Shown: positions 1-64,000 of the stretch, one piece after another
How positions within the stretch are numbered: the first letter of the stretch is position 1
Layout: every line of letters starts with the position of its first letter
Source of the DNA: Zygnema circumcarinatum SAG 698-1b
Lineage: Eukaryota > Plantae > Zygnematophyceae
Assembly: GCA_037447605.1 (NCBI GenBank)
Contig: CM074809.1
Location: forward strand, 1,788,689-1,852,688
Reading direction: 5' to 3'
Length of the DNA: 64,000 nucleotides
Notes under the pieces: generated by a model
Told to the model about the DNA's origin: nothing
Database searches by the model: none
Seen by the model: the letters and a program-made list of their open reading frames with translations, nothing else
Made by a program: the position numbers and the translations under genes

Positions 1-616
1 AGGACTGCTCCGCTGCTGAGTGTGGGAATGCAAGCAGTTCGTCCCACTGGACTTGGTTCGGTAGACATGCAAAACTTGGCTGAGTTTGACTATCTGCACG
101 TCCATGCGACGAATTTATATGGCATTACACTGTATTTGAGGTGATGTAGTGAATATGCACTTTTTTAGGTACTGTCCTTGTATACGAGAGCCAAAACTCT
201 GGACACGGAATTGCTTGCATCAACCGCATCCTACAAGCGGAGTAAAGATCTTGGCGATATGTATCTTTCGTGTGTAGTTTGATGCATGATTAGGGTTTTT
301 AAAGACGAAATTTATGATAGTCTACTATTCCGTGAAGCTCAGGCTTATGAAATCAAGAAACCAGAATGAAAATAAGTTGTCTGAATCTTGCACTTCCAGA
401 AATCTTCTATAACAACAGTTACCCAGCTTTAAAAAATCTAATGGTTTCATGCTTCATTATTCTTACAGATAGGTAAATCTAGAGTGTATAGTTATATGGG
501 TGCTTAGCCAGATTAGATTCCTAGATTTCTAAGGTAATTCAAACGATTTTTGAAACCTGTGGTTGCACCGCTGGAATGCTAGATTCTGAGGGATGTTTAC
601 AATTATCCATCTGCAG

Positions 617-3600
617 TACTGCAGAGGATGAAGTGGTATTTCCAGCTCTCAAAAGGAAAGTCGAGCATCCGTGGTCATACTTGAAGGAGCATGCAGAGGA
701 GGGGCAACAGTTTTTGGATGTGGGCCGCTTATTAGAGGGAGCGCAATTAAGCGCAGGCAATGGGAGTAATATATCACTTCAACTTTTCAGAGAATTATGT
801 TCAAGTGCGGAAGCAATAGTACACAATGTACAAAGACATCTACTGGATGAGGAGTTGAAGGTATGTGTATATTCTCATTGGTCGGTCCAGAGTTTTTTTA
901 TGTCAAGTTGGCCTCGTTTCTCGGCACTGGGACTCTTTCTTATGTAACAAGATGAACCCAGAAGCTCTTCAGTCGTTCCGCATGGCCGGATGCATTGTGC
1001 TTGGCAGGGCAGTGCTAATTCTGCTCGAAACTTAGGCTCAAAATATTGCTAAGGGGCATGGGGAGTAGGGAGGCAGGAGATAAGGATTGTGATCATTTGT
1101 TGTATTGGAAGGAAATTGAGGCTCTTGTTACCAAGAGTTAATAAAGGCTATATGCTGCTCGCAATGTGTTGTGGATGGCCTCTTTGTTCAGCAAATCAAG
1201 GCCCATTGTCCACTTCATTCTATGCAGCTTGCTTTTTTTTTTCTACTGAAGTATTACATAAACAGGTTCTTTTCATTTTCAGTTTATGCTTCTGTGGGGT
1301 CTCCATTGGAGGTCTTTCCCAGGTCCTTTTGTTTGTGCTGTTCTGTACCTGTCGCTGCACATAAGTGTTCATTTTAGCATACTCCCACAGGACTAAGGTT
1401 GCTATCTGAGCATTTTAGTTAGGGGCGGTTAGCGTTTTGTCGTGTACAGTTACGCAAGAAACGATTTGCCTAATCTGGGAACTTTGTAATAATCATACTT
1501 TTGCTGATGGATACGCTTCATGTACATGATTATCCTGATCTTAGCTGGAAAGCTCATTGCTCAGAAGTTTAGCCTGTGGTGAGTTTGTCCGTTACTAATT
1601 ATGTGCTTGCTGCTTTAGTAAAGGAGATTGATGGCACTCGAACGGAATTGCTGATATCTCTGTTGCTTGCAGGTGTTACCCTTGGTTCGGGAGCATTGCA
1701 GTGTGGAAGAACAACGAGTTTTGGTGTACCAAAGCCTGAGAGAGATGCCATTACGATTGATTGAGCGAGTTTTGCCTTGGGTGGTGAGATGCATCAGTGA
1801 CGATGATGCTGCTGACATGATTCGCAATATGCACCTTGCAGGTAAGGATTTTTTTCATTCATGGAATCACCAGGGCATTTACCAAACGTAATGTTTTCGT
1901 AGTTGTATGCTTTTGGGCGGAGGGCAGAGCCTGCATCGTCCTTAGATAGTACTCGAAATCTCTTACAACCTATCTTGCTCCCCTCTTTCTTTCTCAGTTT
2001 GACTGTGGTAATGCTCAACTTATAGTTGGCTTAGTTTTTTTGTTGCGTCTTGATAGTCATCTCGCATGTTTTCTAATTATTTTGGGAAAGGAAATGTTGA
2101 CTGGTTTGCTTTTGCGATTTTGCAGCACCGGAAGTCGATTCTCCTCTCGTAGCTTTGTTCTCAGACTGGGCCCAGAAGAACCCCAGTCAAAAGCTGGCCG
2201 TTTTTGAACAAGGGAGACCATGGATGGCAAATATGCCGAAGGAAGTAAGCAAAGGGAGCCATGAAAATCATATAAAAACCGGTGATATCAGCATTTACAC
2301 GGCTGCATTTGTAGATTCGGAGACTGATACGCGGATCGGGCGTTCACCTGACACGCAGAGAAATGAGATCCAGGAAGACTTTTCTAGCAGGCCTGCAAAG
2401 CGATTGAAGGAGAGCTTGTTCCTTAATACAAACGTGGGCAGGATCTCTCCTCCCCGTATTAAGGACGTAGCTGTTAGTACCAAACAAGCAGAAACCAGCA
2501 TTCAGTTAATGGACAGAGTGAAGGCGACATTTTCTGGGCATCAAGCAAAATTTACTGACATGCTTAAGACTAGAGGCCTTGCCGGTGGGACTCAAGGAAG
2601 AGGAGCTGTTCATGGCAAGCCCATTGACACAATCTTTCAGTTCCACCATGCTTTAAGGGCTGATTTGCAGTTTCTGGATGTTGAATCGGCCAAGCTTGCA
2701 GATGCAAGTGACGATGCTGTGGACCAATTCAGCGGTCGTTTTCAGTTTCTATGGGGTCTATATCGTGCACATAGCAATGCAGAGGATGAAATAGTATTCC
2801 CTGCACTCGAGTCAAAGGAGGCACTTCATAATGTCAGCCACTCTTACACCATTGATCATAAACAGGAAGAACAATTTTTCGAAGAGATTGCTGTAGTTTT
2901 GTCTGAGCTGCGGAAAACAACACGATGTTGCTCGAAGGGAGCACCATCTGAAAGCAGAGATGGTGAAATATGTGACGAGCCTCATGACATAGGCTGCTCA
3001 GGGGAAAAGACAGCTGAGCGAAGGAAAGAACTAGCACAACGACTTCATCGTATGTGTTCGTCTGTCCGTGTCAGTTTGGACCAGCATGTGTCCCGGGAGG
3101 AGGTGGAGCTCTGGCCACTTTTTGAGCTTCACTTCACGGTGGAAGAGCAAGACAAGATTGTTGGTCGCATCATTGGAAGCACAGGAGCTGAAGTCCTCCA
3201 GGTGAGCACTCAATGGTTAGTGCATGAGTTATATATCCGTATGTTTTTTCTCGCCTGACATGGAAGGGACTGAGATGTATATTACTCCACATTTGCACTG
3301 AAGATATGTAAACGATTGATCGCCGGCGACGAGTTTAATGGCGTTCATATTTTCCCTGAGAGAAATGTAGCCATTGCGTTACAAAATAAGTTAATCAAGT
3401 TACGAACATTAGTGACATCTTATCGAGGAGGGTTCCTTGAAATACCAATGGAGTCCCTGCATTCTTATTTGCTCTCTACTTGAAGAGACTGCTCTAGTCT
3501 GTTGGAACTCCGATTGCTTGCCCGATATTAAAAGGCTACCCAGTCAATTCATTAGTAGTAGATTGACTCAATAGTTTCTCGGTAATGCAGTCCTCCCTAA

Positions 3601-6600
3601 ATAATACTTTATTCTTTGAGAAATGTAGCCTGTTATGTATTCATAAGCCAAGCAGTAAGTAAAAGTCTTACCACCGTTTTAAAAAAAAGAGCTGTATCTG
3701 AAACAATGTCTTTGTGCAACTTCTCAGCCGTGAGGATGTTTCAGACTTTTGATTTTCAAACAGTACTTTTGTGCATCAGAACAATGCTATACACTCCTGA
3801 ACCGCAATATCTCTTAAACGGGGACGTCGTGTATTTTTGAGCCAAATGTTCATGATTTTCTGACATCGAGCCTTTGCAAATATCTCCAGGCAATGCTGCT
3901 ATGGATCACAAGGGCTTTGACAGAGGACGAACAGACGCGGATGATGGACACTTGGAGGCAGGCAACAAAAAACACCATGTTTGATCAGTGGTTGAGTGCA
4001 TGGTGGACAGACTCCGATGTGTTCTCAGCATCAACGGATTTTAGGAAAGAAGCTGCTACTGCACTATACGCTGATCCAGATCCACAAGAATCTCTTAAAA
4101 TGGTTGTGGACTACTTTCAAACAGAAGGATATGTCGGAAGTGAAGTTACAGGTCAAACGACATCTGCAGATGCTGCAGATAGGCATCATGCAGGAATAGA
4201 TTCTCTTCTTTCCAGGTCATTTGTGGGGATGGATTTGGGATCTCAACCTTGTACAGATATTGGTGATAAAGCGTCTGACGCTCATGCTAGAGAAGACACA
4301 AAACCCAGTTGTGGAAAAGTTGAAAAGTTAAGCGACAGGTCCAGTGAGGCTGGAGAGGGCGGGCTTGCAGAAGGTAGCTGCAGTATGGACGAGCCTGGTG
4401 AAAGAGGAGATGACACCGCAGCAGACCGCAGACCGCAGCTTGGCCTGAGGGATGACCTAGTGGTTAACAAAACGGAGCAGAATTTCAAGCCTGGCTGGCC
4501 GGATATTTTCAGAATGAACCAACAGGAGCTAGAGAAAGCAATTCGAAAAGTTTCAAGCGACAGCAAACTGGACCCTAGGCGGAAAGCGTACTTGATTCAA
4601 AACTTGATGACCAGGTATGGGGTGTATCAATGGGAGATTTTTTAACTTTACAGGTGCATCTAAATGTATAGCAGCTCGGAGGTTGGTGGTGCTCTTGTTC
4701 ATGCATCTCATCATATCTCATTCTATTTTTGATATTGAATCTTTCTGTATGTTATCGTCGGTGCTTTGTTATCAGCCGTTGGATAGTGGCGCAGCAGAAG
4801 CAGCCTGCAGAAGCAGACGAGGGCGAGAGGAGCGAGGAACGCTGTCCTTCGTATCAGGATGAAGAGAAGGGGATTTTCGGTTGTGAACATTACAAGCGCA
4901 ACTGCAAGCTGAAAGCAGATTGCTGTGGTCAGCTTGTCACATGCCGCTTCTGCCACGACAAAGTCAGCGACCACTCCATGAATAGGTGTGAAACAGGCCT
5001 CATTCACTTTGTTTGTCAGTTAATGTTCTACCGTGTAGGAACTGTCGGAGTGTCTGTGTGGAGGTTATGCATTGAATTATTGCATTATTGTGAATGCTTT
5101 CGATGTGTAACAGCCTGACACTCTAAAACAAGTGCATTCCCTTTTAGAGCTGGAACCCTAGAAAACCGGTCGACAACGAGAGCTCGTAGATATTGGCGAC
5201 ATGGCACTGATAATCTCCTCCCTTTCCCCCTCTCCCCCGCACCTGAACCGATGCCATCTGGGCTAATGCCAATTGAAGCGTTCTTTTTATGGCATGTATT
5301 GCAAGCTCAGATGGCAATGGGCATGTGTTGTCATGATTCCTATTCTAGAAAGCAAAGCCTACCAATCGCATCGTTCGACTGCATTTACTTTAGTTCAAAA
5401 AATCTTTTTGTGTCCGGATGTTTTCACTATATTTTTTCTGTCTAGTCTCATTAGGAGATGCGGGGCATCTTCACTTTACTGGATGATTTGGTGCAGGCAA
5501 GCGACCAAGGAGATGATGTGTATGCAGTGTCTGGAAGTGCAACCTGTCGCACAATCCTGTGCTTCTCCCTCTTGCCATGGTTTTTCAATGGCTCGCTACT
5601 ACTGTAATATCTGTAAATTGCTCGATAATGATGAAAGGTAAGAACAGTATAATCACCCGTCCCTATCGTAACTGATGCTTAAAGTTGAATTTATGTCTGC
5701 ATGTTCTAGCCGGTTTTTCAGTGAAAGGTTTAGGCTTTCTTTTTCGACGTCTGAGTTCATTTGCAGGCCACTGTGAATGATTCTTTTTTCCATTGGCAAA
5801 GTAATCAGTGAAAGGGCGTACTTTAGCTCCTCTGTTGGACAAGTTGTCAATTCTTGGGTCTGTGTTTCAACCAGCCGTTAGCGAGCGCTAGTACCTAAAG
5901 AAATGCTGGTTCACGTTTCTGGAGATTCTTGGATTTGGAGATGCAGCTTCGTTTATGTCAAGATTGTGACAGATATATGTTAGAAGAGAAGAAGTAAACG
6001 ATTTAGCGACGAGAAACTTTCACAGAAGAGAAGATCTGTATGTCTTTGATATCGTGACATGCTAAGATTGGTGCAGGTTGAATGTTGGAGGAAGTTCAAT
6101 GCCTAGCATGTGAAGCGTGGGTGTTATCCCTTGTGGATGTGTTGTTGCAGAGACATATACCATTGCCCTTTCTGCAATCTTTGTCGAGTGGGAAAGGGCC
6201 TTGGCATCGACTACTTCCATTGTATGACCTGCAATGCCTGCATGTCGATGACCATCTCATCTCACAAATGCCGTGAGAAGGGCTTGGAGTCCAACTGCCC
6301 GATATGCCATGATTTCCTGTTTACCTCCAACACTCCGGTGAAAGCGCTTCCTTGTGGCCATTTCATGCACTCGGCATGCTTTCAAGCGTACACGTGCAAC
6401 CACTACACATGCCCCATCTGCTGCAAATCGGTTGGAGACATGGCGGTAAGCCATATGCAATGAGTGTCCTCAACAGGCTGCTTGTTTCCTTTTCTACATT
6501 GGTTGCTTGATATAAGTGTGTTTCTTTCTGTATGCAAGGCAAGCACTACTTTCGTTTCCTCCGTAGTTAGGCCAAAATAATTTGCAATGGATGCTCTCTA

Positions 6601-7543
6601 TAAATTTTTGTGTCTGCCAGTTCCTACGAAAAAGCGAGTTCTTGCTCATCTCTGATGTCGGTCGAACACGCTTAAATCTTGAATTTTAGTAATGTAACAA
6701 AGGATCAATAATCGTTTGTAGTTCATTCTGTTTCCTCTGCTGCCAACGCAATGAGCTGACTGTGCAAATTGTTGCTGCTCGGTTGTTGCCGCTCCGAAAA
6801 GGGTCAGCCGTACAGGCTGTTATCTTGGTGTCATTTCTGCTGCCTGCCGGAATTGTTAATTCACTGGACGCTTAAAAATTGCTACAGTAGCTTTCCTGTC
6901 GTCTGTATCGTAGTGTTTTAGATATCAATCAAACGCAGGTGTCATGTGTACGCTTGTAAAAAAAGTGAAAAAAAATATACTGTGGTTTAGCTTCAACTGC
7001 TTATTTTTCGATGGATCATGCTGGAGCAGATGGTGTCATGTCAGAGGAGATGGTGACTTTCTCTGAGCCTGTGGGCTTGTTTTTTCAACTATGCAAATGC
7101 CTTTGTCACATCTATATTCCTCTACAGATTCGAATCCACAAACAGTCAACACAAGTTGATTCCTTAACTTCGATTGTCTGTGCAGGTCTATTTTGGAATG
7201 CTTGACGCCTTGCTGGCTTCTGAGCAGCTCCCGGACGAATACCGCGATCGTCAGCAGGTAGATGTTCTGAGTTCCAGAGTCCACCAATCCTTTGTCATCA
7301 TTGAGCTTGCTGTGATTCGAACTTCAAGCTGTAAAGCCGGTGGTCATCACACCGGTCTACACGAGTTGCTCGTTCTTTCAGCCAATCAGGAAACCGGGCT
7401 TTGACTTGTCGATCCTTCTATCCTTGGCTTCTGGAGTGCAGGATATACTATGTAATGACTGTGAAAAGAAGGGAACTGCACGTTTCCACTGGCTTTACCA
7501 CAAATGCCTGCACTGCGGCTCCTACAATACGAGAACGATTTAG
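617..7543 (+). CDS. BTS: BRUTUS/HRZ-type iron-binding hemerythrin + CHY/CTCHY zinc finger + RING + zinc-ribbon E3 ubiquitin ligase; the 5' part lies upstream of the window
   Basis: Exons joined in phase at GT-AG sites: ~617-860, 1673-1841, 2126-3201, 3890-4614, 4776-4985, 5497-5637, 6151-6445, 7186-7257, 7442-7543. Hemerythrin motifs ([38 protein letters not shown]), [22 protein letters not shown] finger ([16 protein letters not shown]), RING (CPICHDFLF...[10 protein letters not shown]...CPIC) and C-terminal CNDC...[12 protein letters not shown]. The start of the first listed exon is approximate; a possible further exon lies at 169-260. Confidence 0.96.
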
Positions 7544-8481
7544 AGGCTCACAGGGAATGTGATGATTCTGCTGCGGAGCATTTCCCTCATGGCTCGGTAG
7601 GGAGGAGTGCTTCTAGTGCTGTACAGAGAAAGGGGTATGGAATTGTGTTCATCTGTTCATTTTTTCTGATGTGCTCCGCTTCTTGTGACATCTTAGGCCA
7701 CCTAAGGTCTTTTAAGCACAGTGCCCTGTGCCGCGCAGCTTTTGGGTTCAGAGCACCTCGTCCAGAGGTTGACCCGCTTTTTACTCGCCTCCTATTGTTT
7801 GAGCTTTTCTTTTTAGTTTTTTGTCGATTTCAAGAAAAATAATGTAACGAGAACTAAGAAAGCTTTTTACTTTACGGCGATAAAAAGGAGGGCTATCCTC
7901 GCCCCGCAAAGAGCTTTTTTGGGTTGCTGGCCAGAAAAAAAAAAGGGTATTGGCATGCAGGGTTTTGCGGGGTCCATAGTGTTGTCACTGTTCATGGAAG
8001 GATGGCGAGTTAGAGTTTGGCTAAGTCTATCGTTGGCCGGTGTTTGCTTTACGCACTCATCCCATACACGTGAGGGATGCTAGGGTTTGTTCCACAGTTG
8101 CCGAAGTACTGGAGTATAATAAAGTGCGGTCCTTCTATGTGAGCGGTCCGCATTGGTGACCTTGTGGCTCATAGTGCCCTTTTCAAGCATTTGTGGTCTG
8201 GGGGAGGGCATGCAATCTGCGAGAGTTGCTGCCAACTCAAGTTGAGTTGAGTTGAGTTCTGTCTGCGTCACAGACTGGAGGGCTCTTGGCAGGGGGAACT
8301 TGCGGACTGCTCGGGGAAGTCTGCTGCTCTGGCCTACTCATGGCGAGCTCTGCCGGATAAAGCTTCACATGATCTGGATAAATCGCGACGTCGTCTCTGA
8401 CAGTTTTTAATTGTGCAAAAAAAGAAACAGAGAGAGGTGAGATAGTCTGCAAGAAAGTCTCAACTATTCATGTCCCATGCA

Positions 8482-8936
8482 ATTTCGCAAGGTCGGACCA
8501 TTAGGTCAATGGTTGACACAGCCAGCATTGGCAATGGTTGGGGACATTAGGTTCAAAATCAAAATTTCGATGGGTGCAACCGTTGGTTGCCAACCATAAC
8601 CAATGTTGGAGGCGTTGAAACTATTGCCAATGGTTGCACCATTCGTCTTAGGGTTTTTCACAGGCAACCACTGTCAGTGGTTGCAATTTGCAACCAGCTG
8701 GTGGTTCCCAGCCGTTGCGCAATTGCCAAGTGGTTCGAGCCAAAGCCGTTGCCAACGATTGCAACCATTGATTGCCAGCCATTGCCAATAGTTTGAACCA
8801 CAACCAGTGCCAATTCATGGTTGCGAACCATTGCCAATGGTTCGAGCCATTGGTTGGCGAAACTAGCCAACCGCCAATTGTTCGAAATCCACGTCTAAAC
8901 CAATTGTTGACGAGCCAATGGTTGGACCTGCGCAAT
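8482..8936. repeat. Degenerate palindromic array (CAACC/GGTTG, CCAAT/ATTGG units) bounded by an imperfect ~22-bp inverted repeat; possible foldback/MITE relic
   Basis: Dozens of short units such as AACCATTGCCAATGGTT. The left end ATTTCGCAAGGTCGGACCATTAG resembles the reverse complement of the right end (ATTGCGCAGGTCCAACCATTGG). The overlapping ORFs are low-complexity artefacts. Confidence 0.6.
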
Positions 8937-9095
8937 CTTGCCCGCGGCTTCCGGCCTTATTCTGTAAGCTAAATTGTTCCGGAAAATTAAAAAAACTCTT
9001 TCTTGGTCCCTCCTTCCTTTGGGGTGCTCCCTCCCTCCCGAGGAGAGACCTTCGCGCTCGCTGCTCTCAGCTCCGGTCTGCATCTGCGGCTCGCC

Positions 9096-12000
9096 ATGGC
9101 TCTTCGCGCGGCCACTCCTCTCTTCCGAAAGGTGCGTGTAGGGATGGAGGGAGGGGACAGGGGGGAAGGGAATGGGAGGAGAGGAGGAACATTGCTCTTC
9201 AGGCCTTGCTCTGCTGCCCTTCCCTTCGTTAAGGTGACAGGGGGTCGGGCGGTTGCGCTGTGACAGGCGCGCTCTCTGGCGGTTGTATTTCAACGAGCTT
9301 TGCCTGAATCGAGGAGCTACTCGGTAAAGGAAGCCGACGTCGAAGGTGAATGGAGGGCAGTCATTTTCTGTAGGGCTGCATTTTTCTGCTCTTTGTCAGT
9401 TCCGCTTGTCGTCTCTCTTCAGAGATTCTTGCTAGAGAGGCCATTATCGATATCCGGTTTTCTTAGCTTTGGAATCATTGGCTGTATAGGTACTCGTCAA
9501 TCCTCTATATACGTACTTCTTTGCCTCTCTTTCCCTTCATCATAGCGCTTAAGGGATGCGCTGACTTCAAGAGGCTGGCGCTTAATCTGTCACATTTCTT
9601 CCATCACAGATTGAACATGCTGAGCATAAGAAGAGCTTGGCACTTTTTTTTGCACTCAAATATGACTTTGCAACTACTTTTTGTCGCACCCAGTTTTTGC
9701 ATACTCACACCATACTTCGTTGCACAATCTTTTGTGCCCTAGTTATGAATGGACTTGGCGTTTCGTACAAGCTACCGCATTGCTTGTTAGCCAGTTCTCA
9801 GTCGCTCAGGCTTTTTGCTGCAGCGATGTTGGCATCGTGTCTGTCCTTTTCATTGTATGGTCTCGCTAGGGTATTCTGGGAAATTTCTCAGGATCCTTGA
9901 TAAGCATTTTTATATCTTGTAGAGATTCTTACCATGTTTACCTCCTAAATATAGGACCATTTTTTGTGCAAGAAGCCTCAATAATTGGCTAGGTTTCCCT
10001 CAGTGAATCTTTTACGGGTCAACTCGTGCACTTCTATTTTGATGAAAACATGGATACCAGGGGATTCAGGCAGTAAACAGCCTATCCGATTCCTTTGTTC
10101 CGCGATGAGGAACGGCTCGCCAAGATTAGGAAGTTGATGGTTCGTTTCTCACAAGATTTCAATGTTGTGCAGACGATATTGTGAAGCAGGCTTTCATTAA
10201 GCAGCAGACTCAACTTCGTGCGTATTTGCAAGAGCTGGAGAAAACGAAGATTCCTCTGGACCCGGAAGATTCTAAAGCGGTCAAAGAGTACGCTGAGTCG
10301 ATAAAGAAGATTCGGACCAAGTGAGTCATTTGGAACTCTTAAGGGCGCAGGAAATCCTGATTCTTGATCCTGCTCCTTGAGACGGGGCTGATCAGGTCAG
10401 CGAAATAGGCCATGTTTGCGATCAATGTTTAGAAGGAGGTTCATGCACTTGTCATTCTCTTGCTGGACTGCTTTCAAGGCATCTGTAGCTTCATCTCCTA
10501 CCTATTATTGCTATGTAGTCATCTAAATAACATGTTTAACTTGACATCTGATACATCAAACTGTCCACAAAATGTTTTATTTAGTCTCACACATGTGTTC
10601 ACATAATCAAAACTGTCTTTTTTGCAAACGTGAAAAGGTGTCAGGCTCACGCCTCTCCTCCGCTTGCCCTCAGTGCGAACGAGTCGATTGTTATGGTTGC
10701 CTTATGTCTCTCCATTTCTTGTGTAATTACAGTGGGGAGAATTTTGTGCCAGTTGGAACAGTGTATGAAATCTAAAGTGTTTATTCACAATGGTTTTTTT
10801 TTTTTTGGAGAACAGCAACTAGGTCACTGCATGCGAGGCCTGCTTGCCCTTTCCAGATTTAGCCTGGGTGGGTGTAGTCATTTGGCTATAAAGGTTGAAT
10901 TTTCCCATTTAAACCACTTAGTTCTCTCTCCGAGGGTGGAACCACTGCAGGCTTGGAGTACCATCAGTAACTGAGAAGCTAAACGACCTCCTAGAGGCAG
11001 CTGCAGAGGACTCTGAAACAGTGCGGTCATTTTTGGAGAAGTCAAGCAGTCTACGGCAAGAGTAAGTGGTGACACTTTGTTGGTGGTTCTCAAACCATCA
11101 TGTGCCAATTTCTGACGACGGCTTTGCCTTTCTAGGCGAATGTTTTCAGTGGGGATGGATGTGATGAAGGTCAGTTGGATTGCGGTGTACAAACTACAGA
11201 TCCGGATAACAGATGACGGATGTAACAGCAGCTCTCTCTCCCCCTCCCCTCCCCCTTCCGCGTTCTCCTGACACCTTGCGTAAGAGGTCATTTTTTATCT
11301 AACGAACTAATGAATTTTAGGATTTCCTTTCTGCAGGATGGGTATCGACGACGAGCTGGGAGCGGAGCCACTTATGTTTGATGCTCTTGCTGCTATCGAG
11401 AAGAAGTTAGGCAAACCTCTCGTAGTTGGGGATCCAAAGGGTGCTCAAGCTTGGCAGGAGGCTCTGGACGGCATCAATGCGAAGTAGGTGCTTGAACTTT
11501 TTCTTACAGTGGGATTTATCCATCGCAAGTCTATGGCCACCATGTTGGAGTCACATTGACTGCAACAAATTGACAGATGCATGGAACTTGTTCTTCCCAT
11601 AGGAAGTTCACAGAAGGGTTAGTTGTCAGTTTTTTGTCCTTCCAAGACAAGACGGCAACGATGGATGGCTGGATTTTGATGGATTTGTGCCAGCCTTATT
11701 GCCAAATACAAGTTCTTATTACCTGATTTTCCACATGTAGATTAGGTATGTCTTAGGTATGGTATACTTCTTATGTTCTGTGTCGTGTGAGGATACTCGT
11801 CATGTCTGAACGAGAGATCGTGCAGTGATGGTAATTTGCAAGTGCGTATGCAGGCTTGGACTGTCGGAGGCGGATCTTGAGAAGTTGGAGGGGGAGGTTG
11901 ATCTGGACATAGCGAAAGCCAATGTGGCTGAGATCAGGGCGGATGCAGAGGAGAAGATTAGCACGTATAAGCGAAGGTATGTTGTTCATCCGAAATGTTT

Positions 12001-12173
12001 ACCGATGTCTTGATAGGAGCAGCATACAAAGGCATTTTTTTGGTTGCATGTGCAACCTAGTTGACCGTGATGCCGCGTCTAGTAATCTTCGTTCTGTTTT
12101 TTGAATCTGCAGAGATGGACTTGATGGCATTAACGTCGACCCACAGGAGATTGACCCTCGAGCATACCTTTAA
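9096..12173 (+). CDS. Mitochondrial ATP synthase 24-kDa subunit (FAd, MGP1-like)
   Basis: Exons 9096-9131, 9267-9345, 10173-10320, 10951-11061, 11337-11483, 11854-11976 and 12113-12173 join in phase. Peptides include MALRAATPLFRK..., KIPLDPEDSKAVKEYA, MGIDDELGAEPLMFDAL, KLGLSEADL...DIAKANV and DPQEIDPRAYL*. They resemble the plant FAd family (ITLDPEDPAAVKQYA, GLTDELGAEAMMFEAL) as recalled. Confidence 0.9.
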
Positions 12174-14689
12174 AGGTCCAATGGAGCCGTAGATATGCTC
12201 ACTCTCTCTTTCCAGATTGTAATTTGGCTCCCGAAGACATCCACAACGGACTGATCACTTTCTTACATACAGGGGCTCTAGCAGAGGCAGAGTTCCTTTT
12301 GGCTAAAGCATACGACTTGCTTTGCTCATCAGAGAGCTTCACGAGGCATCGATCCAAAAGGGTCGGTAGGCGGAGACTCCGTCTATATGCTGTCAGTAGA
12401 ACAAGAACGTGACAGTGAATTTATGGAAGCCAGTGGATGTGTCTGATTGAAATCACTCCAACGGAACATTTTGGATGTGTGCTGCTGAGCAGAGCAATAT
12501 CTGCTTTGGATTGTGGCTGGGCCCGCTTTGACAAGATGACCTCCGATGCATATGATTGAATGGGTGATCAATGCCACATTTCGTCTGAGCAACGTAATAA
12601 GTATCAGCATTCAAATCTCACGTGCTCTTAAAGCACATGAAATCCCAATTTTACACAGCAGAATCAGCAGACCAAAAAGCATCAAAATCCAAAAACTATC
12701 CTGCTCGTGTGCTGAAAATTGCAGCTTCTGCATGGAAAAAGCTCAGCGGAGTGTTGGAGAGGAGATTTGATCCATTGAGAGGTAAACTTGGGCACTCGTT
12801 TTGCATGGCCCAAATGACGATCCTTAAGACAATCGACGATCCTCACTTCACAAGACCCCTAATGCCTCGTAATAGTGAACCAAAAGCCAACCTATGACAG
12901 CAGCTGAGCCTCTAGCCTTTCCAGGTGGAGATAGGAGATTGTCACAAAGCCCTAAGGAGCTCTTCCCATTCCACACGTGAGTCGCACTGCAAGAAACTAA
13001 GTTGTTCTGTTTACATTTATCAATTTTGAGAATATTTGCGGCTGCGCCACCTGCCGAGCAGCCACGAGTGAGGGCTATCCTGCATGGGCCAACAGTGAGG
13101 AACAGAGCAACACCAGGAGCGCTCCTGATCTCTCTCCGAGCCAAAGGTCTGGATGGCAAGCCACCCATCCGCTGCTCTCGGCCTTAAAAACGGTGAATGC
13201 GGGGGACATCGCATCCATTATAGCAGTGCCTGTGAGCCAGCCAGGGGCTGTGCTGTGCACGCTGGGGCAGTGAAATTGGAGAGGCAAGGGAGTGCCTCAC
13301 AAAATGGCGCTCCTGCAAGCACAGCATGCCAGGGAGACAGGTCAACATCACGCAGGACAGCTGTCTACTATAGCGAGAGAATCGCTGAGCTGGATCTTCA
13401 GTAAGCAAATGAACATCAAATCTACCTCCACAAAAACTTCCACAGTGTGTTACGACTTATTCCGTAGTCCCCTGCCAAGAGTTTGAAAAAGGGCAGAACA
13501 TGGAAGGATCTGAAAGAGATCCACTCCTCATGGATAAAGAAACTCAGCTACTCTGTTTGTTCTCTTTCACTATACAACATGGAACCGCAACGGCAGCTAC
13601 CAATGAGGGCCTCGTCGGCACCCTCAATGGCAACGCTTTTACTATTCCTGGCCAACTGCATGCCTTCGTTTGTAGAATAAACCAACCTAAAACTGTTTCC
13701 GTTAGCAAAAGGAAAGACTGCTTACAATCGTGCCTCAGAGGATAAAGGTGCATTAGTAGTCATGGTGACCATTCCTGAAGAATAATTCACTCCTCTGACA
13801 CGCACATGCAGGAAGAAGGCTCATCATCGGCTCCCAGAAATTTACAAACTCTCAAACAAAGGACGTGCTTGACCTGAACAAACCCTACGGTAATCTGAAA
13901 AAAGCAAGTCTCACACAACCACCTCTGACTGCTCTCACTAATGCAAGGGCGGCTTCGCTTTTGCTGGCAAACAAAGTTCCGCCAAAAGTGCTCCCTTTGA
14001 TAATGACCGCTATACATAGTTTCGGGGCTTCAGCAGTGTTGCTTTGATTTTGTGTCTGCAGCAGGGCAGGACATTGCCTGCACTGTCGAGAATAGCGACG
14101 TTTGTATTCATCACCAGCCCCAAAACCTCCTTTGGATGAGAAACCAGTCGACCAACCAAATCCGAATCAATAGTAAACAATTTTCCCTTGTTTGCGTCAA
14201 CCGACAGTTGACCAACAAGATAAAGATTAGGCTAAGTGCTTGCAGTGCCTACAAAGAAAGTAAACAGTTACCCAGTACAGTCCCTTTCTATTGTGGTGGT
14301 GAATGGATGATTAAACAGATGACAGAAGGGATGACTTCACACTAGCACTTACTTACTTCCCTCTGGATGTCTATCTACGAGAAGCGAAACCGAAGTCAAA
14401 GGAAAGCTGTACTTTTGAACTTACCTGCTAGACGTCACTTTGGGTTTCAGGATGGGTTGCAACTCCATGGAAGTTGAACCCGAACGAATATCAATCAGTT
14501 CATATCCTCCTTATGTGCCCGTAAGGAACTCCTCCGCGTCTATGAAGCTGGGTCGCTTCCAAACCTATCAGAATTCTTGTGGAGATGGCTCCTCGAACAG
14601 ACGTGCAACTCCATGCGTCTATTCTTCTTACATGACCAGGCAACCTTGCTGTATACACTGGATTGGATACTAAGCATACTGCGTTCCCA

Positions 14690-17600
14690 TTAAAGACCCG
14701 CCCTACGTCGGCCAAGCTGATCTTGATGGCAAACAAAGTGTACCACCATATTATTGGGATAGACAGCAAAAACTGAGCTGCCAATGCGCTTGTGGCAGAT
14801 AGCACACGACTGTTCACCCGATACCTTAATCATACGCTGTCGTTGCACCAAAAGCTCACTACGAACCTGTCCAGAGGCAACCAAACGATAAAAATAGAAT
14901 CAATAGGATTTGTACACGAGGTCTAAATAGGAATAATACCCATCGAAAAAAGCTCTTCGTAAAGGATGTGCTACAAAGCTACATTGGTGAAAGAGACTAC
15001 TTGCGTAGGATAGACTAAACGTTACCTGGAGGTTCTCTGCTCTACGGAGTGACTTGATAACAGCACCGTTACGTTGGAGTTCAGACGCTTTCCTAATGAT
15101 AGGTTCCAGATATTGAATCACATCCTGTTTTCCCTCAATAAAAAATGCACACGATAGGAGTGTTAAGCAACTGGCACGGCCTCGGACTTCTCACCATTGA
15201 ACAAACCAAAGGAATTTTTTTTTCTTTCCTACAACCTGACAGCTTATGCTACAACAGAACCGCCTTGGACCTCCTACTGCACCCATTTAGCAAGGGAACT
15301 ATGACACAAGAGAGCAATCAAGTGGTTGGCCAATATTGGCCACACCCGGGGAAGCAGGGCCTGGGCGATACCTTCAATGGTGTCGATGGTGGCAACATTG
15401 CCAAAGCTGTGGAAGGATTGATCCGATCCCATCGTTTCGCCATGAACGCAAGAGCTTCTTGCAGCATTACTCCTTTATCCAAACCCCAGTCATCCCCAAT
15501 CTGTGCAGCTCCACTTCCTTTCGACGTTCTAGTAATGTTCCTCTGAACTTTGTCTGCCACCGACGTGTCGCCATTGGATAGGAGTTCTCCATTGCTATCA
15601 AGGAGTGCACCTGTTAGTTTGGAAGGTGGATTTAGCTTCGTTGGTCTCCCATTTCCTACTCCAACTTCTCTTGTAAAAGATGGAGCAGGAGATTTTGCAG
15701 GGGGCAAAATTGCAGTTAACGTCCGATTGAACTCCTTGATGGTATAGGTTGGCTCGAGATAAACTTGCAGAAGAATGATATAAATGGTGGCGGACTCTCC
15801 AAAATCAGGGTTGGTGGTCGATGCCCCTGATGTACGGTACACTTGGTCGCAATAATCCAAACACTGCTGTACAGCACGCATCTGCCGCCACCAACATCCT
15901 TTAATCCAATGCATTAGACGAGTTGCTCTTGAAAACGAGCTGACCTGACAAAAGGTAGGTCGATATACTGTACATTGTCCCCTGCGGTAGAGCGATCGAA
16001 AGCCAATGACACTTGCCGAGATAAAGGTAACTCAAGCAAGGCGCGTCTAGAGTTCCAAAACATGTCACAATGAAAAGTTTTCAAACACCATTCTCGAATG
16101 TCATAGACTATTCCTCATGGCCAGCACAAATTTGGTTCAATGTAAAGCCTAGTTTACTAAAATATTTACCCACCTTGCGTGCATATAATGCCAGCGCAGG
16201 CAGGTGAAGCCTCATCTTTGCTAACAAAAGTGCCTGCTCCATGTGCATGGCCTCTCGTGGCAATCTGGCCAACATCGTTGCAGGGGTGTAGTTGGATGAT
16301 ATTTCCAAAATTGACATCAACTTCCCCCGAGACTCGTTCAAGCAGGTTTCATCCCAATATCCTCCAGTAGTCAATATTTTCTCACGCTCCTCCAGTACAC
16401 GGTCCAAGTGCAATTGAACCTGCGCAGAAGCAAACGAGAATAAAAAACCATATGATAAAATATGTAGTAGAGATGTTGACCTATGTCAAGGCCATGCCTA
16501 ATTCTGGCCATGGCAGCCACATAACTGGGTTCCACTGAAGCAAGGCCATCACAAATATCCTACGCATTCGCAAAAGCTTACCAATTCATCATGTAAGCCT
16601 GCAGGGGCTTCTGCATCTCCTACTGTTCCCAGAAGATGCTCCAAATATGCAGCTCTCAAAGGGGGGCAGTAATTCTTAAAATGCTCCAAAAGTAGTCCTG
16701 ACCGCGTCAAACCCAATACTCCAACCACACAGTGAGTACATAGCAATTTGCATTACAACAATGCAAAGTTTCACCTAGGAACTATACATGAGCACGTGAG
16801 TTACGGACATAAACAACGGGGAAGACTTTATCTCATGTACCTATACTTCATAATCTATCATAATAGACTACTTGAAAACTAAAGTGCAGGATCCGCATGA
16901 ACCTGTTGGAAGGGGCGGGTCGAGAGAAATGAAAAGTTGGAGTGCTTGTTGAGGATGCTCCCTCAAAAGCCATTGCGAATACTCCAAGATGAGACTGCTT
17001 TCCTTTGATCCCAGTGCCTGCGAATCACGCCCACATTGTGCATCTCATTCAAGCGGCTCCTTTGTAAAACCTTGCATACAAAGTCGTCAACAAAAATCAA
17101 CAGGCGTCAGAGGCTTTAAACATTGCCCCCTAACTCCTGTATAGTACGAAAAGAGTTAAATGGAGTGAATCAATGTAGCAAACGGGTTAACAAGAAAGAG
17201 GAATGAACATTGTACTTGCTGAAATGATAGACAACTAACTGCAACTAACTACTACTGGTTATGTGCTAACTAGCACATAACCAATACGACAAGGATATTA
17301 ATAACGGCCTCACCTGCAAATATTCAATGGTGGGTTTTGGTCCATCCACCTTGCCAAGCTCTTGTAGCAATTGCAATGCCTTTTTATGAAGGCCCCTCCG
17401 CCTATACAGGGTCACAAGTTCCAAAAACTTCCCAGCTTCCCGCATCTTGCTCGCACAAACACTCGCATCACAATAATTTGGCCCCTCCAACAGCTGGAGG
17501 AGCACAGCAGTCGCATATGACATCGCTGCGTGTTGTACGATGGGTTTAGCCCCTAATCTGATAGCTGATTCCGATGCCTTCCGAAAGGCGGAAGTTCGGG

Positions 17601-20600
17601 CAGCGGAAAGAGCTGTATCGGTTGCAGAATGGGTGTCTTCAGATGAAGAAATTTGCAGGCTCGAACTGGATTCAAACTCGGCGATTGGTGCTGAAGAATC
17701 TAGAACCAAGAGGGCTTGCACAAGGGCGGAATCCAAAACCGTCGCATAGCTACGAGCCATGTGACTGACCTTCATTTTGTCGTCTACAGTTGCAGTACCT
17801 GCCTGAACTGCGAGGTCTCCCTTTTTCTTCTCACCAGCAGTCGAAAGTCCGCCTGTTCTTGTGTTTGATTTCTCTTTGGCTCCTTGTTTGAGCAATTCAG
17901 AAACGTCCACTTCAGACTGCTCGGAATCTGCCTTTTGTACGGCTGCCAATCTCTTGCCTGTGAGGTATGCAACCAATGCCACTAAAGCTTGGGCAAGCTC
18001 GCTGCCTTTCAAGGGCTCTTCCGGCCCAACCCCATCAACATCCCTGTTTCCAGAAGAAAACTCGAAGCTCTCCGGACCTTCCCAGCTATCTATGCAAGCT
18101 TTTGAAGACTCTGATGAAAGTGCACTAGGATGAGCTTCAGCTGATAGTTCAGCGGAAACATCAGGAAGTTGGATTGACGGAAAGAGGTGCAAGACAGATG
18201 GAAGGTCTAATGTGGATTTGGAAAAGTGTTCCATAGCTTCCTCGAACTTTCCATCACTGAAAAGATGATAGCCATATCTGGAGAAAAACGAAAAGAAGAC
18301 GCCAGTGACAAAGATAACCCTTTTAGCAGTCCATTTTCATCAATGTCCCGTAATTCCACAACTATTAAGAGCAGCAAAAATGGTCTGGCTTATACTCTAT
18401 TCAAACTATGTTCAAAGTTGACCCGAAACCCAGTGAAAGTCTTGGAAGAAAATATCTACTCTCCTTAAATACCCTCTATAATATGGACACGACTGTAAAA
18501 TGAGCTCAACAACGAGGCGCTTCCCGAGTCACATCAAGCTGAGAAAAAATCTATGCAGATATTGTTGACCGAAACTCAACCAACCATTGGCCATGATACG
18601 GCCTCATACTGACAATTATTAGTTCGCTTGCTCTGCACAATTCTTTGCCTCTCCAGGGAATTCCCCCCTAGTGCATTATGTAATTTGCAGGTATTGAAAA
18701 TTTACAAGAACCTGAAGCTTCTGTACTATCCCATTCAGGAGAACAAGGTCGCAGTGATGATGCGACTTACTGAATGTGAATGGAATCCTCTTTCGATGCT
18801 CTGACATGTGCATCGTCTGGGGGCAAAAGGGCACACAGAGCCAACGCATCCTTATACTTCCCGGCAACTGCAAGTTGCACAATCTGCAGTATGCCCAAAA
18901 TGAGCCAAGTCACAACTCAATTGTATGTGCAAATCAAGAATATCACTGACACGAGCAATACAAGCTCCTCAAGTACCTTTTGCAATTCACAAGAAACACA
19001 CCCAAAAAGAAAGGGGCTTCAGCTGTCAGAAACGAACAAACGGCTGTCTCCTTCAGAGAGAGAAGTTGAAGCTCCCACTTGTGAAACTTATCACAGAATA
19101 TTGTCCACTGCATAGACGGCAAATTAAGAATGCAGTCCAAAAACTGCAGCATTCAAAACAACGAGTTAATGTTTAGGGAAAGCCCTTACTTGCACACCCA
19201 AAGGGATGGGCTTGAGATAGTGGACATCTCTTTCAGACGATGCCAAAATCCCCGCCATACTCCCTGAAAGCGAAGTGATGTTATTGAAGGCAAATGTTTG
19301 CACCAAAGCATGCCCGGGCCTGAGAGAGCGGACCTGCACAAACCAAGGATTCCAAGATGCACCCAGACCCTCAATCAAAAGCAATTCGACGATCATAATT
19401 TTTTTCACCGCAAGATGTTTTACAATGAAAAGCAGGACCTTGGTTAGCGATAAAGCTCCTTCCACGAGGAAGGCTTGTGTAAATTTCAGACAATCCGTGA
19501 TTCCAACGTCACACATATTGTCAACCAGGTCCAACATCTTTAGTCATTTCATGCTCAATATTAATAAAGACAATATCTCTAGAAACAGCCAAGAAAACGT
19601 ACGTAACTACGGCAAGCAAAATCAGGACGATACACATGAATAGTTAACAAGCTTCAGGTAACTCCATGATAAATGACGCAAGACAGTGATAGCCAGCCTC
19701 AATACCAAAGCAACTCAACGGCTACACCATCAGAGTGGAAAGGAGACCAGCAGACGGATTGAATAAAGCCTTCACTTCGCTTCATTGTGTTGCTTTACGA
19801 ACAGGAGATTCATCATAATACGGGCCTCGTCCTTCCTGCAGCAGAAGGCACTACCTTCTCTGCTGGAAAACTTTCAAGTATAAGTTGGCTTGACGACAAT
19901 CTAGCAATACCGCAGGTTGCACAAACGGATCTCCAGCAAACCTAGCAGTGTGTTCTCTCAGTCAAGATTCTTCTGTGCCAGAAGAATCTTGGTGGCCATT
20001 GATAGGAAACGGCCTCAAAGGAACGGGAAAATAAAAAGCGTCTGTAACTCTAATGCTCGACTTTTTCAATCGTTTGTAACATTGCAAGTTCGTCTACACA
20101 AACATCACGTCGAACCAGTCAGATCAAGAGAACACGATGGATCAAAGATAACAGTTCTATTCAAGCTCTAAGTACAATCTTAATTACCTCAATGAATCGG
20201 GATAGCTTGCCAACAACGTAAGGTGGAGAAACAACCACTGCCAACGGAGCTTCCGACCAACTAATAGCTTCGCCTGGGCGGGTAGACTTGCCCTGATTGT
20301 CGACAAATACACTTATGTTATCCTGTCAAGGGGGAAAAAAGGAGCGGGGCAGGCAATATCAATCACACTGAATGCTTCACTCATACTAGTAACTCTCTTC
20401 CTCTCAGAATCTCAACAGGTGACTGCACATCACGACATAAATTACTACTAATAAATACTGGAAAACGAAAAACAAGGAACAAACAAGAAAGTACAAAATC
20501 CATCTGATATCCCACTCTAGCTTTGAGGAATTGGCAGCTGATGTCTACGAAAGTGACACAAGAAGCAACCTTGTCCCAAACTTTCATTCCCAACATGTAA

Positions 20601-21809
20601 TAACAACTAAGAATGGATTGCATGTTGACTAGTCAACGAAAGCAATCTGCGAGGCAAGGTGACAGATATGGAATGACGATTAGAAAATAAAACGCTATGT
20701 TCTTCAACTCACCTTCCCTAACAAGAGCTCTGCCCCTGGCAAAGCCACAGCCAGGGGAGGGGCAAATCTGCCGCTTGAAGAAATTTCTGTAAGTAGGCCA
20801 GAAATCACGTCCACTACCCAGTACTCTCGTTTGTTTATCAATCCCACCAATACGCAGTCTCCACTCCAGGCCATTGTCCGCACAGTGTCCGATATTAAGA
20901 CCTCCTTCATTTCCAAAAACTCTCGATTGCCTGCCCATCATAGATGCATGATCATGGCTCTGTGACCATCCCGTAATGCATAAACAAGAAACTTCAACCT
21001 CGTTGGGTCCAAGATATTGGCATGAAAAACAAGAGATTGAACAAAAAACGTGAACAACCACCGACCATCATCACTGATAGAGAATACAAAAATACAAGCT
21101 CATGCGGACAAAGCTGCCAGATAAGTTCGAACAATGTTGATTCGAGACTGATAGACTTCGGATGTAGAATAAAAATGCCAATGTACTGAAACATAGATGG
21201 AAACAATTTTTTACTTGAAGCTTTTAGCCATTCCAGCAGGTACATTACTTGCCGCTCACCATTAAAGCAAATGCTTCATAACAAAAAGGTTCTGAAATTA
21301 GAAACTGAAATTATCCTTGCAATCTAAAGGTAGCAGAAAAGCCAAATACTCAACAAAACTTGTTTAAAGCAAACGTTAAAATCCAAAATGCTTCACTTAC
21401 CAATGAACTTAACGAAAACCAGCTTCTTCTTCACTGCAGCACAGAGAATCCCCCTTCCGTTGTTCCACGAATAAATATTTGCGCCCCTTGTTTTCCCAAA
21501 ATGGGTAACCATATCAAAATCTGGGAGCGAGTGAACACTGACGCCATCCGCGAGAGTGATCAGCAAACGTTTCGAATGCAAGACTTCCATCTGTAAAATC
21601 GATTTCCTTGCAAAACCAATGCGGGTCTCCACAGGCTTCAAGTGATGCGCAGCATTCTGCACTTGTAAGTCCTCCGTAGGCTCCCCATACACCCGCAGAG
21701 AGCCGTCGCTGCAGCCGACGAGCAGGCTTCCCTCCCACATCGCAGCGCACTCCACCTTGCTCGCACATCCCCGCACCGCCGTCCATGCGTCGAACGCGCG
21801 GTGAGCCAT
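14690..21809 (-). CDS. VPS39: Vacuolar protein sorting 39 (VAM6/VPS39, HOPS subunit), multi-exon
   Basis: First exon 21809-21401 reads MAHRAFDAW...LLVGCSDGSLRVY (CNH domain start). Internal exons encode WNPWFVQVRSL, LDSALVQALL, FLELVTLYRRRGLHKKALQLL and ESRGKLMSILEISSNY. C-terminal IKSLRRAENLQV and CAICHKRIGSSVFAVYPNNMVVHFVC give the Vps39 C-terminal finger. Not every internal boundary was resolved. Confidence 0.94.
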
Positions 21810-22027
21810 CGCTCCCTCCCTCCCCTCCCCTCTCCTCTCCTCCTTCCCTCCCTCCCTCCCTCCCTGCAGCGTTGGCGGTGCAGAGTGGAGGGGAGGGCAG
21901 CGCCAGTTGCCGCGGCACGAAACGGCTCTTTTTCCTCCGCGCGTGCTCCGGCGGAGCTTGAAGCGCAGGGGGGCAGACTCGCCCTTCCTGCACGCGCCTG
22001 CCTGCACCTGCCTGCCTGCCTGCTCGC

Positions 22028-25000
22028 ATGCCGATGGTTCAGACTGAACCCAATGTGCGCTGTCTCGACAATGCTGACAAGATTACGGAGAGGAACGGCA
22101 GCGCTGGTCGTGTTGCCTGGTCTGATTGTTCTCAAAAGGAGTCGTTAGGCCACCGAGTTGCAGAATTCAAGTTGCCAGAAAATTTGAGAGTGCATGTAAG
22201 GGCGAATGCAGGACTTGGATTTTGCAACATCAGCAGCAATGTTTGCAGCTCAGACGCACTACAGACCCTTTTTCAAGAAAAGAAAGAAGGCGCTCAATTA
22301 GTCCTGTCTCGCTTATTTGACCTTCAGTGCCTTAGAGCAACTCAGCAGGCCATTCTACAGCAACTTATCGAGAAAGTACCACAGCTATCACATGGAAGTG
22401 CAGCAAAACACGGTGCAAATGAGATTCTTGGCGTGCGCATACGACGGTTTTTGAAAAGACTTAGTATGAAGGCCGAAGCTGGAGCGAGGAGAGTCTCTTG
22501 CGCACTTGAACACAGGACACGCATGGTCGAGGCTGCGGTTACTTTTGAGCCTAAAGTTCAACTATCAGCATGGGAGCCACACGTAGGAGATACTTTGGCT
22601 ATCCTCGTCACTGTACCCCCTCCCCGAGGAATCGTTGACAGGCTACAACTCTCGATTCTGTGAGCGCAGCCAATCCCATACTTTATTCCTCGTATGTGTA
22701 ACTTTCATGTTAAGGAATGGCATTGTTTCCGGGTGTTATCAATATAGCTGCCACTTTTGCTGATAGTCGGCTTGTCGTGTTTTTGCAACGATGACGGAGT
22801 TGATCACGCGTACTTCGAGGCACTTTCTGTAGCCCTAGTGCATGTTGTCTGACATAGCTCTCAGTCAAGTGACACATTTGCTTTTCTTAAGTTACAGTTA
22901 GTTTTACTATTTCGAGAGAATTTCGTTTTTAACCACTGTCGTTCCGATTTCAAGTGTGTTGAAGGTTGGAGTCTATAATGCGATACACGTGAGCAGTAAC
23001 TGTAGCTTAAAAAAGCGGTAAAATCAGTGTAATCAGAGTGTTACAGGAAAGATTGAGTTAACCACACAAAGGATTTGCTACGCGTGTCGGCTATCGAGGA
23101 ATCTCGTCACAGAGTTTTTCAATGGAGAGGACCTTAACAGTTAACTCTATAAAGTAGATGTTTCAGTGCATTTTAGCTGTTTTTTAGTTTCTTTAAAGCA
23201 TTAGTGGCAAGCGATGTGTTTGGGCCATGACGTCATGCAGGAAGCAAATGGAAAAGGTTCCTTTGGTTGAGGTTAGATGCAATGGCCAGATAGTTCCAGC
23301 CTATCGGTTGGCTTCTGATCCAGCCATTTGGCGGGCATTGGTGGCTTCAACACCTCTGGATGAACCCGGAATACGGAAAATAGTGGTATTTCTCTGCCTC
23401 TGCCTCCTGACCCTCAGACAGCCCATTCAGTGCAGCCTCTTGACCTTCTCAATTTTGTTCACTTTTCTTCTGAATATGAGTGTAACTGCCTAAAGTGGGG
23501 CGTTCCAGATCCTTAAGTTCATGTTTTTTGCAAGCTCGCTTGTTTTTCAGCGTTTCCGTTTTTTCCTTTTTTTTTGAAAAAAAGGAAACGCTGTAGTGCC
23601 CGTGGTCTCTTTGGGGTTATCCTTCGAATTCATTTCAATGATATATATTTGTGGCAATGTGACAAATCCGACGCCTCTATTTCAAGTCGTGGAGCTTTCG
23701 GATCAGCCCACACGAGGTCACATCAGCCAAAGAGATATTATCATGAAGCAACTTGTGGCTGGATACTGAAATATATATGCAGGCTTCTGTTCCCTTGCAT
23801 CACTTATCGTGCCATCCCAGGTACAAGTTAGGGACGGGCGGCATAGGCTTTATGCGGCACAAGTTTTGCTGAGGCAGCGGGAGTTTCCAGTGGAGGCAAT
23901 CTGGTTGCCGCAGGAGAAAGTTGGACTTAAAGGTGAGCATGCATGCTTTGCAAACTGCTGATGAAGGATTCAAGAATTCATCATGTGCGGTATCTAATCG
24001 AAAAGCTCTTACTGATCAAGTAGAACAAGTCTTTGTCCTTAATCTTATCAGGGAGCTTTATTTGAAGAATCCTTTTCCTATTTGTGGTTCAAACCTTTGC
24101 CGATGTGCAGGTACAGACATGGAGATCGCTGTAGTGAAGAAGTTTCATTCCCGACAAAGTGGAGACCAGCACTGGAGGTTGCCCCTGGTCGTACCGTGTG
24201 AGGGTGAGGTGACAACTGAATATGGACTAAAGCGCTACTATAATGGAGTATTTGCTGAGCGGTATGTTCCCATGTTACTTGAAACTCTTCAGTTTTTATG
24301 AATAGCATTCAATGTATTCCTCTCCAAGACCATACTCCTCTTCAATCATCCCATTTAAACTTTAATCTTGCTCTATTGCATGTCATCTGTTGAAAATATA
24401 TAAATTCAATCAAATACATCGAACAAATAAATTGTCTAGCATCGCAGGCATGTTCGGATTTTTTTTCGTTTTGCTCATCACTTGATGCACATATGGATTG
24501 TGCATAGGAAGTCCTTTGGAGATTCGACGATGGCTACTTGCTGCCCAGCCTAAATGACAAGAATTTCCATGTCAGTTTTTTGGTACTAAAGTGCAATTGT
24601 ACATTCATCCGTTGAGTGTCTACATCCCTTCCTGTCTGTCTGGTTTTTCCTGGTTGGCACTTTCCCGTTAACTTTGAGACTTTTGTGGTACAGATATTAC
24701 CATCGAGGCATTGACTATGGAGCGGATGTTGGGGAAGTAGTACTAGCACCGGCAGGCGGGCAAGTAGCCCTTGTCGGACGCGAGCGAGAGGGGTTTGCCC
24801 TCCACGGCAATTGTGTGGGTCTTGACCACGGCCAGGGGGTGACATCTCTCCTTTTGCACCTCGACTCAATTCTCGTCAGGTGAGAGGAAAGGGTTAAAAG
24901 CAACAACATCGTTATCTAATTGTGCTTTTGTGATTGTACGGTGTGGAGTGTCATCAGCCATATTGTCTGCGTGACAGCTTTGTCTGGTGGTCCTTTTTAT

Positions 25001-25497
25001 ACATGTATAGTTATGTTACTTTCTCCCAAGCAAACTTTTTTCTCCCGTTGGCAAATAGAGGTAACAGTTGCTGGATGTTTGCTTGGGAAGGAGGGCAGCG
25101 AAGGGACTCTGGTAAAGGCGGGCCAACCTGTTGGAACAGTGGGCTCAACGGGGATGGCAACAGGGCCTCATCTTCACTGGTAAGATCATTTACTAAGCTT
25201 CTAGTGTTGCAATCCTTTGACATTTCCAGCTCTGCACACATCGTCGACCATTGCTGGACAATTAAGTCGTTCGTGCTAGAAGGCTCAGAACACGTACCTC
25301 GTCTTTCGACAATGGCTGCTTCAATATATGATCCCACTCTGAGAGGTAGCCGGCAACAATGTTAGCAGGACTACGGTTTATATTGTTTGCAATTACAACT
25401 AAGTGGTGTGGAGGGTGCTACCTGGGACAGGGGCTTGTTTGTGAATGGGCAGTGTGTTGATCCCAAGGTCTGGATGGAGCCTCAGGCCTGGAGCTGA
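22028..25497 (+). CDS. M23-family zinc metalloendopeptidase of cyanobacterial type (peptidoglycan hydrolase-like) with a long N-terminal extension; probably plastid-targeted
   Basis: In-phase exons 22028-22659, 23241-23385, 23821-23932, 24111-24261, 24694-24879, 25099-25179 and 25431-25497. Intact HxxxD (HRGID) and HxH (GPHLHW) zinc motifs, plus RYYNGVFA, HGNCVGLDHGQG and GSTGMATGPHLHWGLFVNG. The start codon is uncertain. Confidence 0.9.
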
Positions 25498-26052
25498 CCT
25501 TGTTTCTGCCAAAACTGGCGTCATTATAGGTCTTAAAGAATTAGCTTTCGCGATAATGGTATACGTATCTTCTTTTACTTCTGTTAGTCGATATGATCTC
25601 TAGATATCTCTAGGCATGGTTCTTGTGGGCATAAATTAGGACAGGGTTGGAACAAGGTCACAGCAGTCAGGTACTTTAGTTTCTCACTTGGGATGGCGTC
25701 ACTTATAGCAAATCATAAATTGAAAAACTGCACTATTCAATTCAGTACTCTTCACAGGATGTGTTGAATCCGTGTCAAAAAAAAAAAAAAAACTATTAAA
25801 TTTTCAAACTGAATGAAACCATTGAATGGAATCTCTCTTCATTTCTTCTAGTGAGTGGAGTATCTCATTTGGTAACAACTTGACTCACTCCTGCGAAGCA
25901 AGTTCACAACAGTCCTTATGCTCACCGCCCTTCCTCTAAACCCTTTCAACTAAACCCTTTCAACAAGGGCGATGAAATAGTAACCTTGGGTTAGTGTTTC
26001 ATCATTTTCGCCATTGGCTCTTCGAGGGCGAGTGTCCACCTGCGTTCAGAGG

Positions 26053-29000
26053 CTATTTTTGCGCGACACTTTGGTACAGGGCATGCTCGTTAATGTAACG
26101 GATCACAGAATCCGGCGTCAAGTATTTGATGGACCGCCCCCTTGAGATGCTCTGCCTGCTCACCTTGCCACAAGGATCAACCACACGTTCAAGATGGTCA
26201 GATTGCTTCAACCATTCACAAGCAGACAGTGTGAGTTGAAGGTTGAGCGTAGGAGCGGCGAAACATAGCATAGCCTTGTTGCTCTGCCCGCCTCTCCCAC
26301 ATCTTCTCCTAACCGCCAAACAATGAACAGTGAAAGCATACTGCACACCTTAGTTTTGAGGAGCTGATATCGTTTGTGATCCATTCGTCCACCACAAGCA
26401 CGCGTTTCTAGATATCATCCTCCCCAAGAAACAGTGTGAGGGAAGTGCAATGTCACTGATGCCCGCAGAGAGGAGACTGCATCCAGAAATTCTAAATGAC
26501 TCAGAATGAAACCAATCACCCCTCCGCCTGCCACATCGCGCCTACAAGGAGCCCATTCAGCACACTTTCCAGTATATGCAACTATTAAGAATCTGAGAAC
26601 AGAACAATAGGGCAACATCGGTGTACAAACTGCTGAAGGACAATTCTTTGTGACCGGATATTGAAGGCTTCTACTCATCTTTAAACAAGAGAACAACTGT
26701 TAGGACTTCTACACCATCAGTCATAAGTCGCCTTTATCTCACTTTGTGCCGCTTTCAAACCAGTGAACTCTCTCTTGAGACGAACGAGTGGAAGCGGAGC
26801 TTACTCTGTGCTCATAAAGGAGGTCGTCATTGTGGATAAAGCGGCGTGCGTTAGCGTCACCACGAGAAATGCAAACGACACCATAGTCTCGGAGAATGGC
26901 TTCAAGCTGCAATGCCAAGCAGAGGCAACCATCAGCTCAAAACAGAGCCAGCTGCTCTCATGGAGCAACAACAAAGTAACAGGATTTGAGGGCTCTGCAA
27001 GGCCCAAAACCCCAGCACTTGCTTGGCCTCCCCAATCCTTGAACTGAGTAATAAAGGATTGTCAATCCAACCCCGTTGCAAAAGAAAAACGCTGGCAACG
27101 AAGGAAAGCTTCACACTCAACGCAGCTCCCATTAAAAATCTCGGTCTACGCAAAATGACAGATGCAACCATACTGCTTCCCTTCCCAAGGATTTCTCCTT
27201 GACATGGCGATCATCGCATAACGGGGAGTCGAGGAATCGATCAAACCTGCTCAGGTAGCCACACTCCTGGCTTAGCAAATGACTCTAGAAGGTCAGCTCC
27301 ACAGACTAGCAGTGGTCGCACCTTCTCTGCACACATGATGTCAGTTCCGTGAAATGTCCAAATCAAATGTCAAAGCATACGGATTGACCAGAAAAAACTA
27401 AATTAATCTGACAATGGAATGTTCCAACATCTATTATCAGCTTTCATATGTGGTGTAACGCAGTAAAAACGTAGTTGCATTTTTCTGTAATGGCTTTAAC
27501 AAACCGCGGGTGGGGCTATAGTGGAGAACCCATAAACACAATATATGCCATAAATCGTAAGGAAGTAGCTTCCCACAAAATCATTACCATCTTTAAGCGC
27601 AGAAGGAGGGTTAAGGGCTGCATCCACTCGCTGCAGGACATAAAGAGACCTCTGATGGTTTTCCTGTTTTGCCTGCGCTACGTCTCCAAACACACACAAA
27701 CACACATGCTTAGCAACATCCAATCCTTCCCTTTAAGAATCTAGCCAAATGAATAAAGACCTTCAGCATTGCTAGTGTGTCCCGTATCATATCTCCAAGC
27801 AGTCCGATTGCTCCAAAACAAGCACGTGCTGTCTATCTTTCATTTCCAAAATCGGTGTTGGTCAGCACCGCTACAACGACACAGTGCTCAATTTACTTGT
27901 CGAAGGAAATGTTGATTTAACAGATGTGTACTAAAATATCTCTCTCACCCTGCCCTTCACATCTCTGTATATGGTTGGCGGCTTGCACACGCTATTCTGC
28001 CAACTGAAAATGGAAACACATCATTGCCGATGATCATTGATCATCGTTTAGCATCCATGTTTGTCGCTGAGACCTAATGCTGTGCGTGAGAGAACCAGCC
28101 CAATGGGTCATATTACAGGTACAGAAGGTCCTCCTTTGCAGTGTTCACATGTTGCACTCCTAAGCTTCGTGCATAGCTTCGTGTTTCTAGTGTCTGTTTG
28201 TGTAATCGTATAGTCTTGATTGAGGCTAGGTCATTCTACCTGTATTACCTTTACAACGAAGTCACACTATTAAAAGAGGGGCTACCTTTCATGACAACAT
28301 TCAATTGACATGCTTCCATGCTTCCTGACTTGCCTTTCAAAGACCTTAAAAAAACCTAAACAAGGAGCCACGAAGGATTAACTGTGCAATCCTGTATGGC
28401 CTAAAAAGTGGCGACCCTCTGAATTTGATGCAAAAAATCGGACCAAAAGACAAGCATGAGCCTTGCACGATGACAGCTCTAAATAGTGCTAGCTGTACCT
28501 CCCAAGAATCCACCATGATAAATGGTGAATCCGCAGTTGCCAATTCGCACATTCGCACTCGATGTTCAGCAGCTGCGAGGCCCTGTGTTCACCCCGGCAG
28601 GACGACAAGTGGAAATTCGACCCATTGAATCAATCGCTGGTCTTGAAGTTAAAAAAAGGAAAAGTGGGGTAGAAGATCTAGCTGATCTAGCTGCTTTATG
28701 GATGAGCATAAACAGGTTGAGATGTCAATATATCCCGTGAAAGTGAGAAAGAATTCTAGTACTCCAATGGGCAGACCAAATTCAGGTCAACTAGGCTCTC
28801 ACAGTAACCATCCTCCCCACCACTTCGTGTCGCAGGTTCTAAAAATCCTTCAATGTAGGCTGAAAGACTGGAAGAATCACTAGACTTTTCTTTCCTCATG
28901 ATAGTCCTTGTCATCGTTCCGTACGTGAATTTATCATCCCTTACATATGCAAGGCACACCTACCGTTTTGCCGTATGCGTCATTCACAGGAGACATGTAG

Positions 29001-30010
29001 CCTCCTACCACCTCATAGCCCTCATCCAGCAGCGCCTCCCGCGCCAGTTCTGCGTTTCAAAGGACTGCCCAGCTTCATGTATCCGTTTGGGGAACAGTAA
29101 TCTGATCTGTTGCTCACTAAAAGTAAACAAATCTGGAAAAGCAGGGAACGTACTCTTTGTCATTCTCATGTTTACGTTAACTCTCGTCCTATGGTGCATT
29201 GGATTTCAACAACAGGATCCTCCTACACCTACAGGAATATGAGGCGCAGAAACACCACAACGAGGCTTCCATAGACTAGAAAAAACCCATAAGAGCAACA
29301 TCTTGCGGCCAAAGGTTTAGAAATCTACAGCACTGACGTAAAATTCTCATCTCTCTTGGAAAGTTAGTGATAGGATTAGGATTGATCGAAATCTGAGCCC
29401 TTGACATCGAATCGAGAAGTCACTTGAGGAGAAACAAGAGGAGTTGGAATCCAGAGGCAGCATGCTCTTGAAGAGAATGCCTACCCAGCATACGCAAATG
29501 CATCATCGTCGGAGGGTTAAAGCTACCACATGCCACGAGCACCACCTGCTCGCTCCTATACGTAGTTCGCCAAACCAAGTTGATAAAAAAATCCAGAACA
29601 TGAAATTCGCATCAGTGTATGCTCTAATGCAAATCGTATGGCAATGATGGCTAACCAGCCAGGCGCCGCAGAAGCAAGCAGGCAAGCAAGCAAGCTTACG
29701 GGGGTCCCTATGAAAACGAACAGAGCCTGTCTCTGATGCAGGTTTCTATAACTGCAATAATCCTGCCCAGCCTACATCCAAAGTATACCCTACTAGCACA
29801 GTTCAAACAGCTTTATCACAGAGATGTACTGCCACAAAGATGCGTATAGCAATACCGCAAAAAAAGTAATGCATTAGTCACGCCAGTAAGAAACTTCTGA
29901 CCTACAACAATCTTCTCCTCCACATGTAAGCAGATAGAGCTTCACCTTGTTTTCATATCAATAGAAAGGTGCTGAAACGAAAGCTTGTCTGTGCGAAGAT
30001 CCGGTTCCAT
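26053..30010 (-). CDS. NMNAT: Nicotinamide/nicotinate mononucleotide adenylyltransferase
   Basis: Exons include 30010-29946 (MEPDLRTDKLSF...), 29555-29485 (VVLVACGSFNPPTMMHLRML), 29049-28964 (GGYMSPVNDAYGK) and 28582-28499. Later exons read LLVCGADLLESFAKPGVW, DYGVVCISR, DISSSKLR and SIKYLTPDSVIRYINEHALY. Confidence 0.95.
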
Positions 30011-30769
30011 CGTTTCTAAGAACCGTCCAATTCAGCCAATGCCATGGTCAGCATTCGTTGATAAAAAGGGTTGTTGCACAATGGAGAGGAATTTGTAGAG
30101 ACTAGAGTGAAGAAGATCGCGGCAACAACACAAATTGCATAATTGGCAAGAATCTCCTTGCTCAAAAGAGATCGACCTATTCACCACCACCTATTCACTA
30201 TCCACCTATTCACTTATTCAACCCTAAAATTGACAAACTAGGCAGGAAGGATTCACCAAAATCATCCAAGCATTAGGAATCACTCGGTACTGGATAAAGC
30301 CAGGGACTACGAAAAATCGCAGAGTCCACGTTATCAATTGCTGTAACCTCTGCATTTCATTAGGCAGACTGAGTGCAATAAAAAATGGGCAGTAAAATGA
30401 GGGCTAACATCGTTTCCGGTCATGAGTTTGTAGTTTTTAGATGATTTGGTTTGAGCTATTCAGACAAAAATCAGCTTTTGGAAGACAGACGATGTCACAC
30501 TGAGCTCAACCTTCCACAAGATAAATAATTTGTTTTAAAAACCCTGGACCTGAATTCCGAGCGCTGGACGTTGATCGGGCCCTATGCTAATGGATAATGT
30601 ATGCATACGATGTAATATGGCCGCGTCTTCCACCGGTAGTTTAACCATTAGGCTTTCTTGAAGAGAGTTGGTTCTTTCCCTTCGCTATTTGATCTCCTTA
30701 AATCCTAATCTCGTCTGCATGTACTCATGTAAACGGCATTCAAGAGGCAATCAACCCCGAATACTGCGC

Positions 30770-31930
30770 GGAATGCAGTCTCAATCAAAATGCCGGGCTT
30801 CCTGCTGGCGATGGGACTGTGTTCGTTGTGTTTGAGGTGATTTGATCGGCCATCTTCTTCGATGCACGCACGGCGGCGAGCGCATTTTGGCTCATAATGT
30901 TGTGCGCGACGCGATTGCTGCTGCAATGGCGGAAGAGGCACCCTACCCTGTGCGCCGCGAGGCGAGGCACATTGTGGCCCCTCGCCCGACTGGTCGGGGC
31001 GAGCGGGGAGTTCGCGTTGACTTGGCCCTCCCTCCCTCGTGGACGCTGCTCGGTGCAGTTTTGGGATGTTGTGTTTGGCCGATCCGACACGTCGCGACTG
31101 ATTGTCGCGTGCAGCGAGCGCACCGTGAAGGCGGGGCTGCTCGCAACAGGGGGAGTCAGACCTTGACCATCGGTTACGAAATTCCCGAATTCCTTTATAC
31201 TAAAAGGTACTCATTTCGATTGCAGAATTCGGGTCGGAAACCGCGGCTCCCCCGAACCTGTCTGTTCCGTCCGTACTACGAAAAGGCCTACGAAAAGGGC
31301 CCCAAATAAGGCGATTAAGCACGCAGTTTGGGCCCTACCCTGCCCCGAACCTGCTCTTTTTACTAAAAATGCCCGCCGTACAACGCTTAATTCGCCCGAC
31401 AGGCTTACGAAATTGATTTGGCGATGGTCAAGGTCTGACTCCCTTCGCAAAAAGAGCGTGCATATGCCTACCGTGACGCGACCGACGAGTTTGTTCCTAC
31501 GGCTGTCGCGATTTGTGGGTGCGTCCACGCCCGTTTGGAGGCCGTCCGTCCTTCCTCCGCCAGTGCGCCCACTGCTCCTTTCAGATGCGCGCACGGCCCC
31601 GGAAACCCTCCTCCGGCGATCGATCCTCGCTACTTTTTATCGACAGCGCATTTCCGTCGCCCTTCAGCGCTGCCTCGCTTCTACGCTTCTTCGGCGTGCT
31701 GCGGTTGCTGGGGACCGTGTTGGTGGACTGCCGCCGCTCCCTCCTCGCGATGTGCCTCACATCGGTGAATTCGCGGTGCTTCTAGGGGCTGCGTTGTTAC
31801 GCCTGGGCGTAACTTTCAGCTCCTAGCTTATTTCTTTTGTGCTTGGGTCCTTTGCGACCAATTCTTCGTGGTTCCCCATCATGTTTTTGTCCATGTACAT
31901 TTGGCCTCGCCATCGTCAGTTCAATGCCCT
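30770..31930 (+). mobile_element. Decayed 3' fragment of a CRE/R2-type non-LTR retrotransposon (zinc knuckle + restriction-like endonuclease + 3' UTR), interrupted by a MITE
   Basis: Frame-shifted peptides CSLC...GHLLRC-THGGERILAHNVVRDAI, RVDLAL, HVATD, GGAAR / KERAY...FVPTAVAICG and ISVALQRCLASTLL follow the CCHC-RHN-PD..D-K..KY..FVP-VALQR order typical of RLE-clade elements. Stops and frameshifts are present. Confidence 0.75.
31149..31445 (+). mobile_element. MITE family 1, copy 1 (~297 bp)
   Basis: Terminal inverted repeats GGGGGAGTCAGACCTTGACCATCG and CGATGGTCAAGGTCTGACTCCC(TT). It splits the retroelement ORF, which resumes on the far side; TCGCAA occurs on both flanks. Confidence 0.85.
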
Positions 31931-32098
31931 TTTCCTTCGCGGATGCTTCTAGGGGTTGCGTTATTGCGCCTAGGCGTAGTTTTTCGCTCTTAGCTTTTAT
32001 CTTTTGCGCTTAGGTCCTTTGCGACCAGTCCCTCGTGGTTCCACATGCTTCTTTAGTTCATGTACATTTGATGGCCTCGGCATCGTGAGTTCAATGCC
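31770..32098 (+). repeat. Tandem pair of a ~160-bp dispersed repeat (3' end of the retroelement)
   Basis: 31770-31929 and 31936-32098 share TTCGCGG..GCTTCTAGGGG.TGCGTT, GGTCCTTTGCGACCA, CGTGGTTCC, CATGTACATTTG and CATCGT.AGTTCAATGCC. Confidence 0.9.
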
Positions 32099-32930
32099 AT
32101 TTTCTTTATCTCCTTTCCTTTCATTCTTGAACTCCTGAAATACAGAGTCCGAGTAGCCTGCTCCACAAGTTTGGTGTTTACACCCCAAAACTGTAATTGG
32201 TCCGATTTCAACTGTTCTATGTCAGGGGGCACAACAAGGGGCATGTCCCCTTCCCGGAAGGGGGGGTGGCATGTGCGCCCAACCCCGTACAAGCCGGCCG
32301 GCCCTCCCGCCCGCCCGCCACACGTGCCTGACCGGCTCCGCCCGCACCCGTCCGCGAACGCGCGCGCATGCGATTGCCACGTGGCCGGCCTGGCTGCGCT
32401 GGCGGTCGCTCAGCAAGCTCGGATCGACACTCATGATTTTCCGACTCTGTTCTGTACGGCGCGCGAATGGCCCCAATCGCGTGGCGAGCAGCTGCGCGCG
32501 CGCGGGCGGGCGGGCGGGCAGCGGGCGGATCGAGGCGGGATTGCGATCCGCGCTTGCGAACGACTACAGTAGTGGGGCAGGCGTCGTACGGGGGAGGTCG
32601 CGCGCTGAGCCTCTCACGCGATCCCAGCGCGTGATCCCCGCCCCGCGGGTCAACCGCCGCCGCGTGCATGATGCCATGCGGCGTAGACTTCCCCGCGACC
32701 TGCTGCCTCGCGATGGCGGGCGACGGGGCGAGGCGGAGCGGGTGGATCCGTGTCGCGGCACGGCGGTTAGCTGCGCTTGCTGCCGGCCGCGGCATCGGAC
32801 GGGGGGGGGGAGGGAGGGTGGGACGCAGCACTCCCCTGCTGCCGATCTGAACTCATCGATCCGATCTGATATGATCTGATCTGACATGTTCGCCCATCCA
32901 TCCGTTCATCCGCTTTGCAATTCGCCAATA

Positions 32931-33085
32931 GGGGTTGTCAGACGTCGCAAAAAGTACGAAAAGCATTACGAAAAAGAAAAGTTACGAGAGTACTCCGCTG
33001 AAGGCGGATCGATATGTCACCGGGATACTCGTTCTGGTGTAGAACGTAGGAACGGACATACTGACGATTTTTAAGTCTGTCGTAC
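32931..33085 (+). mobile_element. MITE family 2, degenerate copy
   Basis: Starts TA-GGGGTTGTCAGAC and shares TTACGAAAAA..GTTAC..AGTACTC and TTAAGTCTG with the copies at 33401 and 59760; the right TIR has decayed. Confidence 0.6.
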
Positions 33086-33177
33086 GACCGTACATGCTGT
33101 TCAGTTTCCATAGTCGTACGGACATTCTAAAAGTGTTTCAAAACTCTGAAACGTTTGGATATTAGACCGTTCTAATA

Positions 33178-33395
33178 GGGGGAGTCAGACCTTGACCATC
33201 GCCAAGTCAATTTCGTAAGCCAGTCGGGCGAATTAAGCATTGGCTAGGTACGCATTTCGGTACGGCTGGGCTCGGCGGAGCCGCGGATCCCGACGCGGAA
33301 TTCGTACACGAAAGACTTTTAATAAGAAATAAGGAATAAGGAATATATAAGAAATTCGGGAATTTTGTAAGCGATGGTCAAGGTCTGACTCCCCC
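33178..33395 (-). mobile_element. MITE family 1, copy 2 (218 bp), inverted relative to copy 1
   Basis: Perfect 25-bp TIR (GGGGGAGTCAGACCTTGACCATCGC / GCGATGGTCAAGGTCTGACTCCCCC) flanked by TA on both sides. Subterminal sequences match the reverse complement of copy 1. Confidence 0.9.
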
Positions 33396-33400
33396 TAAAA

Positions 33401-33537
33401 GGGAGTGTCAGACAACAGAATCTTACGACAAGCGTTACGAAAAAAATGGTTACGAACACAAGGATTGCACTGGAGTACTCGTTCTGGCTCAAAACTTACG
33501 TACACGCACACTTACGTTTCTTAAGTCTGACACGCCC
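33401..33537 (+). mobile_element. MITE family 2 (137 bp)
   Basis: TIR GGGAGTGTCAGAC / GTCTGACACGCCC (12 of 13 match), followed by TAA. Confidence 0.8.
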
Positions 33538-33705
33538 TAATACTGAAATCTAAACTCTAAAAATCCCTTGTACGGGCTTTTCGCCATCCCTCCTCCCTCA
33601 TCCCTCCCTCTCCCCCCCTCCCCCCTCCCCCGGCCCTGCCAGCAGCAGCGCGTCCGCCAATCGCCCTGTGCCCTGGCGCGAGCGAGCACATCGTCAGCCA
33701 CTCCG

Positions 33706-33720
33706 CGCGTGCCACGTGGC
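33706..33720 (+). promoter_or_regulatory. CE3-like CGCGT fused to the palindromic G-box/ABRE GCCACGTGGC, ~275 bp upstream of the bHLH ATG
   Basis: Sequence CGCGTGCCACGTGGC; the identical 15-mer occurs at 44827-44841. Function is inferred from known G-box/ABRE motifs. Confidence 0.55.
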
Positions 33721-33994
33721 CGTCACAGTACCACAGGCGAAGCGTACGGCTGTGAATCTGAACTTTGGTACTGTACTCGGCCTGCCCATTGCCACGGCTG
33801 GCGGACCCTTCCGTACGGTACGAACAGTACGGCCTGGCCCGCCGCGGCGGTGCGTGGAGGGCGTGCGCGGCGCGTGGCGGGCACGCGCGGGGCCGCCACG
33901 GCGGCAGGGAGAGGGCGGCAGGGAGCAGGAGGCATGGCGGGGCGCCATGAGCGCAGGCGCGAGGGGACGGCCCGCAGGGAGGAGAGGGGAGCCC

Positions 33995-36900
33995 ATGGCG
34001 GACTCGCCCTCGCCGCCCTGGCCCCCGCCCATGTACGGGCCGTTCGGCTACGCGGCTGGAGGGCCGGCGAGCGGGGGAGACCTCGACTACGCAGTGCAGG
34101 TTGCGCCCGGGCTGGGAGGGGAAGTGCAGCTGCTGGCAGGAGGGCAGGTTGGGCCTGGGCCGCAGCACCTGGGAGAGAAGGAGTTTATGCCGCGGCAGTT
34201 GGTGCAGCAGCAGACTCAGGAGATGGTGCGCCAGCTGGCAGATCGGAAGCAGGGAGCATCGCTGCAGGCGCTGGCAAGCGGGTCGAGGAAGAGTGGGGAT
34301 CTCTCGCTGGCAGGGCAACAGCAGGTGAGAAGCAAACCTTGGTTCATGGCCATCCGGTAGGGACGCCGTCCAGCGAATGACCGACACAACAAATGCTGTT
34401 CAGTCCCTTGCCCAATGCTCCCCCTATACATTTCCACGCCTGCTGCAAGGTCTATTGCCATACCGTCTAGCCAAAGAAGCCGGCAGGGAAGACACTGCTG
34501 GCCTCCCGTTGGAGTGCCACCGCTTTCTTCAGCAGGAGGGCTGAACAGAATCAGATTTGGAGGAATCTTTTAAGCTGGAGCCTGCCGCAGCCACAGGAGC
34601 GCCATAGGTCTTGACCTCGTAGAGGCTGCGGACTTTCAGCTTTTTGGGAAGGTTGAGTGTATGAATATCCATGGGAAAGCAGCTGCAACTTTCGCAGGCT
34701 AAGGGTCACCTCAGCAATGTAGCAAGCCCTGAGTTTGAACCTGCATGCAGCAGATTGGTGCTCAGTTATTGCTTAAGCTGATTGAATCGCACAAACTGAG
34801 TACTTCATAAAGCTGTCCCTCAATGGCACCAATGAACTTAAGATAGCGATTTCGAAAGGGTTTTTTCAATTTTTTTCCTGTCCCTATGCATTGCCCTTAA
34901 CGAATGACAGTCAGCAAGGCGCGTGATGCATCATGGGAGCTGTCAAGCTTGGAACCCTGTTGCCAGTAATTTCAGTAGTCGATCATCCTTGTCATTTGTG
35001 AGGCACTGCAGTTGATCGATGATCGGTCACTGCAGAAAAGTATATGACTTTAAGAATATGATTTTCAGAAAACATAGTAAGGAGTTCGGACCTGTTGTTT
35101 TGAAACTCTCATCAATAACCAAATCGGGTTTGCTTCCTGTGTCTTTGAATTGCATGATTGTTGTCGGGACGAGCTAAGATGCAGGCCATCTCCACTTCAG
35201 TGCTTTTTCTAGCAATCGCAATTTACATCTCTTTGTTCCGTTCGAGGAACTTTGAGAAGCTTCTGCATAGACAACACTCTTTTCTGCAGCCTCCTAACAG
35301 AGGCACTTCTTATCCTTCCGGTCAAACTCCTTCTTTACAACACACTAGAGAAGAACTGCATATCACTTGGAGGAAACGAAGAAACGAATTGAAATGGAAG
35401 AGTTGGTACAAGTCCTTGGATTTGTCCAGAGAGCAGAAACCTCTATAGCTGGAAGTTTTGTGCCCTTATTATGGAAATGTTGTGCACATGCGACGAAAGT
35501 AGAGAATAGTAATAGTGCAATCTCCTCGAAGGGGAGGAGGGGGATAGGGGGCAGTGCAAGATGTTATCTTACATCACTGGCCTTGTATCTCGTGCAACCA
35601 CTATCCAACCTTCTGAACTATGTCACTTGAGAGAGCTACACCCAATTCCAATCAGTTTCAACCAGAATCTATGGGTCGTGGAGTGAGCTGAGGATTTGAT
35701 GGGAAGGGGTTTGTTTCGCCACGGCATATATCAGCTTGTCACCAATTCGAATTTCCAGGAGAATCCGAATCCAGGCTTAACAAACATAGTAGTGAAGATT
35801 TTTTTGATGGTTTGAAGGAAGTTGAACTTGCGTTGGTGCTATCACGCCGTCAGCTGCTCCTCAGACCATGGCCAGGAAAATCACAAACGTTGTTTTGCAA
35901 TTACGTAGGAATCGGAAGCCCTCTACATTTAGTTAACTTGGCTGGTTATTGCGATCAATATAGATGCGGTAATCTGACGCTTTCAATTGCGGGATGAGAA
36001 GACAGGTGGTTTCTTGAGGCGTTTGTTGGTATTGGCCTGTATTAGATTATTTCATTGCTTGATCACCACCCATGAATACCCTTTGGCACCGCTCGGTTCA
36101 AACTGGACCACTTTAAGTGCAATAGCCTGCATTCCCGCATTAAGTTATTGCTGTCGGAGTGACTGCCCGTCTGCTTTCTGTAGCAATCTGACACTTCTAG
36201 TTCAGGGATGGGGGGTGGAGGAAAGGACCTTTAAGGTCTCAGGCTCTAGCAGGCCTTCAATTAGTGGTGGAGACGGAGACCCTGTGACTGTGCGCAAAGT
36301 ACATAAAGCAGACCGTGAAAAGTTGAGGAGAGATCGCCTGAATGAGCATTTCATTGAGTTGGCGGAAGTGCTTGGTGAGCCTCTGGGCCCATCCGAAGGG
36401 GAAACGTGTTTGCAAGGATGCCAAACGGTTTTTAAAGCAGTACGTGCTGCAGACCAAACATTCGAGAAAGCATGGAACAGTGCATGAGCAGCTTTGCATG
36501 GAGCCCATCATTTGAGATGTGAGAGAACTTGAGATTCTTTGGGAGCTGGTTCAAGCTACAGAAAGTTATCAGTGTTGGCTTTCGACCAGAAAAACCTGGA
36601 TTTCTTGATGTCTATACTAGAATTTGCCTCCAAGTTTTGTCTCACTTCGATCATGTGGTCATGTACATGTGATGTGTCCCATTCGCTAGTTTCTAGGCCA
36701 TATCCTTATCAATCTGCATATTTCAACCGTTGCATTTCTGTGTCTTTGTTCATTTTGGGCACCACCCATCCCTTGTCTTTGTACTAAGTTGTCCATTCTA
36801 GCCCTTGACCTCCTTGTGCCGTTGCAGTAGAACGATAGTTGTTGATGCTGAAAAAAACTTCTGTTCTCCAACGTAATGGTGCTGGTTACAGCTGTTATAC

Positions 36901-39771
36901 GGATTTATTGCTGTTCAAACGTGACATCCAAATGGTCTGAAAATGAACAAATTATGGAGGGGTGCTGTTTTGGGGTTGTGGGGTTGGGCTGGGGGAGCGC
37001 GAGGGAGGGTGTTGGGTGGGTGGATGGGAAAGAGATGCAGATCCTGAAAAGCCGAAGAATGACAAAGCCACCATCCTGGGGGACAGTGTGCAGATGGTCC
37101 ATGATCTCCGCAGTTCGGTGAAGCGTCTCAAAACAGAACACGCAGTGCTTCTTGACGAGCAGAGAGAGGTGGGTCTGAACTTAGATTTTTTTGCTTTCGT
37201 GGATGAGGTGCAACTTGACGAGGAGAAAGGGATTGAAGCGTCGATGCGGGCTTTGAAATGGTTCGAGGGACTGAGCTCAGTCAAACAAACAGGGCAGAGA
37301 TTGAGTGAACGAAGGATTTAAATTAGTAAGAGTTATGAAATTCAACGAATCCTTTGCACAAGTCAAACTTCCTTGAAGAAAATGCGCTGGTGAGATACTT
37401 TTTGTCCCTATTGTGCTGCGATCTACTAACTTGCCTTCTGGTCGGGGTTTGTCCACGATTGCAGTTGACTAATGAGAAGGCGGAACTTCGGCAGGAGAAA
37501 ATGGCTTTGAAGATGGAGACTGATCAGTTGCAAATTCAGCTACAAGAGTGTCTGCGTGCAATGCTGCCATGGTTGTCATCCAGCGGCGCATTTCCTGCCC
37601 CGACACTCCATCCTCCCGCTCCTTCAGCCACTTCCCCGCCCACTTCTTCACCTTCTGCTGCAATGGCACTCCCTGCAGGCTGCGCCCCAAGTTTCTCCAG
37701 CCATTGGTCGTCTCCACATTCACAGCCGCAGCCGACACAACCTGAACAAGAGGAACATGTGAGATCCCTAAAATCTGAAAGTGGAAAAGGGGAAGCTAGT
37801 CATCAGAGCTCGGAAAAGCATCGTATTGAGAACGATCGGGACGTCTCCATTTCGCCAGGGCATCTCGCACAGGCCTCCTCTCAAATCCATTCTGGTTCGC
37901 ATTTGGAATGTCCAAGCAATCAACTACCTTCTCAATTTCCTCTGAAAGCCCCGTTATCCCTGTCTCTAAGTCAATCCTCATGTGCAGTTGACCAACCTGC
38001 AGCTTCCCTTACTCCAATTCATCATCCTCAACATCCATTTCAATCTTATCACCTTCACCCTCAACAACAACTTTACCCTCAAATTCACCATCATACTCAC
38101 TCCCCAGCTCATCCGCATGGTTTCTCGCACCCTCCTACTTCCTCTCACACTCACCCTCATCCTCATGCTCATCCCCACTATCCGACTCAACCTCAGCCAT
38201 GTCCCTCATCTCCCACCAAATCCTCAGCACCTATTGCAGAGCCCTCACAGCTTCCATCATCTTCTCAATCTCCTCCGACACATGGCCACGCTCTCCACGC
38301 TCCACTACCGCTTCATCCTCACCATCCCCAAATCACATATTCCTCTCTCACCAGGCAGCACGTTCCTTCTTCTTACGTTCCCATACCCTCTGGTCCTGTT
38401 CTCTCTATACACCCTCTTTTGGGATCATACCAAGCCATTGTTAGCCTGCCCCATGCACCTGCCAGTGTCCCCCACCCAGATAGCTCTCCTTGTCTCAATC
38501 AAAGTCCATACGCACAGCAGCCGCCTGTCTCGTACCACTCCGCCCCTGACCACCAACCCCCCTCATCTTCCACTTCCCAGCAGCCGCCTCCAAGCCGACC
38601 CTATCCTCAGTATGCGGCCCCTCAGCCTTCTCCCACCTTCCTCATGCCAATGCAAATGGTTCAGTCCTCGCGTTCTCCTCCAGCCCATCTTGGAGGTGGC
38701 CAGGCAGTCTATGCTCCCTACTCTGGGAGCCCCCCTGCGTACGCCTACGCACATGGGCCAGGAAGTCCGATGCCAAGTCAGCAGGGGGCTCTAAATTATT
38801 CTGCGATGTATCAGTTGCCGGGGCAGCTGCAGTTGGCAGGGCATGTGGCTATGCCATCACAGCTGTCACCAGTGCATCCCTCTCTCCAGCTGCAAATGGC
38901 TGCTCCTTCAGGGATGCCGCAGATGGCGGCTGTGCCTCATTGGCTATACCAGACAGCGACTCAGCAGCCACGAATGCCTATCGCAGTGCCATCCGCTGAG
39001 TTCATGCAAACTCGAGAGGCAGCCAACCAGGTGAGCCTATTCACAGCAAAGAGAGAGCGATGGTCATGCCTTTTGCCGTTGCTGCCGTGTTGTTGCGTAG
39101 GTCAATGGGTCTGTCATAAAGCATTAGTCATTTACTCCTTCGCTAAATGCGAGTGGATTGACCCTGCAAGTCCTCTCAATGTGAAGTAATTACAAGGTGA
39201 GTGAAACTTTGCTCTGTTGAGGATGTTCTCGGCATGGCCTTGCTTCCTGTTCCTAATTGTCAGCTTCAATGGGGTTTGGTGGTAGTTGATTGGGGTTTCT
39301 GAATTTCATCAATCAAATACCAGGACGGGTTGGTCTATAACTGTCCTGAGTTCCCACCGAAAACAACCTTATCATTTAGTGTCTCCTATCCAATACAATA
39401 TCTAGATATCTGGCCAGAATCTGGTCTGGTGTTGTCTGCGCAGATAATGCAAGTCATGGATCCTGAATCGACTATGTCAAGGCGCGTTTTGAATTGTCTC
39501 TCTACAGAACCTCAGCTCTGGACAAGAAAACGAACCGGTGGCAAGCAGAGAACATCACTGTGGATGTTCAGGAGGAGGGGGGCCTGCTCCGTCCTCTGAA
39601 TCGGCTCCGTCCCCAGCAATGTTTTCTCTCGCACCCCCAAACCAAAGAGTGGCACGGAACAGTAGTGAAGGAAGCAGCGGGAATTCAGGGAAGGCATCAC
39701 CGGCAGGAGAGGCGTCTCACGAGCGGGTAATTTTGCACCACGATCCGACAATCAGACCTCCCGCTGCATAG
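33995..39771 (+). CDS. bHLH-ZIP transcription factor, subgroup IVb (bHLH121/URI, bHLH11, POPEYE family), with a long P/H/Q/S-rich region and predicted C-terminal RPPAA
   Basis: Exons ~36201/36206-36374, 37041-37168, 37465-39030 and 39508-39771. They give RKVHKADREKLRRDRLNEHFIELAEVL-DPEKPKNDKATILGDSVQMVHDL...ELTNEKAELRQEK...RAMLPW, which is IVb-diagnostic. The first exon 33995-34324 is plausible but less certain, and extra 5' exons are possible. Confidence 0.9.
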
Positions 39772-41856
39772 CCAAGTAGACCGATCTCTTCTGTTGCTTT
39801 ATGGAGCATTGTAAGTAGAGTCCGCCCAGCACCTTCTGCAAAGCAGATTGGCGGACTATCTCTTATGTAGATATACGTACTTCGAATATAGTTGTTAGGC
39901 ACAGCCAATGCAAAGCATTGTTTTCTTTTTGTAGGTTCCCATGAAGCCCCGCACACGTACATGTGAAAAAGTGTCAAGAGCGTTAGGTTTGCAGGAAAGT
40001 AGTGACATTTATTTGCCAAAAGCTTCGCCGCAAGGTGTCGCTGAAATTTGTCTTGTTGCTGGGAAGCTCGTGGGATCGCACGGGTGAGGCATCGAATGAT
40101 GCTTGAAACAAAGGTTGATATTGCTTAGAGGTCTCTGAGCAGGCACAGAGATCAGCTCGTATTGGTCCAATCAGAACTAAAAAATTCTTCCTTGATGTCC
40201 ACATAGTCCTATTTCGCCAACCCTTTAGCTTTGGCATTTCAGGTGAGTCAGACAGAGGGTTAATAAGTCAAGTCAGTATGCTTTAATGTATTTCAGACTA
40301 TTCTTAAGTAGGAAAACATTTTTTGCTTCCCAAGGTATGGGCGTGCTGCCAATAATAAAGTCATTCTGAGGTAATATTTAAATCCACTGATGGCCTGGAA
40401 ACTTTCCCCGGCAGGAACAATCACTGCGTGAATTTTAACTGGAAAGATATGTGCCATGCACAGTTGCCACTACAGTTTTTAAAAGCTAATAAAGTCGACT
40501 TCCATCTATCAGCGAAGACAGATAGTCGTGATGGTTGCCACCGCAGTTAACCTCGGTAAAGCAATTTTCCAATGAAAGTTTCCCGTCGTATAATTTTCCT
40601 CTGTCAGAAGAGTAGGGAGAAGAAGCAATGGCCAGCGGCAGCCCTAATTCGCAAAATCTGTCCAACTTAACAGAATAACTTCGGTTACTTCACCTATAAC
40701 TCGTCAAATTTCGCCAGTTTAGTGCGTATGAGGTGTGAGTGTGGCCCACAGAAATTGTTGTTTGACCAAACTGCCAGTGTGGGCGCAACACTGTGGGCCG
40801 TTTATATCTGACAACTGCCAGGAATGAAATAAAGCGACAATGTGGCACAACAACGCTTCCAATTTTCTGACTTTATCGAGTCTAGAGCTTTGGCCCTCGA
40901 GCAATTTCGCGATGAACATGCTTCACAAGACCGGTTTTGTTACCTGGTGTAGCACTTTTTGCCCTCTGAGCCTTGAAAAATTGAAATCGCTGCGTTTTGC
41001 TATGAAAGCAGATTTTTTTCTTTATGGCTTCTTTCTTTAAAAAAAAAAAAAAAAAGGGTGGTAACAAGGATCTTTGTTTCATTCTAGGAACCTTAGAAGC
41101 CGGTTAACAAAAGCCAAGCAATGGAGGCTGGGGAGAGGGAAATGCGTTGGAATTGGAGCCTGGAAAAGACGTGATGGGTGGAGTAGGGAGAAAGACGGGG
41201 ACTCTAAGAAGGGAGAGAGTAAAAGGGACTGCTGGGCTGGTCTCTCTCTCTCGATCTGACAGCCAGTCAGCGAGCGAGTCTGTTACCTTGATTCCCACAC
41301 TCGCCAAAAGAGTCAAACAGGATTCAGGGAGAACTAAACGATCATTTTCGTCAAAAATTCCAAAATTTACAGTAAGCCAAAATGCCCCGGGACGAAAAAC
41401 TTTAGGGATACAACGGAAAGACATAGAAATTAAAAAACAAAAAAGAAATTTAAAGGGCGCGAAACTGCGGTAGGTGAAGGGGCGGCCCATCCCCTCCCTT
41501 TCTGCCTCCAGCGTCTGCTGCTGCAGGGCAGGGCAGGCAGCAGGCCATGGCGGAGTCAGCGCCATTGTTTTTATTATTTGAAGAGCACAACACAGAAATG
41601 TACATTCCAAAAGGTTGCAGAAAGATTGCCTTCTATTTGAGTCTGACCGTAATTGGACTGACTTCTTCGACATTTGTCCTCGATGGACCAAAAAGGTGAT
41701 ACAACCCAGCATTGGATCGTCCTATAAACAATCACAATAATGGCCCCTGAAGCCCTCCCTCACAGGACCATCTGCGGCACACGCCAAGCCTTGGCGCTTT
41801 TCTCTCATCCCCTCCTTCCCACTCTCGTTCTTTCTCCCGTTGACCTATTCCTCGAA

Positions 41857-44628
41857 TCAATCTAAGTCTTCCTCCTCCGCAAATGGCTCCCTCTCCCTCT
41901 CCCTCTCCCTCTCTTGTCTGGCAAGAAGTTTCATAGACAGCATGGCGGAGGTTAACGGCTCCACGCCATCGGGCAACAACTCGCTTACAAGGATTTTCAA
42001 ATGAGGAAACTCGCGCGACAAACTGGTAGCAATATTGTTCGCATGTCTTTGCATGCGCTCATCAGAACTCTCAGGTCGAAGCTCCACAAAAGAGAGCAAA
42101 GGCGCCATCCGAATAAGTCGTTTGAGCTCTCCCATAGAAGGTAGAATATGAGCGAACAGTACCTCCCTCATAGATGGGAAATCAGTTATGCTCTCAGCGT
42201 CTTGAACTTTTGCACGATCAAATACTCCTCTGTTCGAAAGAAAAGAGCAACACGCCATTAGTCAACATGACCAACCAAAAAGCGTACCAGTCTTTCAAGC
42301 TGTGATTCAAGCTTAGGTCAGAGGCCAAAATAACAATAGGGTTTCATCATATCAGAGTATGCAGAGGGAATAGTTTCATTTACAGAACAGGACTGGAAAA
42401 GAGCATCAGGTAGACTCGCGAGAGCAACAGAGGACACGGAGAAAGAAATAGACAGTCGCTCGTGCCAAGAAAGCGTGTAGCACTTAATTCCCAGATAGAA
42501 GAAAAATAACGAATGCCAGGTATATTATCTATACTGCCTGCCGAAGTACAAACCACAAACGATTGGAGCAAGTATGTTCAAGAACAGCTGCCCTTATCCC
42601 CACACCTTCGCTCCTCTCGTTAGTTCAAGAGGAGCTTCAATTACTGCAAACTACTGAAGAAACACGAAATACGTAGGAGCCTAGTTCCAGGACTTTTCCA
42701 ATTGTAGTGTTGCCAAGGAAACGTCGTGCACAATGTAACTGTACTCTCCAATCGACTAGTTAAGACTCTGATAGAAAAAGGAATAGAGTTTGCACACCTT
42801 TTGTAACCATGGAGGCCTAACCGTTCCAAGCGTTTGCAATCTTCCAGACCGAAAAGGCCATTCTCTGTCATGTTGTGCGCATTGATTTCAAGTGTTTGCA
42901 GATTTGGCCATTTCTTAGCAATCTGCCAAAGTGTGACATCGCTCAACGCGTGCAATGGACCCCCCTCCTTCACAAAACAGCGAAAATGAAGAATCCTTGG
43001 GCATGCTCGCATGAAGGCCGCAACCTGGTCAATTCCAGACTAAATCAGTAAGAGCGGGAAATGCTCCCATATTGCGAGAATGTTTTTCAATTTTGAATAA
43101 CTACTCCAGCGAGAGATCACCATCAAACATTGGTATTTCCTTGAAAATAAAAACTCCAACATAACATCCAAATCAAACTTCAACTCTTGTAGGACAAAAA
43201 TTGGCAGTTCCCAAACAGTAAGCCTTCCCACTTGGTGTCCTTGGAGCCCACTGTACTTACTGCAGAATCCGTTGCAAAGTAATTCGTGGCCGACAATTCA
43301 AAGTCCTCCAACAACGGGCACAAAGTTCCGATTTTTGTGAGCAGCAAATCTGTAAAAGGCAGTTGGGAAACGAATTGCAATCGCAAGGTCCGCAAGCTCG
43401 CTTTTCCGCACTTTTCCAGCAATCTTTCCAGACCATAATGCATCCACGGATTAGGTCGATCCTGTGATCACAAAAGAACCAGCCTTCAATAAGTCGGTGC
43501 TAAAGAACAGGTTGGAGAAGGAATGCAAACATGAAATAACAGAGGAACATCCATCGACTATTCCATGTCCAGGTGACATAAAAATACCAGTTCCCATCAC
43601 ATTTCGTTAAACTCTCTATCAAAGATGCTTTGTTGAGGTTTTGGCGCAAGAAAACTAGGTCACGGAAAACTGCTTGCCATGCTATATGCTTAGGTAAAAA
43701 GTCATTCAACATTAAAAGGGGAGTAGGTGTGCGACCTTGTCGGAGATAGAAGGAATCTTTTTTGATTTGTACTTTTTTTATACTTTTTTGTACGTTTTTA
43801 TACTTTTTGAATAAAAGTGATATAAATATGAGGGAGGTCCACTACGGCCTCGCGACAAATACTTTAGAGATGCAGGCATCAGAATACGTTTAGCTAAAGC
43901 ATAGGTTTCTTCTCTTGGCATTCGTGGAGGCTATTGCCCTTTTCCCGCAAAGAAACGCAACAGACGCAAACGGCAGTGAAAAAACAAGACTGTCGGAGTC
44001 GCTTTTGCAAAGCAAAACGTTCGTGTATCTCAAACGGCCTGCCGGAAGAGATGTTGCTGATGTGCAATGAAGACCCTATCCAGATTTAGAATTGGAAGTA
44101 TGATTCCGTTCAGCGGAGTGGATTGTGAAGATACTCTTAAAGGAGTTATAGGAACATAAGAGAGTCAAAACTAGGGAGACACCGGGCTTCCTTGTCACCC
44201 TGACGAAGCCTCCAACATTCTATCCTTGAATAAAGAGCACGAAATTCAAGCCAAACAGCTGTCAGAAGCAAGAATACGAGGCTTGAAACAGGCTTGAGCA
44301 CTGCTTGCCTTCAATTCCACATAACTGAAAAGACACTGCCCTAAAGTGTTCTTACAAGAACGTTGAGACCCCGCAGGATGAGCTCCTCCGAGGCAACGCA
44401 TCGTCCCGCTATTGCTTCCAAGCCGACTCCGTACACGTTATTTCTTGGATGGCAGGTCATCTCTACTTTGACCCACAATTTGCGCGAGTAGCATGCAGCC
44501 TTCATCCTCCTGCTCAAGGTCGCCCACATGCATAGCTCGTAAACTGTCGGATTGGCTCTTGTAACAACCTCTGTCAACAGGTCCAGAGAGAGGTCGCCAA
44601 AGCTAGCTTCTCCTCCATGCTCGGCCAT
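41857..44628 (-). CDS. F-box/LRR-repeat protein
   Basis: N-terminal F-box-like FGDLSLDLLTEVVTR...LSRRMKAACYSRKLW. LRR-like exons at ~43443-43250 (LRTLRLQF...LLLTKIGTLCPLLEDFEL), ~43040-42750 (LWQIAKKWPNLQTLEI...CKRLERLGL) and 42230-41857. Internal boundaries are approximate. Confidence 0.8.
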
Positions 44629-44826
44629 GAAATACTGCTGCCTTTCCAGTGCCCTGCCTGCCTGCCTGCCCGCCCTTCCGCTGCCTCTCTCGCTAGGTCC
44701 CCTCCTCTGCCTTCAGACTCGCAGCTCCTCTCCCTCTCTCCCCGCGGGGCGCACTCAACGAGGAAGTGGGGCTCTCGTAGGCTTCTGCGGTCTACGTGGC
44801 AGCTCCGTTGAGTAGGTCGGCGCGCA

Positions 44827-44860
44827 CGCGTGCCACGTGGCGGCTTGACGTTGGCACGTG
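44827..44860. promoter_or_regulatory. CE3-like/G-box cluster ~200 bp upstream of the F-box gene
   Basis: CACGCGTGCCACGTGGC followed by TGACGT and CACGTG within 35 bp. Confidence 0.5.
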
Positions 44861-45469
44861 TGGGGACGAAGGGAGGGAGAGGGGGGGAGGGGCTGGCTGT
44901 GTGCATTCGGTGACCCGCCATGGAGGGAGGGAGGGAGGGAGGGGCTCAGTGACGAGGGCGTGAGAGGGCGGCCGGATGCATGCGTTGGTTCAACGAAGGA
45001 GGGAAGGAAGGCGAGTTTGGGGGGACACGCTTTGCTTTGGCGCTCTGTGGAGAGGGAGGGAGGCGGAGCTGCCTGTCCCTGGTCGCTGGGCTCGCCTTCG
45101 CTGCGGGGTGATGGTGGCAGGATGTGCTTCCCACAACGGCTTTAAGTTCTTTAAAATGGGCGCCTCACAGTGCGCTTGTTGGATGCCATGCCTCCAATGA
45201 AAGCATCCTTGTGAGAAAACGAGATAATTTGAGACTGAGACCTGCACATTGATCGAGGGGTGATGGGGGGAGGGGAGAATCCGATGCATTGCATCCGTCA
45301 CCCCTCCCAGCGGGGCTTTATCTTTGGACTCCCTGCGGTGTTCGCCCTGCTTTCCTGGCAGAGTGCTGCAAAGCCTCGATGCAGTACAGCATGACGAGGC
45401 AGTCTAGCTCCTCGTGGTTCACATGTTTATGGGGAAAAAGGATCATGACACCCTAAAGTTTACATTCCA

Positions 45470-48830
<3,361 letters not shown>

Positions 48831-49039
48831 AGCCGGACCGCCGCCTTCCCGCCCTTTGATGAGCGGGCCGGCCGCCGTAATTTGCAAGAAGCGGAACCCT
48901 AAAGACTGACTAGAGAGGTCTGCTTCCTGCATGCGCTGGGCCCGGGCTGCTCAGCTCCTGCGCTGCTACGGCTGCCGCTCTCCCAGCAGCACTGCAAGGG
49001 ACTCAGTTCCAAGAGGTGCAGCTTCACACCGCTTTTTGG

Positions 49040-49190
49040 AGGCGGAGCTTTCCGCTCGTAGCTTTTTCTTTTGTCCTCAGGTCCTTTGCGGCCAGTCCCT
49101 CGTGGTTTCCCATGCTGACTTCGTCCATGTTCATTTTTTTTACATTTTTTTTTTTTGTTTTGGCATCATCGCCATCGTGAGATCAATGCC
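49040..49190 (+). repeat. Copy of the ~160-bp retroelement-3'-end repeat, upstream of TRM61
   Basis: GGTCCTTTGCGGCCAGTCCCTCGTGGTTTCCCATGC...GTCCATGT...GCCATCGTGAGATCAATGCC matches 31936-32098. Confidence 0.8.
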
Positions 49191-50182
49191 ACTTCCATCC
49201 TACCTTTGTAGACAGCTCTTGTGAATCCGATCTGCAGATCAAGCCACTCCAATCGACCCACCTCAACCAGCAGTTTTTTTCACATGAGTGTGAGGGTGAG
49301 TTGGGTTGGGTGAGGGGTTTCAATCTTGGTATTCTCGTCATGCAAATGGAGTCACAATTCGCAACTGCAAGGGCGGTGGATCTTCTCTGCAAAAAAGGAC
49401 ACGTTTCATTCCCTTCCCGAAGGGTTTTGTCCAAGATTGAGCACGTGCTTGCAAGAAATCGAAAGAAATTGCAAATTGAGGAATGTTGGAAATGGCTACT
49501 TGCGCGGATTATTTACCCAGCCAAAACAAAAGTGCACGTGGGAGCATACAGAAGATAAAGAGGATCGTCAATAAAGCACAAGAAGGACATTCAGGCCAAA
49601 CCCGCCTCACTGCCTCCCTCAAAAGCAATGTGTCAACGAACACAACACACGGAATTGGAGAGTATTTTACTTTTTTCTTCCTGCTTTGGTTCACTCACAA
49701 CCAATTTCCTCATCTAGCCTCCAAATTCATCCAAAGTGGCAAACATGGCGTTCCGCCATAAAAAAATGTTGCACAAAAAGATCTGCCGAGCGACTGGATA
49801 CCCTACATTCTGCCGACCTCTGCCACGAGTTTCTACACGCTGAGTAGCTCTACCTAGGAGGAGCCTGTAGCCGGAAGTCCCCAAATTCTGGAGCTTGTGC
49901 TTGCAAGCGATAGCCTGTATTTACAGCGGAGTGGGATCTAACCTACTTCCTGCTTTTGCCACTATATTCAGAGCTGAGGCTTACTCCACCCAGTCTCTGC
50001 CCCATACAGCTTTACATTTGAAGCAGTACAACAAATCAAAACGGTCCCATCCGATCTGATGTTTGCGAGTAGAAACACCATTCAGCCCCCCTTCCCAGGA
50101 TAATGGATGCACAACATGGTGGCAGTTTTCAGCTCTTGAGTTTCCAGGAACTTCTTGAACTGACATGCCATCCCAAGAAACA

Positions 50183-53100
50183 TCACTTGACGTTTTGTAT
50201 CCCTGTACTTGAAGATACATTCTCGTCCTCCTCCTCCTCATCGGAGCTGCTCCCGGAGTGCTTGGCATCCGCTGCAGCCTCGTCCAAGGCCGTCTCCACA
50301 TCATGGCTCTCTGCATGCATTGGTTCCAAGGCAAGCGCCCGCACCTGCTCCAGTTGTCTCGCCACATCGAGCCTATCTGCAGAAAATGAACTCGGAATCT
50401 GCAGAAAATATATCACAGAAGGTAATGTGAATGTGCCATAAAAACATCCCTCTAGTCCCATTGACATATAAGCCCACTGGTCGGAGCTCCATCACAACAG
50501 CCTAACTTTATGTCATAAAAGTATGTAGACGATTGTAACTTCATCATCACATTAAGAAAAGGCAATGGTGTCTTCTTAAACAGTCAACAAAAACGCTGAT
50601 GAAAAAAAAAGCATAGCTTGCGCAAGTTGCCATATAACTTTACACCACTCATCAAATAATTGGGAATACGCACCATCCCCGGAAACCACTTCTGGATAAT
50701 GTGGAGTATGGCGCCATGGCCAACAGGAGTTAGCTGCACACGTGGAACACAGCATCAGTTGTTGCTCTCAGTTGTGCTCAACTTAGTGAATGAACAACTC
50801 TCAATGGTTCTGGAACACGACGTTCCGTTCTTGCAAAACATTTTGTCAAGTTTTCCTTGAATCCAATCAAGCGATTGAATGGGATATGCAACCGAGAGCA
50901 GAGTTTCGACATTTCTCGAAGAATGCAGGCGCAGCTTGCAATAATGTCTTCTGCCCCCCCTAAAAGCGCATTCCAGTCTGGCATTGACGTCCAAAAACTA
51001 ACGAAAACCATGATAGCCATGATTCCGAACAGCAAATAACAAAGAAGGTGTCCCTGCTTCCAACAATACACTCTCAATGTTCCCCCTGTACCCTCATGTT
51101 CTTTCAGCGCTCCCTCCTCAAGAAACACGCCCACCCACTCATGGAAGAACAACAGACAAGACACAAAGCGCATCTTCTGTTCTCACCGGCAGCAGCATGA
51201 GGATGCCTATGGGAATCACAGCTGCCACATCCACAAAGGTTCGCTTCAAGATCTTTGTTTGCCGAAGAGTGAGACGCTGCCCCGCTGCCCAGCGCTGAAG
51301 CATTGCAAGGGCTGCGACCACATCGGTACTCAAAAGCTGTGTGCCCCTCCAAGCATCCTGACCACAAGCACAGCAGCAACTCAGTATAGAGCACTTCAAC
51401 CCAAAAATCGCCCTTCGTCCCTGAGTGGAATACATGGAGCTTCTTAGCATGGAAAATCTTGAGGAGTCGGAGCAGCTGTGACGTCATGCTTGGGAAGGTC
51501 TTGTCAGAATCCACACGCACATACGGACAAGGAAACACAGAAGGGTGGAAATGCCTGAGGAAGAAAGGCGAACATTCGTAAGCATGCAGAAGGCTCAAGC
51601 CTTACCGCACTTGACTCCTTGAGTGCCTCGACAGACTTGCTCAAGAAACCACCCTTCCGCTGTGGCAGTTCGACCATTTCCAGCCATTCTGACAACTCTG
51701 AGTCCCCTCCCGCTCTCTCCACAGCATCCTTTGGCCCTTCGCCTGCTCTCTGAGCGATCACTGTCAACACCTGCTCATTCCAAGCACATCGTGTAAGAAG
51801 CTAACAAACAAGATTGGAAACCGTTTTCTACCAAATCATATTTGCATGCTGTCATCTCGTCGTGTTGCTTTACCATCAATTCGTGACTTACAGAAAAAGG
51901 TGTTCCGCATCACCAAAAGGGGTAGTTTGCATGACCCAAACGCCTCTTCCCAGAATAACAGTAACTTATGACCGCTAAAGTCTGTCGCATTTTTCTTGCA
52001 TTCCAAAAACCACCCCTATGACCTGGCTTCAACATCCAAACCTGTTTCCAGCCCTAAATGCTTAAATGATACTCTCTCCATCAGGGGAGCACCTCTTCAT
52101 CATCTAATCCTTGTAGAAACCGGAAAAACCTTAAAGAAGAATAGGGCTCTGTTCATATATCAACGGCTCCAGTCAACGAGGGGGGGAGGTATGGAAATTG
52201 AGAACCTTTTACATGTGAGACACTTTCCAGAAGACTATTAAATGGAATTAAACGTGGCAAGTAACCAACGACCAAGCTGCTGGAAGGTCAGTGTATCATT
52301 CCAAAGGCCGGGCCAAGCTTCAATTCAAATCCAGAGGAGGTGGATCCAAAAGTTTACAGATGATGATGATGTGGGAGGGCAAGATTCGCAGAGAAAGAAG
52401 GCGGTATTTACATTGTTGTGCCACAATACTCTGATACTAAAGAATTCTAGTAACTTTAAAGCCATGAACCAACGTGTGTCATATGAAAAACAGTGCTTTC
52501 TTGTACATCCAAATGACGTTTCCTACACGAAAAGAACCCCTAATTTGTCTCTCACAATAAAGCAGAAGTCAGCCTGAGAATATCACCGCACCTTTCCGAG
52601 TGGTAGCTTGGCAATTGCCTCGGGCGCCTCCCGCTGCAAACGCGCTGCCATTTCTCCAAGGACTCCCTTCACTCCGTTCACCATCTCCTCCACCTCCTGC
52701 ACACCTTCCAGGACTTCTGCATCCCTGCCGTCCTCCTGTAATGCAGGTACGGAGCTCCCAAAAAAGTCACGCATACTTGCCACAAGCTGTTTCCTGGGCA
52801 AGAAGTCAAGGGCCTCCTCAGCCTCACCATAAGTTTCTATTGACTCAATGCAAAATGAATGGTGGGGTGAATTCCTGCACGAGAGTAGCATATGTTTTCT
52901 CCACAACCGACAAAGCACAGGTAGCAGAAAATTCAAGCAAAACATCAGAGTCCTCATCTTCAAGTGCTTCTTTTAGGACCATCACAACCCCACCCTCTCC
53001 GGAGCCATTGCTAGCAGTTTTACCTGTTCCTCGCCCTCTTCTTGTTGAAGCAATGCTTCCCATTCCCTTCGACTCCTCGTCCTCGCAGAACTTCGAAATC

Positions 53101-56100
53101 TACCCGAACCCCACCTCACTTGCCAGAATTTTCTTGATTGGGACACCGATTCATCACGTCGCAATCTCTGAAAGCTGCTCTGCCCTCCTTGAACGCTGTT
53201 GCTGCCAGTGCTGCTGCTGCTGGGAAGATGGGCGTCGACCTCACTTCCGTGACTCCCAAAACTTTTGAAACTGCAATGAAGAGGTGCGCGATGGAACTAT
53301 TTCAAAGCCATGGTACGGGCAAAAATAAGAGTGCTGATCAGCTCGCGTGCCAAATTCGGTACAAGAAGGGTAACCAGCAGAATGACAGAAACGAGATTTA
53401 ATGGGAGGGGTCCAGAAGCTCTGAACGTGACCTCAAAATTGGTAGGGGCAGGCAATTCAGAGACTATACAAAGACAACGCACGGTACACTTCTATTATTC
53501 GAACCATTTCCGACTGAGAATCCGGAACATAGTTGTGATGCTGGGACTGCATTGTGGAACGATCTTCGTTTTTTTTTTCTTTATTTTTTCTTTTTTTTAA
53601 CTATGAACCATTCGCGATTAGTGAATTGATCTTGTGCTGGCCAAACAACCTCTAAGTTTAGATAACCACAAATGAATACTCTCTGTTTGCCTTGACATGT
53701 GGACTCACTCATTGACCATGACAAACACTGAATTTGCGGATGCCATCATACCGTCTCACTTTCAGCACACTCCGGTCTCTCCTTCTTCCCACTCCTCCCC
53801 CTTCTCGCAATACCTCCTTCACTTCACATGCAACTCGTAAGTTCTCTTCCTCCTTGGTCACGTCTTCTCTCACTGCTCCGTTCACTTCTCGTACTTGATC
53901 ATGCAATTGCTGCAGCCTTTGCAAGTCGCCACTTAGTGTGAGCTTCCTCTGCTGCCCACCGCTGCCCGTCACAATGAGATTGTCAAGGTGTTGCATAATG
54001 CCCTTCACAGCCATCACTTCCTGCAAACACAACGAGGAGAGAGTCAGAGAAAGAAATAGCATAATGACAACAAATAACCCGGGTAATAACCCATGCTCAT
54101 CACTTATCAGAATAAACGCTACTCGTAAGACTATGAAACTCCTATTTTTCCTGCAGTTTCACAATCACCATCGTGAATGAAAGACTATCAACAAATCTGC
54201 TTTCATGTTTCTCCAGTAAGGCAAAGTAGACAACTCAATATAGCAAAAATTCACAATGCCCTGCAATCTTCCGCTTTCTTCCCTTACCTTCTCCAGCTTC
54301 AGGACCTTTTCCTCAACTGCCTTCCTCTTCTCGACCCGCCCAAGCATGGCTTTTCTTCTCTGTTCCCATCTCTTTTCCTGCCACAATCCGTCCTCCACTT
54401 CCATAAGTTCAACTGTATTCTCCCTACCTTCCATGTTACGCAGCCCCTGCTCTGCATTTTCTCTGCACCTCACAGCCACAAAAATGGAGTCAGCATCCAG
54501 TGCACATTATCTGTTCCACTCTCGTTTGCTCACTAAAATGTCGGGACCGGAAAAACTCAAACTCTGAAGTAAGAAAACACGCCTTCTCTCCGTACTGTTG
54601 AAAAACCTAAAGTGATGATAAAATGTTGAATGCACTTTCAATTCCTTCGCCAATGCCCCATTTTTGAAGGTCAGGCTGTCGTGTGAAAGGATCCCACGTC
54701 AGGGTTGCAAGGGAAATCATCAGATAGTGAAGAAGTCCAAGAGATTTTCAATCGCAGTTCGTCAGTTTATCATAGCGTGTACTGGTTCCCTGTAAAGGTT
54801 CTAGAAAACTCACTGTGGTTGAGTTGACGGTTTGCTTTCATGTGCGCGGACGCAGTCCCCCAAGCGGCGTCGGCTGATTCCCCACAACGTGGTACAAACA
54901 AAGGAAGGGTTCCGAAACACGCAGTTCATGAGCCACGCTATTTCATGCAATCATGCTCCGAATATTTTGGATTACTCTCAAAGGAAAAGGTCATCATGAT
55001 TGCAGTGTCTGAAAAGCTAAACATTCAACCATGACCGCTGAAAAGCTAGGAGCATTCACAACTGGAGAGTACTAATTCTTGATATATCGCTGCCATTGAA
55101 AGAGCTTCACTCCAGTCTTAAACTTGTTTAAGATTTGATTGTGTTGGGAAGAACGAGAACACAGGACCAACATCCCACACTGCACATCGGCAGAACTTCC
55201 TACTACACACCTGTCTTTTATCAGTCTTCCAGCCATAGAGTCGGGTTTCGCTTTCAGCCATCTACTATGTCTAGCAAACGCTCGCAACCAACTCGCACAA
55301 GTCCTCTCTGCTGTGATGATTGCCATCCGTCTCTCACGTTTGCTCACTCTTTTTTTCTTTCCGGCAACCTCTACATTTGTAACCGTGATTCCTGGGTAAA
55401 ACGGCAGCCAACCCAACTCTTCACAGATAACCTGCCAGAAGTGCAGCAGTCACTGAATTAGACAGTCACGAAATTTGTGGTAAGGCCAGGATTCAGATAC
55501 TTGCCAGAGTAACCTCCTCAAAAATAAGTCGCATATATTCCCAAACATAACTACAAGACTTTCAAGACCCCGCAGAACTTGTTCGCTCAGTGCCGAGCGA
55601 CACTGAAAGATGTTTTACACTTTCCCAAGTGAAAAAGTGGCCGGTGCATACATCAACGAAAAGCTGATATCGCAGAAGGTTGGTAAGCTCGGGGTAGAAG
55701 AGGACACATGCTCCTTCCAAGTACCTGCAAACCACAGCATGTACATGTGGCCATTCTATTGACTTGAAACATGTAGCTCTCTTCCTCGATAACGTCAACT
55801 ATGTATCATTGTGCTTTCCATGATGATAGCATCCCTGATGCTAAGATGCACTTCTATCGCACAACTCCCATGAAAACAAGAACAACGTAGTCATAAGGAA
55901 CAGACTCTTGAACTACACAGGCATACCTGCTCCTCCCTACCTTCATACCTGTTATTCTACCCTTTGCCTCTTGTCTGTAATAGTCTGACCTGAACATTAC
56001 CCTCTTCATTGAATGACATGCAACTCAGAGAACCCCCCTACCTTAGAAAAGTTGCAACTGCCTCATCGGTGTTCGCTTCCCCTTTGACCGCCAAGTATGT

Positions 56101-59015
56101 GCGTGTAGCTCGCCCAAGTGCCGTAAAAAATCCAAAGACTGCCAAATCAGCTTTCAGGGCCTGCAGCTCCGCAATCAAATAAAATGTCACTTCAAATTCC
56201 AGAATTGTTCAAACTAGCGAGCCCCCTTTCCAGGAATTGAATAGATAGCCATCGAAGGCATAAAGCCAAACATTTCCATCAGCAGACTTCACTCAAGTAA
56301 AGCAAGCTCCCATTTTACTTCATTTACAACGAATTTTCCAACTCACCTCGTGGTTCACATTGGCTCCTCGCCAATCTGCAAAAACTCCTTCCTGAACTAT
56401 GGCCGACTGCAACAGTGCTTCTATGGTTTGCACCCAAAATGCCCTTTCTTCCTCATCCTCATCACCACATCTCCGTTTCTTTCTGATTCCCCTAGTTGCG
56501 ACTTCCTCCCTTATGGCAGCCCTTTCTCGAAAAGCTGATAGAAACTCCTTCCTTAGACCCGCAAGCGACGTGCGCGTGAATACAACATCAATAGGCAGGA
56601 GTTGTGCCAGTAGTGAAAAATGTTCCTTGGTTTCATCACTTGCTAAAGACGAAAAGCCAGGACATGCAACTGCTTCAGGCCCCAGATGAGAGATTGCCCC
56701 CTGAACGTGTAAGGCCATGGTCACAACATCCGCATCGTTCACCCGTTTTGCATCGTCAGAATGTTTGTCACCGCCATTTGATACTTGGAAAAAAGGGTCC
56801 TTATCAAGAAGGACCTCTAGTTCTGCGACAGCTTCACCTGTTGCCCTCTCTCTAAACCATCTCTCCAAGTCTCCGCCCTTCTTCCCTAAAGCCTTATGAA
56901 TCTCTGCTTCCAATGGTTTGCATTGACGCAAGAAGCTGAACCCCGTGAACCCAATCCCAGAACGTGTGTCAAGAAGTAAGCCAATGGCATCACTTTGAAA
57001 GATGAGGGCCTCAAAAAATAGTTAAAGGTCAGGTTCAGGACTTGAATGACATAGTGCTATTCCTCACAGACCGAAATTAGATTTCGTCAACCGCACAAAG
57101 CGCAAGTTATAGCCTAAAAGGCCAGTGCAGAACTATATGTGAGGCGTCACTTAGTTGAGCGAAGAAGGAACATTGCTTGGAAGAGTCCCGCGAAGGGGAC
57201 AGCATATGCTTGCTGCGAGGCGTACCGACAGCTGTATACACACATGTATTGGCGTGTCCGGGTTCCTCTGTTATCTCTGTGTGTGAGAATGCTCACCTCT
57301 GAGTGATCAACCCAGTCACTTCACGCTCCTTATTGAACAAGTGATTTGCAATCTCCACAGCTGCAATGAGCAATGCCAGCACTGCACCCTACAGCGAAGC
57401 AAAAACAAACACGTTAAATTGCATGTACAATCATAAAGTCAGTTGGTGCAGGGAACAATACAGAAGCCCTGACTAGAAGCCTGCAAATGCCAGACTGCTA
57501 TCAGGTATCAGAATAAACCTTGGCTAGACGTAATAAGGTAACCCGATTAAATAGCTTGTCTTCTGTCTACTTTGACGCTACCCCATGGGTTTCCTGAATT
57601 GGGACTTTCAACCAGAAAAAACTCTAAAGAAATCTAGGCACAACATTTACCAAAATAATCCACCAAGCTTTTCATTTACAACTTGTACTCGTCATTATAG
57701 CCTTGTACGTTTTTTGAGCCACACAGGTACAGAGGCTCAATGCATAATCTTCTCCTTTGAGTGCATCAAATGATGTTTCGTTTGCAGCTTCAGGTCTAAT
57801 TCAATGCGATTTCTTATTAATATCTATGCATCATAATGCTAGAAAGTCCACGATGGCCATGACCTCTTCAGTTGTCACGACAAAACATCTTCTCATGTTC
57901 CAATACTTCCAAAAGACTCCTGCCATTTCTGAGATTTGATCCCGCTGGAAGCTACACGTCTGATTCTTGAAAATCGCTGCACAGAAATGGCCTGCCTGGC
58001 ACTCCCAGCTTCTGCTTTAGACAACGGACTACTTTCAAAGGCATCCTACCAAGCAAGTCATGCCATGGATACTGTTGCGCTTTTCTTGTATCTCAACAAA
58101 GGGTGAGGCAAACGCCACGTAAGGATATAACGGCATCCAACGCATGCGTAGGATTCATATTATACTAGCACCAACTGAAATCTACAGGGTTCTCCTGACA
58201 TTCGGTGCTGCAAAATCGGTGGCTTTAATTTTACATCACAGTGCAAGCATGTTGATCGTGGGCTATCAGACTTTAGACTAAACCACCTTGTGTACTCGCT
58301 AAACGTTTTTGATTCAACAGTGGTCCAAACCTGCTTAGAGACTTCTTTTAGAACATATCAGGAAAAATGGTCCTACCTGATATCCAAGAGTACAAAGCCA
58401 AAAGTTCGTATCGATCCCCAGCCAACGAGGCGTATACCACGGAGCCGGCGCCAAGGGCTCACGCTTGAACAACTCAGTTTGCAGCCTCAGTGCCAAATTG
58501 TGGAGAATCTCAACCAGGTTGTGGCCCGCTGGACTTCTTGCGGAAACCCCTGCATTTTCGAGGACCCGCCTATTCTTTTCCCACTCCCATGGCTCTTTCA
58601 ATTCCGTACTTCCAAGCGGCTCATCCTCCTCTAACAGATCCGAAGGAACTAGCTGCCAACTGCTCGTATCATCGTGAGCCCCCTCAGCGACCCTGGAGTC
58701 ACTCTCAACTGAAAAACTCTCCTCGACATTTCTGCGTTTTCCATCAGCTCCATGCGAAGCGTCGTTAACCTCGTCCCTTTCGGATCCTACCACCAGCTCT
58801 TGTTCAATTGATCCAAAACGGCGACCGCGACTTGGCTTCATATACTCATCTTGGGAGTCAGCTGGCTCAATCTCTGCACCAGTGGCAAGCTCAGACGAGT
58901 GCGCTACAGCATTCCACTCTGCATCATCTTCAATGCCCCGCTTCGCGCCGCTCCTCAACCCTTGAAGCTCAACCGTATTGCACCCCGCCTTCTGCTTCAA
59001 CTTCACAACCGCCAT
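50183..59015 (-). CDS. LETM1-like domain protein (plant At3g11560/At5g06220-type, organellar), multi-exon
   Basis: Collinear motifs: WLGIDTNFWLCTLGYQ (exon 1, 59015-~58375), ERAFWVQTIE, DLAVFGFFTALGRATR, YLEGACVLFYPEL..YQLFVDV, DAWRGTQLLSTDV...RTFVDVAAVIPIGILMLLP, LTPVGHGAIL and IPSSFSADRLDVARQLEQVR. Not all exon ends were resolved. Confidence 0.87.
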
Positions 59016-59235
59016 CCCTCCGTCCCTCCCGCCCTCAGCCCGTCCAGCCTGCCGGCATCCCTGCTGCTGCTGCTACCCTCATCCCTGCTCCTCTCCCCGG
59101 CTCGCGCCGCGCCGCAGGGACATGAGGGAGTGGGAGAGGAAGAGAGGAAGGAAGGGAGGGAGAGAGAGTAGACGGCGAGGGCGACAGTTTTCGTTCCCAA
59201 GGAGCTGCCCGGCCCCGCTGGCGTCCCTGGAGGCG

Positions 59236-59328
59236 GCCACGTGGCAGGGGCACTTGACGTGACGTGAGGGCGAGAGCGCCGCTCGCGGCGGTCGGCCGGC
59301 CGGTCTGCCACGTCGGACGCCACGTGGC
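59236..59328. promoter_or_regulatory. Dense ACGT-core cluster (two perfect GCCACGTGGC, TGACGTGACGTG, GCCACGTC) upstream of the LETM1-like gene
   Basis: GCCACGTGGC at 59236-59245 and 59319-59328, with further ACGT cores between them. Confidence 0.55.
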
Positions 59329-59476
59329 GCCCACCCTACGGATTGGGTACGGTTTTTAGTACGGCATTGTACGGCCTTGTACGGGCTACAAACGTTCCAA
59401 CCGTAGCAGAGGGAAACCACCAGTGGGAGGAGGACTCTGTTTCATTGAGGACGGGGGCGTTGGGGGGAAGGGATGC

Positions 59477-59646
59477 GGCATCATTGATCTCGCGTATGGA
59501 AGTGATGCCATCAGACGTACATGGACAAAGTGAGCATGGGTAACCACGAGGGACTGCCCGCTAAGGACCTAAGCACACAAAAAGAAAGCGCAAAGCTACG
59601 CCTAGGCTCAAACAAACGCAGCCCTCCCTCGAAGCAGCCGCGAAGG
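59477..59646 (-). repeat. Copy of the ~160-bp retroelement-3'-end repeat, reverse orientation
   Basis: The reverse complement reads CCTTCGCGGCTGCTTC...GCCTAGGCGTAGCTTT...GTGCTTAGGTCCTT...AGTCCCTCGTGGTTACCCATGC...TTTGTCCATGTAC...GAGATCAATG. Confidence 0.8.
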
Positions 59647-59713
59647 TCACCGATCGATGTGCGGCACATCACATCACATCGCGTGGAGGGACGTAACTGT
59701 ACCTACATACAAT

Positions 59714-59734
59714 TATATATATATATATATATAT
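59714..59734. repeat. (TA)n microsatellite
   Basis: About ten TA units, seen directly. Confidence 0.9.
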
Positions 59735-59759
59735 GTATAGTTGTATTTATATAGATATA

Positions 59760-59916
59760 GGGCGTGTCTTTGGTACTGTAGTAGAGCATGTAAGACTTAA
59801 CAAGAAGTTCGTGAGTTGACACCAAAACAAGCACTCTGGTGACACGCGATACGCTTTGTAGAGGAGTACTTCGGTAACTTTTTTTTTCGTAAGATTTCGT
59901 TAAGTCTGACATGCCC
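59760..59916 (-). mobile_element. MITE family 2 copy with a 24-bp insertion in one TIR
   Basis: TA-GGGCGTGTC[24 bp]AGACTTAA ... TTAAGTCTGACATGCCC-TA. The internal sequence matches the reverse complement of the 32931 and 33401 copies. Confidence 0.75.
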
Positions 59917-60710
59917 TAGTAGAAGGTGAGTGCGGTACTGCAACGCCAAGATGCACGCAGCACTGTTTGGAAAACCTTCCTCATTCCAGGCTGCATCCAA
60001 TTCACAGGAATTTGAGCGAACCCGTATACTATAGACACAAATGAGAGAGATGTGCCTCTTGGAGCCTGTCTCAGCAATGGTCCGCCTCACAGCATGCCAC
60101 AACCTTTTGTGGCTTATCAAATGCGTGATATGACATGTTGCTGAATCATTGAACATTGGCAACGTCTGTCCAAGGACTGGCAATCTCCGTATGGCAGCTT
60201 ACAGAGAAACAGGCACTGGCCGACTTTTCATCGAAACTTGATTTGAGGGTGCACAGATTCAAGAAAACCATGGCCGTAAGAACAATCTACATCGAACTGA
60301 ATTGAAATTAGCTTCAAGTTGCACCACGTGTCCCCAGTTCCTTGTAATTGTCTACCTCGTCAGTTGAACTGCCGGACTAAAATCCACTTAGAGGGTTCAG
60401 GTTGCTGACGCAGATAGCCTTTACATGGCACCATTGGAATTACAACCCTAAAACCTTCTGCCCGTGAATATACACTCATGACGAGTTTTCAACTCAAACT
60501 CGACACTGAACCGACTGTGGCACACTCAACCTGTGCAGTGCCTAATTAGTTGACCATAGCTTGCGCATGTTCCCCAAGTACGGGCCTGCAACGATTGTGG
60601 AAGGGAAAAAAGACTGCGTTGCCGCCTTCACAATGTGGACGACAAAGAAGAGCATGGGACCACAGGAAGAGGGAGACTGTGCTTTCCAGGGAAGAGGTAC
60701 ACGGGGACTA

Positions 60711-62975
60711 TTATTTTCCTCTGTACAAGGGCAAAACACTTGCAGTCAGCTTCATGAATTGATGTATATCATATCTAGCTTATCATTCAGAACATTGCGA
60801 CCAGCTTAAAAGGAGAAGAGAATCTAGTTCCAGCTTCAAAACAAATAGAAAACCAACCAGCAAATCTAGACATGTCGCTGCAATGCTGAAGCAATACAGG
60901 CACTCGAAGCAACTGAGGTTTTGAAACGGATGCAACGCCAGACCTAAACCTGAAAACATTTTTTTCCGATAACTTCGTGATCTTTGTATTGTAACTGCCC
61001 TCTTTAGTCGACGAGCTGACACTTGCATCCTGCCTTTTAGACCTTTGATGAAGGAAAGTCTTACGTATTCTGCATTAACGTGATATTGTCTCCTTTAAGA
61101 AGTATTCTCCCTGCAACATACACCAGGACCAAACGAGGAAGGAAAAAGTCTCAGCTTTGCAGCTCAGCACTATTTTGTGAGGGTAAGAAATCTTCTAAAC
61201 CGAGAGACCCTTGCAACCACAAGAATAAAATTCTCTTGATCCTAACCTGATGGAAATTAGCAAGAAAAATATGGATCAAAAGGCAAACGCCACAGATTGA
61301 ATCTTTCCAGTAAGGAAAACCAGAAAATGTCAACGATGTGATTTCAATGGCATATAGCGTTCTCCTGAGCATAGGGGAAAAAGGTGGTGCGTTTTCCGTC
61401 CAGAGCGACTGAGGCTTGAAAGGAATTAAAAGCTGCTCAGCTGACTAGACATGCGACGGAATGGACCCACCTAGGGCCTTCCGTGTCTTCTTCTTCATAG
61501 ACACCTCCTCGGCGTCCTCCAGAACTAGGTTCATATATTCATCGAATCCCTGTTACATTAACGATCACGATAGCGTCATACTTCGACTTTAGAACAATAG
61601 AATGCATGAGTTTTTGGCTATTAAAGAAACGTGCCACACAGCCTCCAGCCCTCATCGACTGTTAAAGGCGCCTATACTTGCACATGGCCCCACAAACAGT
61701 CATGACATACTACGCCAGCTTAAGGGTCTTTCAGTCACCTACCCCCCTTGAGGATCGTCCAAGCAAATTAGCCAAAAGAAACAGTGGACCAGAAACTCTA
61801 GTAAAAATGAATGACAAGGCAGGCAACCGCAATAACTGCTTGAAACGGCAGACAAAAAAGGGACGATAACCCTGACATCCTTCACTTACCCATTGCAGCT
61901 CTCGGGAAACAAAAGCGCAATCTACCGTAACAGGTAAAAGAAATCTGAGCGAAAGTCGGATTTACATAGTGAGAAACTTACAATAATTCTACCTTCGATG
62001 CGAAGATCCTTCTGCTCGAACAGCCAAATTTGAATCCGTGCTTTCTGTTCACACCATTGCATTTCTCCGCTACCAGTAAGGAGTGAAATTGACCACTGCA
62101 AATCTGTAACGCACAAAATATGCGGCTAGAGGAGTATGTAGGGCTAATGTAAACCACTCATAAAAACAAGAGCGTATATGAGAGCAGAATTAAGTAGACT
62201 TAAATCGCTCCCGACCAATAAACCCCCCTCCAAAATGAGTTTAAATGAAGAATAATCAGAAAAACGTTGATAGCATATAAGAAAGCGTTAATAATGAGAT
62301 TCAACATCACCACTGTAATCGTACACTCTAATTACAGCCACTGCATGAAGTCCAGTGAAAACCGACAAACAGTCGGCATTGCTATGCCCCACTGAACCCT
62401 AAAAACCCTACAAGCCCCGCTTTTCCGCTACCCGCGAAGAGTAAAACTCTCGACGACACAAAAAAGGGAAACTGGAATTCCAGTACCTATTGAACAACAA
62501 GAAAAAGGGGCACCACCTGGAGCATTGCAAGGGCTAGTAATTTAAGGGACAATAACTAAACGTGTTGCCCAAGATTACAGTACCCAGAAATGATCAGGGG
62601 AAGGCACTTACACTTTGCAGAAATCGAAAAATGAGATTCTGCAAAAGCAAGAAACCACCAATTCGAAAAATAAAATCAGAAAAAGGTATCACTCAACAAA
62701 TTAAGAAAACAGTTGGCGGCACATGTACCAAGCCACCCCCCTACAAACCTCGTTGCAGAACAAAACATCTCTCTCTACATTGCAGACAATTTCCTCACAA
62801 CTGCAGCACGACGATTCACTGACAATGCTACACCTTCCATAAATGCTTTCAAAACCCTTACGAAATCGCCTGCTTGTGCCATTTCAATTCGCATAAGGAA
62901 AAGTCTCCGCATGGACATGGAGCAGGTACTCACAATAGGCTGTGTCATAATCCGCTGAACCTTGGTGGTCGCCAT
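60711..62975 (-). CDS. SNRPE: Small nuclear ribonucleoprotein E (SmE)
   Basis: Exons 62975-62934, 62638-62612, 62044-61982, 61549-61471, 61110-61065 and 60720-60711 give [88 protein letters not shown]. Confidence 0.97.
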
Positions 62976-63191
62976 GGCTGCTCGTTGCGGTGCTCCTACC
63001 CGCCTGCTCAACCCTAATCAGCAAAGCCTACGTCCTCCCCCTTCCGCCTCTCCGGGCTGCACTGCCGAATTGTGGCGCGACGTATCGTATCGTATCTGTA
63101 ATATCGTATCACTGAAATTACGTTGTCTGAAATATCGCGTTCTATATCGTAGCCAATACTTGTCCGATCATATCGGTGAAATAGTACAGCA

Positions 63192-63251
63192 GCCGCTCGA
63201 TGTCCATGCCGCAGTTGCACGGTTTGTTTCAGCGCATGGACATCGAGCAGC
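63192..63251. other. Hairpin: 18-bp stem (one mismatch) with a 24-nt loop, ~220 bp upstream of SmE
   Basis: GCCGCTCGATGTCCATGC (63192-63209) pairs with GCATGGACATCGAGCAGC (63234-63251). Confidence 0.7.
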
Positions 63252-64000
63252 CAATTGCGGACTGCCACGTCATCACCTTTACACACATGGCATACAGTGA
63301 TTGGTTCTTGTTGAACAGGCTAAAACCTTGGAAGGGCGAAGCGAGTCTCCCTGAGCCCCTCCCTGGACCCTCCCGTGGAGCCGCGACTGAAGGAATACGG
63401 GACGGTATATGGGCGAGAGGGACAACCTCTGTTACCCATTCTGCGGCGCTGCTGGAGGAAGAGGGGAGGGAGGCGCGCGGCGGATGGGGTGAGCAGCGCA
63501 TGCTGTGCGCCATGCATTCTGGAGATTGATGTGCCTGTGTGGATGTATGTGTAGGTTGCGGGATTGACGGCGGCCGACATTGATTGGCGCTATCTTTTGC
63601 TGATAATTTGCATCCCTTGCATCGCAAGACTCGTGCATGTCTATGTTTGGAAGCAGCAATGCTGCTGCAGGTCTTGGGCTTCAATTTGAGCGTCCTGTTT
63701 TGTCTCGGCTGTCAAGTTTCCTGAGATTGATGGATGAGTGATCAGAAATAACCTACGTTTGTTTTTTGTTTGGGATTTTTTATCTGACGTGTCCAGTTGC
63801 TGCGGAGGGTTGAGTTGGAAGGTCTTTTCATAGTGTAACAACTCTTTGATTTCTGGTTGTTAAGTAGTGGAAGTTGAACTTCGTTTATGCACTTCAATTT
63901 GTTGGCCCTTCGTGTGCGCTTCACTTTCGTTTTCGTGTTTTTTTATAATCTACGAGGTTACTGAAGTCTTCCTAGTTCCTTTAGAAAAACTATGAAAAAC

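Follow-up and report, generated by a model that had tools for sequence, protein, structure and literature searches.

Does a transcription factor of bHLH subgroup IVb in a streptophyte alga carry the carboxyl end by which subgroup IVc factors and IRON MAN (IMA/FEP) peptides are recognised by BRUTUS (BTS) ligases, and if so, how old is that end in the IVb lineage? The question arises from a locus within a 64,000-nucleotide stretch of the Zygnema circumcarinatum SAG 698-1b genome (hereafter the window). From the letters alone, an initial annotation had read there an IVb-like bHLH-ZIP domain which, through a phase-0 splice from 39030 to 39508, was continued into a C-terminus ending ...HHDPTIRPPAA. 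At about 226-320 aa, IVc proteins are short, and the longer form of their end pattern is D-x-x-LRPP[V/A]A. In Arabidopsis, bHLH104 without its terminal PAA is stabilised and both its BTS binding and its ubiquitination are abolished; substitution of the terminal Ala by Val causes the loss of BTS binding in all four IVc factors, and the PVA of the other IVc factors and the PAA of IMA peptides are read alike (PMC13725251). A conserved PPVA motif is present in bHLH34 (PMC7152604), and IMA1 requires its last seven residues, YDYAPAA (PMC9226616). The link between tail and BRUTUS drawn in the initial annotation therefore agrees with the literature, in which P-A-A is the BRUTUS recognition unit (PMC13725251, PMC7152604, PMC9226616). 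Among green organisms, ligases of the HRZ/BTS type with three hemerythrin-like sequences are found in every major group, algae included (PMC12022348).

Reading of the 33.0-40.5 kb interval and translation of candidate exons gave a gene of five exons on the + strand (33995-39771), encoding a product of 818 aa. All four introns were of the GT..AG type and the frame was open across all five exons (Table 1). A second in-frame ATG lies upstream of the exon 1 start, at 33947. The linker in exon 4 (~485 aa) was disordered and rich in Pro, Ser, Gln, Ala and His, with a VPHWLYQ box close to its end. Intron 4 had the donor CAG/gtgagc at 39030/39031 and the acceptor tctctctacag/AAC at 39507/39508, beyond which the last exon reads ...ERVILHHDPTIRPPAA, then TAG; the splice gave a protein ending ...ASHERVILHHDPTIRPPAA and a stop. 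When each of the 33 AG dinucleotides in 39031-39516 was tried as the acceptor, the tail resulted from 39508 alone. The palindrome upstream of the gene may be a putative bHLH or bZIP promoter site.

Table 1 Features of the IVb-type bHLH locus, in coordinates of the window.
Feature	Position	Strand	Content	Evidence
Exon 1	33995..34324	+	start codon 33995; 110-aa low-complexity N-terminus	joint 34324/36206 in runs X1 and X2
Exon 2	36206..36374	+	basic region and helix 1 (RKVHKADREKLRRDRLNEHFIELAEVL, from 36293)	PF23177 bHLH_IRO3, PF00010; joint 36374/37041 in X1
Exon 3	37041..37168	+	loop, helix 2, start of zipper (DPEKPKNDKATILGDSVQMVHDLRSSVKRLKTEHAVLLDEQRE)	PF23177, alignment; joint 37168/37465 in X1 and X2
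Exon 4	37465..39030	+	remainder of zipper ending RAMLPW at 37572, then linker	single contig 37463-39030, X1 and X2
His/Pro-rich tract	37999..38178	+	residues 388-447, 18 His per 60 residues	
Intron 4	39031..39507	+	GT..AG, phase 0; encloses alternative acceptor 39443/39444	
Last coding exon	39508..39771	+	87 aa and stop TAG 39769-39771	translation, contigs
C-terminal box HHDPTIRPPAA	39736..39768	+	free Pro-Ala-Ala end; candidate BRUTUS/HRZ recognition motif	
Palindromic extended G-box GCCACGTGGC	33711..33720	.	~285 nt upstream of ATG, GC-rich island	

Seven public sequencing runs contained the stretch, and contigs of four of these were mapped to positions 33900-39850. Each of the four predicted introns appeared as a joint in contigs of X1, X2 or both; these two runs, which belong to separate studies, therefore contain spliced RNA. 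The 39030/39508 joint, a 477-nt GT..AG skip, was found at a contig depth of 232 in run X1 and 90 in run X2. A competing acceptor near 39443, whose use the initial annotation had named among the outcomes that would refute its reading, does exist: a 39030/39444 joint was found in X2 at a contig depth of 35, but not in X1. Its use led to a frame-shifted end of 51 aa (...ACSVL and a stop). Unspliced contigs spanning each intron were also present, at lower depth. The tail-encoding form thus occurred in both studies and was the deeper form in X2, the sole run with both forms, although contig depths do not equal true isoform ratios. The transcript contig ran past 39850 as the 3' UTR of the last exon.

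These data bear directly on whether the tail is an artefact of the gene model, produced by a wrong acceptor, a wrong frame or an untranscribed ORF. While the occurrence of the 39444 acceptor and of unspliced contigs would favour such an artefact, the 39030/39508 joint was recovered from both studies, in one run of each, and was deeper than its alternative in X2, the five-exon frame was open throughout, and the last exon was homologous to bryophyte last exons (described below). Spliced contigs rule this explanation out, and we regard it as extremely improbable. The gene is expressed and its model, including the 39030/39508 junction, is confirmed, and the proposed C-terminus lies in frame across that junction in the supported 818-aa model.

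The bHLH-ZIP motifs quoted in the initial annotation were all present (KADREKLRRDRLNEHF, DPEKPKNDKATIL, RAMLPW). The basic region and helix 1, RKVHKADREKLRRDRLNEHF, fitted the IVb type [RK]KxxKADREKLRRD[RK]LNExF. The loop and helix 2 likewise fitted the IVb type DPDRPKNDKATIL, with the zipper following directly and ending in RAMLPW ([ML][FL]PW). Pfam PF23177 (bHLH_IRO3) matched exon 2 and exon 3 separately; IRO3, the rice protein after which this family is named, is a IVb member. With the 56-aa exon 2 as query, an exhaustive phmmer search over 1.84 billion representative proteins returned 68 matches, 67 of which carried KADREKLRRD[RK]LNE.F, plus DPDRPKNDKATIL where they were long enough. No IVc sequence scored above threshold in this search. 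Its top match (P0008, a Trifolium protein of 1314 aa matched in 22 stretches) lacked the bHLH signature and was rejected as a repeat artefact. Named relatives were bHLH121 (Amborella, Selaginella), BHLH062-like (Physcomitrium) and MpBHLH49 (Marchantia), and further relatives were proteins of Psilotum, Diphasiastrum and Closterium.

Over the 106 residues of the bHLH-ZIP (RKVHK...RAMLPW), identity to bryophyte homologues was 74-75% without gaps, with 79 residues identical to Marchantia polymorpha and the same number to Physcomitrium. Identity was 64/106 for Closterium and 58-66/106 for angiosperm proteins; the alignment to Marchantia, Physcomitrium and Selaginella was gap-free. The two introns within the domain (after ...VL/D and ...RE/) coincided with the sites at which exon fragments from land-plant IVb genes read on into their introns. 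A word-index search with the exon 2 ORF returned seven exon fragments, all IVb, and a metagenome scan gave 61 loci, again all IVb. Word-index protein searches with exon 4 yielded no match, either for the whole exon, where the low-complexity linker swamped the query, or for its zipper region; the alga's own protein is absent from that database. Because of the Pfam matches, the signature in 67/68 matches, the named relatives, the identities and the intron positions, the domain is clearly of the URI/bHLH121-type IVb kind, as judged by sequence against a comparison set made up of IVb sequences. This supports the IVb-like assignment made initially, and the IVb type of every significant match argues against a IVc-type domain.

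We further investigated how widely the tail occurs in the IVb group. Some 20 full-length IVb homologues and the seed-plant IVb transcripts from metatranscriptomes all lacked a P[A/V]A end. Around 45 IVb genomic loci were scanned by regex for an ORF ending in PP[AV]A further downstream, and none had one. The tail exon had no match in PDB or Pfam. The sampled seed-plant, lycophyte and fern IVb homologues were without the tail, in line with the initial annotation, to which no such tail was known on angiosperm IVb proteins. The same annotation had considered that RPPAA tails might prove common in IVb proteins; no P[A/V]A end was found elsewhere in those sampled.

The moss counterpart came to light only through tblastn. 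With the last exon of the alga as query, this search matched, ~1.9 kb downstream of the bHLH in IVb genes of mosses (loci L018-L022), a terminal ORF that reads ...GSGEHHQSSRGPQDPTLRPPASHS and a stop. The moss C-terminus at these loci is ...QDPTLRPPASHS, and a moss paralogue (L015) has ...RIQLLRPPPLLE..., containing LLRPPPLLE. The C-terminus of Physcomitrium protein isoform X1 is ...LEPSLRSAEQLPKL (ending EPSLRSAEQLPKL), that of Marchantia paleacea ...THDTSSGRPPVI (HDTSSGRPPVI, then stop) and that of M. polymorpha ...THDTSFGRPLVK (GRPLVK, then stop). DPTIRPPAA of the alga aligned with DPTLRPPAS of the mosses, and MAFFT placed the alga RPP in one column with the RPP residues of mosses and Marchantia. 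Shuffled alga tails reached the observed score in 3/5000 cases against moss and 42/5000 against M. paleacea; by this measure the likeness between the alga and moss tails is beyond chance. In the bryophyte IVb proteins the carboxyl end of the box was extended or substituted, and the exact Pro-Ala-Ala carboxyl end was found in this alga alone among the sampled sequences. The two homologues of Closterium ended ...PHWLWAASHRPA and ...ATPALQE. Neither these nor homologue L001, whose bHLH region resembles that of this alga, had the canonical tail; an intact end is thus not a general trait of streptophyte algae.

By sequence comparison, the [DE]P[TS][LI]RPP box has long been part of the last exon of IVb genes. 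The initial annotation had left open whether the gene was ancestral or chimeric. As the last exon is orthologous to bryophyte IVb last exons with a decayed box, the evidence suggests that the tail is ancestral; on this orthology with IVb last exons we reject a chimeric origin. A related possibility is that the gene descends from an undivided IVb/IVc ancestor, or is the only IV(b/c) gene of the alga, in which case IVb would have kept the ancestral domain while the IVc domain diverged and the IVc tail was kept. The box is common to bryophyte IVb proteins and so older than land plants, and a domain tree built from IVb sequences only was poorly separated at its base, both of which are consistent with such a descent. 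However, the domain matched land-plant IVb at every hallmark position and shared the bryophyte identity given above, and we consider an undivided ancestor possible but somewhat unlikely. It would alter the label of the gene rather than the mechanism proposed here.

Our preferred reading is that the tail serves as a BRUTUS/HRZ degron on a URI-type factor, ancestral in origin, which IVb lost later on and IVc retained. We put its probability at roughly 0.55. The N-terminal third of the protein (bHLH-ZIP) would dimerise and bind G-box/E-box DNA, while the free ...DPTIRPPAA-COOH end of the disordered C-terminus would dock on the C-terminal part of the BRUTUS/HRZ hemerythrin E3 ligase, as in Arabidopsis bHLH104 and IMA peptides. 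When iron is sufficient and BRUTUS/HRZ is iron-bound, the factor would be ubiquitinated and removed. A protein lacking the degron would result from splicing at 39444 or from retention of the intron. We infer the BRUTUS binding, the turnover in response to iron and the sequence of evolutionary events, in which a C-terminal BRUTUS degron was probably present before land-plant divergence, then lost in IVb and kept in IVc. Counting against a degron are the minor isoform without the tail in the X2 contigs and the missing intact end in the two Closterium homologues and L001. The tail may also be necessary without being sufficient, since in yeast BTS was not bound by the isolated 25-residue ends of ILR3 or bHLH104, although their deletion abolished binding (PMC9226616). 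Whether Pro-Ala-Ala suffices as a degron was listed as open in the 2026 bHLH104 paper (PMC13725251).

The box could instead have another role in IVb proteins, such as partner binding or localisation, with the Pro-Ala-Ala of the alga not recruiting BRUTUS. Bryophytes keep the [DE]P[TS]LR(PP) core rather than the terminal Ala, which suggests selection on the core, and URI of Arabidopsis, which has no such tail, still reaches BTS (PMC6911256, PMC9226616). Against this, a free C-terminal P-A-A is the exact unit required for BTS recognition (PMC13725251), and the preceding RPP fits the PPVA/PPAA context of IVc (PMC7152604). On balance we judge another role to be unlikely and continue with the degron.

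In its most far-reaching form, the degron reading would make this URI-like factor a direct, possibly the only, substrate of the BRUTUS/HRZ iron sensor of the alga. The two would form an ancestral two-component circuit from which the IVc degron, and later the IMA decoys, were derived, with IVb losing the tail and the 39444 form being BRUTUS-resistant. We offer this extension tentatively and consider it doubtful as a whole. If true, the ancestral iron circuit consisted of one bHLH with a C-terminal Pro-Ala-Ala degron and one hemerythrin E3 ligase.

That BRUTUS controls a IVb factor is not new as such: in Arabidopsis, phospho-URI accumulates in bts-3 and its turnover requires BTS (PMC6911256), and one study reported that BTS and URI interact in a yeast two-hybrid assay (PMC9226616). 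Of the initial proposal of a IVb factor under BRUTUS, it is accordingly the tail variant that is new, not the control. Our literature search returned no paper on an IVb/IVc-BRUTUS module in bryophytes or streptophyte algae and none naming BRUTUS/HRZ substrates outside angiosperms. Within the literature searched, the new elements are a IVb-type protein with an intact carboxyl end of the IVc/IMA type, evidence that the IVb lineage had the box from early on and that it decayed in bryophytes, and a candidate BRUTUS substrate in an alga. The history implied would be that of a degron older than land plants, once carried on a URI-type factor and then lost from IVb. Such a loss could explain the BRUTUS-dependent clearance of tailless Arabidopsis URI. 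The gene also provides a natural test of the sufficiency of the Pro-Ala-Ala degron in another protein context.

Among known systems, URI/bHLH121 and its land-plant orthologues share with the alga protein the basic region and helix 1, the DP..PKNDKATIL loop, the zipper ending [ML][FL]PW, the intron positions, the long disordered C-terminal half and an orthologous last exon. The alga protein differs in being longer (818 aa), with its His/Pro-rich tract, and in its intact ...RPPAA-COOH, which is decayed in the bryophytes and has no counterpart in the vascular plants sampled. With the Arabidopsis IVc factors (bHLH34, bHLH104, ILR3/bHLH105 and bHLH115) it shares the C-terminal PP[V/A]A or PAA end (PMC13725251, PMC7152604, PMC9226616), but its DNA-binding and dimerisation domain is of the IVb type and all its database matches were IVb. 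IMA/FEP peptides, ~50-aa angiosperm peptides with an Asp-rich stretch (PMC10167411), likewise end in PAA (...APAA), which is read by BTS/BTSL (PMC9226616). They have no DNA-binding domain, whereas the alga protein is an 818-aa transcription factor which departs from the IMA/FEP consensus (~50 aa, Asp-rich, ending YDYAPAA) and corresponds to it in the last three residues only. The free C-terminal P-[A/V]-A of BRUTUS/HRZ substrates is present in the major isoform of the alga, as P-A-A followed by the stop.

The extended palindromic G-box GCCACGTGGC was strongly over-represented in the window, with five copies observed against 0.02 expected from shuffles, and every copy was surrounded by a GC-rich island. 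Multiplication of a single repeat was considered as the source of these sites and rejected, because the sequences flanking the five copies were unlike one another. Judged from sequence, they look like candidate promoter elements of several genes. One copy was located ~285 nt 5' of the bHLH start codon. Directly 5' of this promoter island was a perfect 27-nt inverted repeat, which looks like a small terminal-inverted-repeat element (coordinates of all features are given in the table).

Coordinates of the features identified in the window and in homologous loci
Feature	Position	Remarks
Extended palindromic G-box	window 32376, 33711, 44832, 59236, 59319	five copies
Inverted repeat	arms, window 33176-33202 and 33371-33397	168 nt between arms
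His/Pro-rich tract	window 37999-38178	disordered linker of bHLH protein
PHWL[YWS] box	window 38930-38950; L003 ~10050-10088; L001 ~3560	close to end of long exon
Alternative 3' splice site	window 39444	64 nt upstream of main acceptor; one run only
IVb gene loci	L001, Logan SRR9302961; L004, SRR9302959	two organisms

In the IVb genes of L001 and L004, the variant RRNRINEQF was present, and introns were very short, at ~70 nt. CC.CC and LxLAPP features were common to the alga and the last exon of L001; no RPPAA end was seen in this L001 exon. The short PHWL[YWS] box, present as VPHWLYQ in the alga, MPHWLWAASHRPA* in Closterium and IPHWLSA in L001, may represent a motif conserved among IVb proteins of algae.

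The His/Pro-rich tract could conceivably bind metal. Bryophyte homologues instead possessed a His-rich stretch at the N-terminus (13 His/60 residues, compared to 18 His/60 in the linker of the alga). Use of the alternative acceptor shifts the frame, replacing the 87-aa product of the tail exon with a 51-aa end (...ACSVL*) that lacks Pro-Ala-Ala. Annotated isoforms with differing C-termini also occur in Physcomitrium.
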